Source of the DNA: Bdellovibrionales bacterium | GTDB lineage: Bacteria; Bdellovibrionota; Bdellovibrionia; Bdellovibrionales; UBA1609 | DNA: 64,000 nucleotides | NCBI GenBank assembly: GCA_027317865.1 | Contig: DAHVQG010000011.1 | Span: 43,079-107,078, forward strand | Reading direction: 5' to 3' | Position numbers and translations under genes: made by a program | The notes under the pieces: generated by a model | What the model saw: the letters and a program-made list of their open reading frames with translations, nothing else | Database searches by the model: none | Told to the model about the DNA's origin: nothing | Shown here: piece after piece, positions 1 to 64,000 of the stretch | Layout: each line of letters opens with the position of its first letter | How positions within the stretch are numbered: position 1 is the first letter of the stretch

Positions 1-2
1 TA

Positions 3-242
3 TTCAACCGCAAGGTTATAAATCGAATTACCGGTCGTGTTTTAAGCGAAACGACAACAGGATGGTATTTTTTAAATAGTAGCACTGCTGACCTGATGGC
101 CAAAAGTCTATTCGACGAAAAGGCTGCCACAAATTTGACCTCATCAAAGACCGTGATCTGTACATATGAAAGGCAAACCAAAAAGCAAACCACAAGCAGT
201 CGTATAGCTAAAATATTGATGAAAGATTTGTTCGGTAATTAA
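3..242 (+). CDS. 3' end of a hypothetical protein (truncated by window start)
   Basis: Frame open from position 3 (FNRKVINRITG...DLFGN) to TAA at 240-242; converges on the antiporter stop. Confidence 0.5.
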   Translation, partial: FNRKVINRITGRVLSETTTGWYFLNSSTADLMAKSLFDEKAATNLTSSKTVICTYERQTKKQTTSSRIAKILMKDLFGN

Positions 243-286
243 GATTTCACTCACCCTACCGAAGCATTATTCAGATATCGGTCCGC

Positions 287-1507
287 CTAAGTCGCCACCG
301 CGGCGTGATCTCGTCCCATTATTTGGTCACCGACTATTCGTCGAAAAAGAGTGGGGGTGATAAAAGTGGTCAGCACTCCCATGAGAACCAAAACTGAAAA
401 AAGTCCTTCACTGATGAATCCGTGCTGAAGAGCAATGTTGGCGACAACTAATTCCATGACGCCACGGCCATTCATAATGATTCCGATACCAAGGGACTGC
501 GCACGTGAAAGCCCGACCCATTTACCTGCCAACCAACCAGCACCTATTTTCGAAAGTACTGCAGTGGCCAATACGGCGATAACTAAAAGTGCGCCCGGAA
601 GAGCGTGCAAGTTGCACTCGAGCCCTATGTAAACAAAAAATATAGGGGCCAAAAATCCCGAGCTTATGGATGACAGGCTCTGTTCAAGTTCGTCAAAGCG
701 GGACGCGAAAAAGAGTTTTTTATCAACTAACAAGGCTCCAAAGAATGCGCCGATAATAAAATGCGAACCGAGTAACTCGCTGACACTACCGAATGCCAAA
801 ACAAAGACGATCAACATGCCAAGCAAAGCTTCTTTACCGAAAACTTCGACGAGCTTTTCTGGAAACCATTGAATTTTGAGTCCGTAGGATTGAGCTTTTT
901 CTAAAATATAATTAACTGCGAGAATGAATGCGGCGAGGGCGAGCAGCTTGATGGATGAAACCTTCAGATAATAAAGAATTTGGTGGAAACTTGTTTTCTC
1001 AGGCAATTTTAAAATTATGCCTAAGGTAAACAAAGCGAGCACATCGTTCACGACGGCCGTCACAATGGCATATCGACCTATCGGGTGCTGTAGAAGGTCA
1101 AAAGACTTGAGAATTCGAATAGCCACCGGGAGCGCTGTAATGGATATACAAAGCGCCAGAAAAATTGTACGCATTCGGTCAAATCCAAAGACGACACCAA
1201 TGAGTAAGCCGCACACGAGGGGAAGCAAAAAACCAACAACGGCGATCACGATTCCCTTGCCAAAAAACGACCGGATCACCTCTTTGAATTGCATTTCAAG
1301 ACCAGCCGAAAGAATAATAAAGAACATCGCCAATTCAGAAATTCCGGATAGCGCAGCGGTCGGTTGGACGAGTTTAAAGCCACTAGGTCCGACAATAATC
1401 CCGGCAAGTATTTCGCCGAGTAACGCCGGCTGGTTAAATCGTTTAAATATTTCACCCAATATTCGCGCCGAAACAATAAGTAAGAGCAGTGTTGAGAGTA
1501 GTGACAT
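287..1507 (-). CDS. Cation:proton antiporter (CPA2/Na+/H+ exchanger family)
   Basis: About 12 hydrophobic segments; motifs QPALLGEILAGIIVGP, ITALPVAIRIL, AVVNDV, MNGRGVMELVV. Confidence 0.9.
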   Translation of the reverse strand: MSLLSTLLLLIVSARILGEIFKRFNQPALLGEILAGIIVGPSGFKLVQPTAALSGISELAMFFIILSAGLEMQFKEVIRSFFGKGIVIAVVGFLLPLVCGLLIGVVFGFDRMRTIFLALCISITALPVAIRILKSFDLLQHPIGRYAIVTAVVNDVLALFTLGIILKLPEKTSFHQILYYLKVSSIKLLALAAFILAVNYILEKAQSYGLKIQWFPEKLVEVFGKEALLGMLIVFVLAFGSVSELLGSHFIIGAFFGALLVDKKLFFASRFDELEQSLSSISSGFLAPIFFVYIGLECNLHALPGALLVIAVLATAVLSKIGAGWLAGKWVGLSRAQSLGIGIIMNGRGVMELVVANIALQHGFISEGLFSVLVLMGVLTTFITPTLFRRIVGDQIMGRDHAAVAT

Positions 1508-2127
1508 ATTAGTATATTAGCGGGCCAGAAAGGTTTGGCACAAATACTAGAGCGTCATTTAGGGTGCCACCATTTCAACGGTAAAAAAGGAGATTTAAAG
1601 TAATATTGAATCTAATTTTGTCCTGTTGTAGAGCCGATAGTTCCTTTATGTTTTATTTTCCATTATTCGATAGCACGTTTAGCTTATAATTCATCTTCGG
1701 CCGCTCTTTCATACTTCAACTTTGCCAATTGGACGGCGTATTGCGGATCTATAAAACTGAGTTCATTAAAAGCCCACGTTTTGTCACGATACTTTTTTGT
1801 CCGGATCTATTTTTTGAGTTCCATCGGTTGTCCCGCCTTTTTGTTAGTCGGACTTTTGCATTTTTCTTTCGACTTCACATGTCGAGCAACTTGTTCCGCG
1901 TTTCAGAAGAATATTCCTGATACTAGTCGCGACATGCCCTGCGATACTGACAGCTTTAACGGGTCCATTGACTCCGACGTCAACATATCGGCTGACATAA
2001 AGACCAACTGCAAAGATGACTCCCAAAATTAGATGCCAAATGTTGCAATGTTCTTTGGGATAGGACCAAAAAAAGCCAAACAACGCGATAAGCAAAAAGT
2101 GGACGGGTGTTTGCTTATTTGTGGGAA

Positions 2128-2204
2128 TGGCGCGTCCGGAGAGATTCGAACTCCCGACCACCTGGTTCGAAGCCAGGTACTCTATCCAACTGAGCTACGG
2201 ACGC
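2128..2204 (-). tRNA. tRNA-Arg, anticodon UCG, CCA encoded
   Basis: Reverse complement GCGTCCGTAGCTCAGTTGGATAGAGTACCTGGCTTCGAACCAGGTGGTCGGGAGTTCGAATCTCTCCGGACGCGCCA folds as a cloverleaf; anticodon loop CT-TCG-AA; T-loop GTTCGAA. Confidence 0.95.
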
Positions 2205-2229
2205 GCATGCGTAATAGTACGCGGGTATG

Positions 2230-2622
2230 CTACTTTGAGTGGCGAGCCGTGACAACAGTATGAATATTGCCGCGCACATTGAAGTCGCCTCGAACCTCAA
2301 TTTCGTGCGGGTCGAGCAGCGCCACAAGGTCGCCAAGAATATCGTTGGTGACATCCTCGTGAAAGACTTTTTTGTCACGAAACTGATTAATGTACAATTT
2401 TAAAGATTTGAGTTCGACGCACCAGCGATCCGGCACGTAGCGAATATAAATCGTCGCAAAATCCGGAAATCCAGACCGGGGGCAAATGCACGTGAACTCC
2501 GGGCAAGTAAACTCGACCTCATAACGCCGGACTTTCGTTCTATTCTCAAACCGCTCCAACCGGCTATTGGCAATCATGCGCTCGCCGTATAAAAGCTGTT
2601 TGCGGACTTTTCGAGACTTCAT
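2230..2622 (-). CDS. queF: 7-cyano-7-deazaguanine (preQ0) reductase, short type
   Basis: [27 protein letters not shown] and RGNI motifs. Confidence 0.93.
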
Positions 2623-2770
2623 AATTCAATAACCGTTCGCCCAAAGCCTCATGTCTAACACTTGAGATGCCCAACCGAGGAGGATTCCCAACAAATGACA
2701 CGAGGCTTCTTGCCGTTCACTTCTTGTTTGAACATTGTTGGATCATCCGCTTAGATTTTAAAAAGAAAAT

Positions 2771-3340
2771 ATGCAAACAAAATCCTTACAATACTCATTA
2801 ATAGTAATCCTGATTCTTGGCCTTTCGGCGTTATTTTTGTTTGGATGCGCTAACCAAACTGTGGCCAGCGGTCCCTGCCAAGAACTCGATTGGTATGAAC
2901 TCGGCCGAGCCGACGGCGCCAAAGGTCTAGTCGCAGGTTCGCCCCGAACGGTTAAACCCATTTGTCCACAAACAAGTGTCGCCCAAAGTGAGGCGCTGTA
3001 TGAAAATGGCTACAACAGCACCATCTCCAACTTTTGTACCTATCACCAAGGCTTTGCCGCAGGTCTGACCAACGAACAAAAAAACGTAAATCGTTGCCCT
3101 AATCTTTTACGCAAATTTTATCTTAAAGGTTTTGCAAGCGGCCGCCGGTATGCACAGCTGCAGCAAAGCAAACGCCTTATTTCGACGCGCATAAGATCGC
3201 TCAATACTTATTTGAGCGACAAATCTATTGCGTTACCACGCCGGGCAATTCTTCATGGTCAGAAGATTCAGCTTGAACAGAAGATCCAAATGGTTCGGCG
3301 CGATATTGCCAGCATTCAAAAAGAGCGCGCTCTCAACTAG
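2771..3340 (+). CDS. DUF2799-like lipoprotein
   Basis: Lipobox LFGC; C..LDWYELG..DG..G and Y..GY..C pattern; C-terminal coiled coil. Confidence 0.7.
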   Translation: MQTKSLQYSLIVILILGLSALFLFGCANQTVASGPCQELDWYELGRADGAKGLVAGSPRTVKPICPQTSVAQSEALYENGYNSTISNFCTYHQGFAAGLTNEQKNVNRCPNLLRKFYLKGFASGRRYAQLQQSKRLISTRIRSLNTYLSDKSIALPRRAILHGQKIQLEQKIQMVRRDIASIQKERALN

Positions 3341-3354
3341 TATATAGTTATTGA

Positions 3355-4107
3355 TTAACGAAAATATTGTTCGGCACCGTCGAGGGTGCGTAAGTAATAG
3401 TGCGCGCGCACAGCCAATTTTTCTTCCAATGAAAGATCGCCGCAACCCGTTTCGGCGCGTGCGCGAGCTTGATAGACAATTTGAAATGTTAACGCCGCGG
3501 CAACCGAAATATTAAAGCTCTGCGCGAATCCGTGCATCGAAAGTTTAAAGCAGCCGTCAACCATTTCACGCGCTTCACTTGTGATACCGTCCCGTTCGTT
3601 GCCAAAGACGACGGCAACCTTAGGCGAATTAAAAATCTTTTGCGCGTCAACATTCACCCCGTCGATCACAGTTGCCGCTTGCAAATCGGCCGCATAAATT
3701 CTAAAGCCGGCCGAGCGTAAACCCGCCAAACAACTTTGAGTTGATGAATGACGGTGAATATCCAGCCATTTTTCACTCCCACGAGAAATACGGTCGGACA
3801 TTTTGTACTTGGCACCCGGCCGTTCGATAATATGAAACGGCAAAAAACCAAAACTCTCAGCCGAGCGCATAACGGCTGAGATATTCCCGATATCGTAGAG
3901 GTGTTCTACCACCGTGGCGACGCGAAAAGTTCGTTGATTTATAACGGCATCGATGCGCGCTTTGCGCTCGTCTGTCAGATGCGGAGCAAGCGTTTGCACG
4001 ACTTCACTGGAGTTAATCGTGCGATCCGCGACATGAAACACCGAATTGCCTTCGATTTGCCACTTCGACGCTGTCTCAAAAAATTTCATGCTAATTGGTT
4101 CATCCAA
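3355..4107 (-). CDS. TrmH/SpoU-family tRNA/rRNA 2'-O-methyltransferase
   Basis: GNISAVMRSAESFG, VFGNERDGI, QSFNISVAAA SPOUT motifs. Confidence 0.9.
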   Translation of the reverse strand: MDEPISMKFFETASKWQIEGNSVFHVADRTINSSEVVQTLAPHLTDERKARIDAVINQRTFRVATVVEHLYDIGNISAVMRSAESFGFLPFHIIERPGAKYKMSDRISRGSEKWLDIHRHSSTQSCLAGLRSAGFRIYAADLQAATVIDGVNVDAQKIFNSPKVAVVFGNERDGITSEAREMVDGCFKLSMHGFAQSFNISVAAALTFQIVYQARARAETGCGDLSLEEKLAVRAHYYLRTLDGAEQYFR

Positions 4108-4113
4108 TAAATT

Positions 4114-4977
4114 TCAATCTTTCAAAAAGGCGCCGATATTTTCGAGCTGAAAATTGGGTAGCGCAAACGCCCCTCGATGTACCTCTGGGTTGTAATATCG
4201 AAACTGCAATTTCGAATTCACCACGCGGGATTCGTCAAAATCCCGAATGGGATGCCATTTTTTCGAAGCAAAGCTGAACGACCAGTACCCGCCGGGATAA
4301 GTCAAATTCGTAAAATTCAAATACCGCACAATCGGAAACAATTCGCTTAAAACTTGCGACATCGTCCGTTGCATCGCCGAATTGTAAAATGGCGATTCGG
4401 CCTGGCTCACTACAATCCCGCCGTCGTTCAGGCGCGCATAAACATTTCGGTAGAACTCCGAATTAAAAAGCGGGGCAGCCGGGCCGATTGGGTCAGTTGA
4501 GTCAACGATGATCACATCATAGAAGTCCGGCGTTTCACGCATGTATCGAACTCCGTCGTCTATATGCAATGAAAAACGCGAGTTCTCTTTCATGCCTACC
4601 GCGGTCACGGGTAAAAATTCACGGCACGCTTCAACAACGACCTCGTCAATTTCGACCATATCGCACTTCTCAACCTGCGAGTGCCGTAAAACTTCTCGGG
4701 CCGCCCCCCCGTCGCCACCGCCGATAATAAGAACCCGGCGCGGATTCGGATGTGTAAACAGCGCGGGATGAACAATCATATCGTGATAGACAAATTCGTC
4801 GCGCTCAGTAAGCATAACGAGATCGTCGTTCAGAAGCATGCGCCCGTGGCCCTTCGTCTCTACCACTTCCACTTTCTGAAACCGGCTTTGTTTACAAAAA
4901 AGCGACCGCTCGATCTCGTATCGAACAGCAAAAAAATTCTCGGAATTTTTCTCTTCAACAAAATCCGCGCTCATCAA
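4114..4977 (-). CDS. speE: Spermidine synthase (polyamine aminopropyltransferase)
   Basis: DEFVYHDM, VLIIGGGDGG, VEIDE, DVIIVDSTDP, TYPGGYWSF. Confidence 0.95.
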   Translation of the reverse strand: MMSADFVEEKNSENFFAVRYEIERSLFCKQSRFQKVEVVETKGHGRMLLNDDLVMLTERDEFVYHDMIVHPALFTHPNPRRVLIIGGGDGGAAREVLRHSQVEKCDMVEIDEVVVEACREFLPVTAVGMKENSRFSLHIDDGVRYMRETPDFYDVIIVDSTDPIGPAAPLFNSEFYRNVYARLNDGGIVVSQAESPFYNSAMQRTMSQVLSELFPIVRYLNFTNLTYPGGYWSFSFASKKWHPIRDFDESRVVNSKLQFRYYNPEVHRGAFALPNFQLENIGAFLKD

Positions 4978-4988
4978 TCAGACACTCC

Positions 4989-5933
4989 TCACTCAAGCTC
5001 TAATAGACACGCGTTTGTTTCAACCGTATCTTTCGCCGAGTGATGCGAATAATAAACATTAAACCCGCAGGCAAGTTTTTCGCGAACGGCACCTCGTAAA
5101 ACATAACCGCGAACATCGAAAATCTCACGCTCTGACGCCGAATCAAAATAGACGACATCAAATGCGCGCGGCTGAAACACTTCCACAACAGCACCAACGG
5201 TTTTTTCAATATCTCGCCGCGAATTCAAATTGGTTTCAAAACTTACATACGGGCTTTCATCTTGAGGTGTAACATGAATCGTATAATAGCGATCTCGATT
5301 CAAAGCATTGAGCGAATAACCGATCGGCGAAAAAGCATGGTCATCAATTTCAAAACCCGAAAAAATCCGATCGACACCGGTTTGAGCCCGAATCCATTTT
5401 GTATCCCGGTTTTGCGAATTAAAAACTTCTCGGGCGTGCCCTTGCAATCCGTACATTAAAATTTCAAGGGTCGTGTCCGATTTTCGCGGTTGAAATTCGC
5501 GGTCAGAATGAAATAAAAACAGGTGATGATCGTCCGCATGCCCCAATCTATAGGCGCGTCCGCCGACCATTGTATTTAATTTCTTTGCGTCACTGAAAAA
5601 ATCGGTTTTTTGAAAATGCGGAAAATATTCGTTTTTGCGTTCGTAAAATACAGCCGCAATTTCGTCGTTACGTAAATATTCACATGCCTTTACAGCTGAA
5701 TCGACAAGCGTAGTTGTACCACAAGTGATCATTGTTAAACGGTCATTCCAAACAAAAAGAGAGGATTCGGATAAAAGATACGCGCGCGCCGAGTTTGAAA
5801 TTTCAATCTTCGATAAAATCCGTGTGCCCGCCGTTTCGATTAAATTGAGCCATCTCGATTCAGGCCAATCGAGGAGATTGACGGAACGATTCACAACAAT
5901 TTCGAGTTTCTTTTCACTGCCCTCGAAAATCAT
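4989..5933 (-). CDS. speD: S-adenosylmethionine decarboxylase proenzyme, long eukaryote-like type
   Basis: FEGSEKKLE, YLLSESSLFV (self-cleavage E/S), TCGTT, GYSLN, TIHVTP, YVSFET; directly upstream of speE. Confidence 0.88.
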   Translation of the reverse strand: MIFEGSEKKLEIVVNRSVNLLDWPESRWLNLIETAGTRILSKIEISNSARAYLLSESSLFVWNDRLTMITCGTTTLVDSAVKACEYLRNDEIAAVFYERKNEYFPHFQKTDFFSDAKKLNTMVGGRAYRLGHADDHHLFLFHSDREFQPRKSDTTLEILMYGLQGHAREVFNSQNRDTKWIRAQTGVDRIFSGFEIDDHAFSPIGYSLNALNRDRYYTIHVTPQDESPYVSFETNLNSRRDIEKTVGAVVEVFQPRAFDVVYFDSASEREIFDVRGYVLRGAVREKLACGFNVYYSHHSAKDTVETNACLLELE

Positions 5934-7153
5934 TGCAACACTTCGCCCATGCGACCCAGATCATTGGTGATATTTTTTTGATGCGCTTCGAGGGTTCCGC
6001 CACCGATTTCTAATAGTTTTGAATCGCGCCACAATCGTTCAACGACGTATTCGCCGACGTACCCGTAACCGCCAAGAACTTGTATCGCGCGATCGGCAAT
6101 ATTCTTCGCCGTTGTCGACGCCACAATTTTTACGCCATCAGTGTCAAGGCGTTGGCCGGCGTGGTCGAGCCGCATTAATCGTGCGGTATTGTAAACGTAG
6201 CTTCGGGCGGCCATGTACTCGGCATAACTTTCACCGATGTATTTTTGAATTTGACCAAAATCAGCTAACGGATGCCCGAATGCCTCGCGTTCACGCGCGT
6301 ATTTGTTCATGATTTGAAGTGCGCGTTTGGCAATCCCCAAGCTCATCGCCGCCAGTGTCACTCGCTCGATTTCAAGATTCTTCATCATATGCAGGAGCGA
6401 CTCCCCTTCATTGCCGACAAGCGCGTTCGCTGGCACGTGGCAATCGGCAAAAACGAGTTCTGCCGTATTTGATCCACGCATGCCATTTTTGTCTTTAATC
6501 TTCTGCCCAACCGAATAACCTGAGTGAGTTCGCTCAACTAGAAATGTCGAAATCGTCGGACGCCCGTTTTTTTCACCCGTTCGCGCGTACAATAAGCAAC
6601 AATCCGCAGGAGTGCGCTTGTCGTCAATTGCACCATTTGTGATCCACATTTTTCGGCCGTTAATAATGTAGCCGCCATCCGGTTGCCGAACGGCAGTGGT
6701 CTTCATTCCAAGAACGTCTGTGCCAACGTGCGGCTCGGACATCGCCATGCAGCCCACCCATTCGCCGGAACAAAGTTTGGGCAAAATTCGCAACTTCATT
6801 TCTTCGCTGGCGTTTTGAGCCACATTATTTGCACACAGCATGGAATGAGCTAAATACGCGAGGCAAAAACCCGGGTCCGACCACGATATTTCTTCATGCG
6901 CGATCACCGCAGCCACAGGATCTAAACCGGCGCCCCCATACTGTTCGGCAACTGTTATACCAAGAAGCCCTAAACCGCCCAATTTTCGAAACAATGACAA
7001 ATTAAACACTTCTTGGCGGTCATGCTCTAGAGCCTGCGGTTCAACCTCGGCCTTTACAAATTCTCGTACTGTAGAGCGAAGCATTTTGTGCTCTTCGCTA
7101 GGGTTGAACAAATCAAATTGTTGCCACAGTTCCGCCGACATATTGACCGCCAT
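5930..7153 (-). CDS. Acyl-CoA dehydrogenase (isovaleryl-CoA dehydrogenase-like)
   Basis: AMSEP..G.D, NGRKMWITNG, GGYGY..EY.VERLWRD.KLLEIGGGT; start trimmed to ATG 7153 behind a GGGGAG SD (the track's N-terminal extension overlaps iscS). Confidence 0.9.
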   Translation of the reverse strand: MAVNMSAELWQQFDLFNPSEEHKMLRSTVREFVKAEVEPQALEHDRQEVFNLSLFRKLGGLGLLGITVAEQYGGAGLDPVAAVIAHEEISWSDPGFCLAYLAHSMLCANNVAQNASEEMKLRILPKLCSGEWVGCMAMSEPHVGTDVLGMKTTAVRQPDGGYIINGRKMWITNGAIDDKRTPADCCLLYARTGEKNGRPTISTFLVERTHSGYSVGQKIKDKNGMRGSNTAELVFADCHVPANALVGNEGESLLHMMKNLEIERVTLAAMSLGIAKRALQIMNKYAREREAFGHPLADFGQIQKYIGESYAEYMAARSYVYNTARLMRLDHAGQRLDTDGVKIVASTTAKNIADRAIQVLGGYGYVGEYVVERLWRDSKLLEIGGGTLEAHQKNITNDLGRMGEVLQ

Positions 7154-7269
7154 CGCTGTAAAAACTCCCCTATCTTTTTGCCGCGTTTTACATGGTTTTT
7201 TAAGCTGTCTCGACAATACCGCTGGTTTGAGCTTAAGATCAACCCTCATCAAACTTTGGGACTTAAAAA

Positions 7270-8448
7270 ATGCAATTGAATCGCCCTGCGTATCTTGATT
7301 ACAACGCCACGACTCCGCTTGACCCAGCCGTCGTCGAAGCAATGATGCCTTTTTTTCGTGAATCTTTTGGCAACCCCTCTTCGGGGACGCACAGTTACGG
7401 CTGGGATGCCAAAATAGCTGTTGAAAATGCGCGTACCGCCGCCGCCCGCATGATCGGCGCAATTGATGTCCATTCCATTATTTGGACGAGCGGCGCAACT
7501 GAAAGTAATAACCTCGCGATTCAAGGAATTCTAAATCCCTTTATTGCAAAAAACGAACGCGCCCACTTCATCACCACGCAAACGGAACACAAGGCGGTTC
7601 TCGATGTGGCTAGATATCTTGAACGCCATCACGAAAAAGACGGTCTCGAGGTCACGTACATCAAACCCGATTCTTACGGCCAAGTCTCGGTCGAATCTGT
7701 TTGCTCCGCTATTCGGCCCCACACCCGGCTCATTTCGATCATTCACGCCAACAACGAAATCGGCACAGTGAATCCGGTTGCGGCCATCGCAGCCGAGGCG
7801 CGAAAAAGAAATATTATGTTACACGTAGACGCCGCTCAGTCAGCTGGTAAGATACCTCTCAATGTCGAAAAATATGGTATCGATTTATTGTCCGTTTCAG
7901 GACATAAAATCTACGGCCCGAAAGGCGTCGGTTTTCTTTATGCGCATCCTTCAGTATTAAAATCGGGTCGCCTCTCACCACTATTTTTTGGCGGCTCGCA
8001 AGAACGCGGTTTACGTCCGGGCACGCTCAATGTCGCTGGTATCGTGGGCCTTGGCCGCGCCTGCGAACTTTGCTATTCAACGATGCCCAGTGAATCCGCT
8101 CGCCTGTGTCAAATGAGGGACAAATTCATCGCTGAAGTTTTGCAAAGTGTACCCTCAGTTCAGCTCAATGGGCACCCGACCGAACGGGTGTATTCAAATA
8201 TTAGTTTGTCGTTTAAGGGCCTTTCGTCAGATGTATTCGCTTCTTTGGGAGTGTCGCAGATTGCGGTAAGCTCCGGCTCGGCCTGTTCAACCGGCGAACC
8301 ATCGCACGTTTTGGCCGCGATAGGGCTACCCGAAGACCTCGCTCGCGCGACTTTACGCATCGGAATTGGCCGCTTTACCACTCCCCAAGATCTCGACGTG
8401 GCACTCGCTCAGATTCAAGTATTGGCCAGGCATCTTGAAAACGTTTAA
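7270..8448 (+). CDS. iscS: Cysteine desulfurase
   Basis: YLDYNATTP, GNPSS, TSGATESNN, HVDAAQ, SGHKIYGPKG, SSGSAC. Confidence 0.93.
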   Translation: MQLNRPAYLDYNATTPLDPAVVEAMMPFFRESFGNPSSGTHSYGWDAKIAVENARTAAARMIGAIDVHSIIWTSGATESNNLAIQGILNPFIAKNERAHFITTQTEHKAVLDVARYLERHHEKDGLEVTYIKPDSYGQVSVESVCSAIRPHTRLISIIHANNEIGTVNPVAAIAAEARKRNIMLHVDAAQSAGKIPLNVEKYGIDLLSVSGHKIYGPKGVGFLYAHPSVLKSGRLSPLFFGGSQERGLRPGTLNVAGIVGLGRACELCYSTMPSESARLCQMRDKFIAEVLQSVPSVQLNGHPTERVYSNISLSFKGLSSDVFASLGVSQIAVSSGSACSTGEPSHVLAAIGLPEDLARATLRIGIGRFTTPQDLDVALAQIQVLARHLENV

Positions 8449-8514
8449 TTTTACTAATTTTTCAAATCTACACAGGGACTTTTGCTGTTGCCAACCTTGT
8501 GTTATTATACGTCT

Positions 8515-8841
8515 ATGATTCAAGTTACGGAATCCGCAGCTAAAAAAATTGCAACGTTGCGAAGCGAAGACAACGCCGCTCCTGGAGCCATGCTGCGCGT
8601 TCGCGTGAAACGCGGCGGATGTTCGGGGTTCTCGTACAAAATGGAATTTGACGGTAACACTTCTGAACACGATCAAGTTTTTGAGTCAAACGGCGCCAAG
8701 ATTGTCGTCGACGATCAAAGCCTTCTTTATCTCATCGGCATGACCCTTGACTACGAAGGCGGCCTCAACGGTAAAGGTTTTATTTTTCAAAATCCCAACG
8801 CAACCAAATCATGTGGTTGCGGTTCAAGTTTCGCCGTTTAA
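8515..8841 (+). CDS. iscA: Fe-S cluster assembly accessory protein (IscA/HesB)
   Basis: GGCSGFSY and NPNATKSCGCGSSF; start trimmed to MIQVT. Confidence 0.93.
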   Translation: MIQVTESAAKKIATLRSEDNAAPGAMLRVRVKRGGCSGFSYKMEFDGNTSEHDQVFESNGAKIVVDDQSLLYLIGMTLDYEGGLNGKGFIFQNPNATKSCGCGSSFAV

Positions 8842-8842
8842 G

Positions 8843-8868
8843 CTGTTCTATTTATTTTCATAGAACAG
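8843..8868 (+). terminator. Hairpin after iscA (possible terminator)
   Basis: CTGTTCTAT-N8-ATAGAACAG inverted repeat right after the stop; no clear U-tract on +. Confidence 0.4.
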
Positions 8869-8938
8869 AAAATGCTTTGAAAGCTCCTATTTTTCTCAAA
8901 ATGAAACAAAGAATCTCAGTTTGATTCACGACCTTAGT

Positions 8939-8965
8939 TAAGCGTTTTTAAACTTAAGTCGATAA
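8939..8965 (+). promoter_or_regulatory. Putative sigma28 (FliA)-type promoter
   Basis: TAAG-N15-GTCGATAA versus consensus TAAA-N15-GCCGATAA, directly before the GLUG-repeat gene. Confidence 0.5.
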
Positions 8966-8966
8966 G

Positions 8967-10265
8967 ATGTTCATGAACTTAGCACGTTTTCGGTCAATTG
9001 AGTTCGCCGGTGCTGTCGCGATGATGGCGCTGTCTATTCTTCTTTCAGGCTGTGGCAAGGTTTGGGTTCAACTTAAGATGCGCTCGTCGGGCTCGTGCCT
9101 AACAGCGACCATGTATAATGCTATTGGTAGTGGTACATCGAGCGACCCTTATCAAATCTGTACGGCGGCCCAAATTCAAAACCTCGCGAGTTCATCGTCG
9201 GGCTGGAGTGCCGATTTTCAACTTGAAAACAACATCGACATGACCGGGGTTACAATCAGCCACCCCATCGGCAACAGCACAACCAATTTCACTGGAATTT
9301 TTAACGGCAATAATTACGCCATTTCGAACTTCACTTTGAATGACGCCACCAATGCCAACGTTGGCCTGTTTGGCGTCGTCTCCGGAAACGGCACAAGTTC
9401 GGGAATAATCGAAAATCTTACGTTAACTAATGCCAATGTGACGGCTGGTACAGGTGGTGAAGTGGGCACTTTATTAGGGATGTTAGACTCGGGGCTTGTC
9501 AGCAACTGTTCAGCCGCTGGCACTGTGACCCCTTACGAATATGGTGGTGGGCTTATCGGCGCTGCTGGCGCCACATCGGCATCGGTTTGGACAATTACCC
9601 ATTCGAACGCCAACGTCACTATCGTCGGCAACGGATTTTGCCAAGAAGTGGGTGGGTTCATCGGTTTGGCCACAGGCGCCTCAACGTCAACTATTACCGA
9701 TTGTTTTGCATTGGGTAATATATCCAACACCTTTGGATTAACCGGTGGTTTAGCAGGCTCTGTTGGTGGAGCTTCGGTAGTTAACTCGTTTGCTCGCGGT
9801 ACAATCACTCTAGGCGGCACAGGAGATGACGGCGGTTTAATCGGACAGCTCGCGGGCTCAATTGTTGAAAACTGTTACGCAACTGGCGGAGTGGCTGCCT
9901 CGAACGGTTATATTGGCGGCCTCATCGGTCTACTTGGAAATGCGGGCATGACGACACAAACGATCATTAGTTCGTACGCAACAGGAGCGGTCTCCGGCGG
10001 TTCAAATCTCGGTGGGCTCATTGGTTACGATTCCGGAGGCACAACTTATACGGGTAATTCGTACTGGAACAATACGGTGAACCCGTCTCTCACTGGCATT
10101 GGCAGCGGAAGTTCTTCGAACGTTGTGGGGGCATCAACTTCGGCCATGCAAACGCAAACAACGTACTCGGGCTGGAATTTTACTTCGGGTACAGGTATCT
10201 GGATGATGCCGACCGGTGGGGTAAACCAAAGTTACCCCGTACTACAATGGGCCGGGAATCAATAA
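8967..10265 (+). CDS. Exported Gly-rich beta-helix protein with GLUG-type repeats (probable lipoprotein)
   Basis: LLSGC lipobox; DPYQI, FTGIFNGN..ISN, VGLFG and repeated GGLIG/YATG.V units. Confidence 0.8.
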   Translation: MFMNLARFRSIEFAGAVAMMALSILLSGCGKVWVQLKMRSSGSCLTATMYNAIGSGTSSDPYQICTAAQIQNLASSSSGWSADFQLENNIDMTGVTISHPIGNSTTNFTGIFNGNNYAISNFTLNDATNANVGLFGVVSGNGTSSGIIENLTLTNANVTAGTGGEVGTLLGMLDSGLVSNCSAAGTVTPYEYGGGLIGAAGATSASVWTITHSNANVTIVGNGFCQEVGGFIGLATGASTSTITDCFALGNISNTFGLTGGLAGSVGGASVVNSFARGTITLGGTGDDGGLIGQLAGSIVENCYATGGVAASNGYIGGLIGLLGNAGMTTQTIISSYATGAVSGGSNLGGLIGYDSGGTTYTGNSYWNNTVNPSLTGIGSGSSSNVVGASTSAMQTQTTYSGWNFTSGTGIWMMPTGGVNQSYPVLQWAGNQ

Positions 10266-10303
10266 AAACCGTTCAAACTACGTGTGATATTAAGGCGTAC
10301 TTA

Positions 10304-12601
10304 TCATTGCAAACCAAGGTCAGATAAAAACGCATCCTTATTCGGCTGCCGTCCAAGAAAAGTGGAAATCAAGTTGAGCGGGTTCATCATGTTTCCTTGT
10401 TCGAGAATGGCCGTGCGAAAATCTCCCCCAACTTGAGCATTAAGTAGTCCGCCTTTTTGAAACCTGCTGAACATGTCGGCGGCATAAATTTCTGACCACA
10501 AACGACTGTAGCAGATACCGTCACGTCCGGCCATGATTGGCTTAAAGCTCGCGAGAAAATGAGCGCCTTTGGCCGGTGAAAATCCCAAGATTTTTTTGTA
10601 AATTTGCGCATAGACCTGATCGGGATCCACCGCGCCCATCGAAGAATATAAAGACACGTCCGTATAGGCACGCACAATCCGCCGCATGTAGAAATAGCCA
10701 ATCGGCAACCCATCGCGTTCAAATTTTTGCACAGCTAAAAGTTTTGCGATGAGATCGTCGGGCAAAGGTTTCGCCGGGTTTTTATAAAATCCAGAAATTT
10801 TGCGAAGAATCATGCGGCTAGCCAACCAATGTTCAAGCATTTGCGACGGAGTATCGGCAAAATCAGGCACAACACGACTCCCCGACAAATATCCATACGG
10901 TGCGTGTGTTAATGTCTGTTGCATTAATCGGCCGAAACTCCGCAATAATTTCCTCACATCTGAAAAACTGAGCAACGTTGGAGCCATTTGATTCGTGCCA
11001 TTAAAATTCGCAATCAGCGCCGAGACAGGTAACCGGTACCCCCCCCGTTCTTCTCGTCCATCGATAAGCGCAAACGCCGCCGCATGTCCGGGTGCAAACG
11101 TTTGCGAGGTCAAATCAACATAAAAATATCCAATAACGGAATTTTCGCCGGGATCAACAATCGCATACAGCTTGACTCCGTCCGACCAAACCACTGCGCC
11201 ATCGACCCTTTCAAAACGAACTCCAAAAACAGTTGAAAGCAACGAAAGTATTTTCGACGTGACCGTATCAGCCGGAAAATATTGCCGCACTTCATTCGAG
11301 CTCAAACCAAAATCGCTGATTTCCAATTGTTTCGTTAAATATCTTATGTCCCACGCGTGCAGCACCACTGTGGGTTGTTTTGTAGCGGGTTGCTTTGTCG
11401 CGGGTTGCTTGGCTGCGGGGCTGGTATTCGACTGTTTACTTTTCAACGGTTTGTCCGACGCTTGTTTGTTCGATGCTTGCTGGTTTGACGCTTGATCCTC
11501 CGGCTTGGTGTTCACAAGTAAGTTTTGTTTTAACTGTAATAACTGCGCCTGTTCTTTGGCGTACAATGGCGAAAAATCAGCTCTGAGTTCGTTCAGCGTC
11601 GCCATCACGTTTTTCGAATCTCTTGCCATATTTTCTTGGACACGATATTCGGCCCAATTTTTAAACCCGAGTAGCCGCGCAATTCTTTCGCGTACGCGAA
11701 TAGCTTGTGCCAAAATTTGAATGTTCTCCGAAGCACGATTTTCGTACGCGGGCATCATCGCACGGCGAGTTTGGGCTGATTGCGCGTCCGTTAATACTTG
11801 AATAAAATCCGATCGGGTTACCGGCACCGCATAAGTTGGTGTTGGCGTGGATGTAGTGTTTGACGCGGCAGTGGGTGCGACTGTGGCAGTAGTTGCGGTT
11901 ACAGTAGTAGAAGGGCTCGCGGGTTTCGACGAAGTCGCGGGTGTCGCTTGCGTTTTAGATTTCACTGCGGCAAGAAAATCGCTGCTCATCCCCGCAAGCT
12001 CGTCGCCCGTGAACGTAAGTGTTGATTTGTTGCTCTTGAGATTTTGTTTATAGGTTTTTACGAGGTTGTTGAGTTTGAGTTCAAGTATGCGCAATTTTTT
12101 AAGCTTAAAGGCGCTCAAGGTTGCACCATGCCGTTCAAAATTACGACTCAAAATCACCACTAAACGTTCTTGGTCCATGTCCTCAACATTTGTCGTGCTC
12201 ACAAGATGGTAAAGGCGCCGATTTGTAAACGCTTGTGCGATTGCACGACGTACCTTCGCCTTGCAGGCGATCGCTTCAGTCCGCGTTTCGTCATCCGGCG
12301 AAACGTAGCGCATAAATATCAGGGGCTGAGTGGCGTCCATTAAATCTGTCCAGGCGCGATCAAAATCATATGCGCTTTGAATTTTTAATTTTTGATTACG
12401 GTCAAACCGGCCGACGGCTTGGTTACAATCCATCCGCAATTCACCGGAATTAAACGCCGTTTGAATAATACTTTTCTGAAATTGTGGTTCTACGTTTGCA
12501 CCGCTCACTGGCGCAGCTGAGCAGCCCACAAGCAAACTCACCGCCCATCCGCAAAAAGCTAAGATTTCAGCCGTTCCCCTTGCCACTCTTACCTTTGCCA
12601 T
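10304..12601 (-). CDS. M3-family (thimet oligopeptidase-like) peptidase homologue, lipoprotein, active site degenerate
   Basis: ARLLGFKNWAEY, WDIRY, YFP, GYFYVDL, ANF, PSQMLEHW, YAADMF, FLGRQPN; HEFGH position reads RSFGR. Confidence 0.85.
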   Translation of the reverse strand: MAKVRVARGTAEILAFCGWAVSLLVGCSAAPVSGANVEPQFQKSIIQTAFNSGELRMDCNQAVGRFDRNQKLKIQSAYDFDRAWTDLMDATQPLIFMRYVSPDDETRTEAIACKAKVRRAIAQAFTNRRLYHLVSTTNVEDMDQERLVVILSRNFERHGATLSAFKLKKLRILELKLNNLVKTYKQNLKSNKSTLTFTGDELAGMSSDFLAAVKSKTQATPATSSKPASPSTTVTATTATVAPTAASNTTSTPTPTYAVPVTRSDFIQVLTDAQSAQTRRAMMPAYENRASENIQILAQAIRVRERIARLLGFKNWAEYRVQENMARDSKNVMATLNELRADFSPLYAKEQAQLLQLKQNLLVNTKPEDQASNQQASNKQASDKPLKSKQSNTSPAAKQPATKQPATKQPTVVLHAWDIRYLTKQLEISDFGLSSNEVRQYFPADTVTSKILSLLSTVFGVRFERVDGAVVWSDGVKLYAIVDPGENSVIGYFYVDLTSQTFAPGHAAAFALIDGREERGGYRLPVSALIANFNGTNQMAPTLLSFSDVRKLLRSFGRLMQQTLTHAPYGYLSGSRVVPDFADTPSQMLEHWLASRMILRKISGFYKNPAKPLPDDLIAKLLAVQKFERDGLPIGYFYMRRIVRAYTDVSLYSSMGAVDPDQVYAQIYKKILGFSPAKGAHFLASFKPIMAGRDGICYSRLWSEIYAADMFSRFQKGGLLNAQVGGDFRTAILEQGNMMNPLNLISTFLGRQPNKDAFLSDLGLQ

Positions 12602-13123
12602 TTGACCCCTTCGCTTGCGGCCGATAACGAAAGGCGCGTCGCGATTCCGAGGGAGCTTTTACTTTCGATTGCGCCTGTGGTTTTGCCGAGCCGGTTTCAA
12701 AAGTTCGCGATTTCACCGCCGCAGGGCTAGTTAACATTTGTTTAATATCGGCATCTTGCTCAATTAAGATGCCGCTCACCGCATTAGAAGCTTCGATTTT
12801 TTGATTTCCTAAAAGCCGCCGTGGCGCTTGCTTTTGTTTTTCAACCTGTTCGCTTAGATCAATCGTTACATCGCCAAAACAGACAAGTTGGCACGCCAGC
12901 CGCCGCTGATCGATAAAATACCCGCTCCCAATAAGATTGAGTTCCTTCACACTTGGCGGCAAAACATTGTATTCACCGTCAACAACTCGCACACGGCATT
13001 CGGCACACGATGGCAAACCGTTGCAAGTGGATTTAATGGGAACACCTTTTTCGTGCGCCAAATCGAGAACCGTTTGCCCGGGGCGAATCTCGAATTCCTG
13101 GTTCTGCGGCACAAATTTAACTT

Positions 13124-13127
<4 letters not shown>
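12567..13127 (-). CDS. 2Fe-2S ferredoxin-domain protein
   Basis: [10 protein letters not shown]...RLACQ. Confidence 0.88.
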
Positions 13128-14358
<1,231 letters not shown>

Positions 14359-14362
<4 letters not shown>

Positions 14363-15939
14363 CGTGCGTGCTCCACCATCCGCGTTTCGCGAATGACCGA
14401 GACCTTAATTTGCCCTGGGTAACTGAGCTCGCGCTCAATTTTTCGAGCAATATCTTTACTCAGCATACTGGCTTGATCGTCTGTTATTTTCGAGCTTTCA
14501 ACGAGTACGCGCACTTCTTTGCCGGATTGCAATGCATATGTGCGCACAACGCCATCGAACGAATTGGCGACTGATTCAAGATCTTCGAGACGCCGCACAA
14601 AATTTTGAATCATTTGACGGTTTGCTCCTGGCCGAGCTTCTGAAAACCCGTTCGCCGCAAAAACAACGTGGCCGAGCAAACTGCGCTCTTCTTCACGCAT
14701 CCCTTGCGAACGAATCGCGTTGACGATCACCTCTTTTTCACCGTAACGGCGGGCATAATCGGCACCCACCTGCCAAACGCCGCCTTCGACCGTGTGATCA
14801 ATGGCTTGACCGATGTCGTGTAAAAGCCCGGCCCGTCGGGCGGCCGCAACGTCTTCGCCAAGTTCTGCCGCCATAACTCCCGCCAAAAAGGCCACTTCAC
14901 GTGAATGGTCGTACAAGTTTTGCGCACCCACCATCCGATATTTCATACTGCCGACAAGACTCAAAAGGCTTGCGTGCATACCCGAAAGCCCGAGATCAAA
15001 AGCCGCCTTTTCGCCGTCTTGTTTAACTGTTTCAAGTAAATCAGCTTTAACTTTTTCGACAACTTCTTCGATGCGCGCCGGGTGGACGCGGCCGTCTTCC
15101 ATCAGCTTCTCAATCGAAAGCTTGGCGATTTCGCGCCGAACAGGATCAAAACTCGAAATCACGACCGCTTCGGGCGTTTCGTCGACAATCAAATCGACGC
15201 CACAAGCCGCTTCAAGCGCGCGAATGTTCCGCCCTTCGCGTCCAATAATTTTACCTTTCATCTCTTCGCCTTTTAGCGGAATGATCGTAACTGATCGCTC
15301 CGTCGAAACTTCATTCGCATATCGCGACAACGCGACGGCAAGAATGCGCTTGGCTTTTCTATCCGCCTCTCGTTTGGCCTCATCTTCAATTTTAGTTAAT
15401 TGCGGAGCTAAATCGTGGCGAACTTCTTCTTCAAGCTCATGACGGAGCTGTTCGCGAGCTTGATCGCCGGTCAGATTCGCGACTTGCTCTAGTTTTATAC
15501 GTAATTCTTGAATCTGCGCATTTGACGCCTTTTCTAAATCAATAAGTTGGTTTTCGCTCGCCTTCAGCTTTACTTCCCGGTCTTCGAGTTGTTTCAAACG
15601 ACTCTGCAGATTTTTGTCTTTTTTCTTAAATTCAGAATCGAGGTTGGCCTCTTTTTGTTTCAATGAATTTTCGAGACTCTGGACGCGCTGCTTTTCTTTG
15701 CGGATTTCATTTTCGGCATTGCGCTTGGCCCGGTTTTCAAAATCGGTCGCTTTTTGGCTGGCGTCTTTTTCGATTTTTTGCGCTTGTGAACGGGCTCGCG
15801 ACAGAATTCTTTCGGCTTCTTTGCTCGCATCATTCTTAAGTCTGTTTTCTTGAAACTGTCGGTAAAAATACAGGGCGACAAAACCGGCGAAAAACCCGGC
15901 CGCCAAACTGACGATTGCTACTATTAACGATTTATCCAT
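14359..15939 (-). CDS. rny: Ribonuclease Y (HD domain partly divergent)
   Basis: N-terminal TM, coiled coil, KH ([14 protein letters not shown]), LLHDIG, ARPGA, YPGQIKV; start at ATG 15939 with GAGGAG SD. Confidence 0.92.
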
Positions 15940-16522
15940 TTTCACTCCTCGCTCGTAGCAACACGTATTCATCTGTCGCAACGAGATCCATATTCACGTC
16001 GTGAGCATCACGCGGCAAATCGTCGTTTGCGATTTGCGCTACAGATGCCACGCCCACTTTGACTCCGTTATAATTTTCAAGAGCTCGATCGTAAAAACCA
16101 CGGCCGCGGCCCAATCGGCGCATTTTCCGGTCGAAAGCCACTCCAGGCACAAGAACAACATCCAACGACTTCATTTCAACTCGATCGGACTGTAACGGAT
16201 TCGGCTCTTCGATATCCCATTGACCGCGAGCAAAACTTTCGAAACTGTGTGGATGATAAAATACGATTTCGCCTTGCCCGTCATTTTTCTGTATACGCGG
16301 GAACGCCCAAAACCATCGATTATCTTCGATAAGCGGGTCAATATTGATCTCGTCGCTTTTGCCGCGAAAAGCACCGACGCGGGCACCCTCAGGAATTACT
16401 GATTTTAAATTTTCGACAACACGGGTTGCGGCTACGGCGCCCGACTCTTTCAAATACGAAAGATTGGCCTTTTTGAATGCCGTCCGAAGATCACTTTTTT
16501 TAACGTCGTTCAATGCACTCAC
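15932..16522 (-). CDS. ygfA: 5-formyltetrahydrofolate cyclo-ligase
   Basis: VPGVAFD..RLGRGRGFYDR, HDV.MD. Confidence 0.92.
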   Translation of the reverse strand: MSALNDVKKSDLRTAFKKANLSYLKESGAVAATRVVENLKSVIPEGARVGAFRGKSDEINIDPLIEDNRWFWAFPRIQKNDGQGEIVFYHPHSFESFARGQWDIEEPNPLQSDRVEMKSLDVVLVPGVAFDRKMRRLGRGRGFYDRALENYNGVKVGVASVAQIANDDLPRDAHDVNMDLVATDEYVLLRARSENG

Positions 16523-16555
16523 GAGAAAACCTCACGTGAGGCAGCATCTAGAAGT

Positions 16556-16876
16556 TCAGGCTTCGATTTTTGGCGTCACATCATCTAATTGATTGAGAAT
16601 TTCGCGGCTTTGGGTTTCAACTTGATCCAACTCCCTAAACAAAGTTTGCCTTAACAACACCAACTCTTCCGCCAAATTAAGACTAGCCAATACCAACGCG
16701 TTTTGAAAAGACACCGTGACATTGGCTCGCATCGCCTCTTCCACCTTTTGATCGACAATTTGGACAAGTTCATCCACAAACGCTGATTCATGAGATGAAC
16801 GCACCTTTAATGGCAAACCAGCAACCTGAACGTTGTAGACACTACGGTTTACGCTATCAGATGCTGGAGTTGACAT
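16556..16876 (-). CDS. zapA: Cell division protein ZapA
   Basis: V.VAG..L.V...VD.K...LA.LNLAEE pattern plus coiled coil; canonical position upstream of ygfA. Confidence 0.85.
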   Translation of the reverse strand: MSTPASDSVNRSVYNVQVAGLPLKVRSSHESAFVDELVQIVDQKVEEAMRANVTVSFQNALVLASLNLAEELVLLRQTLFRELDQVETQSREILNQLDDVTPKIEA

Positions 16877-17055
16877 GCCAAAAACTCCTAAAGTTGCCTC
16901 TACTTACAAATTAAACTCAACACTTATTGTTATCTCATTTAAGTGTGTTTGGCAATTTTACTTGGGCGTCTATTGAAAAAATCGGCCGTCTTAATTATTC
17001 TTTTTGCGCTTTGCATAATCTTGATCTATGAGCAACACACCATTTGGGGGAGATT

Positions 17056-17523
17056 ATGACAAATTTCAAATGTATTACCGTAGGAATTGTCGGCGTTCTA
17101 ACGGCGGGACTGCTTTTCGCCCAAATCAGTTGGGCCTGTACGCCGTGGCGGGAGCGCTCCAGTGAATGTATTTACGGCGGCTCCCACAGTGGTACGCTTT
17201 GGACTCGTAAATGCCCGTCTACTGTTTGTCACCGCGATGGCCACTTCATTACCAATATACCTTGCGACAACGAAACAATTTGCATGCCTGAAAGTCAAAT
17301 GGACGGCCCGACGATGCCGGGAACTGACGATCAACTCCCCGTTCATGTCAATCCGAACAACCTCACCACTGTTTGCCAAAAATGGTATCCGCTTACGGGC
17401 GATGATTCGCAAATGGATGGTTGTTCCGAAAACCAGCATGAATGGCGGCGCGTTTGCCAAAAATATGATCCCGTCGATTATCCGACACAGACGTGTTCGG
17501 CCAGCTACCCGGGCGACAACTAA
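17056..17523 (+). CDS. Small secreted Cys/Trp-rich protein
   Basis: GGGGAG SD, signal peptide, ten Cys in the mature part, two C..W...C...W.R.C units. Confidence 0.7.
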   Translation: MTNFKCITVGIVGVLTAGLLFAQISWACTPWRERSSECIYGGSHSGTLWTRKCPSTVCHRDGHFITNIPCDNETICMPESQMDGPTMPGTDDQLPVHVNPNNLTTVCQKWYPLTGDDSQMDGCSENQHEWRRVCQKYDPVDYPTQTCSASYPGDN

Positions 17524-17541
17524 AGCTTGATTGAAAAAATG

Positions 17542-18927
17542 CTAATCCCAGACCAGCCGGTTTAAAAGCTCGGCACACGAGCGCCAAAACGCCTTTTTCG
17601 GTTTCGCCGTTGTCGGCAACGTATTGAGCGGCGCCCCTTGAAACGGTGACTCCACGATTTCCATTTCTTCTGGTGTCAACTCCTCAAATCGATGGATTCG
17701 TTTTTGGCGCGCAATTTCCGCCTCACATAGCAGCCGATAAGTAAGTGAATTTGACATCGTCTGTTTCGGCGGCTTGATTGCGCTCAAATAAAATTCGATT
17801 TTGCGGCGCAAGCTCAGATCAAGCGGGGATCCGGCCGAAATTCCCGCCACGATTTTGTTATACCCTAACGCCAGTTCGCTACTTTTTGCCCTTACGTTTA
17901 AATCGACGGCTTGTAAAATCAAACGGCTCACCAAATCGATCTTATCTTGTGCCACCTGATTCTGCACTTCAACTATTTGCCGTACGAAATCAAACAATTT
18001 TTGCCTTAGCGGAAAGGACGCCGTTCGGTATTTAAAACTTGTGATTAACAGCTTTAGTTGCTGATCGGCGACCGGTAAAATCTCACCGGGTGGCACCCCC
18101 GCATCTAGCGCCTTTTGACAAATTTCAAGCCACTGATCAATTGTATAACCGTTGCGACGTCGCGAATCCATAGCGGCAGCGATCAGTCGGTCATGATTAT
18201 TCAAAGCCGGCGAAAAAAACGCCCTTGCGAACTCTTCTATTTCACAAGGCCTATTGGCACAATCCGCATGCCCGCTCACCTGCCGTTTTACTATAAGACG
18301 CGGAAACAAATTTAAATCCAAGACTTTGGTAATTAATTGGTCGATCCTCTGAACAGCCGGCACAGATAGTCCCGTTAAATCCAGATTCATCGGCACAGAA
18401 CCTTCACCGGCCAGAACACTCAATTGAGAAAATGCCAAATTGACAAGTTCGACAAATTTTTGCAATTCAACAAAATTAGCCGGATTAGCTAATGTTTTAC
18501 GAAAGCGCTTATACGCGTATTCTTCCATCATTTGCTCATACGCGCCGCCATCAATCGAATATAGCTTCAACCTGTTTGTCATAAGAATGGCTAAAAACTG
18601 CGCGGGTGAAAGTTCATCAAAGATTTTTGGCGTGTCTCGCAATTGCTCTAAAGTTATTTCGACCGGCAACGCGGACGGGATACTGTTGAGTTCATCCTGC
18701 ACGAATTTCAAATTTTCAGGAAGTACAATATCCTCCGGGTTGTCGTGTAACCAGTCGGTACTTCGAAAATGAATCGCCAAATCGGCAGATGAGTCGTCCG
18801 CAACGGGTTCAACGGTTAGATTTAAATTATGAGCATTGTCTTCAAAAAGTGAGTGACCAAAACAAGGCATCGGCATTGCCTGTAAAAGCAAAAAACACAC
18901 TGAAAAAATGAACAAACGCCAGGACAT
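17542..18927 (-). CDS. Hypothetical exported helical protein
   Basis: Long ORF, N-terminal hydrophobic signal-like segment; start uncertain (18927 or 18987). Confidence 0.65.
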   Translation of the reverse strand: MSWRLFIFSVCFLLLQAMPMPCFGHSLFEDNAHNLNLTVEPVADDSSADLAIHFRSTDWLHDNPEDIVLPENLKFVQDELNSIPSALPVEITLEQLRDTPKIFDELSPAQFLAILMTNRLKLYSIDGGAYEQMMEEYAYKRFRKTLANPANFVELQKFVELVNLAFSQLSVLAGEGSVPMNLDLTGLSVPAVQRIDQLITKVLDLNLFPRLIVKRQVSGHADCANRPCEIEEFARAFFSPALNNHDRLIAAAMDSRRRNGYTIDQWLEICQKALDAGVPPGEILPVADQQLKLLITSFKYRTASFPLRQKLFDFVRQIVEVQNQVAQDKIDLVSRLILQAVDLNVRAKSSELALGYNKIVAGISAGSPLDLSLRRKIEFYLSAIKPPKQTMSNSLTYRLLCEAEIARQKRIHRFEELTPEEMEIVESPFQGAPLNTLPTTAKPKKAFWRSCAELLNRLVWD

Positions 18928-19089
18928 GAGCGCCCCAAAACTTTTCTTTAAAACGGCCTGCCTATTTTGTAGCAATTGGCGTTCCAATTGTTCAACTGAA
19001 CGCCCGTTTAACTACGCGAGTGGCGTGTCATATCAAGTAAAACAATACGGTGAATTTTACAATTTTAACGCCGCGAAGGGGCCCGCATG

Positions 19090-20694
19090 TTAGCGCTCCC
19101 GTAAAAACGTGTAGACGTGAGCTGAAAACAGTCCAACAATACGGCGATAGTCGCTTAGGACGTCAAGGTGAATGGAACTTGTGTTGATGGTTTCTTTACG
19201 GCCGGCTGCCATACGTTCAATGTGCGTCTCGCGCAGCATTCGCTCCATTTTTCTGATGACACGTTTTTTGAAAACGACTTTTGCGGCAAGATCCTTACTT
19301 TGCAATTGGAAGCAGCTTACCGACAACTCCGCGACTTCGACAACGGCGGCGTGTAGGGTCTCAAGCTCCTTCCAACCTTCTATGCTGAATACCAACTTCA
19401 AAGCATGCTTCTTTTCGGCCAGTTCAATGAGGGAGTTATCCACCACATCCGCGGCACTTTCGAGATCGGAAGCATAGCTGAACAGCCGCACCATTTGACG
19501 ATGCAATTCGCTGTCGTCGGTGCGCATATATTTAGTAAGAAAAAGACTGATCTCTCGGTTTAGAAGATCGACTCGGTTGTCGCGCGCACGCAAATCGCTA
19601 ATCAGATCGGGATTTTCATCGTGCAAAATCGATAGCGAATCTTTGATCATCGTGATCACGATATCAGCCATGCGTAAACATTCGCGCTCGGCGTGAGCCA
19701 ACACGACGCTTGGCGATTCGAAAGTTGCACGGTCTAAATATTTAACAGAAAATTCGCGCTCATTGGGCTTCGGCGGCACAAGTTTTTGTACAATACTCGC
19801 TCCACTGCGAATAAACGGAAAAAATACGATGGCCGCACAAACGTTGAACAGTAAATGAGCGTCGGCGACTTGCCTTGCGGGAGAGCCAAAACTGACCAAT
19901 CGCGCCGCATAGGGCGTTAAAAAATAAAAAATCGCGACCATAAGCACTTTGTGCAAACAATGCGCCCAGGCCACCTGTCTACCTGTTGCATTACTTTCAA
20001 CAGATGCCAAAAGTGCCGTCGCCGTCGTGCCGATATTAGCTCCATACACCCAATAAAATGCATCGGTAATGTGAATTAGCCCGGCCGAAGCCATCGTCAT
20101 CGCAATACCGATGACCACCGCACTACTGCGAATCATTGCCGTGAAAATCGCAATCACCACCACCGTAGCGAGCGGGTTCGAATGAAAATACGAGAGCGTT
20201 TCGGGGAACAGCGCGGCGCTTTTAATCGCCTGACTGCCAATGCCAATGACTTCTAAACCAAAAAACATTAGGCCAAAACCCATCACAACTTGCGCCACCC
20301 GGTTGAGAACGCGCTTATGAGTGAGAAATTGAATGGTAAATGCGATGCCGAATATGGGCAGGCCCAATGTGGCGACATTTAAGCTCAACAATTGAGTGGT
20401 GACGGTAGTGCCAATACCGGTGCCGAGAATAATACCCATCACTTGTTCGAGCGAAACAACGCCTGCAGTACCAAGTCCCACCAGAGTCGATGTCACGGCT
20501 CCCGAACTTTGCACGAGGATCGTGATTACGATGCCTGACAAAACAGCCAAAAATGGACGATTCGAAAGTTTTGCCATCATGTCCCGAATACGATTTGCGG
20601 CGAGGTTCTGCAAATTTTCGCTCACAATTTTCATCCCGAGCAAAAAAAGCGCAGTGCCGCCAACGAGATAAACAAAGATGGAGTGCGACTCCAT
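19090..20694 (-). CDS. Na+/Pi cotransporter family protein with PhoU-like C-terminus
   Basis: LVQSSGA, GTGIGTT, IRSSA, GANIGTT repeats; DLESAAD helical C-terminal domain. Confidence 0.9.
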   Translation of the reverse strand: MESHSIFVYLVGGTALFLLGMKIVSENLQNLAANRIRDMMAKLSNRPFLAVLSGIVITILVQSSGAVTSTLVGLGTAGVVSLEQVMGIILGTGIGTTVTTQLLSLNVATLGLPIFGIAFTIQFLTHKRVLNRVAQVVMGFGLMFFGLEVIGIGSQAIKSAALFPETLSYFHSNPLATVVVIAIFTAMIRSSAVVIGIAMTMASAGLIHITDAFYWVYGANIGTTATALLASVESNATGRQVAWAHCLHKVLMVAIFYFLTPYAARLVSFGSPARQVADAHLLFNVCAAIVFFPFIRSGASIVQKLVPPKPNEREFSVKYLDRATFESPSVVLAHAERECLRMADIVITMIKDSLSILHDENPDLISDLRARDNRVDLLNREISLFLTKYMRTDDSELHRQMVRLFSYASDLESAADVVDNSLIELAEKKHALKLVFSIEGWKELETLHAAVVEVAELSVSCFQLQSKDLAAKVVFKKRVIRKMERMLRETHIERMAAGRKETINTSSIHLDVLSDYRRIVGLFSAHVYTFLRER

Positions 20695-20716
20695 TATAGA
20701 TATGTCCGGATGAGCA

Positions 20717-21805
20717 TTATAAAACCGCCTCAACAAATTCGGTTACAGAGAATGGACGCAAGTCTTCGACGGCTTCGCCGATCCCAACATGAGTGACCGG
20801 CACGCCCAGTTCGCCCGCAATGCCGATTACAATACCGCCTTTAGCGCTGCCATCCATCTTGGTTACGATAACCCCGGTTAATTCAAGTGCCGAGTTGAAT
20901 TCACGAGCTTGCATCAACGCATTTTGCCCTGCATTTGCGTCTATAACCAAAATTCGTTCATGTGGAGCTTCGGGCAAAACCTTCGTCATCACTCGTTTCA
21001 TTTTTTTGAGTTCTTCCATCAAATGTTCTTGCGTATGAAGTCGCCCGGCCGTGTCGACAAGAATCAAATCTGCGCCCATCGCTTTGCCGCGTTCAAGTCC
21101 GGAGTACGCCACGGCACTCGGATCTTTAACGTTATCGGGGCTGTGAATTTCAGCACCGGCGCGGTCGGCCCATGCCTTGAGTTGACTGTCGGCAGCTGCT
21201 CGAAACGTATCACCGGCAACAATCAGCGTTTTTAGACCTTGTGCGCGCGCAATGGCCGCGAGTTTTCCAATTGTTGTCGTTTTACCGGCGCCATTAACTC
21301 CCACAATCATCCAAACTATTGGCTTATGTTGATTGAGCCCGGCAAACAAATCGTGTTGACCGGCCGAGTTCAAAATCGTTTCAATTTTGACTTTTAAAGC
21401 TCCACGCACAGTTTCAAGATCGGCGCGCTCCGACCGATTTAAACTATCTAAAACTTGTTCAAGTAAACTCTCTGCTGTTTTGGGCCCCATGTCGCTTAAA
21501 TAAAGAGCTTCTTCGATTTGGTCTTTGACCTCACCTTTTAGCTCACTATTTAAAAGGCCGCCGCTTGCGGCGTGAGCAATTCGCCCCCAAAAACTGGAAC
21601 GTGTTTGCGCGAGCGCCGAGGCGAGCGAAGTTTTGCCTTTAGACTCACCTTCGATCTGGTACTCAATCGGCTTCTCTGTCAGAAGCTCTTGATCGTCTTT
21701 GTCGGTTTTAAAATAGTACCGGGCAAAATAATAAATTGTGGAAGTCACGACCGCAATAACAACAAACGCGACGGCCATAACGATTATAATAAATGATGAA
21801 CCCAT
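20717..21805 (-). CDS. ftsY: Signal recognition particle receptor
   Basis: GVNGAGKTTT, DTFRAAA, DTAGR, TKMDGSAKGG. Confidence 0.97.
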   Translation of the reverse strand: MGSSFIIIVMAVAFVVIAVVTSTIYYFARYYFKTDKDDQELLTEKPIEYQIEGESKGKTSLASALAQTRSSFWGRIAHAASGGLLNSELKGEVKDQIEEALYLSDMGPKTAESLLEQVLDSLNRSERADLETVRGALKVKIETILNSAGQHDLFAGLNQHKPIVWMIVGVNGAGKTTTIGKLAAIARAQGLKTLIVAGDTFRAAADSQLKAWADRAGAEIHSPDNVKDPSAVAYSGLERGKAMGADLILVDTAGRLHTQEHLMEELKKMKRVMTKVLPEAPHERILVIDANAGQNALMQAREFNSALELTGVIVTKMDGSAKGGIVIGIAGELGVPVTHVGIGEAVEDLRPFSVTEFVEAVL

Positions 21806-21814
21806 TTTTAAACT

Positions 21815-24800
21815 CTAGGTCTGCGCCATTTTCTCGGCATCCGCTAAACTGACAGATACCATTTTCGACACTCCTTTTTCTTGCATCGTCACACCGTAAA
21901 GCTTGTTGTTTACCCGCATTGTGTGCTTATTGTGAGTAACAACAATAATTTGGGAGCGTTTTGCCATCTCTTTAACTAAATCGTTAAAGCGAAAAACATT
22001 CGCGTCGTCCAATGGAGCATCGACCTCGTCAAGCAAACAAAACGGCGACGGACGTACGAGAAAAATCGAAAAAATGAGAGAAACCGCCGTGAGCGCCTTT
22101 TCACCGCCGGACAAAAGCGAAACGTTTTGCGCTTTTTTGCCAGGGGGTCGCGCGACAATGTCGATACCCGGTTCATCCGATTCGAGGTCTTCAACCATTG
22201 TCAGTTGCGCTTCACCGCCGCCAAACAAAACGGGGAAGACCTTCTGAAAGCGTTCGTTCACTTGCTCAAACGTATCTTTGAAGCGGCGCGAACAAATTCG
22301 GTTTATGCGTTCAATCACCTTGCGCAAATTATCTTTCGCTTCGAGCAGATCGGCGTGCTGCTTCGACAAAAATTCGTAGCGCTCTTTAACCTCATCGTAT
22401 TCTTGTATCGCCGACAGGTTCACTTCGCCGATGCGCTTGACTTTATCGCGAAGGTCTTCAACGTCGCGAAGGTACTGCGCTTCTTTTTCGCCGTCCGGCT
22501 CGAAGGTGTATTGTTGCGCCACGGAGTCCAGATCGAGTTGATACCGCTCCTGAATTTGTTCAAGAAGCCGCGATTCTTGCATTCGAGATTGTTCAAGTTT
22601 CAGTTGTGTTTCGTTTATTCGAGTCTGAATCGCGCGCAGTTCGTGATGATTTTTCGACACAAGCTCTTCATTTTGGCGGACTTGCGCCGCAAGATTTTCA
22701 AATTCATCGCGTGCCTGTGCGACCGAAAGTTCAGCTTCGCTGGTTTGATGCACCAACTTTTGCAATTCGGTTTGCAACTGTTCGACCTCAACCTGACTGG
22801 AAGTGAGCGTGCTCGAATTGCGAGTCGTTTCTTCTGACATTTGCGAGATGTTTTGTTGCAAGTCCGAAAGCGCCGCTTCAAGCCGCATCAATTCGCGTTC
22901 TAAGCCCTCGACTTCTTGGCGTCTTGCCGCCGCGCTCACTTTAAGTTCAGTGACTTCGCGGCCTTTTTCTTCAACTCCCGCACGAATTTGATCCAGTTCA
23001 CTCGTCAAAGATGCGACTCGCTCTTCGCTCACCGCCATTTTCTCTTTCAACGTCGCGAGCTCGGCCGTAACCGCGTCTTGCGCTTTTTGAATCGAGTCCT
23101 TTTCGGATTCGATTTTTTGCAGTTCGCGAGTTTCACGTTCCCACGCGTTTTGCGCGCTGTTTAGCTCAAGCTCCGCACGCTCGAGATCTTTTTTGAGTTC
23201 CGCAATTCGTATTTCTTTCTCAACCGCCGTCTTCTTTGCCGCTTCAAATGATTCTTCAAGACCGCCGGCCTGCTCCTCAAGTTTTTTAAGACTGAGTTGC
23301 GCGAGTTGCAGTTTGCCGCTCAGTTCTTCGCGCTTCAACGAGAGTTCTTTGATCTCCCGACGCCGTTTCAAAACTCCTGAATCGGCACTCTCGGAGGCAC
23401 CACCGGTCAAAACTCCATCAGGCGATAAAATATCGCCATCCATTGTCACAAATGACCGCCCCGGATAAATCGAGCGAAGCCGTAGCGCCGTTCGAATCGA
23501 ATCAACAATCACGACATCATCGAAAAAATGAGCCACTTGGGAGCGGTATACTTCAGGAACCGAAACCACTTCGTGTAACAGCGCCTGAACGCCCGGCTCG
23601 GATTTAAGCTGCACTTCGTGAACGGTCGGCGTAGAAGCCTGTTCAACAACTGCACCTTGAACCGACAAAAAACTGGATCGGCCACGCTTCTGCGTTTTCA
23701 AATAGTCAACTGCACCCATCGATTGATCGTCCGATTGCGCAAGAAGAAGTTGCAAGTGAGTGCCAAGCGACGCCTCCATAGCTAATTCGTATTGCGCCGG
23801 AACTTCAACAACGTCGGCTAGTGGTCGGAAATCGGCCGCATTACCTTCGTCATGGTGCGCACGTTGCCACATCAGTACACTGCGCACGCCATCTTCGAAG
23901 CCTTCGAAATTCGACTGCAAATTTTCAAGTCCGTAAAGGCGGCTCGCGACCTGGTTTAACTCATCTTTGAGAAGGTCATTTTCAGCTCGCCGAGATTCTT
24001 TTTGGCGTCGCACTTCTTGTAAATTCGCACTGATTAAATCGAGATCACGCGTGTGATCGAGCTGTAACTGACGTTCTGACTCAAGAGTTTTATATACGCG
24101 GTTACGCCGCTCGGTAAATTCTGTTTTTTTCGCAAGAAACTCGGCAACCGACGTTTGAACCTGTGTTAATTTTTGCGATTCTTCTTCAAACCGCGAATTC
24201 AATACACCTTCGCGTGCTTCAAGATGAGTGAGCGACGCTTGAATTGCCAGCATTTCTCGCCGCGCTTCGGTGAGCTCACGGTCTGCGCTTTGAATTCGCG
24301 CCACGATCTGGGAGTAGGCTGCATCTTTGGTCTGCCAATCCGAATCAAGACGAACGAGATCTTCTCGCGCCTCTGTCAAACGCCCACTTAATTCGGTACG
24401 CTCATTTTCTAAATTTTCTTTTCGCAGTGAATACTGCGCAAGCATCGACCCGGTCATTTCGTTCGAGCGTCGGGCCTGCTCGATTGCAAGATTTAATTCA
24501 CGAATGCGAAATTCCGTTTCTTGAGTTTTTTGAAGTTGTTCGCGATGCTCCGTCTGGCGAGTCTGAACATTTGCTTCTTTTTCTGCCAATTCGAGCCGGC
24601 CCGCTGAAAGATTGGCCTCGAGTTCCGACACTTGCGCCAGAGCGGCCGTTTCGGCTTGTTGTGCTTCGCTATGGGCCGATTCGGCACTCGCCGAATCTTG
24701 GCGCAGTTTTTGAAACTGATGAGACGCAAGCCACAGATCTTTTTCTTGCAGCTCTTGTTTGAGTTTGCGGTATCGCTCCGCACGCTGAGCTTGCCGCTCG

Positions 24801-25423
24801 AGGCTTTCGATCTGCCGCTTTTGTTCGCCGATTATATCTTGCAACCGAATGAGATTTTGGTCGGTTGTTTCGAGTTTACGCTGCGATTCGCGTTTGCGTA
24901 CCTTGAATTTAGTTATCCCAGCCGCTTCTTCAATCAGCATCCGGCGATCTTCCGGTTTTGCCGTGATAATTTTGCCAATCGCGCCTTGTTCGATGATCGA
25001 AAAACCTTTTGCTCCCGCGCCTGTATCCATGAAAATTTCTTGAATATCGCGCAGACGCGCCGGTTCTTTATTGATCAAATATTCGGATTCGCCGTTGCGG
25101 TGAAGCCGTCGAGTCACTTGCACTTCTGTAAAACGGGCATATTGCACTGGAAAAGGCCCGCCATCATTTTCGAGTGTCAATGACACTTCGGCCATGCCCA
25201 TAGGGGCATACCCTTCGGCACCGGCAAAAATGACGTCTTCCATCGACGATCCACGCATGTGCTTCGCCGACATTTCGCCCATTACCCACACGAGAGCATC
25301 GACAATGTTGGATTTGCCGCAACCGTTAGGCCCGACAACTCCAGTAATGCCTTCATCAAATTGTATAACAGTTCGATCTTTAAACGATTTAAACCCGAAG
25401 AGTTCCAGTTTTTTGATTCGCAA
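21815..25423 (-). CDS. smc: Chromosome segregation protein SMC
   Basis: GPNGCGKSN, coiled coils with hinge, LSGGEK, LDEVDAPLD. Confidence 0.97.
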   Translation of the reverse strand: MRIKKLELFGFKSFKDRTVIQFDEGITGVVGPNGCGKSNIVDALVWVMGEMSAKHMRGSSMEDVIFAGAEGYAPMGMAEVSLTLENDGGPFPVQYARFTEVQVTRRLHRNGESEYLINKEPARLRDIQEIFMDTGAGAKGFSIIEQGAIGKIITAKPEDRRMLIEEAAGITKFKVRKRESQRKLETTDQNLIRLQDIIGEQKRQIESLERQAQRAERYRKLKQELQEKDLWLASHQFQKLRQDSASAESAHSEAQQAETAALAQVSELEANLSAGRLELAEKEANVQTRQTEHREQLQKTQETEFRIRELNLAIEQARRSNEMTGSMLAQYSLRKENLENERTELSGRLTEAREDLVRLDSDWQTKDAAYSQIVARIQSADRELTEARREMLAIQASLTHLEAREGVLNSRFEEESQKLTQVQTSVAEFLAKKTEFTERRNRVYKTLESERQLQLDHTRDLDLISANLQEVRRQKESRRAENDLLKDELNQVASRLYGLENLQSNFEGFEDGVRSVLMWQRAHHDEGNAADFRPLADVVEVPAQYELAMEASLGTHLQLLLAQSDDQSMGAVDYLKTQKRGRSSFLSVQGAVVEQASTPTVHEVQLKSEPGVQALLHEVVSVPEVYRSQVAHFFDDVVIVDSIRTALRLRSIYPGRSFVTMDGDILSPDGVLTGGASESADSGVLKRRREIKELSLKREELSGKLQLAQLSLKKLEEQAGGLEESFEAAKKTAVEKEIRIAELKKDLERAELELNSAQNAWERETRELQKIESEKDSIQKAQDAVTAELATLKEKMAVSEERVASLTSELDQIRAGVEEKGREVTELKVSAAARRQEVEGLERELMRLEAALSDLQQNISQMSEETTRNSSTLTSSQVEVEQLQTELQKLVHQTSEAELSVAQARDEFENLAAQVRQNEELVSKNHHELRAIQTRINETQLKLEQSRMQESRLLEQIQERYQLDLDSVAQQYTFEPDGEKEAQYLRDVEDLRDKVKRIGEVNLSAIQEYDEVKERYEFLSKQHADLLEAKDNLRKVIERINRICSRRFKDTFEQVNERFQKVFPVLFGGGEAQLTMVEDLESDEPGIDIVARPPGKKAQNVSLLSGGEKALTAVSLIFSIFLVRPSPFCLLDEVDAPLDDANVFRFNDLVKEMAKRSQIIVVTHNKHTMRVNNKLYGVTMQEKGVSKMVSVSLADAEKMAQT

Positions 25424-28064
25424 CTTCTGTCTCCCGCCGTAAGGTCGCTTGTGCCGCTGCCAACCGTGCTATAGGAACACGATAGGGCGAACAGCTCACA
25501 TAATGCAACCCCACTTCATGAAAAAATTCAATCGAATTTGGGTCCCCGCCATGCTCGCCACAAATGCCAAGCTTGATATTAGGTCGCGTCTTTTGCCCTA
25601 ATTCAACTGCTTTTTTCACAAGTGCCCCAACACCGTCGCGGTCAATGGTTTGGAACGGATCATGGGATAAAATTCCATCGGCGACATAGGTGCTTAAAAA
25701 CCGGGCAGAATCATCGCGTGAAAGCCCCAAAGTGGTTTGAGTCAGGTCATTGGTGCCAAAGCTGAAAAATTCGGCATCTTCAGCAATTTGATCAGCGGTC
25801 AAAGCGGCCCGCGGGAGCTCAATCATCGTGCCTATCGGTATATTGAGCTGTATGCCGGTCTCTTGTTGCACGCGTTCGAGTTCCACCTCAACTAAACGCT
25901 TCAGCCGCCGCAATTCCTCTTTCATGCCGACCAGGGGGATCATAATTTCAGGTTTCGGCTGTTGCTTTTCTTTGAGGAGTAATATTGTCGCTTCGGCCAC
26001 GGCTCGCGCCTGCATCTGATATATTTCAGGATAGGTTATCGCAAGGCGACAGCCTCTGTGACCGAGCATCGGGTTAAATTCATGTAGATTACGAATTTTC
26101 GCGCGCAGTGAGTTTTCATCCCATTTCAGCCGCTGAGCCAAATCCACAATATCTTTGTCGGTTTGCGGTAAAAACTCGTGTAGAGGAGGGTCTAAAAACC
26201 GGATCGTCACGGTAAGCCCGTCCATCGCCCGCAAAATTCCCGCAAAGTCGCTTCTCTGCATCGGGAGCAAACGATCGAGCGCGCGAATACGGGCATCGCG
26301 CTCATCAGCCATGATCATCTCGCGGACCACGTCAATTCGATCGGCATTGAAAAACATGTGCTCGGTTCGGCATAGGCCAACCCCTTCGGCGCCAAACCGA
26401 CGAGCCACTTCCGCATCGTGAGGAGTGTCGGCGTTCGTGCGAACGCCAAGACGCCGAAACTTGTCGGCAAGTTTCATCATGTACGTGAACTGATCGTCGA
26501 GCATCGGCTCAACCGTTTTGACTTCGCCCAAAAACACTTCACCTGTTGAACCATCAAGAGTAATAAAATCGCCTTCTTTAAGGACATAATCATTCACTCG
26601 CACGGTTTTCGAGCGATAATCGACGTCCATTTCTCCTGCCCCGGCGACACAACACTTACCCATTCCGCGAGCGACAACCGCCGCATGAGATGTCATGCCC
26701 CCTCGAGTGGTCAAAACGCCTTGCGCTTTCACCATCCCTTCAATGTCTTCGGGAGAAGTTTCAACCCGCACCAAAACTACTCTTTTGCCGTTTTCAGCCC
26801 ATTCCACGGCCGCCTCGGATGAAAATACGATTTGCCCCACTGCGGCCCCAGGGCTCGCCGGCAATCCCTTAGTAAGCTTTGTCTTCACGGCTTTCGGATC
26901 AAGCGTCGGATGTAAAAGTTGATCAAGCCCCTTTGGCTCCACGCGCATGACCGCTTCTTTTTCACTAATTAAATTTTCTTTCACCATGTCGCGCGCCATG
27001 CGAAGCGCCGCTTGTGCCGTGCGTTTACCAGTGCGTGTTTGCAACATGTAGAGTTGCCCGCGCTCGATGGTGAATTCGATATCTTGCATATCACGGTAGT
27101 GTTTTTCGAGTTTTTGGTAGACATCGACCAGTTGTGCGTACGCCTTTGGCATGATCTCTTTGAGTTTATCAATCGTTTCGGGAGTGCGAATTCCGGCCAC
27201 CACGTCTTCGCCTTGCGCATTCACCATAAATTCGCCAAAAAACTTCGCCTCACCGGTTGACGGGTTACGCGTAAACGCAACTCCCGTAGCCGAGTCGTCG
27301 CCCATGTTGCCGAAAACCATCGACTGGACATTAACGGCAGTCCCCCACGAATTCGGATACCCGTGTAATTCGCGATACGTGATGGCGCGAGGAGTGTTCC
27401 AACTTTTAAATACCGCCGCAATCGCGCCAAGCAATTGCTCCTTTGGGTCCATCGGGAAGGCCCGCCCCGTATGCTCCGCAATTTGCTTTTTATATTTTTG
27501 AATCAGCGACTTCAGATCGTCGACTGTCAGCTCGGTGTCAGTTTTATAGTTTTTTTCGTGTTTTAAATCTTCAAGTATCACTTCAAGAAAAGTGCCATTC
27601 ATCCCCATAACAACATTAGAATACATCTGCAAAAATCGCCGATATGCATCGTAAGCAAAACGCGGGTTGTTGGCCGCTTTCGCTAGCGATTCAACCGTTT
27701 GATCATTCAGGCCGAGATTGAGAATTGTATCCATCATGCCCGGCATCGAAACTCGTGCGCCCGAACGAACGCTCACGAGGAGCGGATTGGCGGGAGCATG
27801 TTCAGCGGTCGCGAATTGTTTTCCGGTTAGCTTTTCAACCTTTTTCATTGCCGCTTCGACATCTGCGATCAATTCAGCGGGCAACTTTTCGCCGTTTTCG
27901 TAAAAGGCCTGGCAAATTTCAGTGGATATCGTAAAACCGGGAGGCACTGGCAAGCCAAGCGACGTCATTTCGGCAAGGCCGGCGCCTTTACCACCGAGCA
28001 CGTCTTTCATTTTGCCATTGCCGTCTGTTTGCGTAGACGAGAAAAAATAGATGAACTTTTTCAT
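25389..28064 (-). CDS. ppdK: Pyruvate, phosphate dikinase
   Basis: GGKGAGL, LVSVRSGA, GGMTSHAAVVARG, CRTEHM, SFGTNDL, ICGEHGG; start trimmed to MKKF. Confidence 0.97.
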   Translation of the reverse strand: MKKFIYFFSSTQTDGNGKMKDVLGGKGAGLAEMTSLGLPVPPGFTISTEICQAFYENGEKLPAELIADVEAAMKKVEKLTGKQFATAEHAPANPLLVSVRSGARVSMPGMMDTILNLGLNDQTVESLAKAANNPRFAYDAYRRFLQMYSNVVMGMNGTFLEVILEDLKHEKNYKTDTELTVDDLKSLIQKYKKQIAEHTGRAFPMDPKEQLLGAIAAVFKSWNTPRAITYRELHGYPNSWGTAVNVQSMVFGNMGDDSATGVAFTRNPSTGEAKFFGEFMVNAQGEDVVAGIRTPETIDKLKEIMPKAYAQLVDVYQKLEKHYRDMQDIEFTIERGQLYMLQTRTGKRTAQAALRMARDMVKENLISEKEAVMRVEPKGLDQLLHPTLDPKAVKTKLTKGLPASPGAAVGQIVFSSEAAVEWAENGKRVVLVRVETSPEDIEGMVKAQGVLTTRGGMTSHAAVVARGMGKCCVAGAGEMDVDYRSKTVRVNDYVLKEGDFITLDGSTGEVFLGEVKTVEPMLDDQFTYMMKLADKFRRLGVRTNADTPHDAEVARRFGAEGVGLCRTEHMFFNADRIDVVREMIMADERDARIRALDRLLPMQRSDFAGILRAMDGLTVTIRFLDPPLHEFLPQTDKDIVDLAQRLKWDENSLRAKIRNLHEFNPMLGHRGCRLAITYPEIYQMQARAVAEATILLLKEKQQPKPEIMIPLVGMKEELRRLKRLVEVELERVQQETGIQLNIPIGTMIELPRAALTADQIAEDAEFFSFGTNDLTQTTLGLSRDDSARFLSTYVADGILSHDPFQTIDRDGVGALVKKAVELGQKTRPNIKLGICGEHGGDPNSIEFFHEVGLHYVSCSPYRVPIARLAAAQATLRRETEVANQKTGTLRV

Positions 28065-28173
28065 GGCTTCCCTCTTCTCATGGTGCACTGAATTCGCACC
28101 GTGCCGTCGCTCCCGTTGACCCTCTGTGGCTAACATTCGTGCGAAATACAGTCAACCGCGATCTACCTTTAGT

Positions 28174-28989
28174 TTAATTCGGCTCTATCCAAAACCAGTC
28201 TATATTTAGGTTGGCGATGTCTTCGGCTTTTGAGTCCTTAACAAGCTGATTTGCCCGTTTCAAAAAATCCGTAATCTCCTCGCGCAGCTTTTCGAAATCC
28301 GACCTTGATATTGAAAATTGCCCCGAATACATCAACTCGCCATCAAGTAAAGTTTCGCTTCTGCGAATTGCATTGATCCTCCAATTAGAATAGTGCTTGA
28401 GCACGTATGGCGACCCGCGCTCGACAAATGTGCTCTGCACCCCCATCGTATATGTACCGGACCGCTCGATACAAAGCCCGGCACTGACCAAAAATCTCAC
28501 AATTTCAGCCGCCACATTTTTTTTAATTCCAAACCTTGCTACAATATCGTCAAGAGTAACTCCCTTTTCGCGAGTCGACGTAAAAAGATGAACGGCGGAG
28601 TAAATCCAACTCGAATAAAAAACGGCGCGCTCTTGATCGGTCAGTTTTTTTTCGTGCGAAATGCGCTTTGAAAGCTTCAGAGCTTCATTTTTCAACAACA
28701 CAATTTTTTTATCTAAGTGCCGACGAAGCTCAACCGTGCCCGCCCGCTCCCGTTGAATCAAAAGCGAAAAGTATTCCGTCTCAGCTTCTGAATGGGCTAG
28801 ATATTCACTCAACAACAAGGCCTGCTCGGGATTGAACTCCCGCAGACCGGACATAATTTGACTAATCAATGTCGTGTTAACCCGCAAATGTTGGGCAATC
28901 TTAGACAACTCGCCGCGACCCTTGCGTGGAAGATGCCGGATATATTGACGAAGGTAGGTGCGATAATCGTTGAATTCAAAAATCGTCAT
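28174..28989 (-). CDS. TIGR02147/DUF4423-like HTH protein (putative regulator)
   Basis: IFEFNDYR.YL N-terminus, HTH ...LISQIMSG.R, FYSSWIYSAV, central winged helix, C-terminal LNIDWF. Confidence 0.8.
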   Translation of the reverse strand: MTIFEFNDYRTYLRQYIRHLPRKGRGELSKIAQHLRVNTTLISQIMSGLREFNPEQALLLSEYLAHSEAETEYFSLLIQRERAGTVELRRHLDKKIVLLKNEALKLSKRISHEKKLTDQERAVFYSSWIYSAVHLFTSTREKGVTLDDIVARFGIKKNVAAEIVRFLVSAGLCIERSGTYTMGVQSTFVERGSPYVLKHYSNWRINAIRRSETLLDGELMYSGQFSISRSDFEKLREEITDFLKRANQLVKDSKAEDIANLNIDWFWIEPN

Positions 28990-29017
28990 GGCTGAATTGT
29001 ACTATAATCAAATATAA

Positions 29018-29035
29018 ATTTACAAATTTGTAAAT
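29018..29035. promoter_or_regulatory. Perfect 18-bp palindrome, candidate operator
   Basis: ATTTACAAATTTGTAAAT in the divergent intergenic region between the TIGR02147-like gene and the secreted protein gene. Confidence 0.5.
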
Positions 29036-29092
29036 AAATGCAGACCAAATTTATAAAAGAAATCTATCCGTGACTGCTGCGAAGCATTACAT

Positions 29093-29108
29093 TGGCCCTG
29101 TAATTGCT
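29093..29108 (+). promoter_or_regulatory. Putative sigma54 -24/-12 promoter
   Basis: TGGCCC-TGTAA-TTGCT, followed by AAGGAG SD and ATG 29134. Confidence 0.6.
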
Positions 29109-29133
29109 AACTCACTAACAAAGGAGAAGAAAA

Positions 29134-30120
29134 ATGAGCCCCCAATCACTAGCCCGAGTTTTCGGGACGGGAATTGTCACATTGCTTGTCGCCAGTACAG
29201 TTGCTTTTGCCGGTGGCGCCAACGGTGGCGGCGGCAACCCGACGCCGGTATCAATCGCTAACTCGTGTGACGTATATAATGCCATCAGCGACGCCAAAAT
29301 GGCGCTGCCAAAACTTGTGCTGACCTATTTAAATGATGCACAAGCGAATCCAAATGGCGGAAATTATGACCAAGTCGGGGCGACCCAGCTTTTCATAAAG
29401 AACCTAGCCAATACGAAGAACCGCCTGAATTCGATTCACTGGCAAATCCGCGACAACGGTCTTTGCTACTACATCGACGCCCACGGTAAAAAAATCTATC
29501 AAGTGGGTTCCGGCAATCCCGCTACAAATACGATTTGTTTAAGCGCAGCCGGACTGCTTAAAGACAGGATTCCTGTTCACATTATTCAAGGCAAGGTGCT
29601 AGCACTCGCGTTTCGAGAATTTTCTCATCTGTTAGGCTCAAACGAAGATCAAGCCGCCCAGTTTCAACAAATAGCTGAAGGGTACCTCAACACCTACTCT
29701 TATAATGCGTTAGGTGTTTATGCACACGACTATTTCAGCGTGTTGAATCGCTATGATCACGACACCGAAAGATCAATAAAGGTAATCAACAAAGTGCCCG
29801 TTTCAAAACTGGGCAAGGCTGAAAATTTGGTGCTCGTGAACCTGTGGAGCGACATGGTCGGAATAAATGAAGCCAGTAGCCAAGAATTCGAGGTTGGACT
29901 CGATCTCCTTTCAACAAATGCATTGCACAAGCTCTATGCCGCCGCAGACATGACAAGCGCACTATCGTCATGCTTAACCAAACCCACTCCAAAAGCCCAA
30001 TTTATCAAGCAACTCAAAGATATCTATCAAACATTGAGTGCCGTGATAAATGCACTGTATCCGCTCCCGCCAGAAACGGTTTCAAGCTCGTGTTCGCCGA
30101 ACGTTTCGAATTCGAAGTAA
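29134..30120 (+). CDS. Secreted hypothetical protein (AFA-GGANGGGG N-terminus; degenerate zincin motif REFSH)
   Basis: Strong SD, Sec signal ending AFA, ICLS...LAFREFSHLLG..E. Confidence 0.75.
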   Translation: MSPQSLARVFGTGIVTLLVASTVAFAGGANGGGGNPTPVSIANSCDVYNAISDAKMALPKLVLTYLNDAQANPNGGNYDQVGATQLFIKNLANTKNRLNSIHWQIRDNGLCYYIDAHGKKIYQVGSGNPATNTICLSAAGLLKDRIPVHIIQGKVLALAFREFSHLLGSNEDQAAQFQQIAEGYLNTYSYNALGVYAHDYFSVLNRYDHDTERSIKVINKVPVSKLGKAENLVLVNLWSDMVGINEASSQEFEVGLDLLSTNALHKLYAAADMTSALSSCLTKPTPKAQFIKQLKDIYQTLSAVINALYPLPPETVSSSCSPNVSNSK

Positions 30121-30143
30121 AATTCGATTGAACCCCGCCTAAG

Positions 30144-30179
30144 CGACCATGCTCCCGATTGTTCGAGCATGGTCGTTTT
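30144..30179 (+). terminator. Rho-independent terminator
   Basis: CGACCATGCTC-N10-GAGCATGGTCG followed by TTTT. Confidence 0.7.
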
Positions 30180-30305
30180 GCATTTTTACGCCTGTGATGC
30201 GGCAACTTGAAAAGACGGCGAAATTGAACCGGCTAACAATATCCGGACCGAAGTCTATGTGCCGACGGTAATTTGGCTCGAATAAAAAACCGAGAAGCAC
30301 CAAAT

Positions 30306-32843
30306 ATGCGTGTCGATTTAAAATCGAAAATCACAGTCGCCATCGTCTCTTTTTTCGCCTTATTGGCAAGTCGCGCATCTCACGCGAGAACTTCAATGAA
30401 CCTCGATAGTGAAACAGCCGCACAGATTTGCACGAATTGCCTCGATTCGTCGACTTCCGACCAGGGCTCACCACTCGCCTCACGCAACTTAGAAATGTTG
30501 AAAAACACGACAAACATCCTACGTTTGGATATTGCTAAGAAAACCAGAAACCATTGTGAAAACATTGTTGAATCGCGATCGTGTCGAAACTTGTACGCTG
30601 AAATACAAAAAAATCACCATAACCCGAACCAATACAAACGCACCTGCACCGAACAGGCACCAGGCCAAACCTCAAAAGAGACGTTGCAATTCGTCGAAAC
30701 TATTTTTTTAGGTACTGAGAACCCCGTTCGAAAAAAAATGCGTGAAACTGAGAGGCACTTTTTTGTCGGCTTCGGCAGGGCCATCTATCGTGGCACAGTG
30801 GGCTTTGCGGTGAACGTTTACAAAAATTATGAGGCGGCGCGCGTGTGCGATCACAGCATCACGGATAAAAAACGGTTTTTTTATAATTACAACGCTAATC
30901 GCCCCAAAGACCTGCAAGTGAAGCTGCCGTCTCTAGCATGGTTCAACACCGAAACATGCTCAGGCGTAGAGGGTTATATCCAAATGATGGGTACAGAACT
31001 TTACACTCACAAGCTTTCTAAAGAAGGGGTGAAATTTAAGAGCGTTGGGAGCGAAATTCCGCATGACATTAAAACAATTTCAATTGGTGTATACGATCAG
31101 GCAAAACAAGAGCTGAAACGATTCCACGTCAAACTGGAGTGCTACAATTCACAAAAACGGTCAGAATTAATCGGAGCCGCCGTAGGGATGATCGCACTCA
31201 ATGTCACGCCGGTTGGTGATGCGAAAAAAGCTGAAGAAATAGCTGAGATTGCCGGCGTCGGTGAAAATATCGTCGTAGACGCATCGACTGTTAGCGAAGA
31301 TGCCGCCAAGGCAGAAGAGGCATCCAAAGCGGCCCCAATAACGACAAACAGTGCAACGGTTGCCGCGGCCTCTGCGCGAGAAAAAGAAATTTACTCGATA
31401 CTCAAAGAAATGAATGAATTAAAACATCAGCCCGCTTCTGCAGAAAATCTGAAAAAATTGAAAGAGCTTAACGACAAGGCAATCCAAATCACAGCTGAAG
31501 AATTAAAGACTCGCGGCATTAGCTTCAAAGTCGTCAATCCTAAAGCAGGTGGCGGTAATTTCATGCATCTGGATGCTTTGCAAGCAAGGCAGAAAATTTT
31601 GATTCAGCGAGGGATTGAAATGGAGCCCGACATAAAATACCTCCGATCGCTAGAAGAAACACGCGCCAAATATCGTAAGCTTTTAAGCGACACAACGGTG
31701 AGAAAACAACAGCTCGCTACTGAAATCGAGGATACAGGCAAACAACTCGATAAGCTAAGCGCTAAGGGATCTGAATATGACAAAAAACTACGCCAAGTCT
31801 TAATTGAAAGGCGCAAGAGATATTCCGATTTATACCGTGAATTAGATCGCAATCAGACTGATATTAAAATGCAACTAGAGAAAACCGAAGCTGAGGTTGG
31901 GCGGCAACAGAATAAAATAAAAGAAATGGCCAATGCGCCTTTTGCTCCCGTGTTAAAATCATCTGAGCTGAAATACGTGCACACTTGGAACAATCCTTAC
32001 ATCGTAATTACGCCATCACCGACAAATCCTAAATTTCTCAACGCAGCAATAGAAAAATACAATACTGAAATCGTAATTTCGCCAAATTTTAAGTCGGCGG
32101 ACCCAAAAATTTTGGGCGGCATTTCCCGTTCGAATCGCGCTGACGAAACTGTATTTATTTATCCAATCGAGCAGGTTTTCGCCAAAGGATCGATCGTCAG
32201 TGAAACCGCCAAGCACGAAGTGGTTCACTTAAAGTTGGGCCAATTACGCTCAGTCGGACACGAAACGCCGTACAATGTCGAAATCACAGCTCATAAGGGT
32301 GAGAAAATTCCAGGATCATCACTAGGACTTTACGACGATTATATGTCTTTCGAAGAAATGGCGACGTGGAATCGAGATTTAAACTCGGCCAAAAAAAGTC
32401 ATCTCACGGGAACAACAAATACCGCCTATAACTTCGATCAGGGCATCTTTAGGCAGGCCGGCGGCACAGCCACGCAAGTCCAAAATGCGCGTGCTTTAAA
32501 CCATCTCAGTTATTCAGCAATCAAAGCCGTTAGGGCCGCGCGTGAATATCTCGATACCGCCGATCCGGCAGATATTCCAATCACCATTAAGGGAGTGGAT
32601 GGAGCAGGAACTTCAACTGTAACAGTACCGTATCTCACCCAAGGGCGTGAAATCGGCAAGATTAAAATCACGCTTGTTAACTTAACAAAAGCAAATAAAG
32701 ACGATGCCGTTAAACTCGCACAAGAATACCTCGATCGCGTCGAAGCTCGCGCCAAGGTTCACGGCACTAAAGCATTAAACATTATAAAAGCGCACCGCAG
32801 TGCCATTCGCGCAAAAGCGTGGGTACCGGTTACGCCAAACTAA
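30306..32843 (+). CDS. Large secreted hypothetical protein with coiled coil and C-terminal HEXXH motif
   Basis: Signal peptide ending ASHA, Cys-rich N-domain, hydrophobic patch LIGAAVGMIAL, coiled coil, KHEVVH...SFEE. Confidence 0.75.
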   Translation: MRVDLKSKITVAIVSFFALLASRASHARTSMNLDSETAAQICTNCLDSSTSDQGSPLASRNLEMLKNTTNILRLDIAKKTRNHCENIVESRSCRNLYAEIQKNHHNPNQYKRTCTEQAPGQTSKETLQFVETIFLGTENPVRKKMRETERHFFVGFGRAIYRGTVGFAVNVYKNYEAARVCDHSITDKKRFFYNYNANRPKDLQVKLPSLAWFNTETCSGVEGYIQMMGTELYTHKLSKEGVKFKSVGSEIPHDIKTISIGVYDQAKQELKRFHVKLECYNSQKRSELIGAAVGMIALNVTPVGDAKKAEEIAEIAGVGENIVVDASTVSEDAAKAEEASKAAPITTNSATVAAASAREKEIYSILKEMNELKHQPASAENLKKLKELNDKAIQITAEELKTRGISFKVVNPKAGGGNFMHLDALQARQKILIQRGIEMEPDIKYLRSLEETRAKYRKLLSDTTVRKQQLATEIEDTGKQLDKLSAKGSEYDKKLRQVLIERRKRYSDLYRELDRNQTDIKMQLEKTEAEVGRQQNKIKEMANAPFAPVLKSSELKYVHTWNNPYIVITPSPTNPKFLNAAIEKYNTEIVISPNFKSADPKILGGISRSNRADETVFIYPIEQVFAKGSIVSETAKHEVVHLKLGQLRSVGHETPYNVEITAHKGEKIPGSSLGLYDDYMSFEEMATWNRDLNSAKKSHLTGTTNTAYNFDQGIFRQAGGTATQVQNARALNHLSYSAIKAVRAAREYLDTADPADIPITIKGVDGAGTSTVTVPYLTQGREIGKIKITLVNLTKANKDDAVKLAQEYLDRVEARAKVHGTKALNIIKAHRSAIRAKAWVPVTPN

Positions 32844-32877
32844 CCCCGCCGTCGAACTGCCGGCCATTGCGCCAGCC

Positions 32878-33041
32878 TTAAATTTTCGGCGCAATATCAA
32901 CTTCGAATTTCGGTGCCATTCGGGAGCAAGTTCGCTCGGCTAAATTTTCGCTCCGTTTGGAGTGCGACTCAAAGTAAATGCCGTCGTAAACTCTTGCCAT
33001 TGCGCACGTCATGCATTTTGAATACGAGAACGTTCGAGCAA
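32878..33041 (-). pseudogene. Orphan 3' fragment paralogous to the end of CDS 35034..36107
   Basis: Encodes LARTFSYSKCMTCAMARVYDGIYFESHSKRSENLAERTCSRMAPKFEVDIAPKI*; an in-frame stop lies about 11 codons upstream. Confidence 0.75.
32887..33026. repeat. 140-bp direct repeat, copy 1
   Basis: Identical to 35043..35182 except 2 substitutions. Confidence 0.95.
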
Positions 33042-33295
33042 GACACGATATCTGATCGTGCTGTAATAATACCGCTCAATTTTTTATTTTAAATTATTGA
33101 GCACCAAAAAATCTCCGGACTGAGCAAAGATAAGATCGCGTTCATACACACAATTTCAAACACCGCCAAACTTTGTCACCATTTCGGAAATTATTCCTTA
33201 TTTTGGAAATATCCACATCGATGTATTATTCGGCCTCGCTATTGAAAACATAACCGCTCGGCTCGCGCCGATGCTGATAAATGACGGAGGAAAAC

Positions 33296-34588
33296 GTGAA
33301 CAATTCAATTAAACTTTTGTTGACTGCTGTTGCAACCTCGGCGTTGTGCGCTTGCACGCCGCCAAGCCATAATGGCATCACCCATCAAAGTAGTAGCATA
33401 ATTAAGCTTAACGCCCAAGAAGTGAAAAACAATCCCAGCCTAAGTTCAAAACAGAAAGCCGAAGAACTCGCCCGGATCGGTGAGCAACTTTTTACTCCAA
33501 CAGGATTTATGTACGCCCAGACACTATTTAATCAAGCGCTACAACTCGATCCGCACAATTTACTCGCTCAGTTTTATAAAAATTTAAACGGAATCAACAT
33601 GACCCTTCGAGGGATGATGGTTCGAATCAAACCTATGATTGTCACGCCTAAAGACCGAGCAAACTATAAAAATGTATTAGCGCACGTCCCCAACAGCGCG
33701 CTTAAAACGTTTTTATTTGATGGAACTCCAAACATACGAGATTCAAAAGACGTTCAGGCCTACGCCGATAATCTATATGCTGCCCTTGAACGCTTACGCG
33801 AGTTTCTAAGTGCTCATAAAAATTCACACCTCACACTTGATCTTAACGACTGGACATTATGGACCGGTATCCATAGGGCAAAAGAAAAGTGTATCGCCTC
33901 GAAAGTCGGCGATACCGGTTCTTACAGTTTAACCAATTGCGATTATACCCATGCACTACAGGTCAATCTAAACCGTGCAGATTTCGAAGGAATGCAGCAA
34001 ATCGTAGCTGGAGAAGAAATATACTTTGCAGCCCTTAACTCTTATAATCTAACCGGCTCCATAAGAACCTCCAGAAAATTTCAAAATCAAAATGTTTCTG
34101 ACGCCGTTATTTACCGAGAGCTTTCTAAATACCCCGAGTTTGCGACTCTCCGCACACCAATCTACTTGAGACATATAGAAAAGCTTGGAGTTGATGCGAT
34201 CGCCGCCATTCGTTGGGCCAAATCATTGCAAAATAAACTTTGTTCAACGGGCACCCCCAACCCTAACAATCGACCGGGTTATCTATTTGATTCGGGCTTT
34301 TGCATTGGCGAAAAAACCGCCGATGGCCGAAGCGTAAATGGAATTCTTAAAACGGCCGAGCTCATATTAGCTGGCGTGCCGTATAGCGTACTCGTCAACA
34401 ACGTTTACCCGACTGTCATAACACCGACAAAATATTTAAATAATCCGATTGTGGATTTAAAAAAGCTTGATCCCGTGTTTAATAGTTGCGGTCTTATCCA
34501 GAGAGTCTCTGACGTTACGTTAGGCGGCATATTCCCCGATCACGATGCTAACAAAGTGTTGTCTATTACGTCCAAATGTCAGTACTAA
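33296..34588 (+). CDS. Hypothetical lipoprotein with N-terminal TPR-like motif
   Basis: GGAGG SD before GTG 33296; lipobox LCAC; A..LF.QAL.LDP.N TPR-like stretch. Confidence 0.7.
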   Translation: MNNSIKLLLTAVATSALCACTPPSHNGITHQSSSIIKLNAQEVKNNPSLSSKQKAEELARIGEQLFTPTGFMYAQTLFNQALQLDPHNLLAQFYKNLNGINMTLRGMMVRIKPMIVTPKDRANYKNVLAHVPNSALKTFLFDGTPNIRDSKDVQAYADNLYAALERLREFLSAHKNSHLTLDLNDWTLWTGIHRAKEKCIASKVGDTGSYSLTNCDYTHALQVNLNRADFEGMQQIVAGEEIYFAALNSYNLTGSIRTSRKFQNQNVSDAVIYRELSKYPEFATLRTPIYLRHIEKLGVDAIAAIRWAKSLQNKLCSTGTPNPNNRPGYLFDSGFCIGEKTADGRSVNGILKTAELILAGVPYSVLVNNVYPTVITPTKYLNNPIVDLKKLDPVFNSCGLIQRVSDVTLGGIFPDHDANKVLSITSKCQY

Positions 34589-34977
34589 AAATGATATTCT
34601 ACCGTAAAACCTTATCCAAAGGAGCAATTCTGTTCCTTTGGATTTTCTATTCAAGCTTAGGAAACGCGACACCGAGATACACGGCTTCAGCAAAGTATAC
34701 CGGATTTAAAATGCTCACTTGTCGCCGATCCGACAATAATTGTATGCAGATTAAGTCGCCTGTGGCTTATGTAAACGAAGAGGGTTCGGCATACGCCTTT
34801 GACCAAGCGGAATTCAGTTTTTTTAAAAGCGGGTCAAAACGTCGCAAAATAATCTCTGGACGCGACATATATTACGACCAGAAGAACAAAATGATTTTAA
34901 TCCGCCATTTACTTTCAAGCCGGCACAAACAGGCGTTCATTAATTTGCGGACCGACCACATTACATATGTCGACTAA
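34576..34977 (+). CDS. Small exported hypothetical protein
   Basis: Overlaps the upstream stop; hydrophobic N-terminal segment. Confidence 0.6.
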   Translation: MSVLKMIFYRKTLSKGAILFLWIFYSSLGNATPRYTASAKYTGFKMLTCRRSDNNCMQIKSPVAYVNEEGSAYAFDQAEFSFFKSGSKRRKIISGRDIYYDQKNKMILIRHLLSSRHKQAFINLRTDHITYVD

Positions 34978-35033
34978 AGGTGGTTCTTTCGCTTCCAAAT
35001 TTTTGCCGTAATTACTCATCCCACAAAACTCGA

Positions 35034-36107
35034 TTACTTCACCGGCGCAATATCAACTTCGAATTTCGGTGCCATTCGGGAGCAAGTTCGCTCCGCTAAA
35101 TTTTCGCTCCGTTTGGAGTGCGACTCAAAGTAAATGCCGTCGTAAACTCTTGCCATTGCGCACGTCATACATTTTGAATACGTGAATGTGCGCACCAGAG
35201 CCGACTGTGGGTCGCGTCTTAAAAGCGATTTGCGTCTTCTTTTATCAAAAAATTTAAAATATCTCTCACTGGTGTACGAGACTGCGGTATAGGGTCGAAC
35301 GTCTCGGCGCAATTGTTTGAAGCTGGTGGCTTTAATTGTCCCAACCTTTTCGCCTATATGACGAAACATTGGCCGCGATAATGGCCATGCAAACTGCGAA
35401 CAAGAATAAACAATATCGTGCTCTCCGCCTGTCCGAACGGTCTTGGGCGAATGTTTTAAAAAGCCGGATTTAAAACTATCGGCATGCAAAAATTCATGAA
35501 AAAGTGTGACTCTGAAATCCAGAGCCTCTAATTTGTTCACGCCCTGCCGCGAACTGCGATTCACGGATGTCGCGTCATTTGTATTCAACAGATCCAGCAC
35601 AAGTGCGCCGAGATTGATTGTTTTTTCTCCGAAGAAAAAAAAGTGACGCATCGTAAAAGATTCTGTTCCAATTGAAGCTAAAAAATGCGTGCAAACGAAG
35701 CGCAAAGGCACGGCATACGCATTACTGAAAAGGTCGGCGGCATATTCCGGATTTAAAATCGAGAGCCGCGCGATCGATTCGTAAAGCACTCGCGGAATTA
35801 AATCGGCAAGTCGCGCGTTAAATTCGCGATTCGCCGGCACGGACGTAACCCCCATAGCTCGACGAAAATTTGCATTCGCAAAAAAATCTTGCACATCGCA
35901 CTCGTAACTGTAATGGGGCAATTGCCGCACGAACTGCGAATACGTCGGCAAACTTTCAGCATGGCTACGGGTAGCCCCAAATGCCAATCCGGATATGTCG
36001 CCAAGGCTAGAGGCCGCGCCAAAGACAAGCGCGCAAAAAATGACCCATCTAGCAATTCGCGCAAAAACACTTTTCAAGCGCGCCTCCGAAATTAAAACCG
36101 AAAACAT
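35034..36107 (-). CDS. Exported basic protein with HEXXH (zincin-like) motif
   Basis: N-terminal signal/TM; VTLFHEFLHAD; D.VYSC; C-terminal CxxC. Confidence 0.7.
   Translation of the reverse strand: MFSVLISEARLKSVFARIARWVIFCALVFGAASSLGDISGLAFGATRSHAESLPTYSQFVRQLPHYSYECDVQDFFANANFRRAMGVTSVPANREFNARLADLIPRVLYESIARLSILNPEYAADLFSNAYAVPLRFVCTHFLASIGTESFTMRHFFFFGEKTINLGALVLDLLNTNDATSVNRSSRQGVNKLEALDFRVTLFHEFLHADSFKSGFLKHSPKTVRTGGEHDIVYSCSQFAWPLSRPMFRHIGEKVGTIKATSFKQLRRDVRPYTAVSYTSERYFKFFDKRRRKSLLRRDPQSALVRTFTYSKCMTCAMARVYDGIYFESHSKRSENLAERTCSRMAPKFEVDIAPVK
35043..35182. repeat. 140-bp direct repeat, copy 2 (inside 3' end of CDS 35034..36107)
   Basis: Identical to 32887..33026 except 2 substitutions, both synonymous in the gene frame. 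Confidence 0.95.
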
Positions 36108-36394
36108 AAGCTACCCGTCTCCGGCCAGCTTCTGCATAAATCAGCTTCTGAGTATACTCAGCCTCTGTATACACTCCCCCATCGCAGCTCGAAATAGAGT
36201 TTGAAAATGTGAAACGACTGTCTAAATTTTGACTGTCAAAAATTTAAGCAGTCTTAGAAAAAATTCTCTGTTCGTTTTTTTATCTAACACCGCCGTGTGA
36301 GATTGGATTATCTTGTGAGGCAGTTTGAAATCAGGTTCGTGTGGCCACTAAAGGGAATGAACCCTACCACGCGGAACGAATCGAGGGTAATTTC

Positions 36395-36739
36395 ATGAAG
36401 AACGCAAGCAAGATCGCAAAGATTCTCGCAGTAAGCTTGGCCGTAATGAGTTCGAGTTACGTATTTGCGGGAGTGTTAACTCCACAGTTTTCGGCAGGTT
36501 TATACGCAAATCATTTGTCGCTCGATTCGAGCGCGTTTGGTATACCGGCGACCGAAAGAGCGATGCAAATCGGTAAAAGCGCCGCTCTCGCCGCTGCGAA
36601 TGCCGTTTGCGAAAAAGACGGCCTCACCCTGGATCAATCCCCTCGCGGTAGCGACGTGGTATTTACTCTTAAGGGCGGCAGTTCAGAAATTTCTTCGACC
36701 GTTCAAGCCGAAATTTATTTCAACTGTGTCACCCGCTAA
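36395..36739 (+). CDS. Small secreted hypothetical protein
   Basis: GAGGG SD, MKNASK...VFA signal peptide, two Cys. Confidence 0.65.
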   Translation: MKNASKIAKILAVSLAVMSSSYVFAGVLTPQFSAGLYANHLSLDSSAFGIPATERAMQIGKSAALAAANAVCEKDGLTLDQSPRGSDVVFTLKGGSSEISSTVQAEIYFNCVTR

Positions 36740-36760
36740 ATATTTTTAATCTTGTCGCGC

Positions 36761-38110
36761 CTAAAAACTGCGCAATTTTTCGCGCACGTATTCAGAAAGG
36801 CGCGACATTTCGACGCGATCTTGCGTCATCGTATCGCGATGGCGCACAGTCACTTTTTTATCGTTAAGCGATTCGAAGTCGACAGTTAAACAAAGCGGAG
36901 TGCCGATTTCATCTTGCCGTCGATAACGTTTGCCGATCGAGGCGGTCTCATCATAGTCAACTCGAAATTCTTCGCTTAAATCTTGGCGTATTTTAAACGC
37001 CGTCTCTTGTAAATCCGGCTTTTTCGATAACGGCAAACAGGCCACTTGGACAGGAGCGAGAAACGGTTTCAAGCGCAAGACGACTCGCGAATCTCCATCG
37101 CCTTCACCGCCAGCGCTCGCAAGCTTTTCTTCTTCAAAAGCGTTGCATAAGATCGCGAGGCAAAGCCGGTCGCATCCCACCGCTGTTTCAATGACGTATG
37201 GGACAAACCGTTCTTTCGTCTGCTCATCAAAATACTCAAGTTTTTTACCGGAAAATTTAGAGTGCTGAGTGAGATCGAAATCGGAGCGATTGTGAATCCC
37301 CTCCAATTCTTGCCAACCAAACGGAAATTCATATTGCACATCAAATGCCGCTCGCGCGTAGTGCGCCAATTCTTTCGGCCCGTGCTGATGAAAACGTAGC
37401 GAAGACGGCTTAAATCCGAGGCGCGCATAATGGGCTAGCCGCGTTTCTTTCCACTTTTCAAACCATTCCATATCTGTGCCCGGCTTGACGAAATATTGCA
37501 TTTCCATTTGTTCAAATTCACGGGTGCGAAACGTAAAATTACCGGGCGTAATTTCATTGCGAAAACTTTTGCCGATTTGCGCGATCCCGAACGGAATTTT
37601 CTTACGCATGCTGGTCAGTACGTTTTCATAGTTAACGAAAATCCCTTGGGCTGTTTCAGGCCGCAAGTACACGACGGCCGCGGCATCTTCGACCGGCCCC
37701 ATAAATGTCTTAAACATTAAGTTAAAATTGCGCGGTTCTGTGACTTCGGTTGAACCGCAATTAGGGCATATTGTTTTACCATTTTTTTGCGGAGCCTGAT
37801 CTTGACGAAAGCGTGTCTTGCACGCGCGGCAATCGCACAACGGATCGGTAAACCCGTCGATATGGCCTGACGCCTTCCACACCATCGGATGCATAAGAAT
37901 GGCCGCATCGAGGCCGACAATATCAGGTCGCCTCGTCATGGTCTTCCACCACGACATTTTAACATTAAATTTGAAATCGGCGCCAAGCGGGCCGTAATCC
38001 CAACAGGAATTGAGCCCACCATAAATTTCGGAACTTTGAAAAACAAACCCGCGTCGTTTGCACAGACTGACTAATGTTTGCAGATCTTTGAGTGGAGTAA
38101 TGGTCGACAT
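36761..38110 (-). CDS. glyQS: Glycyl-tRNA synthetase, homodimeric type
   Basis: [52 protein letters not shown]. Confidence 0.97.
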
Positions 38111-38203
38111 TGGCGCGGATCCCTTTCAAGAATTTGACTGAATATGACATCGGGCAAAATCGCAGTCAACGAATTGCTCGGTCACATCTGCGCGCAATGA
38201 CCT

Positions 38204-38323
38204 TTATGTTTGGCAAACCTCACTTTTGCGGTTGGCCGGAGGACCAGTCGGCTGCGCACTTTTCGAATAAGCACCTGCCTCTGTGACTTTGAAGTATGCA
38301 AGTGTAACGATATATTTTCTCAT
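38204..38323 (-). CDS. Small ORF, 39 aa (not in ORF track)
   Basis: AAAGGAG SD 6 nt before ATG; MRKYIVTLAYFKVTEAGAYSKSAQPTGPPANRKSEVCQT*. Confidence 0.4.
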   Translation of the reverse strand: MRKYIVTLAYFKVTEAGAYSKSAQPTGPPANRKSEVCQT

Positions 38324-38432
38324 AAACGGCTCCTTTCGGTTAGCACGTCCTCGTTACAAGCATAGAATATATTGGTAGTGCGATAGATATTTGAACGTCG
38401 TGTGGAGTGTTCTTAACAGCGCAACTGTTGAA

Positions 38433-38948
38433 CTATTTTACGGTACAAAGTCCGATTTGAACAAAGTCTTTAAGAACCCGCTCGGCTTCGCTCCGGCTGT
38501 TATAAAAAGTCCCGGTATCGTGACGCCCTTGTACGATTTTGAACACATCGTCGTCTTTTTGAACAAGACATTTTGGCAGCCGCCTCGGCACACGACACGC
38601 CTGCGCCTGAATCATATCGTTGCGCTCAGCCCCTGCGTCGTTCACGTCGCTGTAAAATACGCCGGTGTCGTGATGACCTTGAAAGATAAAAAAAACACCG
38701 TTACGCGCAAGAATGTTACATTCCGGTAAAACGGCAGGCGGCCTGCACTCGCCCCGTGCAACTAAGCGATCACGCGCCAATTGCGCTGATTGAACTCGGT
38801 CGTAATACGTATTGTTCGCGACGCCGTCTTTCTCTACAAAAAACACCCCGTTTGTCCCGACTATGGTACATATCGGTACGGCAAACGCCTTTAAAGCTAA
38901 AAGCGCGGCAGCTAAATAAACCGTTATAAACAAAAATCTCGATTTCAT
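38433..38948 (-). CDS. Secreted protein with three tandem ~50-aa two-Cys repeats
   Basis: AAAGGAG SD, signal ending AFA; repeats P.C....VF......TG.FY.....A........C. Confidence 0.75.
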   Translation of the reverse strand: MKSRFLFITVYLAAALLALKAFAVPICTIVGTNGVFFVEKDGVANNTYYDRVQSAQLARDRLVARGECRPPAVLPECNILARNGVFFIFQGHHDTGVFYSDVNDAGAERNDMIQAQACRVPRRLPKCLVQKDDDVFKIVQGRHDTGTFYNSRSEAERVLKDFVQIGLCTVK

Positions 38949-39008
38949 GAATGTCACTCCTTTAGATCTTGGCCCGACCCTACAACGCGACTAGACTGGC
39001 CGAACAGT

Positions 39009-39036
39009 TAAATATTCTTAGTCGTCGAGCCGATAA
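39009..39036 (+). promoter_or_regulatory. Putative sigma28 (FliA)-type promoter
   Basis: TAAA-N16-GCCGATAA (perfect -10 box) ending 10 nt before ATG 39046. Confidence 0.5.
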
Positions 39037-39045
39037 GTTCTTACA

Positions 39046-40473
39046 ATGGCCGAACAATTTAAGCGCACAATATTTGACACTCTTCACGGCCACATCGTAC
39101 TGAACCGGGTCGAGTCGCGAATACTCGAATCAGCCTACTATCAGCGATTGCGGTGGATCCGCCAACTTGGGTTTAGTTTTTATGTCTTCCCGGGGGCGAC
39201 TCACACCCGCCATGCTCACGCCCTGGGAGTGCTCCACGTCATGCACCGAATATTGCAAGCGACCGGACTTGCCGTCCCGGACGAAAAATTTTTTTCCACT
39301 AAAGTAGCGGACGAGAAAACAAATTTTCACCGTATGATGCGGCTTGCGGCCATGCTCCACGATATTGGAACCCTGCCTTTTTCGCACACCATTGAAATTG
39401 CCTACATCCAACACCATCGCGAGCAACAACGGGTCAAAACGCCGAAGTACACGGCTAATCACGAAACTCTTGGCAGTCACCTTATTTTAAATACCGATTT
39501 CGAAGGCGGTCTTACGCGCATTTTGATCGAAGAGGGTATCGACCCGGAAATGCTTGCGACCATCATCGCCGGGAATTCAAAAAATCTAGTCGCCAATCAA
39601 CTCATGCATTCCGACGTCGACGCCGATCGAATGGATTATCTTTTACGAGACGCCTATTTCACCGGCGTTCGGCTTGGCGTCTACGACATTGATTTTCTTA
39701 TTCGCAGCATGACCGTTTATGAAGACGGTCAGGACCAAATTTTATGCATGCGCGAAGACGCGATGACCGTTGTCGATTCATTTCTTGTCAGCCGCTATTT
39801 TTGGTATTCGCAAATTATCAGCGACGGTACAAGCTACAAATTCGATCTCGTCGCCGCAAAAATCTATCAGTATTTTCTCGAAAACGGGCTCGCCTACTCG
39901 TTTGATCAGTTGGTCGATAAAGTGTCGCAAAACCCAAACGAATATTTTACGTTCAACGATTCTTATTTTCTTGCCAAACTCCACGAGTATTTAGCCGGTC
40001 GTATCACCCACCCCATGATTCGCGAATTGTCTGAAATGCTTGCCAATCGCATCGCTCCCGCACAGGTAAAATCGGGTCCGGTGCGGCCGACACTTGTACA
40101 AAGTGACGAACACAGAAAAGAATTGGTCGCAAGCGTCACCCGTGCCGCCGAATGGCTTCAAAACGAAATTCGATCGGTCGACCCAAACGCATGGATGATT
40201 TTTGACATTCCACAACGTGATGTGATTTTTACGAAAAATCTCGACCGTTGCCAGCGCGAAGCAAAAGGCGGCGACGTCCATCGGTTGCGTGATCCGGCAA
40301 AAATTCTCACGCGCGACAATCAGATTAAACTTATTGTCGAAGTTCCAAATTCGTTGATGTCGATCTTAAGCCAATACCGAAACTTCTTGCCGCGAATATA
40401 TATCAGCCCGCTTTTGTACGAGCGGCTTGAAAAGAAAAAGATTTTCGAAAAGATGGCTGCGACTAAATTCTAA
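39046..40473 (+). CDS. HD-superfamily phosphohydrolase (COG1078/SAMHD1-like)
   Basis: D.LHG.I, QRLR.IRQLG, PGATHTRHAHALG, LHDIG..PFSH, DADRMDYL.RD. Confidence 0.9.
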   Translation: MAEQFKRTIFDTLHGHIVLNRVESRILESAYYQRLRWIRQLGFSFYVFPGATHTRHAHALGVLHVMHRILQATGLAVPDEKFFSTKVADEKTNFHRMMRLAAMLHDIGTLPFSHTIEIAYIQHHREQQRVKTPKYTANHETLGSHLILNTDFEGGLTRILIEEGIDPEMLATIIAGNSKNLVANQLMHSDVDADRMDYLLRDAYFTGVRLGVYDIDFLIRSMTVYEDGQDQILCMREDAMTVVDSFLVSRYFWYSQIISDGTSYKFDLVAAKIYQYFLENGLAYSFDQLVDKVSQNPNEYFTFNDSYFLAKLHEYLAGRITHPMIRELSEMLANRIAPAQVKSGPVRPTLVQSDEHRKELVASVTRAAEWLQNEIRSVDPNAWMIFDIPQRDVIFTKNLDRCQREAKGGDVHRLRDPAKILTRDNQIKLIVEVPNSLMSILSQYRNFLPRIYISPLLYERLEKKKIFEKMAATKF

Positions 40474-40539
40474 GTGACGGTTTTTGCCGCCATCTTGCCC
40501 GAACAGTGAAAGATCTACCCGTTTCATAGGCCCAATTCC

Positions 40540-40564
40540 TATTTGAAACAGTTTGTTTCAAATA
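40540..40564. promoter_or_regulatory. Perfect 11-3-11 inverted repeat, candidate operator
   Basis: TATTTGAAACA-GTT-TGTTTCAAATA about 40 nt upstream of the second TIGR02147-like gene. Confidence 0.5.
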
Positions 40565-40605
40565 AATTTGCGCCCAACTTGCGCCCTGTACTACAGTCGC
40601 CGCCA

Positions 40606-41499
40606 ATGAAACAAACGGCACCGGCCAAATATAAATATTTACTCGAACGCGAACTCGTTCGACGTTGCGACGCGAACCCACGCTACTCACTACGGGCGAT
40701 GGCCCGGGCCTTGAGATTGGCACCCGGCGCGCTTTCGCAAATTTTGTCAGGCAAAAGAGTCCCCTCCTATAAAGTCGCGCAAAAGATTTTGACGTCCCTT
40801 GAACTCACCCCCGCCGAGCAACGCGAGTTCGTCGAGTCACTCGCAGCGGTACAACGGTCGCGCGGTCTTGAGCGCTTAAACCCGGAGTTTCGGGTCAAAA
40901 CTAAGGCCAACGATACAGGCAAGGGTGAAGACGTCGAACAACATAAGACCGCATTGAAAAAGGCGGCGAAATTGCGCGAGTTCGATAAAAACATGCGCTC
41001 ACCAAAAGATTTGAGTCTCGAGCTGTTTCGCGTGATAGGCGATTGGTACCATTACGCCATCTTGTCGCTGACATACGTAAAAGGTTTTGATCCGAATCCG
41101 AACTGGATCGCCGCTCGGCTCGCCATTACTCCCCTTGAGGCCAAACTTGCGGTTGATCGCTTAATTGAGCTGGGCTTACTGAAATATAAAAACGGCAAAC
41201 TCATTTGCTGGGAGGACTATTTTACGACGGCCGACAAACACATTACGAACTCGGCGCTTAAGCGCCATCACAAACAAATATTAAATAAATCACTTTATTC
41301 AATGGAAAACGACCCCATCGAAATACGCAACCACTCCTCGATGACCATGGCGATCGACCCGGCCAAAATCGACGAAGCTAAGAAAATGATCGAAGAATTC
41401 ACGCACCGTCTTACTGAGTTTTTAGAATCAGGCAAGCGCCTGCAAGTTTACGAATTAAATATAGGTTTATTCCCCTTACAAATAAGGAGCAACACATGA
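40606..41499 (+). CDS. TIGR02147-family HTH protein (putative regulator)
   Basis: NPRYSLRAMAR.L, LSQILSGKR, F.VI.DWYHYAIL, WIA.RL.I, VYELNIGLFPL. Confidence 0.88.
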   Translation: MKQTAPAKYKYLLERELVRRCDANPRYSLRAMARALRLAPGALSQILSGKRVPSYKVAQKILTSLELTPAEQREFVESLAAVQRSRGLERLNPEFRVKTKANDTGKGEDVEQHKTALKKAAKLREFDKNMRSPKDLSLELFRVIGDWYHYAILSLTYVKGFDPNPNWIAARLAITPLEAKLAVDRLIELGLLKYKNGKLICWEDYFTTADKHITNSALKRHHKQILNKSLYSMENDPIEIRNHSSMTMAIDPAKIDEAKKMIEEFTHRLTEFLESGKRLQVYELNIGLFPLQIRSNT

Positions 41500-42836
41500 A
41501 GCCACTTAATAAAATCGCGACAGCATTTGCCGCAAAAGCCTTTTGCGCGGCTGCCGTCTCGAGCGCAATTTTTGCTTGCGCAACACTCGTTAGCATCCCC
41601 GCCTTCGCCGGAGGCGCCCATGCCGGCGACGGCGTTTACGTCAACGGCCAGCTTAAGATGCGCGACTTTATTGAAACCAATAAAGCGAACGGTCTCGCCA
41701 CAGGCGTTCAAAACAACAAAAAATTTTTAGAAGACATGCCCGGCTTCATGCCGCTATTTAAAGAAATTGCGGCAGCCGATCCGGTTTTTGCCTTTGAGAT
41801 CTGGAAGCAACTCAACGACGTGCGAATTTGGCTGATCCCGTCGAAATTACCGCTTTTGCCACTCGCCGACACGACCGTTGTGGGACCCAATCCCCAAGTA
41901 CAAATCGCCATCCACTACAGCCATGATATTATGATTTCAACGACGGCGTTGGCGCAATTGCCGCCAACGGAACGTCCGTACGAAATGATACACGAAGCTC
42001 TCCACGGGCTCATCCGCGGTAATGGCCCGATACATGAGATGCGAGTCATGTTTATGACAAAATGGCTGCACGATCACCGCGGCCACTACACGACGGCGAC
42101 TCTTGACGACGAACTCGCTCGAGTTGGAGTTAAAGATTCTAATTTCGCCATTGACAGCGCGGATATTTGGCATCTCAACGACTTCAACCGAGTGTTGTCT
42201 ATCTATCTGCAACAGCTCGGTACAACACAATCGTTGTGTCTATTGCGACAAACTCTCACCAAAGTAATGGATTATAATGTGAGTTTTATTGCATCTCTTT
42301 ACGGTCCCGATAACTGCCCGGCTCAAGATCAAATCTCCGCGATCAAATCCTTTTCTCCGACCCTTGCTCATTTGTTAAACCAATTCGCTCCTTTTGATAT
42401 TTCGAGCGACGTTTCAGGCGGAAATGTTCAGACGAGCAATATCGACATTGACGATCTCAGTCAATGGACGCCATCAAAGGCTGCTTGTCGTAGCAACGCG
42501 AACCCTGCGTTGAGTGGGACGATCGAATCCGCCATATTAAAATATCAATCGTTAATTGCTCTGGCAAAGCAAGGCAAAAGAGTCCTGAATCGCATTCACA
42601 AGATGTTATATAGCAATTATACACAAGACCCAGCGCAAGTTGCAGCGGTCTATCTTTACATTACCGTGCCGCCTTTGCAGGGACTATTCGGTCAGTACTA
42701 TACCCCCATAACTGTTAACCACTTAAACAATCTCATTACAAAGTCACAAGAAATGATCAGCGGCCCCCTTGCGACCGCACAAGAATATCTAAAGAACAAC
42801 ATCACAATTTGTTTAAATAAATACGATCAGTACTAA
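41496..42836 (+). CDS. Secreted protein (AFA-GGAHAGDG N-terminus) with HEXXH motif
   Basis: AAGGAG SD, ATGA overlap with the TIGR02147 gene, QIAI...HEALH...HE. Confidence 0.75.
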   Translation: MKPLNKIATAFAAKAFCAAAVSSAIFACATLVSIPAFAGGAHAGDGVYVNGQLKMRDFIETNKANGLATGVQNNKKFLEDMPGFMPLFKEIAAADPVFAFEIWKQLNDVRIWLIPSKLPLLPLADTTVVGPNPQVQIAIHYSHDIMISTTALAQLPPTERPYEMIHEALHGLIRGNGPIHEMRVMFMTKWLHDHRGHYTTATLDDELARVGVKDSNFAIDSADIWHLNDFNRVLSIYLQQLGTTQSLCLLRQTLTKVMDYNVSFIASLYGPDNCPAQDQISAIKSFSPTLAHLLNQFAPFDISSDVSGGNVQTSNIDIDDLSQWTPSKAACRSNANPALSGTIESAILKYQSLIALAKQGKRVLNRIHKMLYSNYTQDPAQVAAVYLYITVPPLQGLFGQYYTPITVNHLNNLITKSQEMISGPLATAQEYLKNNITICLNKYDQY

Positions 42837-42857
42837 GTATTGTGAACCCATTTTAGC

Positions 42858-42887
42858 CGCGCTCCTAAATTTTTATTTAGGAGCGCG
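42858..42887 (+). terminator. Strong hairpin, probable terminator
   Basis: CGCGCTCCTAAAT-TTTT-ATTTAGGAGCGCG followed by CATTTT. Confidence 0.7.
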
Positions 42888-42892
42888 CATTT

Positions 42893-42908
42893 TGGCACGG
42901 TAACTGCA
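42893..42908 (+). promoter_or_regulatory. Putative sigma54 -24/-12 promoter
   Basis: TGGCAC-GGTAA-CTGCA upstream of ATG 42956. Confidence 0.6.
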
Positions 42909-42955
42909 ATCTCCTCGCTTATGCAAAACAATAAGACAGCAAGGAGCCAAATAAA

Positions 42956-43294
42956 ATGCAGCCGCAAGAATTCGATTTACCACCGCAACAAATTTCGTCC
43001 GGCTTTTCGGATTTATTGTACGAATTTAGGGACAGAACGCGGACGTCAACGAAGGTTGACGAAATTGATTTAAAATTCCGAACTTCGGACATTTACTTTT
43101 ACACTTGCGAAGTGGGCAACAAATATTTGATGATGCTGGCGGTGTACAATCGTCTGCACGGATCATGGCGATATTTTCTAAAATCCGGACTACCGGCGCG
43201 AAATTTGGTCAAACATTTTTGCGAAAAATATGGGTTTGAGGATGCCGCAAAACCGTTCCACGAACGGCGGCTAAACGAGGCCCATGCAACCTAA
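42956..43294 (+). CDS. Hypothetical protein
   Basis: ORF with GGGAG SD and own candidate promoter; no recognised motif. Confidence 0.6.
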   Translation: MQPQEFDLPPQQISSGFSDLLYEFRDRTRTSTKVDEIDLKFRTSDIYFYTCEVGNKYLMMLAVYNRLHGSWRYFLKSGLPARNLVKHFCEKYGFEDAAKPFHERRLNEAHAT

Positions 43295-43312
43295 CGACAA
43301 ATAGTCACGGCA

Positions 43313-43708
43313 TCATGACTGAGCCACGATTTCATTTACACGGGACACAATGTCTTTGATGGGCGTGCCGGGGCCGAAAACTGCGGCCACTCCCAAAGTC
43401 AGAAGTTCACTCGAATCGTCCGACGGGATAATTCCACCAACAAAAATCGGCTTTGTTACTTTATGCTTTTTAAACAAGCGTTGAATTTCTGTCACAAGCG
43501 GCAAATGCGCGCCCGACAAGATCGATAACCCAACAATGTCGACATCTTCTTGAATCGCCGCAGTCACGATCATTTCGGGAGTTTGATGAAGGCCGGTGTA
43601 GATAACTTCGAATCCCGCGTCACGAAGACCTCGCGCGACAACTTTGGCGCCGCGGTCATGGCCATCGAGTCCGGGTTTTGCTATAAGCACTCTTTTAGGA
43701 ATGAACAT
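43313..43708 (-). CDS. Cobalamin-binding subunit of methylmalonyl-CoA mutase-type enzyme
   Basis: AKPGLDGHDRGAK (DxHxxG), GLSILSGAH, VGGIIP. Confidence 0.93.
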   Translation of the reverse strand: MFIPKRVLIAKPGLDGHDRGAKVVARGLRDAGFEVIYTGLHQTPEMIVTAAIQEDVDIVGLSILSGAHLPLVTEIQRLFKKHKVTKPIFVGGIIPSDDSSELLTLGVAAVFGPGTPIKDIVSRVNEIVAQS

Positions 43709-43809
43709 AGTTGCAGTTTAAGATATAAAAAGGTGTCTGGCATCCTTTTGTAACGCAGATGCGAAACGGGCACACGGCAAGTCAACTGACATCGCCAAGG
43801 AGCACAACA

Positions 43810-44967
43810 ATGAGCGAAATCAGCGTAAATCCCCTAACAGTTCTAACTGAAGACGAAGTCGCGTTCAAAGAAGCTGTGCGCGAATTTGCCGAAAATGAAA
43901 TTCGCCCCCTTGTCGCAAAAATGGATCACGAAGCAAAGATGGACCCAAACCTTGTCAAAAAACTTTTTGAAATGGGAGTTATGGGCATTGAAACTCCCGA
44001 AAGATGGGGCGGCGCCGGTTCGACTTTCACTATGGCGTGCCTTGCCGTTGAAGAATTAGCTCGCGTCGATGGCTCCGTGAGCGTCATGGTCGACGTGCAA
44101 AATACGTTGGTCACGAATGCTCTACTCAAATGGACCAATGATCAACAAAAAGATAAATATTTGCCGCTTCTCGCACAAAAATGGGTGGGAGCATATTGTT
44201 TAAGTGAAAGCTCGTCGGGTTCGGATGCCTTTGCGCTCAAACTGCGCGCCGAAGATAAAGGTGATCACTATTTACTCAACGGCCACAAACTTTGGATCAC
44301 GAATGCTAATGAAGCCTCGCTCTATCTTGTATTTGCCAATATTGACCCGAGCAAAGGCTACAAAGGCATAACCGCTTTTATAGTGGAGCGTGAATTCTCT
44401 GGTTTCAAAGTAGGCAAGAAAGAAGACAAACTCGGCATCCGCGCGAGTTCGACTTGCGAGTTGATTTTTGAAAACTGCCGCGTCCCTAAAGAAAATGTAG
44501 TTGGTGAAATCGGCAAAGGTTATAAAATTGCCATCGAAACGTTGAATGAGGGCCGCATCGGTATCGGCGCGCAAATGCTCGGAATTGCCGAAGGTGCGTT
44601 TGAAGCAACCGTCAAATACATTAAATCGCGCGAACAGTTTGGCAAGTCCCTTGCACAATTTCAAGGAGTGCAATTTCAAATCGCCGAAATGCGCACCCAA
44701 CTCGAAGCGATTCGACTAATGGTTAACAATGCCGCTCGTCTCAAAGACGCACATAAAGACTTTTTACGCGAAGCTGCGATGGCAAAGTTATTCGCGTCAC
44801 GCGCTGCCGAAAAAATATGTTCCATCGGGGTCGACCTTTTTGGCGGCAACGGTTTTACAAAAGAATACCCCATCGAAAAGTATTACCGCGATGCCAAAAT
44901 CGGACAAATTTACGAAGGCACTTCGAATATGCAGCTCCAGACCATCGCTAAGATGGAATTGGGGTAA
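43810..44967 (+). CDS. Short/branched-chain acyl-CoA dehydrogenase
   Basis: YCLSE.SSGSDA, KLWITN, KLGIRASST, RDAKIGQIYEGTSN; AAGGAG SD before ATG 43810. Confidence 0.92.
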   Translation: MSEISVNPLTVLTEDEVAFKEAVREFAENEIRPLVAKMDHEAKMDPNLVKKLFEMGVMGIETPERWGGAGSTFTMACLAVEELARVDGSVSVMVDVQNTLVTNALLKWTNDQQKDKYLPLLAQKWVGAYCLSESSSGSDAFALKLRAEDKGDHYLLNGHKLWITNANEASLYLVFANIDPSKGYKGITAFIVEREFSGFKVGKKEDKLGIRASSTCELIFENCRVPKENVVGEIGKGYKIAIETLNEGRIGIGAQMLGIAEGAFEATVKYIKSREQFGKSLAQFQGVQFQIAEMRTQLEAIRLMVNNAARLKDAHKDFLREAAMAKLFASRAAEKICSIGVDLFGGNGFTKEYPIEKYYRDAKIGQIYEGTSNMQLQTIAKMELG

Positions 44968-45122
44968 GCAGCCGCTACTTGTTTACTGCAATGCATTCCG
45001 CATTCATAGCGGCAATTTTCTTCATGGAGCCTTCGCTCACGAATTTGACACTCGCTTATTACTTCGACGCTTCAAAATGAGACTGTAAAACCCAACCTAC
45101 GAAAATCACTGAAAAGTGCCGA

Positions 45123-45138
45123 TGGTGTAGGTGTTGCA
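45123..45138 (+). promoter_or_regulatory. Putative sigma54 -24/-12 promoter
   Basis: TGGTGT-AGGTG-TTGCA upstream of the PA14-like gene. Confidence 0.45.
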
Positions 45139-45222
45139 TACTATTATAGTTGGGGATGTGCGGCAGCCAGATTCGTGCGGTTTAACACTCTATTAGGCTG
45201 CCTGCGCACAAGGGGAATACAA

Positions 45223-46287
45223 ATGCAAGTCTCATCTCGATACACATTAACTATCGCCTCAGTTGTCGCAGTGACGACGCTTGCCCTGTTTAACAATTGC
45301 GGGCAGGTGAAATTCAGTTCGACTCCGAACGCAAATCAACAATCTCCTAGCGCACAAGGTACGACAACCCCGACGACCAGCAATAACGGCGGCGGCACAA
45401 CCTCAACTCCGCCACCACCAGTAGTTTGCAACCCGTTCGGTGGGGGCGGCTCTGCAACTTCAACTGAAGGGCTTGAAGCAAATGACGTATATTACGTGGA
45501 TCAATCACAAATCCCGCCCGTTCCGGCGAATGACTCGTCATGGTCGTGGAATTCAACATACATTTCAAATGCCATCCAAAACTCGGTCGAAAATTTGCTC
45601 AATCCGGTAAATATTGTGACGGCCTCAGGCGCGCCACTCATACTTTCTTCGGCAGTAAATCTATTTTTACCCGACATCAATTACCCCGACATGTACTTCA
45701 CACAAGGTTTCGTCAACGCGGCAAATGGTCAGGCTTTGCAAGATGCCAGCGGCAATACTTTAACAAGTTACTTTGGTTTTCGCCTTAAAAGTAATTTTGT
45801 CGCGGGCAATTGGGCTCCTGGCGATTATCAAATCGCGATACTTTCGGATGACGGGTCGATTCTGACTATGACCGGCGCCGCGAGCGACGGTTCAAATTTT
45901 GTCATTAACGACGACGGTTTTCACTCAATGCAAATGGCCTGTTCGACACAGACGATTCACGTTACGGCGAACTCCGAGTTCCCGCTTACGTTTGATTACA
46001 TGCAGGGACCGCCTATCACTATTGGCATGATCATGCTCTATCGCCCGGTTTCAGTTGCCGGCACTGCGCAGGATCCTCTTTGTGGTCAGGGTGGCGGCAG
46101 CGATTCGTATTTTTTCTTAGATCACAACGGTTCAACGCCGATTAATCCATCCGAACCGCAAGCGCCGTACTTACAATTAACTGGCCCGTTTAACCCATCC
46201 ACCGGTTCCGGCGGCTGGGCGCCAGTCGAAGCGAATCACTTTGTGCTACCGTCAAACAATACCAATCCGTGCGCCGGTACCGATTAA
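45223..46287 (+). CDS. Exported PA14-like domain protein (LFNNCG motif)
   Basis: Hydrophobic N-terminus ending FNNC, S/T/P linker, F..GF, YFG, G.YQ.AILSDDGS, DG.H, YMQGP. Confidence 0.75.
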   Translation: MQVSSRYTLTIASVVAVTTLALFNNCGQVKFSSTPNANQQSPSAQGTTTPTTSNNGGGTTSTPPPPVVCNPFGGGGSATSTEGLEANDVYYVDQSQIPPVPANDSSWSWNSTYISNAIQNSVENLLNPVNIVTASGAPLILSSAVNLFLPDINYPDMYFTQGFVNAANGQALQDASGNTLTSYFGFRLKSNFVAGNWAPGDYQIAILSDDGSILTMTGAASDGSNFVINDDGFHSMQMACSTQTIHVTANSEFPLTFDYMQGPPITIGMIMLYRPVSVAGTAQDPLCGQGGGSDSYFFLDHNGSTPINPSEPQAPYLQLTGPFNPSTGSGGWAPVEANHFVLPSNNTNPCAGTD

Positions 46288-46313
46288 TTTTTGATACAGG
46301 GGGAGAAGATTTT

Positions 46314-47117
46314 ATGATTAACAAACTTATTATCATAGGGGCCTGCGTGACCATCATCTTGCTCTTTCAGAACTGCGCGAAAAACCCAAATCTAAATCTG
46401 AATTCCCAAACTAGCGCGAGCATGAGTCCAACCCCGAATTTGTCGGCTTGCTCACAAACAGCGGCACCGCAATTTCAAGCAACACCGCAAAACGTCAGTG
46501 TAACTGCCGGTCAACCCGTGAATGTAACAGTCGCAGTTTCACCCACTAATAATTTAACGTTTGCTTGGCAGCTCAACGGAGTCGGCATTAACGACACGAC
46601 CAATACACTGTCGATAGCATCGGCGACCTCCGCTGACTCCGGGCAATACACCCTTACCGTATCAAGCCCCTGCTACCCTTCTATCAACACAAGCTTTACT
46701 GTGACCGTTTCAGCACCTGCGGCTGCGGTCGCGGCACCGGTCATCACTTCCGCACCGGCAAACGTCGCGGGAGTCTACAATGTCAATTTGAATCAATTTT
46801 TAGTTCCAGCAGACACAACATCGCCGTTTAATACCGTCACGTTTAGCGTTGCGGCAACCGGCGCAAACCTGGCTTATCAATGGTACCATATCGATTCGTC
46901 AGGTACTGTTTCAGCAATCACCGGTGCCACCCAACCCACCTACACTTTTAACTTAAATTCGTTTGGTGAAGGTGGAACATATAAAGTCGTCGTTTCAAAT
47001 TCGGGAGGCTCAACTTCCGCACAAGCTCAACTCACGGTGACTCTCCGAAATATAACGACCACCCGATGTAATTTGCAGCAACGCGGAATGCGAATTGCCG
47101 ATTGCTATCTACCATGA
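46314..47117 (+). CDS. Exported protein with two Ig-like (I-set type) domains (LFQNCA motif)
   Basis: FAWQLNG...DSGQYTLTVS and YQWY...GTYKVVVSN..G. Confidence 0.8.
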   Translation: MINKLIIIGACVTIILLFQNCAKNPNLNLNSQTSASMSPTPNLSACSQTAAPQFQATPQNVSVTAGQPVNVTVAVSPTNNLTFAWQLNGVGINDTTNTLSIASATSADSGQYTLTVSSPCYPSINTSFTVTVSAPAAAVAAPVITSAPANVAGVYNVNLNQFLVPADTTSPFNTVTFSVAATGANLAYQWYHIDSSGTVSAITGATQPTYTFNLNSFGEGGTYKVVVSNSGGSTSAQAQLTVTLRNITTTRCNLQQRGMRIADCYLP

Positions 47118-47168
47118 CGCGCGCCTAACGTGCTTGCGCGTTAGGCCGACCAGCGGCAACATCACGTC

Positions 47169-48830
47169 ATGTTGCCAAAAAAATACCAACCCGAAATAGA
47201 TCTGAAAAAATTAATTGTTCAAGCCGGCGCAACCGCAAACGACGAAACCGTTCCACTTGATGTCTTGTTCGTCGGTGGCGGCCCGTGCGGATTAGCCGGC
47301 GCCATACGTCTTGCACAACTCGCACAACAAAACGGCATGGCTGAGCTACAAATCGGCGTACTTGAAAAAGCGGCGAATCTCGGTGCTCAAACGCTTTCTG
47401 GAGCGGTGATTAACCCGCGGGCATGGCGCGAACTCTTCCCCTATATGCCTGAAACCGAATATCCATTCCGGCGAAAAGTCGAAGGCGAAGCCGTGTATTT
47501 TCTCAACGAAACCGGCCAAATGCGTATTCCCACGCCGCCCACGATGCGCAACCACGGTAACTATTCGGCCTCGCTTTGCGAGGTTGTTCGCTTCATGGGC
47601 AAAAAAGCCGAAGAACTTGGTGTGAACATTCTGACGAGCTTCCCGGCAGACGCTTTGCTTATGAACGGTACATCTGTGCTCGGCGTGCGAACGACGCCCG
47701 CCGGCCTTACGCGCGATGGTCAACCTGGCTCGCAATATATGCCGCCGACCGATATCACGGCCAAAGTCACCGTGATTTGTGACGGAACCCGAAGCGCCCT
47801 GTCTCAGGCCTATCAAAAATGGCAACAAATCGAATCGGAGCATCCACAAATTTACGCGCTCGGGGTCAAAGAAGTTTGGCATGTGAAAAAAGCGCCGAAA
47901 GAAATTATTCACACGATGGGTTTTCCGTTGCCGCTTGATTGTTTTGGCGGCAGTTTTCTTTACCCGATGGCCGATGACCAAATCGCCTTCGGATTAGTCG
48001 TAGGACTTGATTACAAACCCGCGCAACTCGACACCCACAAACTATTGCAACGGTTGAAGCGCCATCCGCTTTTTGCGCAATTTCTCGAAGGTGGAGAAGT
48101 GCAAGAATGGGGAGCCAAAACCATCCCCGAAGGTGGCTACAATTCACTGCCCAAACGTCTTCACGGTGACGGCGTAATTCTCGCCGGTGACGCCGCCGGA
48201 TTCGTGAATGTCCCCGCCTTGAAGGGCATTCATTACGCCATGAAGTCAGGAATGCTTGCCGCCGAAACTATTTTTGCAGCCTTGAAAAATTCACCGGCCG
48301 AATCCACTGACACCCTGCCATCGTCAGCACTGAAATCGTACGACGAGGCAATTTTCTCTTCATATATAGCGCAAGACCTCAAAAAAGTTCGCGGAATGCG
48401 CCAAGCTTTTAAATCCGGTTTTTATCTGGGTGGCGTAAAAGCGGGCCTCATGACGTTAACTGGTGGTGCCTTCCCTGCGGCAACTCATGCCCACGAAGAC
48501 GCCGATGAGCCGAAAACCGCCGGAGAATTTACTGTGAACGAGGCTCACGCTGTTTCGGGAATTAAAACATTGAGCAAAGTCGATGCGGTTTATTTGTCTG
48601 GCAACAAAACACGCGACGATATTCCGCAACACTTAACAGTAGGCAAAGACATACCCGCCGAAGTAGCGGATATGTACGTCGCTCTTTGCCCGGCGGGAGT
48701 TTATGAACGGCGTGGGGATCAGCTTGTTGTAAATGCGCCGAATTGTGTCGATTGCAAAGCAACCGATGTTTTAGGGCCGAGATGGCAACCGCGCGAAGGC
48801 GGCTCGGGTCCAAATTATTCGCAGATGTAA
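47169..48830 (+). CDS. Electron transfer flavoprotein-ubiquinone oxidoreductase
   Basis: VGGGPCGL FAD motif, LSGA, IPEGG, KGIHYAMKSG, CPAGVYE, NCVDCK. Confidence 0.92.
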   Translation: MLPKKYQPEIDLKKLIVQAGATANDETVPLDVLFVGGGPCGLAGAIRLAQLAQQNGMAELQIGVLEKAANLGAQTLSGAVINPRAWRELFPYMPETEYPFRRKVEGEAVYFLNETGQMRIPTPPTMRNHGNYSASLCEVVRFMGKKAEELGVNILTSFPADALLMNGTSVLGVRTTPAGLTRDGQPGSQYMPPTDITAKVTVICDGTRSALSQAYQKWQQIESEHPQIYALGVKEVWHVKKAPKEIIHTMGFPLPLDCFGGSFLYPMADDQIAFGLVVGLDYKPAQLDTHKLLQRLKRHPLFAQFLEGGEVQEWGAKTIPEGGYNSLPKRLHGDGVILAGDAAGFVNVPALKGIHYAMKSGMLAAETIFAALKNSPAESTDTLPSSALKSYDEAIFSSYIAQDLKKVRGMRQAFKSGFYLGGVKAGLMTLTGGAFPAATHAHEDADEPKTAGEFTVNEAHAVSGIKTLSKVDAVYLSGNKTRDDIPQHLTVGKDIPAEVADMYVALCPAGVYERRGDQLVVNAPNCVDCKATDVLGPRWQPREGGSGPNYSQM

Positions 48831-48869
48831 AAACGAATTGCGGTCGATTGCAAATTTTCAGACACCAAA

Positions 48870-49595
48870 TTAAATTTTTCGCGTGCGCTCGATGGCACGC
48901 GCTTTCATAAATTTCAACGCTTCAGCCGCCGCTTGCTTGTACGTCATAAAAATTCGTTTTGATGTCGCACGTGTCCACCCTTCAGCCTGATAGCGCCGCG
49001 CACTTGTAAATAATGGCGAGGGAACTCTTTTAAGGGGAACGCGCTTGCCATGGGCATGCCAAACAAATATATGATCTTCGCCATAAAGAGCGCTTTCGTC
49101 AAAACCGCCGATACGGTAAAACAACGCGCGCGAGACCACAAAACCCTGATCGCCAAAGGGCAACCCTAAATAATGAGCGCGTAAATTTGCTCCTACCGAA
49201 TTGAGAGCCGTCAGTTTCGGCCCGTCGTTTAAAAATTGAAGATCAAAATAATAAATGGCGTTTGAATCGGTTTGCAGGGCACAGCCCAACGAGTACAAAG
49301 ACGAACGCGGAACTTTAGAATCGGCGTGCAAAAACCAAAAAATATTATTTTTCGCGTTTTTTGCCCCCGAATTCATTTGCACGCCCCGGCCAAGCGGCGA
49401 ATACACGTACCGCACTGCCGGTAGCATATCGCGGCTCGCACGCGACAAAATGTCGCAGCTGGGCTCGTCGGGCCCAACTAATATTATTTCTGACCTTTTC
49501 GGTAAGGGCCGCAGATCTTGAAGTAAGTCTTTCCACTTTAGGTCGGAACCATGAAATGGCACAATGACGGAAATGTCGCGCAACGACTCCGTCAT
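48870..49595 (-). CDS. Family 2 glycosyltransferase (TIGR04283-like)
   Basis: ISVIVP, GRG.QMN.GA, FLHADS, LPFGDQG, GGF, TSARRY. Confidence 0.85.
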   Translation of the reverse strand: MTESLRDISVIVPFHGSDLKWKDLLQDLRPLPKRSEIILVGPDEPSCDILSRASRDMLPAVRYVYSPLGRGVQMNSGAKNAKNNIFWFLHADSKVPRSSLYSLGCALQTDSNAIYYFDLQFLNDGPKLTALNSVGANLRAHYLGLPFGDQGFVVSRALFYRIGGFDESALYGEDHIFVWHAHGKRVPLKRVPSPLFTSARRYQAEGWTRATSKRIFMTYKQAAAEALKFMKARAIERTRKI

Positions 49596-50077
49596 AGATG
49601 CCTCGTTTTGTGCAATTTGGGAGGCGTCACAATGGCCACATATTGCCCGGAAAACTCGCAAGCGACCTTTCGATTACAAATGACTTGTGCTGTCACTTCT
49701 ATGCGGGCTCTTTTATGCGCTCGCAACGTGCGCAAAAACCGCCCCACTTCGGACGGTCGCAAAGTCCGTGTTTGAACAATAAAATCGGCGGTCACTGGGC
49801 GGTGAAATTCAGAGTGTTCCCGCTGCAATACGACTTCAGAAGACATTTTATTGCTCGCTAATATTTGCATTAATAAAGACCATGACGCGAGCGCTTGAGC
49901 GGCTATTAGAGTCCCACCAAAACCCGTCTTTTTGTGGTTTCGGTTGGGCTTAAGTGGCAAGGCAAACCGAATGCTCTTCGAACTGCATGCGCGAACTCGA
50001 ATGCCCATTTGCTTTGATAGCGGAATTTGCGTCTCTAAAACGCGCTGTAACGACAAACTACTGTTCATTGGGCCCAT
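49592..50077 (-). CDS. YiiD C-terminal-like hotdog thioesterase
   Basis: IPLS..MGI, PL.PN.NH..T.FGG. Confidence 0.8.
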   Translation of the reverse strand: MGPMNSSLSLQRVLETQIPLSKQMGIRVRACSSKSIRFALPLKPNRNHKKTGFGGTLIAAQALASWSLLMQILASNKMSSEVVLQREHSEFHRPVTADFIVQTRTLRPSEVGRFLRTLRAHKRARIEVTAQVICNRKVACEFSGQYVAIVTPPKLHKTRHL

Positions 50078-50136
50078 CCTCCTGTAAGATTCCTTTCTTG
50101 TCTAGGCCCTATCTGGCAAATTACGGGAGGCTTTTC

Positions 50137-50970
50137 GTGCCAACAAATCCTGAATATGACAAATCACGTGTGGCATTGGTGACAGGCGCTTCAAACGGTA
50201 TCGGACTTGAACTTGCTAAAATTCTTGCACGAGAACGCTACAACTTGATTTTAGTGGCTCGAACCCAAAGCAAACTCGAAGAACTCGCCAAGGAATTTGA
50301 AAAAAAACACGAAATCAAATGCCACGTCATCGCAATGGACTTGAGTTACCACGGCGCCGCACGCGAACTCTATGATCGCGTACTTAAACTCGGCGTTTCG
50401 CTAGAAATTTTGATCAACAATGCCGGCTTTGGCGACGCGGGGGAATTCATCAATTCGCAAACCACCAAAGTCGAAAGCATGATGACTCTCAATATGGAGA
50501 CTCTGACCTTGGTCACCCGATATTTTGCCGCGCACATGGTAAATCGGGGCAGCGGCCGAATTCTCAATATCGCTTCAACCGCAGCGTTTCAACCAGGGCC
50601 ATACATGGCAGTATATTACGCAACGAAAGCGTATGTTTTGAGTTTCACTGAAGCGCTTGCCGTAGAGTTAACAGGAACCGGCGTGACCGCAACCGCGCTT
50701 TGCCCGGGCCCCGTACTGACGGGTTTTCAAGCCGCAGCCAACATGGCCGCTGACGCGGGGATGTTAAAAACGCCGGCGATGCTGTCAGCAAATAAGGTTG
50801 CTGAAATTGGCTACGAATCAATGAAGAGCGGCGAACCCCTCGCAGTGGCTGGGGTCGTCAATCAAATTATGGCATTTTCGACACGGTTCGCTCCGCGAAA
50901 AGTAGCCGCCAAAATTGCCAGTCGATTTAATCAAAGTGCGCGCACCTTGCGCCGTAAAGGAGCATTATGA
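50137..50970 (+). CDS. SDR-family NAD(P)-dependent oxidoreductase
   Basis: TGASNGIG, NNAG, YYATK, CPGP; GGGAGG SD before GTG 50137. Confidence 0.92.
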   Translation: MPTNPEYDKSRVALVTGASNGIGLELAKILARERYNLILVARTQSKLEELAKEFEKKHEIKCHVIAMDLSYHGAARELYDRVLKLGVSLEILINNAGFGDAGEFINSQTTKVESMMTLNMETLTLVTRYFAAHMVNRGSGRILNIASTAAFQPGPYMAVYYATKAYVLSFTEALAVELTGTGVTATALCPGPVLTGFQAAANMAADAGMLKTPAMLSANKVAEIGYESMKSGEPLAVAGVVNQIMAFSTRFAPRKVAAKIASRFNQSARTLRRKGAL

Positions 50971-52319
50971 AACTTGCCGTCGTCGGTACCGGTTATGTAG
51001 GTCTTGTCACGGGTACGTGTTTGGCAGAAGTTGGCAACACCGTGACGTGCGTAGATGTCGATGAATCGAAAATTCGCCGCCTACAGGACGGCATCATCCC
51101 GATTTATGAGCCCGGCCTTGAAGACCTGGTCAAAAGCAACTACACCGCTAAGCGCTTGCAGTTTACAACAAATTTAGTTGACGCTGTACACGGCCACGAG
51201 ATTTTAATGATTGCCGTCGGCACTCCTCCAAACGAAGACGGCAGCGCAGACCTAAAACATGTGTTAAACGTTGCGCGCGTGATCGGCGAAACCATGACAT
51301 CACCCAAGTTGATCATCACCAAATCAACCGTTCCTGTCGGTACAGGCGATAAAATAAAAACGACGATTCACGAGGCGCTGAAAAAACGCGGCGCCCATGT
51401 TTCTTTTTCAATCGCGTCAAATCCAGAATTTTTGAAAGAAGGTGCGGCGGTTAACGATTTTATGCGGCCCGATCGAATTGTTGTGGGCTGTGAAGACGAT
51501 TTTGCAAAGAAAAGAATCGAGCAATTGTACTCGCCGTTCATTTTGAATCGTCACCCGGTTATATTTATGGATATCCGTTCTGCCGAACTCACCAAATATG
51601 CCGCTAATGCGATGCTTGCGACAAAGATTTCATTCATGAACGAAATTGCCCAAGTCGCAGAAAAAGTAGGAGCTGATGTCACTGCGGTTCGCAATGGTAT
51701 CGGATCAGACGCGCGTATTGGGTATCACTTCACCTATCCCGGAATTGGTTACGGGGGGTCGTGCTTTCCGAAGGATGTCAAAGCATTGAGGCAAACCGCG
51801 CGCGAAAACGGACTCAATGTAGAACTATTGAATGCGGTCGAGAATGTTAATAAATCTCAGCGTGAGCGATTCATAAAAAAAATCGAAAATCACTATGCAG
51901 GGGCGAAAAGCAAAACCTCCACCCTGGCCGGACGCAAATTTGCCGTTTGGGGTTTAAGCTTCAAACCAGAGACCGACGACATTCGCGAAGCCCCGTCTCT
52001 TGATATCATCGGCCACCTTCTTCGTAGCGGTGCACACGTCGCCGCGTTTGATCCAATAGCTGGCGAAAACGCGCGCGAATATTTTGAAAAGCATGAGGGT
52101 TCAAAACTCGAAATTTGCACAGATCAATACACTCCTCTTGAGCAGGCCGACGCGCTTCTACTTCTTACCGAATGGAAGCCCTTTCGATCACCCGATTTTG
52201 AACGAATGAAATCCCTGCTGAAACAGCCGGTTATCTTTGACGGGCGTAATCAGTACGATTTGGCGCAAATGCGCGAACTGGGTTTTCGCTATTTTTGTGT
52301 CGGCCGCCCGCCCGTTTAA
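50967..52319 (+). CDS. ugd: UDP-glucose 6-dehydrogenase
   Basis: GTGYVG, AVGTP, SNPEFLKEG, GYGGSCFPKD, FKPETDD, DGRN. Confidence 0.95.
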   Translation: MKLAVVGTGYVGLVTGTCLAEVGNTVTCVDVDESKIRRLQDGIIPIYEPGLEDLVKSNYTAKRLQFTTNLVDAVHGHEILMIAVGTPPNEDGSADLKHVLNVARVIGETMTSPKLIITKSTVPVGTGDKIKTTIHEALKKRGAHVSFSIASNPEFLKEGAAVNDFMRPDRIVVGCEDDFAKKRIEQLYSPFILNRHPVIFMDIRSAELTKYAANAMLATKISFMNEIAQVAEKVGADVTAVRNGIGSDARIGYHFTYPGIGYGGSCFPKDVKALRQTARENGLNVELLNAVENVNKSQRERFIKKIENHYAGAKSKTSTLAGRKFAVWGLSFKPETDDIREAPSLDIIGHLLRSGAHVAAFDPIAGENAREYFEKHEGSKLEICTDQYTPLEQADALLLLTEWKPFRSPDFERMKSLLKQPVIFDGRNQYDLAQMRELGFRYFCVGRPPV

Positions 52320-52393
52320 ATTATTTTGAAAACATTACGGATTGACAGATCCGCCCGTCTTCGATGATGGTCCCTAGGTCATTGGGGGGGGAT

Positions 52394-53989
52394 ATGCGAC
52401 AAACCGTTTTTCTACCGTATCGAGTTTTATTTGCCTTTTTCACAATTGTACTACTGTTGGGCTTGGCGCCGTCGGCATTCGCCCGCGAGAAATCCTGCCC
52501 CGCCTTACTCGAAAATAATTCACCGTTTGTCAGCGGCTCAAGTGAACTAAAGACCAAATGGGTTGAACAAGAATTACAAAACATCGAAAATTCGGCTGAT
52601 CCGGAACGAAAAATGGTCCGCCAAGCTAATCAAGAGCAAGGCATCGATGCTTTGTCTCTCAACCGTGAAATCATTCAAAATCATAATTCGAATTATACCC
52701 ATAAAATTGAAACGGCATGCATAACCAATCAATATCAGTCCGGCCGCTGTTGGTTGTTTGCAAGCCTCAATATGTTACGCCCCAAATTATTGGCGGCAAA
52801 CCTCGTGGACGAGAAGTTCGAATTCTCCGAAAATTACCTCTATTTTTTCGCTATGCTTGAAAAATCGAATTCATTTTTAAAGACCAGCGAAACCGCCGTA
52901 AGAAAATATGCAAATAATCGGCGAAGACTTTTAAATTACATAAATAGATATGCGTACGTTGGTGACGGCGGCTATTATCAATGGTTTGTATATCTTGCTG
53001 AAAAATATGGCCTTGTACCGAAATCGGCGATGCAAGAGGCTTCTGGGTCCGTTGATACCGAGGCCTTAACGGCGGATCTTCAGCGTAAATTGCTTCTCGT
53101 AACGGAACAAATGCGTCAGCGCGTTTTACAAGGCGGTTCAGAAAGCAAAATAGATACGGACCTTCGTGCCATTCGAGAAGCCGGCCTTCGCGACGTCATG
53201 GTTATGCTGGTAACGCATTTGGGGACACCTCCACAAGAATTTAGTTTTCGAATTGCAAAATCAAACGAGCAAACGGGCAAAAAAAATAGTAAAACCAAAA
53301 AAAGCAAGAGTAGTCCGCTCGAAATAGAAAAGGCTGTTGTCAAAAAGTTCACGCCTCAAACATTTGCGCGGAAATTCGCAAAATTCGACCCTAATGAGTA
53401 TGTAACTCTATTTTATAATCCCCGGTTTGCCCCAAACAAATTTTACGAATTGACGAGGTCAAAAATCGGTATTGAAAAAGCCCCCAAGACCCAACATGCG
53501 TATTCTGGGCTAAACTTGCCGATTGAACGGATTGAACAGTTGATCGTTAAATCAATAGATTCGGGCCAATCGCTCTATTTTGCGTCGGACGTGTTAGACA
53601 GCGCGGATTTTTCACCTAAAAACCCAGTGAAACCGGTATCAGGTATACTTCATCCAAAACTTTTTAACCACGACCCTATATATGGTTTTACTGGCGACAG
53701 ATCTTTATACCCGCCACGCCGGTTTCTCGATTTTTATCGACTGATCGCTCCGACTCATGCGATGGTCATCGTCGGTTACGACCGCCCAGATCCTCACGCA
53801 CCGGTAATTAAATTTTTAGTTGAAAACTCATGGGGCAAACGAGTGGGAGATGAAGGTTATCTTCATATGTACCGCGAATGGTTGTACCAAGATGTCTTCG
53901 CAGTTACGATTCGCCGTGATTTGCTCAACCCCGAAGAGCAAAAGGCGCTTCGCTTACCACCCACAAAAGTGAGAGAGTCGGAGTGGTAA
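52394..53989 (+). CDS. Secreted C1B cysteine aminopeptidase (PepC/bleomycin hydrolase family)
   Basis: Signal ending AFA; NQYQSGRCWLFA, DGG, THAM, VENSWG. Confidence 0.88.
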   Translation: MRQTVFLPYRVLFAFFTIVLLLGLAPSAFAREKSCPALLENNSPFVSGSSELKTKWVEQELQNIENSADPERKMVRQANQEQGIDALSLNREIIQNHNSNYTHKIETACITNQYQSGRCWLFASLNMLRPKLLAANLVDEKFEFSENYLYFFAMLEKSNSFLKTSETAVRKYANNRRRLLNYINRYAYVGDGGYYQWFVYLAEKYGLVPKSAMQEASGSVDTEALTADLQRKLLLVTEQMRQRVLQGGSESKIDTDLRAIREAGLRDVMVMLVTHLGTPPQEFSFRIAKSNEQTGKKNSKTKKSKSSPLEIEKAVVKKFTPQTFARKFAKFDPNEYVTLFYNPRFAPNKFYELTRSKIGIEKAPKTQHAYSGLNLPIERIEQLIVKSIDSGQSLYFASDVLDSADFSPKNPVKPVSGILHPKLFNHDPIYGFTGDRSLYPPRRFLDFYRLIAPTHAMVIVGYDRPDPHAPVIKFLVENSWGKRVGDEGYLHMYREWLYQDVFAVTIRRDLLNPEEQKALRLPPTKVRESEW

Positions 53990-54199
53990 ATTTATCGCGA
54001 CTTGACCAGTAAATTTGGGCGGCCCGGAACAAAAGGGCCGACTAAAGTTTGTACACCTTCGTGTTTTTGTGACGTCGTTATTTAAATTTCTTAGCCGGTT
54101 TATTTGACAAATTTCGGCACAGCCTTGCAAATTTTGGCAGTGCTGCTCATTACTGTCGCCTCATGAATCGCGCTGTAAACGTCTTTCTACGGCTCGTGA

Positions 54200-54215
54200 T
54201 GGCGCTTGCTTTGCA
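54200..54215 (+). promoter_or_regulatory. Putative sigma54 -24/-12 promoter
   Basis: TGGCGC-TTGCT-TTGCA upstream of ATG 54347. Confidence 0.5.
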
Positions 54216-54346
54216 AGATTTGTCGCAACAGTAAGCATGAGTATGTGTTGTTTTTGTATTTGTAAAACATACATATTGATTGTCGGAGCGGCAATCCGTT
54301 AATATCGCGCTGCAATCAATGTGAATAAGGAAAGGGAGAAACTGTT

Positions 54347-55033
54347 ATGAAAAAGCACGTAATCTTCGCGGCGATCATCGCAAGTATGATTGGTACCGTC
54401 GCGTTTGCGCAAGAAGCTACTGTTGAAGATGCAGGATCGGCAGCGCAACGAGCTGCAGAGCATATCGAACAAATGCGAGGCGCAATCGGCGTTAATGCTG
54501 CCGCCGGCGTGAGTGCTGTTGGTGGCGCTGCTGAAGCCGCTCAAGGTGCCCTTTTCTCAAACAACACGAATGGCATTGCAAAAGCGTTAATCGGCCAGTC
54601 GGTTCATGTTGCAGTCGGTGGACAGTGCACGGGCAACAATGCAATGAACCAATTAACCCCAGCTCAAAAAGCCGTTATGTTTAAAGCTGAAAACATGGGC
54701 TTAGTGAATGATCCGTGCTTGGGCAAATCTGATGTATCCGTTCTCCCCGAAGTTTTGCAGATGAAACAAGCTCAAGAGCAAACGCTCGCGAATGCCGGTT
54801 TTTCAAATGTGAATGACCAAGGCGTTACCGAGTCACTCAGAGAAGCAATAATGAACTCCGAAATCAAAGCCATTTATGCCTATAGAGTCGCCCATCACGA
54901 AGCGGGTGCGACCCTAGAAGCCGCTGCCGAGACGGAAAATGAACTTCTCAACCACACGCCTGTCTGCTGGAATACAAAGGCGCAGGCCCAAGCGGGTGAA
55001 CAACTGTTACACGCTCGCTACGGGATCGACTAA
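54347..55033 (+). CDS. Secreted Ala-rich hypothetical protein
   Basis: GGGAG SD, MKKH...AFA signal peptide. Confidence 0.75.
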   Translation: MKKHVIFAAIIASMIGTVAFAQEATVEDAGSAAQRAAEHIEQMRGAIGVNAAAGVSAVGGAAEAAQGALFSNNTNGIAKALIGQSVHVAVGGQCTGNNAMNQLTPAQKAVMFKAENMGLVNDPCLGKSDVSVLPEVLQMKQAQEQTLANAGFSNVNDQGVTESLREAIMNSEIKAIYAYRVAHHEAGATLEAAAETENELLNHTPVCWNTKAQAQAGEQLLHARYGID

Positions 55034-55070
55034 AGGTCGAAGAAGTATATTTAATTAAAAACCTTTCCGA

Positions 55071-55100
55071 AAAAGGCCAGCCCCACGTGGTTGGCCTTTT
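55071..55100 (+). terminator. Rho-independent terminator (possibly bidirectional)
   Basis: AAAAGGCCA...TGGCCTTTT followed by TGTTTT. Confidence 0.75.
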
Positions 55101-55158
55101 TGTTTTGTAGTGAAATTTGACAGTTGAACATTACGTTTACACAAATCTACCGCGTTTT

Positions 55159-55174
55159 CGGCCCCGGTTTTGCA
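55159..55174 (+). promoter_or_regulatory. Putative sigma54 -24/-12 promoter
   Basis: CGGCCC-CGGTT-TTGCA upstream of ATG 55221. Confidence 0.45.
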
Positions 55175-55220
55175 CCCATCTAAAGCCAGTTGCGTTTTAC
55201 GCGCAAAAGGCACGGTTTAA

Positions 55221-58200
55221 ATGCTCTCGAAACGGCTCTATCGTCTTATTTTAACGGCCCTTTTTACTTGGTCATCCATCGCAATGGCGACGCCCATCTG
55301 CGTGCCGGGTGAAAACGGCACATTAGCAGTAGCGCCCTTGAGCGATAGCTCGTCACAATTGTTAAACGGTTTAGCTACCGAAACAAAATCAATGCTTGAA
55401 CTGGCAACCAACGCCAGATTCAATTTATTTGAAAGCCCCGTCTCGCCTGCTACGCAACCCGCTTTGACCGTCGAAAGCGAACTCCAATCCATACGTAATC
55501 AAATCAATAACGAACTAATCCAATTTGCAAGCTCGAACAATTCGCCATTCAATCCCGCCTTAGCTCCAAAACTTCATAATTTAATAGCGCAATATTTAGA
55601 AGCCGCATTCGATTTTACCGAAATGAGCGCCTACAGTAACCCGTATTCAATAACCGCGTTTTTACCGGCGCAGCAACGAGTCGCTCTTCAGATACCCACT
55701 CCCGTGTGGATGATTTTGAATCTTGAAAAGCCGATTCCATTTGCCGCGATTATTCAGTATCTGCCTTCCGCTGTTCGTGTCAGTTTGTCGCCTGAATCTA
55801 TTTATATAGCGCTTCGAGAAGTGGCCGCGCGTTCTGAAATGTTGCAAATGCAGCATAAGGCGATTTTCGAGGTGACCCGTTGCGCGCTTTCAGACGCTAT
55901 GGTTGCACAATATTTCGCGCAAGAATCGATTCGGGGGATTGCTCCTGAACAAATTCAACTACCTATCGCCCCTGCGACTCCGGCTTGTCTGGCCCTGCCA
56001 ATTGGCGAACTTGAAAATCTACAAAGACATCGACTAGGCGAACAAAGCGAAGGGCAATTTCGAAGTGGGCTTATTGAACAAACGTTTTCTCCTGATAAAG
56101 TTGAATCGCCGCAACTCATTCAGAATCTAAATAACTTCAATCTTAACGGTCCCGACCTTCTTGCTCTTATCTGGAGTCCCGAAACCTCGACGGACATCAA
56201 CCCCAACTTAAACGCGCAAGGAGCCGGCATCATCGACGCACAGCTTGCACAAGCGGTGCAAAGTGCCGAAAAAAATGTCGCGTACTTTTCCCCACTGATG
56301 AACATGACCGCCTCGCCCGCGTTTCAAGAAATCATTAACGGGATGATTTCGTCGTGCAATCTCTCGTATTCGCCGCAAAATATATCCGCAATGTCAGCGG
56401 CTGCGACTCAAAAAATGAATGCAGATCTTTTGTACAAACTCGATCTTTCAGAAGGCGTTCTCGGTCTTAATCTGGGCGATTTTGTTAAATTTTACACTGG
56501 TCATCTCGCAAGTCTTTCGCAACTCGATCCCACCTCCGTGCGAAATGCACTCAGACAAATGTTGATTTACAAAAAGTACTCGGACGCGCGAGAAATTTTG
56601 CAGTCGTTTTTTGAACTCAAAACGTTTTCTGAAACGCCTTCGGCCACGCAGCTCGTCGACCGGCTGAGCGGCCGTCTTTACAAAATCGCAGTCAGCACCG
56701 TCGATCAAGCTCTCGCTCAACCTGCGGTTGCCCAATGGTTTAACAATATCGTTAACTTTGTGATTTCGGCGAAGGCCAATCAATCTAACGATTCAAACCC
56801 GACGTTTTTACCTCAGCGTCAGTTTGACCGGAGCGCTGTTCAACTCGCGATGATCGCCAATTTTGTACACAATCCGAAAACTCCACTTAGCAAGATTTTA
56901 TTTTACCCCAATCTAATGGCCGAAACTCGACAGGCCGCGCTTAGCACCGTTTTGACAGGTCTAAATAAGGACTATTTTAAATTAACACTCAACCAAACTA
57001 CTCCCGCTGAAAAAAAGGCTGTTTGGCAGGTCGTAAAACAAAAGATCAACCAAAAAGCACAATTTATGGGCACGAACTGCCACACCGATAGCAAATTTGT
57101 TCAAGACGCAAAAGTCGTGGCCGCGTGGGCTGAAGCATTTACGATTCAAATTCCGCAGTCGCAAAAAAGTATATATCATGAGCAATGCTCCCTCATGAGT
57201 TCTACGGCAAAGATGATGGGGCTTGAACTGCCGCAAGTGCCGCAAACTTTACAAGGTATTGTGCCGGTCTTAAATCAGGTTTTGGGCGCCAGACAAGCGC
57301 AAAAGGCTATTGCGACTTACCGCGAACTTTTAATTAAACAAATTCTATCTTCAACTCGCTTTTTACTTATGCGTTACTCTTGGCATCAAAAAAATAAAAC
57401 TGCACCTTATGTTTACCAAGTTGTCGCGGAAGCGAGCCAAAACCCGGATAAACAACGAGGGATTATCAACTGGTCCTTGCAGTACAGCAGTTCGCAACTT
57501 GCAAAAACCGCAAAAAAATATTTGATCGCACACGACATGGCCGGATTAACCGGGCTTTTTAAAGACTCGAACGGCGCTGCGGGGATGCTCGGCGATGCCC
57601 CTGCGGCACAACAAGCCGTAGTAGCAGAGGGAGATGCGGCACGTCGCTATGATCCAAGTGAAATCAACTATGAAATCTATCAGGGCGCAAAAATGGATTT
57701 TATATCTGCGATCCAGTGGATTTGGGGAATGCAAATTCTTGGAGCATTCTGGGGGCGCGCAGCCGTTTGGTCGGCTCGCCTCGATGATTTTGCCGGCTCA
57801 CTTTTTTCAACGCCTGCAATAATGGGGCAGCTTGGCATCGATTGGGCCGTTCAGCGCGCGCGCATCGGCGAAAATTCTGGCATCAAATTGTCCAACATAA
57901 ACGGAATGTATTGGTCACAAGGTTTTAAAGCATCAGGTGTGGCGTCGTTTATGAACGATGGAATGTACAGTCGCGAAACAGCTATTTTAGCGCAAGAAAA
58001 TCATCAGGCTCGTGTCCAAAAATATGTGGATTACGGCATAGGCGGCGTCGTAGCGGGAGCGTCAGCTTTTGCCACATTCGGCGATCAAATTGCAAATCGC
58101 ATGGTCCAATCGGGCCGAATTCCCTTTACTGTTGCCAGAAGGATTCGTGCGTTAAAAATGGCGGAGCTATCGGGTGACTCTGAAAAAGTCACTCGAATCG

Positions 58201-58595
58201 AAGAATCGATAAGTAAATCCGCGTCCCGGCAAGTTCGTCGTTTGGGAACTGACATGCGCGCTCTTGATAATCCAGCCAGCTTTCGACTTTCAGCGCTGAA
58301 AAGCGGGCTACGCAAGGTGCAGTTTTCACCCGAAAGTACGCAAGAGCAAATTTTTAGAGCGCAAGAAGCCTATCAAAGGATTATTAGAAACATTGGCAGA
58401 AGAGTTGAGGTTGCCGAAGCCATTGGCAGAAGAGCAAATATTACCGATATTTCCACAAAAGCCAGTGCCGCACGCTACGTTAAAATTTACGCAAACTCCT
58501 TAAGAGTTGGCGAAGACGGCACCGCACTCACTAGTCAGGAACTGATTCGACTTCACAATGCCGCAGTTGAACTCGCAAACGGCGGTGTAAAATGA
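55221..58595 (+). CDS. Very large secreted helical hypothetical protein with C-proximal hydrophobic segments
   Basis: 1124-aa ORF, signal ending AMA; FISAIQWIWGMQILGAFW and YGIGGVVAGASAFATFG segments. Confidence 0.8.
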   Translation: MLSKRLYRLILTALFTWSSIAMATPICVPGENGTLAVAPLSDSSSQLLNGLATETKSMLELATNARFNLFESPVSPATQPALTVESELQSIRNQINNELIQFASSNNSPFNPALAPKLHNLIAQYLEAAFDFTEMSAYSNPYSITAFLPAQQRVALQIPTPVWMILNLEKPIPFAAIIQYLPSAVRVSLSPESIYIALREVAARSEMLQMQHKAIFEVTRCALSDAMVAQYFAQESIRGIAPEQIQLPIAPATPACLALPIGELENLQRHRLGEQSEGQFRSGLIEQTFSPDKVESPQLIQNLNNFNLNGPDLLALIWSPETSTDINPNLNAQGAGIIDAQLAQAVQSAEKNVAYFSPLMNMTASPAFQEIINGMISSCNLSYSPQNISAMSAAATQKMNADLLYKLDLSEGVLGLNLGDFVKFYTGHLASLSQLDPTSVRNALRQMLIYKKYSDAREILQSFFELKTFSETPSATQLVDRLSGRLYKIAVSTVDQALAQPAVAQWFNNIVNFVISAKANQSNDSNPTFLPQRQFDRSAVQLAMIANFVHNPKTPLSKILFYPNLMAETRQAALSTVLTGLNKDYFKLTLNQTTPAEKKAVWQVVKQKINQKAQFMGTNCHTDSKFVQDAKVVAAWAEAFTIQIPQSQKSIYHEQCSLMSSTAKMMGLELPQVPQTLQGIVPVLNQVLGARQAQKAIATYRELLIKQILSSTRFLLMRYSWHQKNKTAPYVYQVVAEASQNPDKQRGIINWSLQYSSSQLAKTAKKYLIAHDMAGLTGLFKDSNGAAGMLGDAPAAQQAVVAEGDAARRYDPSEINYEIYQGAKMDFISAIQWIWGMQILGAFWGRAAVWSARLDDFAGSLFSTPAIMGQLGIDWAVQRARIGENSGIKLSNINGMYWSQGFKASGVASFMNDGMYSRETAILAQENHQARVQKYVDYGIGGVVAGASAFATFGDQIANRMVQSGRIPFTVARRIRALKMAELSGDSEKVTRIEESISKSASRQVRRLGTDMRALDNPASFRLSALKSGLRKVQFSPESTQEQIFRAQEAYQRIIRNIGRRVEVAEAIGRRANITDISTKASAARYVKIYANSLRVGEDGTALTSQELIRLHNAAVELANGGVK

Positions 58596-60334
58596 ATAAT
58601 TTTAAACATATTCTGCTTCGGTTGACAGCACTCGCATTGAGTTGCACTTTAGTCATCAATTTCGGTTTACCGACAAATGTCATTGCTGAGCCGGGCGCTC
58701 CCATTGCGTTGCCTGACGGGGAAACTCCAGCAACAGCAGCAGCCGGTCAGTTCGGGCAATTTCATATTTTATTAAATAATTATTTTAGGGCGTGCGCGAA
58801 ACAAGCGCTACCCGAGCAAGCTGTAATGGCCAGTTCATTTGTTCAATCCGTGATGAGTAACATGAGTTTTGATTCCGCTACGCAAACGGCGATTCAAGCT
58901 GCCGCAAATCAAACGGCGCAACCATCAACAGCCAAGCAAAAAGTCGCGCAGGTGTATGACGCGTATACCGGCCCACTCGCGCAAGCGACTTCGGCGCTTT
59001 ATAGCAATATGCTCAGTGGAACCATTGCCGATTTTAATCATAAAGCGGTAGTACTGGGTGGCGTATTAGACTTCGATCCGAAATCAGCACCTTGCGTTTA
59101 CAATTTGTGGAATGCCATCAACGAAAATTATCAAAACGATGCGAGTTTTCGAAAGCTCAAAATCGACACGAATAAATGGCATCAGTTTTTTCAAGGTGGC
59201 AAGTGGATCATCGTCGCAACAGCGCTTGTTGCCATAGCACGTCCGCAGTTTTGGAAATCCACAATCGAAAACGTCGGATCACTCGCAAGATCTGTAACAA
59301 ATTCTATTAGTAAACTTGATTGGCGCGTTGGCGACGAGACTGTCACCTCAGAAGTCGATACCGCCGGCGATTCGAGCAAAATAACAGACCGGCCAAAAAC
59401 TGAGGCTGAAATACAAGCCTTTGAAGCGCAAAAAGAATTAGACAGCATGAACGCCGATCTCAAACAAATGTCGAGCCTATTTCGCGAACAAGGCGTCACC
59501 GGCGCTGACGAGCGAACAAACGCTAAGCTTTTACAGGATGCGCTTGCGGGCGATAAAGCTGCGGAAAAACTATACGCCGAACGCACGGGCCTTAAAATGC
59601 TCTATCCGCCGAAACCGTCGCGATCCGCACTGTTCGTTCGTGAAAAACTATTATCTCGATTCTCCGCTCAGAGCATGCGAAAGGTATTGATCGGGCTAAC
59701 AAAATTCGCGGGGATTTATACCGCAGGTGGCATTGCCAACATCGGTCTGCAAAAAATTTGCGTTCAAATCCCAAAATCAACTAACTATCGCGGGCCCCAG
59801 ATTCTTGGGTGTAATTTTGGCGAACGCCTCGTGCCCCTCGATCAAGGAGGTGCTCCCGATTTGTTTCATCGCGGCTATGCGGCAATGGCCGCTCTCAATT
59901 ATACCTGTCACGTCGACCAATTCTCAAAGGGCGTCGCTTCTCTAATAAACATGCTTCAAAATAAACGCGCGCTTACACCTCAACAATATAAACTTGTAGT
60001 TGCTAACCGCGATGCGGCGCTGGCCCAACTCGCGAGTTATTTCGAGCAGTATTTATGGTTATCATCCAAAACCATTTACCGGTATCGATGGATAGCGCCG
60101 AAAGAAGTTCGTTATGATAAAAAATCCGGTGAAATTTGGCTGAGGTTGCCCGTTGGCCGTGACACTTTAACAGAACACTTTCCGTGTGAAGAGTACGCTG
60201 GTATTGCGCACCCGAATCCGCTCATGATCAGTCTTGACTACTCGAAAATGCAGCTGGGCAAAACCTACGCCCTTCTTGAAGCCTCGACTAAGGAGGTACC
60301 GCTTGAACCGCCGGCAATCGCGCCCCAAAAATAG
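58592..60334 (+). CDS. Secreted hypothetical protein with internal hydrophobic segments
   Basis: ATGA overlap with upstream gene; signal peptide; WIIVATALVAIA and FAGIYTAGGIANIGL segments. Confidence 0.8.
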   Translation: MNNFKHILLRLTALALSCTLVINFGLPTNVIAEPGAPIALPDGETPATAAAGQFGQFHILLNNYFRACAKQALPEQAVMASSFVQSVMSNMSFDSATQTAIQAAANQTAQPSTAKQKVAQVYDAYTGPLAQATSALYSNMLSGTIADFNHKAVVLGGVLDFDPKSAPCVYNLWNAINENYQNDASFRKLKIDTNKWHQFFQGGKWIIVATALVAIARPQFWKSTIENVGSLARSVTNSISKLDWRVGDETVTSEVDTAGDSSKITDRPKTEAEIQAFEAQKELDSMNADLKQMSSLFREQGVTGADERTNAKLLQDALAGDKAAEKLYAERTGLKMLYPPKPSRSALFVREKLLSRFSAQSMRKVLIGLTKFAGIYTAGGIANIGLQKICVQIPKSTNYRGPQILGCNFGERLVPLDQGGAPDLFHRGYAAMAALNYTCHVDQFSKGVASLINMLQNKRALTPQQYKLVVANRDAALAQLASYFEQYLWLSSKTIYRYRWIAPKEVRYDKKSGEIWLRLPVGRDTLTEHFPCEEYAGIAHPNPLMISLDYSKMQLGKTYALLEASTKEVPLEPPAIAPQK

Positions 60335-60452
60335 CGAAGAACGTCACCTTAATGTTAAGAAATTTGACAGTTTTGAAAAGACGTCTCGTTTTCAATGCGC
60401 GCGAGATGATATTCGATATATTGAAAGACAAGGTTTAGAGCGCTTTTTTATT

Positions 60453-60468
60453 TGGAACGCAATTTGCG
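60453..60468 (+). promoter_or_regulatory. Putative sigma54 -24/-12 promoter
   Basis: TGGAAC-GCAAT-TTGCG upstream of ATG 60482. Confidence 0.5.
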
Positions 60469-60481
60469 TACAAGTCCTAAC

Positions 60482-62311
60482 ATGAAGGCATTGTTCACTA
60501 TTTTCTTATCCCTATCAATGATTCTCGGGCCATTCGAAACTACGGCCCTCGCGCAGAGCTCCCCAAGCGCCAATGCCCAAACTTCTTTGTATGGCAAAAA
60601 CTTGAATCAGTACGAGCACGAACAAATCTTCTTAGAGTCATTGCGCGATCGCACCCGGCTTTTTGAAATGATCAACTACAAATTATTTGACGTTGAAAAT
60701 CAGTGCATACATCGCAACCCATTAAACTGGAGTCAAATATCAATCGTGAATCAGGGCGACTGCAAGCAAATCGTCAGCACCATGTACGAGCAAATTCACG
60801 CGAATTATCCGGATGTGCGGATACTCTATGTTATTTACAATTTACTAAATAGCGCAAAGCGGTTTATTTTGCCTCGCCTCATCCAAAGCGAAAATTTGGC
60901 TTTTGGTACCACTCACGCTGGCGCCGCGATCGACCACTTTTTGCACCCCACGGGTTCAGTGCCTGAGCCACTAAAGTATTTAAGTTTTATCGACCCGCTT
61001 GAAGGTTTGTTGCAATTTAAGTGGTCCGGGTACATGGACGTCACGCCCTTGCCATCCGACTACCAGCAAGCAGCGACAAATTATCCTTATGGTTCGTCAT
61101 TTACCGACTATATGGAGAACTATTGCCACACTTTTATAACTTCTCATCCAGCAGATGCCCGAGGGGTTCAAAATCCGCAAGCCATCTGTTCTCAGTTCCG
61201 TTTAGTATACAATACCCAAACCAAATCGTTTTCGTTTCCGCTGACCGGGCAGGCTCGTAATTCTTACGGTCAAATTTTAACAACTGAAGCTGAACGCAAT
61301 TTATTTTTTAAAATTTACGATTATCTTGTCGCGAATCTCGGCGCGATGAAACAAAATGCGCGACAACAGTTATTACGCGTCATTCGTACTACACCTTATG
61401 TGATTCTGCTCAAATCTGCGAACCCTACGCTCACACAACTCAAAAATGCAGTTTTGCGGATCGACGGGGCGGCACTTTCTTCCGCTAATAAATTTGAACG
61501 GGAATATTTCATGTGGCTAAATGAAAAGAATCAGCCCGTCGACCCACGCGACGTTGCGAATTTGAACAGTATTCGCGAGGTACCTAAGCCGTACAATCGG
61601 GCCGCTTACATGAAACTTTTAGATCGGCAAGAAGTCGTACTCAATTTACTAAAATATCCGTCGATCGATATGATCGAAGATCCCGCAAATTACGTCGCAA
61701 TCGCAAAACATCTGACACGTGAGCGGGCCGCAAACCTTAAAAGCGAAAATCGTTGGATTAATGCCGGCCTACTTGTTGGCACTGTGGCCGTGGGTACAGT
61801 CTGTGGGCTAACGGTTGGAGCACTCACGAAAAACCCCGAACTGGCAAGCAGCAGTTGTGCCGTGCTAACCGAGGTCGCGAATTTCTCGCTGTTTGGTTAT
61901 TTCTTATGGAATTCATACAGCACTCTCAACAACGTTTTTGCTGACGTCTTTGGGAGTCAGCAAATCGGTTCGCTGCACAGTTACGGTCTCAATCGCTCTG
62001 ATTTTGCAAAATATGACCCGACGGTCACAGATCCGCAGTTTAATGTCCATGAGCGAATGCTCGCAAATGTCGACATGCTCAACGAAGCTCAACAGAACGT
62101 ATTATGGAACTGGGCGTTTTTAGTTGGCGGCTATGCACTCGCCGGCCTTCAAGAAAGTTTGTGGAAGAGCACTAAAGTCGTTGTTAAAGAAAAAGTCTTT
62201 CGCGGATTACTTCAAAAGTTAACAAAACGGCGACTTGAACGGGCAGCGGAAAGGGCGGTTCAAATTTCGAGCGAACACTCCGTCCCAACTACGAATGTGC
62301 CGGCATTGTGA
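60482..62311 (+). CDS. Secreted hypothetical protein with C-terminal hydrophobic hairpin(s)
   Basis: MKALF...ALA signal; INAGLLVGTVAVGTVCGLTVGAL, VANFSLFGYFLW, WAFLVGGYALAGL. Confidence 0.8.
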   Translation: MKALFTIFLSLSMILGPFETTALAQSSPSANAQTSLYGKNLNQYEHEQIFLESLRDRTRLFEMINYKLFDVENQCIHRNPLNWSQISIVNQGDCKQIVSTMYEQIHANYPDVRILYVIYNLLNSAKRFILPRLIQSENLAFGTTHAGAAIDHFLHPTGSVPEPLKYLSFIDPLEGLLQFKWSGYMDVTPLPSDYQQAATNYPYGSSFTDYMENYCHTFITSHPADARGVQNPQAICSQFRLVYNTQTKSFSFPLTGQARNSYGQILTTEAERNLFFKIYDYLVANLGAMKQNARQQLLRVIRTTPYVILLKSANPTLTQLKNAVLRIDGAALSSANKFEREYFMWLNEKNQPVDPRDVANLNSIREVPKPYNRAAYMKLLDRQEVVLNLLKYPSIDMIEDPANYVAIAKHLTRERAANLKSENRWINAGLLVGTVAVGTVCGLTVGALTKNPELASSSCAVLTEVANFSLFGYFLWNSYSTLNNVFADVFGSQQIGSLHSYGLNRSDFAKYDPTVTDPQFNVHERMLANVDMLNEAQQNVLWNWAFLVGGYALAGLQESLWKSTKVVVKEKVFRGLLQKLTKRRLERAAERAVQISSEHSVPTTNVPAL

Positions 62312-62383
62312 TTTTTGAAAATGAGGATTGCAGTTATGAAAAAGATTTTTGAAACGAAGATACAAGAAACAAAGGGAACGAAA

Positions 62384-64000
62384 ATGAACCGTCACTATGC
62401 GCTCTTTCTAATCGCGACAGTCTTTGCGTTCGGCATGTTGAGTTCCAGTCGAAGCTATGCGGGTGATGCACCTGAATTAGCAATCGGCCAAGGCATCGTT
62501 AATGTCATAACGGAACAGGCAACCGACATCGAAAATGAAGGCGGTCCCGTTAAGGCAATGGTCAATGCAGTAAAAAAACTCTTTGGCGGCGCGAAAGCGA
62601 ATCCGGCTGAAGACGGTAAGCTCAACGCCATAAAAAATGATTCCAGCACTTCGCGTGAAGCCTCCGATGAAGAAAACGGTGATACCGCAAAAACCGGCAA
62701 TTCTGGTGAGCAAGGACCGTCAGCAGGCTCAACAAAGGATAAGATTGTTGACGAGGTCGCAAAGGTAACCAACGGAGCATTCAAGGATCAATGGGTCGCG
62801 GCAATGAACGGAGAGTTGACGCCGGCTATTGGCAGATCTACGGAACTCGATAACGTTGCGGTTTTTGCACGAAGTCCAGAGACAAAACGCGGGATTGTTT
62901 TATTTGGCCCAACCGGCGCCGGTAAATCGGTGATATACGATGGTTTTCAACAAGAAATTATCGCTGGCGACGTGCCCGGAATCTCGAGCAACTCACGCGA
63001 ACTCGAATTTGATTTTGCGCAAATGAAGACTCCCGAAGAATTTGAGGATTATCTAACAAAAATTAAAGATTTGATAACACAACGAAAATTGCCCGGCATG
63101 AACAAAAAAGCGGGAGAAGAAAATCCGCACATATTTTTGCGCGGCAAAAATGCGGAACTTTTCGGCAAGCCCGATAGAGACCAACAAGCGGCCATGCCAC
63201 CCTTCGATCAATACTACGGTGCGGCTCAAAAGGTTTTCGGCAAAGATGCCACCTTTTTAATTGAAATACCCGGTGCCCAAGATATCGACCCCGAAACCGG
63301 CAAGCCTAAAGCCACAACAGAGGCTTTGACCACGGCATTTCCGTTTCTCAAAAGTAAAGGCTGGCGTTTTCAATTTGTGGGCGAAATGGGTTTTACCCAG
63401 TCAAAAGAAGCTCTGAGCGAATTCATAAACAACCTCGAACGTAAAAATGGCGTTACAATATCTGATGAAGTGGTCAATTTTGCCGACCAAATTTGCCGAC
63501 GAGTCTACGTGGACAAAGTCCAGCCCGGCTGTACAGCTTATCTACTTGAAGAAGCCATCGGCCGAAACCTCAGAATGTTGCGCAAAGGCCGCGCCCCGAT
63601 ATTAGCTGAAGATTTGTACAAACAAAAAGAGAAACTTGTTGAACGACTTCAGCACATGCAATCACTGACTGGCCGTTACGCGCGGGAACAAGCTGAAAAG
63701 CTCCCGGGCCAAATCAAAGAGATTGAAGATGAAATCGCTAAAATCGAAGCCTATACAAATCGAATGGCTGAGGCGTCCAAAAAATTAAAAGAAGGACGAA
63801 AACTTCAAGATGACCTCACACTTCTTATCGCAAAGCTCAAAGCCGAACCTTCGCAAGCGGCAAAACTTCGCGGCGAGATTGACTCCCTAAAAGAAAAAGT
63901 TGCGTCGCTTAAAGAAATAGAAAAAGAGGCTCGAACTCTAACTAAAGAAGATTTAGCGGTCCAAGCTCACCACGACACAAAGATTTCGTATCTTGAGATT
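62384..64000 (+). CDS. ClpB-like AAA+ protein with N-terminal signal peptide (partial, runs off window; not in ORF track)
   Basis: My translation: MNRHYALFLIATVFAFGMLSSSRSYA signal; GELTPAIGRSTEL; Walker A GPTGAGKS at 62906-62929; EEFED; GVTISDE...YVDKVQPG...LLEEA; coiled-coil M-domain; in-frame ATGs also at 62321 and 62336. Confidence 0.8.
   Translation, partial: MNRHYALFLIATVFAFGMLSSSRSYAGDAPELAIGQGIVNVITEQATDIENEGGPVKAMVNAVKKLFGGAKANPAEDGKLNAIKNDSSTSREASDEENGDTAKTGNSGEQGPSAGSTKDKIVDEVAKVTNGAFKDQWVAAMNGELTPAIGRSTELDNVAVFARSPETKRGIVLFGPTGAGKSVIYDGFQQEIIAGDVPGISSNSRELEFDFAQMKTPEEFEDYLTKIKDLITQRKLPGMNKKAGEENPHIFLRGKNAELFGKPDRDQQAAMPPFDQYYGAAQKVFGKDATFLIEIPGAQDIDPETGKPKATTEALTTAFPFLKSKGWRFQFVGEMGFTQSKEALSEFINNLERKNGVTISDEVVNFADQICRRVYVDKVQPGCTAYLLEEAIGRNLRMLRKGRAPILAEDLYKQKEKLVERLQHMQSLTGRYAREQAEKLPGQIKEIEDEIAKIEAYTNRMAEASKKLKEGRKLQDDLTLLIAKLKAEPSQAAKLRGEIDSLKEKVASLKEIEKEARTLTKEDLAVQAHHDTKISYLEI

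Follow-up and report, generated by a model that had tools for sequence, protein, structure and literature searches.

A co-inherited gene cluster of Bdellovibrionales predicted to encode an exported ClpB-derived AAA+ protein and four orphan partners

Background

Bacteria are held to have no ATP in the periplasm, and a ClpB-type unfolding motor that is exported should thus have no ATP supply outside the cytoplasm. What, then, could such a motor do there? The question is raised by five genes at the end of a 64,000-nucleotide stretch of DNA from a Bdellovibrionales bacterium (the whole stretch is here called the window), the last of which encodes a ClpB-derived double AAA+ protein with a predicted export signal. 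Here we refer to the genes as g1 to g5. A preliminary description of this DNA had suggested a membrane-inserting exported complex, similar in layout to multipartite pore-forming toxins of the Hbl/Nhe type. We examined the reading frames, relatives, regulation, domains and models of the five proteins, and weighed several explanations for them.

Results

Organization of the locus

The ORF listing contained five ORFs at 54347–64000, all on the forward strand and with the sizes given in the preliminary description (Table 1), so that its account of five co-oriented genes is real. The longest ORF of g4 (60452–62311) encodes 619 aa from a TTG; orthologues share the ATG at 60482, which gives 609 aa. 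The g5 ORF (62315–64000, 562 aa from a TTG) is open at the window end, and its likely start is the ATG at 62384. As the window ends where its contig (C2) ends, g5 is cut by the assembly, and its remainder, including the second nucleotide-binding domain (NBD2), sits at the end of another contig (C4). The start of g3 at 58592 lies inside the g2 stop codon (58593–58595), forming the ATGA overlap that had been noted earlier. The overlap recurs in near and distant genomes, and g2 and g3 are predicted to be translationally coupled. The neighbours of the cluster are envelope-sugar genes, encoding a UDP-glucose dehydrogenase and a Bac_transf sugar transferase.

Table 1 Features of the cluster, in window positions
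Feature	Position	Strand	Description
Sigma-54-type -24/-12 element before g1	54200..54214	+	TGGCGC-N5-TTGC, 1 mismatch, 147 nt before ATG
g1	54347..55033	+	228-aa predicted exported protein: signal peptide, low-complexity Ala/Gly/Ser/Thr-rich N-terminal part, C-terminal part with invariant Cys94 and Cys124
Terminator-like hairpin after g1	55070..55101	+	Intrinsic type, 13-bp stem and T-run
Sigma-54-type element before g2	55159..55173	+	2 mismatches, 62 nt before ATG
g2	55221..58595	+	1124-aa predicted exported orphan; signature protein of the system
g2 C-terminal third, residues 680-1124	57258..58592	+	Phylum-wide conserved part; all-helical model, confident terminal domain ~969-1119
g3	58592..60334	+	580-aa predicted exported orphan; invariant Cys439 and Cys532; internal hydrophobic segment 198-217
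Sigma-54-type element before g4	60453..60467	+	TGGAAC-N5-TTGC, 1 mismatch, ends 15 nt before ATG
g4	60482..62311	+	609-aa predicted exported helical orphan; constant neighbour of g5
g4 hydrophobic helical hairpin, residues 425-490	61754..61951	+	Kyte-Doolittle peak 2.03; invariant Cys441 and Cys459 flank the loop
g5, first 539 residues	62384..64000	+	Signal peptide, linker, ClpB-type NBD1 (Walker A kept, Walker B lost), start of coiled-coil middle domain

Co-inheritance and divergence

All five genes were found together in 8 of the 109 family genomes. Counted singly, g1 was present in 9 of them, g2 in 11 (12 with a deeper profile), g3 in 12, g4 in 10 and g5 in 9 (at E ≤ 1e-100). Outside the g2-bearing genomes, no cluster gene was found among the 109, save one weak g3-like match (G011). 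In addition, g4 adjoins g5 in all 10 genomes having both, in either orientation. The preliminary description had made its case depend on the genes being conserved together, and this was what we found: judged by their distribution, the five genes are inherited together in a small Bdellovibrionales clade, and co-inheritance and signal-peptide features both point to one system of predicted exported proteins that includes a Clp-type AAA+ protein. Relatives of g2 numbered 70 of 1,835,955,588 representatives (E ≤ 0.001), and the g2-g3 pair was thinly spread over the phylum; these two genes appear to be the older core of the system.

Between genomes of the same genus, the cluster proteins were 28–39% identical, compared with 70–75% for the products of flanking genes, and the g5 region was polymorphic between strains. 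The cluster evolves at a far higher rate than the genes around it.

Putative sigma-54 control

The preliminary description had pointed to sigma-54-like motifs in the intergenic gaps, and their occurrence upstream proved to be conserved among orthologues, before g1, g2, g4 and often g5. A comparable site preceded g1 in all seven genomes examined, at varying distances, and g2 in six of the seven. The g4 motif recurs at -29/-32 in two genomes (G005 and G006) in which g4 is on the opposite strand. GG/GC-anchored sites were detected in 18 of the 32 orthologous upstream regions, against about 0.066 expected per region (about 2 in total), whereas across the window the loose pattern was not enriched (78 matches versus 68.3 expected). 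The genome contains an rpoN fragment, at a contig edge, and 15 enhancer-binding proteins with the Sigma54_activat domain; we looked for an activator gene beside the cluster and found none. The best explanation is that the cluster is a predicted sigma-54-controlled, lineage-specific operon set of Bdellovibrionales.

The ClpB-derived protein g5

A profile of seven g5 sequences matched residues 159–827 of ClpB (1qvr) in a single stretch (E = 1.6e-104) and HSP101 of the Plasmodium export complex PTEX (6e10 and 6e11) with E of about 5e-69, and PF07724 was present in all six g5 sequences that include NBD2. Like ClpB/Hsp104 of T. thermophilus (1qvr) and E. coli, g5 has two AAA+ modules, NBD1 and NBD2, the first of them interrupted by a coiled-coil middle domain. 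It differs from them in its four predicted exported orphan partners, in the loss of Walker B in NBD1, and at the N terminus: the ClpB N-domain (about 150 residues) is missing, and in its place there are 72–140 residues of leader and low-complexity linker.

The Walker B Asp-Glu of NBD1 was kept in none of the six sequences, Walker A being kept in the window's g5; NBD2 had retained Walker A, Walker B, sensor 1 and the Arg finger in all six. From these motifs NBD1 is predicted to hydrolyse ATP no longer, with those of NBD2 being intact. The window's lineage has exchanged the pore-loop tyrosine of NBD2 (NLVG), and the three own-genus sequences have lost the sensor-2 arginine, so the motor may thread poorly or work differently.

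The genome also encodes a canonical ClpB (1353.2 bits), which makes g5 an extra copy; the part of g5 in the window scored 41.7 bits against the ClpB equivalog TIGR03346 (cut-off 1232.1). A ClpV/TssH identity, as in type VI secretion, was considered and rejected, as the same part scored 36.1 bits against TIGR03345, well below the cut-off of 884.95. In the genome there are two further Clp/Hsp100-like ORFs (1450 and 1163 aa) whose N-termini resemble signal peptides; g5 differs from them in having ordinary ClpB length and four partners of its own.

Export signals, cysteines and folds of the partners

We applied a crude signal-peptide rule (n-region charge, h-region and -3/-1 residues) to 37 orthologues from the five families; 33 satisfied it, the five proteins of the window among them. 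Of the four that did not, three appear to have been given too early a start by the ORF script, while the fourth (the g1 of L015) fails the charge rule only. In all six g5 orthologues a positively charged n-region is followed by a hydrophobic core and then by an AXA-like site. All five proteins are thus predicted to carry Sec-type leaders, as the preliminary description had stated. Conserved cysteines are a further feature of all five proteins; besides the invariant ones listed in Table 1, there are C256 and C379 in g2 and C75, C94, C215 and C236 in g4.

Family and profile searches matched g1–g4 to no known family, which agrees with the earlier remark that no enzyme family could be recognised in them, and no toxin family was found in Pfam or NCBIfam at E ≤ 1. 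Comparing g2, g3 and g4 with one another revealed no relation. Models were helical for g4 (pLDDT 62.0, moderate confidence), with a long hairpin (H401-448/H452-490) holding the hydrophobic segment, and for the C-terminal 445 residues of g2 (all-helical; pLDDT 65.9, moderate confidence); the helical character proposed for these proteins therefore holds where it was modelled. Among the matches listed, the best for g4 had a Foldseek E of 0.46 and a Z of 10.2 over 101 residues (a generic bundle), and the best for the g2 part an E of 4.1e-3 (a designed repeat protein) and a Z of 8.0. The two models suggest helical proteins with no convincing fold match.

Hydrophobic segments far from the N-terminus had been described in all three middle proteins. 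This stands for g4 and, modestly, for g3 (Kyte-Doolittle 1.33), but not for the window's g2, in which no distal 19-residue window reaches 1.2; six of eight g2 sequences have one of at least 1.4, falling in low-confidence parts of the model. The internal segments recur at equivalent positions among orthologues and would fit an insertion into a membrane, that of the g4 hairpin most of all.

Discussion

A possible extracytoplasmic machine

The reading that we favour, tentatively and at somewhat less than even confidence, is that the products of the cluster form a machine that uses ATP to handle proteins outside the cytoplasm, stationed at a membrane, with the prey's as the likeliest, and with a logic like that of Plasmodium PTEX. 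The five proteins would assemble into an apparatus outside the cytoplasm; the helical ones, and foremost g4, whose hydrophobic hairpin is flanked by a putative disulfide, may associate with or insert into a membrane; and a hexameric g5 motor would dock on them and thread or extract polypeptides using ATP. As the periplasm is held to be free of ATP, the machine would have to act where it could draw on that of the prey, perhaps at the prey's cytoplasmic membrane or within it, or in the interior of the invaded prey. There is a precedent in predation: PopA, a protein made by a predator, reportedly enters the inner membrane of the prey, and an early collapse of the prey proton-motive force is reported as well (PMC12228718).

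According to the sections of the PTEX literature used here, PTEX (HSP101/ClpB2, PTEX150 and EXP2; PDB 6e10 and 6e11) likewise places a ClpB-type unfoldase beyond the organism's own membrane, together with homologue-less signal-sequence partners, one of about 1000 residues, and conserved disulfides (PMC7355975). The exported ClpB-type unfoldase has its predicted equivalent in g5, with its ClpB architecture and the signal-peptide features of all six orthologues. On the other hand, profiles of g1–g4 found no EXP2 or PTEX150 homologue at E ≤ 1 among all solved chains, including 6e10 and 6e11, no EXP2-like amphipathic helix was found in g1, and g5 resembles bacterial ClpB more than HSP101 and differs from the latter in its absent N-domain and its dead NBD1. 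The resemblance would be a likeness of design and not membership, and the PTEX-like combination of an exported ClpB-type motor with orphan membrane or adaptor proteins would have been reached independently.

Alternative explanations

The proteins may instead form a complex of the predator's own envelope, with g2–g4 held in its inner membrane by their internal helices and g5 acting as a periplasmic scaffold or an ATP-independent holdase in envelope remodelling or quality control. Such a complex would suit the equivalent positions of the hydrophobic segments and the envelope-sugar neighbours, and the losses in NBD1 (6/6), sensor 2 (own genus) and the pore loop (the window's lineage) are those expected if ATP use is being relaxed. 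However, the NBD2 motifs were kept in all six sequences over deep divergence, which argues for continued ATP use; the invariant cysteine pair flanking the g4 hairpin loop fits an oxidising compartment on the loop side and not a cytoplasmic loop; and so fast a divergence is unusual for housekeeping envelope machinery. We consider this explanation unlikely.

The need of an intact NBD2 for ATP would be answered if g5 remained in the cytoplasm, its N-terminal segment serving as an uncleaved anchor, and powered a trans-envelope machine of which g1–g4 were the periplasmic and membrane parts. Indeed, the h-region is long in some orthologues (residues 9–43 in L032, Kyte-Doolittle 2.4). We regard such an arrangement as very unlikely, since in all six orthologues positive charges precede the core and AXA-type sites follow it, which predicts the bulk of the protein to be outside, and since a low-complexity linker follows the leader.

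The toxin likeness drawn in the preliminary description, by which the proteins would be the components of a secreted alpha-helical pore-forming toxin that attacks prey, like Hbl, Nhe or YaxAB, with g5 as an accessory chaperone, fared worse. To our knowledge, toxins of this kind need no AAA+ motor. The predicted export and helical character of the proteins, their conserved hydrophobic helices and g4 hairpin, the translational coupling and the fast divergence are all in its favour, and members of the ClyA family (ClyA, YaxAB/XaxAB, Hbl, Nhe and AhlABC), as described in the part of the source drawn on here, are likewise helical and exported, keep their hydrophobic helices within a soluble fold and are encoded by neighbouring genes (PMC6162564). 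According to the same part, ClyA-like components are built on one five-helix-bundle frame, which has a hydrophobic element as its head or foot (PMC6162564), whereas g2, g3 and g4 are mutually unrelated, two to four times larger (580–1124 residues) and tied to an AAA+ motor. No ClyA-family chain was among the matches listed in four structure searches with the moderate-confidence models of g4 and the g2 C-terminal part, nor did Pfam give a toxin family. We hold a toxin of this type to be very improbable.

Equally improbable is a role as coat or surface proteins (adhesins or a cell-surface layer) that undergo diversifying selection, with the ClpB-like protein serving only in their assembly: the extreme divergence, the polymorphic g5 region, the low-complexity Ala/Gly-rich region of g1 and the transcription of g1 as a separate unit, closed by a strong terminator such as an abundant structural subunit might have, would fit, but we found no repeats, beta-rich adhesin domains or S-layer families in the cluster proteins, the models of g4 and the g2 C-terminal part are helical bundles, and the strict g4-g5 pairing suggests a working partnership.

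Implications

By the first g2 profile, 30 of the 35 genera of the family are without the system, so that the general way of life of the family does not depend on it. For its carriers, the extracytoplasmic machine favoured here can be put in a stronger form, which we hold to be quite unlikely: a bacterial counterpart of PTEX, in which the predator would export a ClpB-derived unfoldase and four orphan helical proteins to the prey cytoplasmic membrane, where prey ATP would be used to pull proteins across or out. We found no comparable bacterial system in the literature searched. If true, the producing cell would have an ATP-driven protein-translocation machine at work beyond its own boundaries.

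Organization of the gene cluster and export signals

The preliminary description had claimed five co-oriented ORFs (here g1 to g5), and all five were present at the places it gave, with the start codon of g3 overlapping the stop codon of g2 in the proposed ATGA coupling. The GC content of the cluster (0.45–0.49) was similar to that of its surroundings (0.42–0.51), and no paralogues of g1–g4 were found in the genome of the window (G000).

Coordinates of the five cluster genes in the window
Gene	Position	Strand	Length
g1	54347-55033	+	228 aa
g2	55221-58595	+	1124 aa
g3	58592-60334	+	580 aa
g4	60482-62311	+	609 aa, counted from the start common to orthologues
g5	62384-64000	+	open at window end

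The signal peptides noted earlier were also recovered, as a crude rule considering the n-region, the h-region and the -3/-1 residues predicted Sec-like N-termini for 33 of the 37 orthologues from these families. Among the four that failed it, three appear to have ORF starts called too far upstream; the fourth, g1 of locus L015, failed the charge rule alone. Invariant cysteines were kept within each of the five families, as expected for proteins folding in an oxidising compartment.

Just upstream of g1, at 52364-53989, lies a peptidase C1-like gene of the PepC/bleomycin-hydrolase type (PF03051, E 8.2e-71), whose product has a hydrophobic N-terminal leader. A Bac_transf sugar transferase occupies its place in three relatives (G004, G005 and G006).

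g5 encodes a ClpB-type double AAA+ protein with a predicted export signal

The g5 profile aligned with ClpB (1qvr) over residues 159-827 in one stretch covering the first nucleotide-binding module (NBD1), the middle domain and the second module (NBD2), with an E value of 1.6e-104; Plasmodium HSP101 was a poorer match (E about 5e-69). The ClpB N-domain is absent, and a leader followed by a linker of 72–140 residues is present instead. In NBD1, the Walker A lysine was found in five of the six g5 orthologues and the Walker B Asp-Glu in none. PF07724 was detected in all six g5 sequences containing NBD2, and Walker A, Walker B, the sensor-1 Asn and the Arg finger of this module were retained in 6/6. 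The pore-loop Tyr was present in five, being missing from the copy on contig C4 that continues the gene of the window, and the sensor-2 Arg in three, being missing from the three own-genus sequences. The possibility that g5 ends in a dedicated docking tail was rejected, as its C-terminal region aligns with the C-terminal strands of ClpB itself.

Besides g5, G000 has a ClpB of the canonical kind (1353 bits), one protein of the ClpA/C type and a pair of giant Clp-like ORFs. The latter (G000:C37:77378-80191 and G000:C22:93229-95175; 1450 and 1163 aa, respectively) start with signal-peptide-like segments and thus, judging from the leaders on these two and on g5, three Clp-type ATPases may be exported by G000.

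Since g5 is interrupted by the end of contig C2, we examined its continuation. The final 495 window bases (63506-64000) match the end of C4 (G000:C4:81220-81714) with 90% identity; the overlap is in frame, and 45 of its 165 codons differ (30 synonymous and 15 non-synonymous). On C4, the frame stays open through a coiled coil and the second AAA+ module, and an aldehyde dehydrogenase gene comes next; in G005 and G006, g5 is a single gene encoding about 900 aa, with the same aldehyde dehydrogenase after it. A contig from sequencing run X2, identical to window positions 63778-64000, extends 3843 bases past the window end, and contigs of other runs were fragmented and polymorphic in the break region, with for example 54 differences in 932 bases; coverage and differences between strains were all that the aligned contigs revealed. 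None of the 7 sequencing runs listed is an RNA run. Because of the in-frame continuation, the gene order in G005 and G006 and the run contigs, C2 and C4 most likely adjoin, with the assembly broken at a strain-variable stretch. They were kept as separate contigs in the analysis; in the organism, g5 is most likely whole.

Further downstream on C4, past the aldehyde dehydrogenase and a PNP-oxidase gene, a 784-aa gene was identified (locus L003, 9398-11752, minus strand). G006 carries this gene as well (70.6% identity), and the N-termini of ORFs in G007 and G041 resemble its product as judged by eye. It was rejected as a sigma-54 activator, with a weak PilZ match only.

g1–g4 are orphan families

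No meaningful match to g1–g4 was found in Pfam, NCBIfam, PADLOC or PHROGs, where one 13.7-bit PbeC row for g3 was all that the last two returned. Their profiles matched no solved structure chain at E below 0.06, the best ESM Atlas score for g3 and g1 (0.76) was at chance level, and the profiles of g2, g3 and g4 were mutually unrelated by hhalign. A word-index homologue search with g2 recovered g2 itself as the sole match, and a related-locus search with the single g2 sequence found no relative; the same kind of search with the neighbouring Ugd gene yielded 80 loci across many phyla. The g2 profile had 70 matches at E<=0.001 among 1.84 billion sequence-cluster representatives.

The g4 model (7 sequences, pLDDT 62.0, pTM 0.54) is nearly all helix, with a long hairpin (H401-448/H452-490) whose hydrophobic segment is the strongest in the cluster (Kyte-Doolittle 2.03) and whose loop lies between the invariant Cys441 and Cys459. 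Foldseek returned nothing for it at E<=0.001, and the best VIA-align match, a generic three-helix bundle (Z 10.2, rmsd 2.9, 101 residues), was below the level that is meaningful for helical folds. For g2, residues 680-1124 were modelled (14 sequences, pLDDT 65.9, pTM 0.41), giving an all-helical structure in which the terminal domain is confident and the middle, where the hydrophobic stretches lie, is poorly defined; its best Foldseek match was a designed repeat protein (E 4.1e-3), and its best Z score (8.0) belonged to a 70-residue hairpin. In the g1 protein, a first part of low complexity, rich in Ala and Gly, is followed by a second part that contains the cysteines. The four families are candidates for new folds.

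Putative sigma-54-type promoters

In the window, GG/GC-anchored matches to the sigma-54 consensus precede g1, g2 and g4, in agreement with the three intergenic motifs of the preliminary description. Such sites were present in 18 of 32 upstream regions from 7 genomes and before g3 in 0/7. The genome background is 0.21 per kb on each strand, and among the 18 the sites at -283, -288 and -11 may be due to chance. The g4 site has kept both its sequence and its distance (-29 to -32) in three genomes, in either gene orientation. The site that precedes g5 in G005 and G006 has a degenerate counterpart in the window (62311-62384), where g5 starts a few bases past g4, as if g5 were here now read through from g4. 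A strong terminator-like hairpin lies 3′ of g1, and G000 has rpoN and 15 enhancer-binding proteins. We read the cluster as three putative transcription units, g1, g2-g3 and g4-g5.

At window 60453-60484, the -12 element of the g4 site ends 15 nt before the ATG, with the same spacing in G005 and G006, and no Shine-Dalgarno sequence is visible; the mRNA of g4 may lack a leader or have a very short one. A 14-base word, GAAATTTGACAGTT, occurs at 55112-55125 and 60359-60372, some 105-120 nt before g2 and g4, respectively. G005 has a similar word ahead of its g2, and TTTGACA is found upstream of g1 at 54103-54109. These words may represent an activator site or a sigma-70 -35-type site.

Conservation and divergence

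We examined 109 genomes of the same GTDB family and found g1 in 9, g2 in 11, g3 in 12, g4 in 10 and g5 in 9 of them (the last at E<=1e-100); a deeper g2 profile added G014 to the g2 carriers. The co-conservation presupposed by the preliminary description was borne out, as the same genomes recur across the five genes and all five are present in 8 of the 109. Outside the g2-holding genomes, only one weak g3-like match was detected (G011:C1:197048-197824, E 3.9e-8); it lies within a 501-aa ORF. In G011, whose genome has 1.6 Mb, g1, g2, g4 and g5 were not detected.

The g1-g2-g3 order is kept. The placement of g4 varies. It shares the orientation of the cluster in the window, in G075 and in G121, has the opposite one in G004, G005 and G006, and comes before g1 in G007; in G004–G006 it is divergent from g5, with which it shares its orientation in the window. 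It adjoins g5 in 10 of 10 genomes holding both.

Across the phylum, g2 was matched in 19 of 401 sampled genomes, corresponding to 15 of 203 genera, and the matches outside the family were weak and confined to the C-terminal third, in ORFs mostly of about 850–1600 aa. Of these loci, 11 were examined, and 7 had a recognisable g2-like ORF; at six of the 7, a g3-like gene comes next on the same strand, and at four it overlaps the g2-like ORF. A clear g5-type gene was seen in G014 only. In view of this distribution, g2-g3 is an old core, to which the g4-g5 pair was probably added within the family. When 21 further signal-peptide proteins from distant loci were compared with g1, g3 and g4 by hhalign, the best probability was 14.9%, for a 618-aa protein of locus L140 against g4. 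The five cluster proteins of G000 share 28–39% identity with those of the congeneric G005 and G006, compared to 70–75% for four flanking genes.

Discussion

At the level of sequence, the cluster is a conserved gene set with predicted export that encodes a ClpB-derived motor, one of whose ATPase modules has intact motifs. Its g4 and g5 are strictly paired, g2 and g3 are coupled, putative promoters of the sigma-54 type precede several of the genes, and the proteins diverge fast. The AAA+ unfoldases of bacteria are generally seen as machines of the cytoplasm, since neither the periplasm nor the cell exterior is considered to contain ATP. As the residues for ATP hydrolysis in NBD2 have been kept by selection over deep divergence, the motor is expected to act at a site supplied with ATP; if its leader is cleaved, this site would not be the cytoplasm of the predator. 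In a Bdellovibrio-type bacterium, the prey would be the obvious source of ATP. We infer the mechanism from these features and favour, tentatively and with somewhat less than even confidence, an extracytoplasmic ATP-driven protein-handling machine at a membrane, most likely that of the prey. Entry into the inner membrane of the prey has been reported for one protein of a predator, PopA, and the proton-motive force of the prey is reported to collapse early (PMC12228718).

The closest known design is the Plasmodium translocon of exported proteins (PTEX), in which the ClpB-type HSP101 works beyond the parasite membrane with an orphan adaptor of roughly 1000 residues and a small pore protein that has a conserved disulfide (PMC7355975). 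The analogy is one of design; g1–g4 showed no homology to PTEX parts in the comparison of profiles with solved chains, and g1 is unlike the PTEX pore protein EXP2. On sequence, g1 was ruled out as an EXP2-like pore subunit, its N-terminus being of low complexity and not an amphipathic helix.

It is less probable, and on the whole unlikely, that the five proteins form a complex of the predator's own envelope in which g5 acts independently of ATP. The decay of the pore-loop Tyr and the sensor-2 Arg in the window's own lineage speaks for such a complex, whereas the selection on NBD2 points to a motor supplied with ATP. That g5 is an anchored ATPase facing the cytoplasm is more doubtful still; such an anchor would give the intact NBD2 access to ATP. 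A ClyA-like toxin is quite improbable, and a set of surface proteins is equally so. Fold searches with the g4 and g2 680-1124 models, both of moderate confidence, gave generic helical matches, with no ClyA-family chain among the matches listed.

A limited search, mostly of listings and abstracts, turned up no description of a bacterial PTEX-like system or of a bacterial ATPase of the ClpB type that is exported, and the terms ClpB, AAA, signal peptide, pore-forming and unfoldase never occur in the main text of PMC11656739. g5 combines a conserved export signal with a conserved ATPase module, and the four proteins co-inherited with it, also predicted to be exported, belong to none of the known families. 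This points either to an ATP-holding place outside the predator cytoplasm, such as the invaded prey, or to a new ATP-independent use of the ClpB scaffold, and either outcome would be new biology. The cluster would also give a handle on the question of how Bdellovibrio-type bacteria deal with the proteins and membranes of their prey.

Follow-up and report, generated by a model that had tools for sequence, protein, structure and literature searches.

A signal-bearing ClpB-like AAA+ protein with a degenerate first nucleotide-binding domain, encoded beside a membrane protein in a Bdellovibrionales bacterium

Results

Gene content of the locus

The window analysed here, a stretch of 64,000 nucleotides from a Bdellovibrionales bacterium, ends within a gene for an Hsp100-like protein with a putative export signal, of which it contains the 5' part (538 codons, 62384..64000, + strand). 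The open reading frame, described in an earlier note on this DNA as open to the window end, indeed runs there without interruption, both from 62384 and from either of the alternative upstream starts at 62336 (ATG) and 62315 (TTG), and the window end coincides with the end of contig C2 (107078 bases), by which the gene is cut.

The Hsp100-like gene is paired with a gene for a membrane protein (hereafter the partner; 60482..62311, + strand, 609 aa from the ATG at 60482, with a TTG at 60452), and this adjacency is conserved: in all seven loci examined (7/7) the Hsp100-like gene has as its neighbour a gene for a membrane protein with a signal, 540-630 aa long, with partner matches across loci at E 4.8e-17 to 3.9e-7 in a small set of ORFs. 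The partner protein comprises a signal peptide, an N-domain of ~400 aa and, according to a heuristic for transmembrane (TM) segments, a hydrophobic segment at residues 430-448. The four invariant cysteines of the N-domain (C75, C94, C215 and C236) fit an oxidising compartment. Searches of Pfam, NCBIfam and PADLOC yielded no match to it, a PDB search with the partner profile returned nothing below E 0.36, a word-index search with the same profile recovered the window's own protein alone, and the best score in the Atlas search was 0.81, below the level worth quoting; the predicted structure (pLDDT 47) is unusable.

Further upstream in the same co-directional run lie two signal-bearing orphans, the signals being assigned heuristically. 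The first gene of the run (55221..58595, + strand) encodes a protein of 1124 aa, syntenic in the genomes G005 and G006 at 32-33% identity, with a further match in the G007 cluster (E 1.7e-30). The next gene (58592..60334, + strand), whose start is overlapped by the stop of the first, encodes a product of 580 aa that has syntenic orthologues in G005 and G006 (28-32% identity) and no family match in Pfam or NCBIfam. The run is preceded by a gene for another protein of 228 aa with a heuristic signal (54347..55033, + strand; neighbourhood comparison), downstream of which a strong terminator-like hairpin is located (55070-55101). By the TM heuristic, the partner and other neighbours possess hydrophobic segments able to span the inner membrane, and PADLOC detected nothing among the neighbours of the Hsp100-like gene.

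Integrity of the Hsp100-like gene

The gene might be taken for a decaying duplicate of clpB or for an artefact of the assembly, as it is split over two contig ends: the 3' part is found at another end in the same assembly (G000:C4:81717-80233(-), 495 codons to the stop), and the C2 and C4 ends overlap within the gene at only 90% identity. However, G005 and G006 each contain a single intact locus with which the flanks of both ends are syntenic, and metagenome contigs run on past the window end; one of them, a 4066-nt contig from run X1, shows 0 mismatches to the last 223 nt of the window and extends 3843 nt beyond it. The break is explained by co-occurring variants of the gene, between two of which dN/dS is 0.116 over the 495-nt overlap. 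Downstream frameshifts, named in the earlier note as the mark of a decaying clpB, were looked for, and neither frameshifts nor stops were found within the 538 + 495 codons. Full-length homologues are present in six other genomes (G001, G002, G004, G005, G006 and G007), and P0001 is a 92%-identical full-length homologue of 883 aa. The gene is real, intact and under purifying selection; its reading as a relic or artefact is already contradicted, and we give it next to no chance.

Fold and family assignment

A phmmer search of PDB sequences matched Thermus thermophilus ClpB (1qvr) at E 1.3e-37 over both AAA+ modules, the match covering the P-loop and small domain of the first nucleotide-binding domain (NBD1), the M-domain and the second nucleotide-binding domain (NBD2); at this E-value the landmarks seen in the window are far beyond chance. 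The AlphaFold (AF2) model of P0001 (pLDDT 82.2, pTM 0.74) retrieved ClpC, ClpB and Hsp104 at the top of the Foldseek list (E 1e-35 to 1e-25), and the HSP101 chain of PTEX (6e10_5) at rank 39 (E 1.4e-26). The relationship is remote: identity to ClpB amounts to about 19-21%, and P0001 and the window product score 119.2 and 41.8 bits, respectively, against the ClpB equivalog TIGR03346 (NCBIfam), below its cut-off of 1232.1. Pfam returned just sub-threshold P-loop and coiled-coil matches for the window product (AAA_16 at 17.6 bits, cut-off 32.6), and PADLOC gave weak matches of the same two kinds for P0001. Judged by homology and by the modelled fold, the window gene product belongs to the class-1 (two-ring) Hsp100 proteins, as a divergent member of ClpB ancestry. 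It is present in addition to an ordinary ClpB, ClpA and Lon, all without signals, that the same genome encodes. The description of the product as a signal-peptide-bearing ClpB-like AAA+ protein with a crippled NBD1, put forward in the earlier note from the letters of the window, is supported, and it applies to the whole small family.

N-terminal signal and linker

Residues 1-26 (62384..62461, + strand) have the appearance of a Sec-type signal peptide, with an n-region MNRH, an h-region YALFLIATVFAFGML with a 14-residue core and a c-region SSSRSYA, followed by a likely signal peptidase I site, SYA|GD, which we read by eye. Every landmark named in the earlier note is present, in this segment as in the rest of the protein, and our own heuristic, which requires a positive n-region, a hydrophobic core of ~10-15 residues and small residues at -3 and -1, scores it as positive (mean Kyte-Doolittle hydropathy 2.67 over 11 residues from residue 6; n-region positive). 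The question whether homologues carry signals as well can be answered in the affirmative: by the same heuristic signal-like N-termini occur in 12/13 family proteins scored, as against 0/3 ClpB/ClpC controls, the exception being P0004, which in its deposited form has no signal. On this scoring the signal-like N-terminus is a conserved trait of the family. The hydrophobic cores span only about 12-15 residues, and in 12/13 proteins an AxA-type site lies behind the core, 20-36 residues from the start; positive charges precede the hydrophobic stretch and neutral or acidic residues come after it. No other hydrophobic segment was detected in P0001 by the TM heuristic. The hydrophobic core of the window protein is not followed by a Cys, and a lipoprotein signal was rejected for it on this ground; as for a Tat signal, N-R-R precedes the core in three distant homologues and is absent from the window protein and its closest relatives. 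The mature family proteins contain 0-3 Cys, compared with a median of 4 among 140 Clp-like matches. These features suggest that the Hsp100-like protein would be exported and its signal cleaved.

The place of Clp_N is taken by a D/E/S/G-rich linker (62462..62734, + strand) that is predicted to be disordered, in keeping with its earlier description as an acidic, low-complexity replacement of the Clp N-domain. Clp_N (PF02861) was matched neither in the 538-aa window product nor among the Pfam domains listed for P0001. The model of P0001, whose numbering runs 16 residues ahead of that of the window protein at the N-terminus, has pLDDT below 50 at residues 1-3, 12-19, 34-55 and 83-132, and averages over blocks of 10 residues remain under 65 as far as residue 130.

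NBD1 and the M-domain

The NBD1-like AAA+ module (62753..63568, + strand) was delimited with the aid of the ClpB alignment, the family motif table and the model. The segment GELTPAIGRSTEL and the Walker A motif GPTGAGKS (62906-62929, + strand) align with residues 164-237 of ClpB 1qvr, and YVDKVQPGCTAYLLEEA aligns with the YI.DR.LPDKAIDL.DEA block. Between these landmarks the catalytic equipment is eroded. The position of ILFIDELH in ClpB reads IFLRGKNAE, so that the place of Walker B (63131-63151, + strand) is occupied by IFLRGKN, with D replaced by K and E by N; the position of AGAKFRGEFEER reads TPEE-FEDYLTK; the RR pair is reduced to a single Arg (WRFQ); pore loop 1 contains no aromatic residue and hence no pore-loop Tyr; and EIPGAQDIDPETGKPKA is inserted at the sensor-1 strand. 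The degeneration extends throughout the family rows, in which the Walker B DE and the pore-loop aromatic are found in 0/11 and Walker A in 9/11.

Downstream of NBD1, a coiled coil (63602..63931, + strand) aligns with the M-domain of 1qvr and is modelled in P0001 (residues 422-531) as four helices spanning residues 422-442, 446-484, 486-502 and 504-531, i.e. as a ClpB-type M-domain. The alignment to ClpB and the model thereby bear out what had been proposed for this part of the protein, from the NBD1 landmarks, the missing pore loop and the aberrant Walker B (IFLRGK) to the M-domain-like coiled coil.

NBD2

NBD2 lies outside the window itself and was read from two separate sources, the variant contig end (C4) and the homologue P0001. 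The downstream search for an NBD2 with intact Walker motifs, recommended at the outset, found it in both: Pfam AAA_2 scores 57.2 bits on the C4 fragment (cut-off 27), and PF07724 is listed for P0001. Although the family rows have a mutual identity of only about 20%, all of them (10/10) conserve the Walker B DE, the sensor-1 Asn and the Arg finger, Walker A is canonical in 9/10, and an aromatic residue or His is retained in the pore loop in 9/10. The sensor-2 Arg is lost in the window's own subtype (2/10 rows). Inspection of P0001 by eye revealed no ClpP-docking tripeptide between sensor-1 and the Arg finger.

Distribution

The Hsp100-like family is rare. A search of genome contigs with P0001 found no relatives and one with P0003 found two loci, while searches of metagenome contigs with an alignment of the partner (A5) and with one of the window subtype (A6) recovered no relatives. 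The phylum-wide HMM search covered two scored candidates from each genome and the 150 best matches, so that weaker family members may have escaped it. Our literature search turned up no report of such a signal-bearing Hsp100-like family. The PrkA operon of the same genome (contig C38) is ordinary, with no Clp-like gene inside, and the N-terminus of PrkA (MSAGDWGNINFQ...) shows by eye no signal-like start.

Discussion

The textbook Hsp100/Clp machines of bacteria are cytoplasmic, because they need ATP, and an Hsp100-like protein with an export signal is odd precisely because such ATP-driven machines normally stay intracellular. The interpretation that we favour, and to which we would give about an even chance, is an exported unfoldase that is driven by NBD2 and works with the adjacent membrane partner. 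The protein would be made with a cleavable Sec signal and leave the cytoplasm, and in its mature form Clp_N, the domain that binds substrates and adaptors, would be replaced by a disordered linker. NBD1 keeps the P-loop but, having lost Walker B, the pore-loop Tyr and the Arg pair, would neither hydrolyse ATP nor grip the substrate; its role is probably that of a nucleotide-binding assembly tier bearing the M-domain. NBD2, in which Walker A and B, the pore loop, sensor-1 and the Arg finger are kept, would be the sole motor. The protein is expected to form a hexamer, to unfold polypeptides or thread them beyond the cytoplasm of its producer, and to bind and cooperate with the adjacent exported membrane protein, joined in the window's genus by three further exported orphan proteins. 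Its setting would be the predator-prey interface, since the prey could supply ATP there, and an action inside a prey or host cell, as proposed in the earlier note, would fit a bacterium of the Bdellovibrionales. As the periplasm is regarded as free of ATP, an intact motor beyond the cytoplasm would have to draw on some putative source of it.

That difficulty disappears if the N-terminal segment is an uncleaved anchor that holds the rings on the cytoplasmic face of the membrane, where cytoplasmic ATP would allow the protein to feed or extract other proteins at a complex that its membrane-protein neighbours form. The hydrophobic segments of the partner and other neighbours could span the inner membrane, and the long disordered linker could be the tether. 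We nevertheless consider such an anchored AAA+ protein unlikely. According to the positive-inside rule, positive charges before and neutral or acidic residues after a hydrophobic stretch predict an N-in/C-out orientation, and this is the charge pattern of the family; moreover, short cores followed by AxA sites in 12 of the 13 proteins are the pattern of cleaved signals rather than of anchors. The shortage of periplasmic ATP and the plain degeneracy of NBD1 would also be accommodated by an exported ring or holdase that works independently of ATP, as a passive scaffold or a platform for binding, and whose ATPase features are relics. The earlier note had offered an ATP-hydrolysis-independent scaffold as an alternative, and it is here that the evidence turned against it: catalytic residues of NBD2 that stay invariant in every row (Walker A in nine of ten) at such low identity are not expected of a relic, and the pore loop has likewise kept its aromatic or His in nearly all rows. 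A passive ring is accordingly disfavoured, and we regard it as decidedly improbable.

If the exported, NBD2-driven unfoldase is the correct reading, a conserved family combines an export signal with an intact motor ring, which implies either an extracytoplasmic site with ATP, of which invaded or attached prey would be the most plausible in a Bdellovibrio-type bacterium, or some other, unfamiliar use of such a ring. It may also provide a natural case of an Hsp100 powered solely by NBD2, in which NBD1 is reduced to a nucleotide-binding shell, and the five-gene set of fast-evolving exported orphans supplies candidates for a predation apparatus.

Comparison with known Hsp100 systems

Other class-1 Hsp100 proteins, namely ClpC, ClpA, ClpV (TssH), ClpG and ClpK, are cytoplasmic. 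They share the fold, their NBD2 matches range from E 1e-27 to 1e-23, and ClpC chains head the Foldseek list; however, all scores lie far below the curated cut-offs, and the M-domain has the length seen in ClpB, not that of the short ClpC type. ClpB/Hsp104, which provides the best sequence and NCBIfam matches, resembles the Hsp100-like protein in its two AAA+ modules, in the long four-helix M-domain inserted in the small domain of NBD1 and in an AAA_2-type NBD2 with a GYVGY-like pore loop. It differs in that the window-type protein has a signal peptide and lacks Clp_N, and in that its NBD1 is devoid of Walker B, the pore-loop Tyr and the Arg pair.

For an Hsp100 at work beyond the cytoplasm a parallel is Plasmodium HSP101, which carries an ER signal peptide. 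According to a published account of PTEX (PMC7355975), HSP101 (ClpB2) is a ClpB-type Hsp100 located outside its producer's cytoplasm, in the vacuole that surrounds the parasite, where the pore loops of its NBD2 thread cargo via a membrane pore; its N-terminal domain is retained and both of its NBDs are active. No likeness could be detected between its partners, EXP2 and PTEX150, and the partner described here. HSP101 is eukaryotic, and any functional likeness is one of analogy only. The two systems have in common that the Hsp100 is paired with a membrane protein. By this analogy one can picture a bacterial counterpart of PTEX, an idea that we rate as improbable, in which an exported Hsp100 hexamer would sit on the partner in the envelope of prey or predator and, with ATP leaking or taken from the prey, thread proteins across that membrane during predation; if true, it would be an ATP-driven protein translocase working outside the bacterial cytoplasm, as HSP101 works outside that of the parasite.

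The gene and its continuation beyond the contig end

The Hsp100-like gene (62384..64000, plus strand) has possible starts at 62315 (TTG), 62336 (ATG) and 62384 (ATG), and its frame stays open up to the window's final base, as an earlier note had described; every sequence landmark listed in that note was found in it. Contig C2, of which the window occupies positions 43079-107078, is 107078 bases long and ends exactly at the window end, so the ORF is cut by the end of the contig and not by a stop codon. The last 495 nt of C2 are identical in 444/495 positions, without gaps, to the end of another contig of the same genome, C4 (minus strand), which from that end presents 495 open codons followed by a stop. 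The upstream genes on the C2 side (products of 228, 1124, 580 and 619 aa) and the downstream genes on the C4 side (71-75% protein identity) are both found in L011 and L012, loci of the related genomes G005 and G006. Since the gene order of both flanks matches that of single intact loci in two genomes of the same genus, the ends of C2 and C4 represent one locus.

The break in the assembly is explained by contigs from public metagenome runs. In run X1, a 4066-nt contig shows 0 mismatches across the last 223 nt of the window and extends 3843 nt past its end. In runs X2-X4 two variants co-occur within the gene, one of them carrying a 3-nt deletion at 63120, in agreement with a one-residue gap at this position in P0001, a full-length homologue of 883 aa that covers 100% of the window product with 92% identity. 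The variants in X2-X4 diverge from about 62860 on, with e.g. 13 differences in 186 nt, and the preceding 1002 nt of the same X2 contig contain 2 differences; within the gene, 62860-64000 marks either a local concentration of strain diversity or the border of a recombined segment. Elsewhere in the source genome, G000, the short contigs C15, C18, C20, C24-C28, C32, C34 and C35 (~500-1700 nt) have a G+C content of 60-73% compared to ~47% for the genome, and are probably foreign to the bin.

An Hsp100 fold with a single predicted motor

In a phmmer comparison with PDB sequences, P0001 matched 53 distinct Hsp100 chains, the best of which was T. thermophilus ClpB (1qvr, E 1.3e-37), aligned in one stretch over the NBD1 P-loop region and in another from the NBD1 small domain through the M-domain to the NBD2 large domain. 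The AlphaFold2 model of P0001 (79-row alignment, mean pLDDT 82.2, pTM 0.74) is of low confidence over the first ~130 residues, comprising the signal and the linker, and well ordered over residues 140-883, where four long helices (residues 422-531), corresponding to the coiled coil of the earlier note, make up an M-domain of the ClpB type. Foldseek matches of this model in the PDB include ClpC, ClpB and Hsp104 (E 1e-35 to 1e-25), with the HSP101 chain of the Plasmodium translocon PTEX (6e10_5) at rank 39. In Pfam, the C4 fragment scores above threshold for AAA_2 (57.2 bits, cut-off 27), AAA and AAA_5. The NCBIfam ClpB score is 119 bits vs a cut-off of 1232, and those of ClpA (97.5), ClpV/TssH (96.7) and ClpG (95.1 bits) are each far under their cut-offs, so the protein is not an orthologue of any named Clp. 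The source genome additionally encodes an ordinary ClpB (870-codon frame), ClpA and Lon, whose N-termini have no signal-like features. Its prkA / DUF444-type / spoVR-type operon (G000:C38:25305-29948) is likewise ordinary, with no Clp-like gene inserted and, by eye, no signal-like start in PrkA.

The motifs were compared in an alignment of 11 family rows for NBD1 and 10 for NBD2, together with two ClpB references. In NBD1, Walker A (GxxGxGK[ST]) is retained in 9/11 rows (GPTGAGKS in the window product), and the DE of Walker B in 0/11 (K, N in the window product, DD in one row); the pore-loop position is aromatic in 0/11, no row has the arginine-finger RR pair in the aligned columns (WRFQ in the window product), and in the subtype to which the window product belongs the sensor-1 strand contains an insertion. 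In NBD2, Walker A is present in 9/10 rows, and Walker B, the arginine finger and the sensor-1 Asn in all 10; the pore-loop Tyr column reads Y in six rows, H in two, F in one and N in one, and the sensor-2 Arg is found in 8/10, being absent from the window's subtype. The C4 fragment has its own NBD2 motifs (GDPGTGKT, LLIDEF, LTSNLG and LLRRI). The crippled state of NBD1 is thus borne out, and the question whether an NBD2 with intact Walker A and B follows is answered in the affirmative. Judging from these motifs, NBD1 can at most bind nucleotide, and NBD2 has all elements required by a working Hsp100 motor.

Predicted signal peptide and location

N-termini were scored heuristically for a positively charged n-region, for hydrophobicity in the best window of 11 residues and for AxA-type sites. 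This heuristic was passed by 12/13 family proteins (P0005 counted from an internal Met; P0004 fails) and by 0/3 ClpB/ClpC controls, so that signal-like N-termini are seen in homologues too, a point the earlier note had put forward for checking; the same pattern is discernible by eye in two further homologues, from G007 and G001. In the family N-termini, positive charges precede a short hydrophobic core, which is followed, 20-36 residues from the N-terminus, by AxA-type sites, and no hydrophobic segment besides the signal was found in P0001. The mature proteins contain 0-3 Cys residues, few or paired, vs a median of 4 among 140 Clp-like hits. Within the NBD1 small domain, the pair C386/C398 of P0001 (window 63494-63532; ICR...PGC) is shared without exception by the three proteins of the window's subtype, is absent from ClpB, and could form a disulfide.

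The distant members P0010, P0011 and P0077 have N-R-R immediately before the hydrophobic core, which recalls the twin-arginine (Tat) motif; neither the window protein nor its nearest relatives have it. A signal-like N-terminus (hydrophobic window mean 3.07, site AFA|REK) is also found in a Peptidase_C1_2 (aminopeptidase C / bleomycin-hydrolase type) protein encoded at 52364-53989(+) (Pfam E 8.2e-71). This family is usually cytoplasmic, and the protein may represent another normally cytoplasmic enzyme type that is exported here.

Neighbouring genes and the proposed partner

The gene belongs to a co-directional run on the plus strand (55221-58595, 58592-60334, 60482-62311 and 62384 onward), which is preceded by a gene for a 228-aa protein and by a strong hairpin resembling a terminator. 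According to the heuristic, the Hsp100-like gene and all these neighbours have signal-like N-termini, and none of the neighbours matched Pfam, NCBIfam or PADLOC. The four signal-bearing orphans at 54347-62311(+) (228, 1124, 580 and 609 aa) show ~28-33% identity to their counterparts in G005 and G006; for the 228-aa protein, identity is 62% over 37 residues only in G005 and 30% in G006. The whole set is syntenic in these genomes at 28-39% identity vs 71-76% in the flanking housekeeping genes, and hence the orphan block appears to be fast-evolving.

The gene at 60482..62311(+), whose product (540-630 aa across loci) is hereafter the partner, adjoins the Hsp100-like gene, in tandem or divergently, in 7/7 loci examined (the window, G005, G006, G007, G001, G004 and G002). 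Searched against a small ORF set, it matched in G007 (E 1.2e-13) and G001 (E 3.2e-11), and partially in G004 (E 4.8e-17) and G002 (E 3.9e-7). In the N-domain of the partner four Cys are invariant, and near residue 430 a hydrophobic segment recurs at a conserved position; the structure prediction reached a pLDDT of 47, too low for use.

Distribution of the family

When 1.84 billion representative proteins were searched exhaustively with HMMER, only 4 reached E 1e-30 or better, and a handful of others matched in a single stretch from NBD1 to the C-terminus. The homologues P0003-P0006, P0010, P0011, P0072, P0077, P0079 and P0095 are 650-901 aa long and 24-37% identical to P0001. Members occur in the window's genus (G001, G002, G004, G005 and G006) and in a second genus (G007). 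In a sample of 401 genomes from the whole phylum, only G000, G006 and G007 gave matches to a single-sequence query along most of its length, and 16 further genomes matched only at the P-loop stretch of ordinary ClpB. For the family HMM, two candidates were scored per genome and the count is hence a lower bound; among the matches listed, those that begin at the first HMM positions are in G006, G007 and G004 only, and the match begins at position 18 in the window's own copy and at position ~106 in the ordinary ClpB of most genomes. A collagen-like insertion, GPPGPNGEPGTPGVPG, unique to the G006 homologue (L012:10001-12673), lies close to the C-terminus of that protein.

Possible function

The best reading of these data is an exported Hsp100-type unfoldase, in which NBD2 would be the sole driver, and which would act outside the cytoplasm together with a membrane partner, presumably at the expense of prey-derived ATP. 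The same N-terminal hydrophobic segment could, in a rival reading, anchor a form facing the cytoplasm, where ATP would be at hand; the Cys pattern of the mature proteins weakly favours an extracytoplasmic location. The protein could also be an exported ring that works independently of ATP, with which the state of NBD1 would be compatible and the apparently complete motor of NBD2 less so.

A decaying copy or an artefact, to which the broken ORF might point, is contradicted by the comparison of the two variants over the 495-nt overlap, in which 15/165 residues differ and dN/dS is 0.116, indicating a gene under purifying selection; the long open frame on C4 agrees with this. The observation in the earlier note is confirmed, and its interpretation, an exported Hsp100 derivative acting inside a prey or host cell or an ATP-hydrolysis-independent scaffold, is partly supported.

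What emerges is an Hsp100 that is predicted to reside in an unusual place, has a design with one motor and is accompanied by a conserved partner. No description of a signal-bearing bacterial Hsp100 was found among the matches listed in a full-text literature search. According to the review PMC7355975, HSP101 of PTEX is an unfoldase of the ClpB type; it has an NTD, both of its NBDs are active, and the pore loops of NBD2 thread the cargo through the EXP2/PTEX150 pore.
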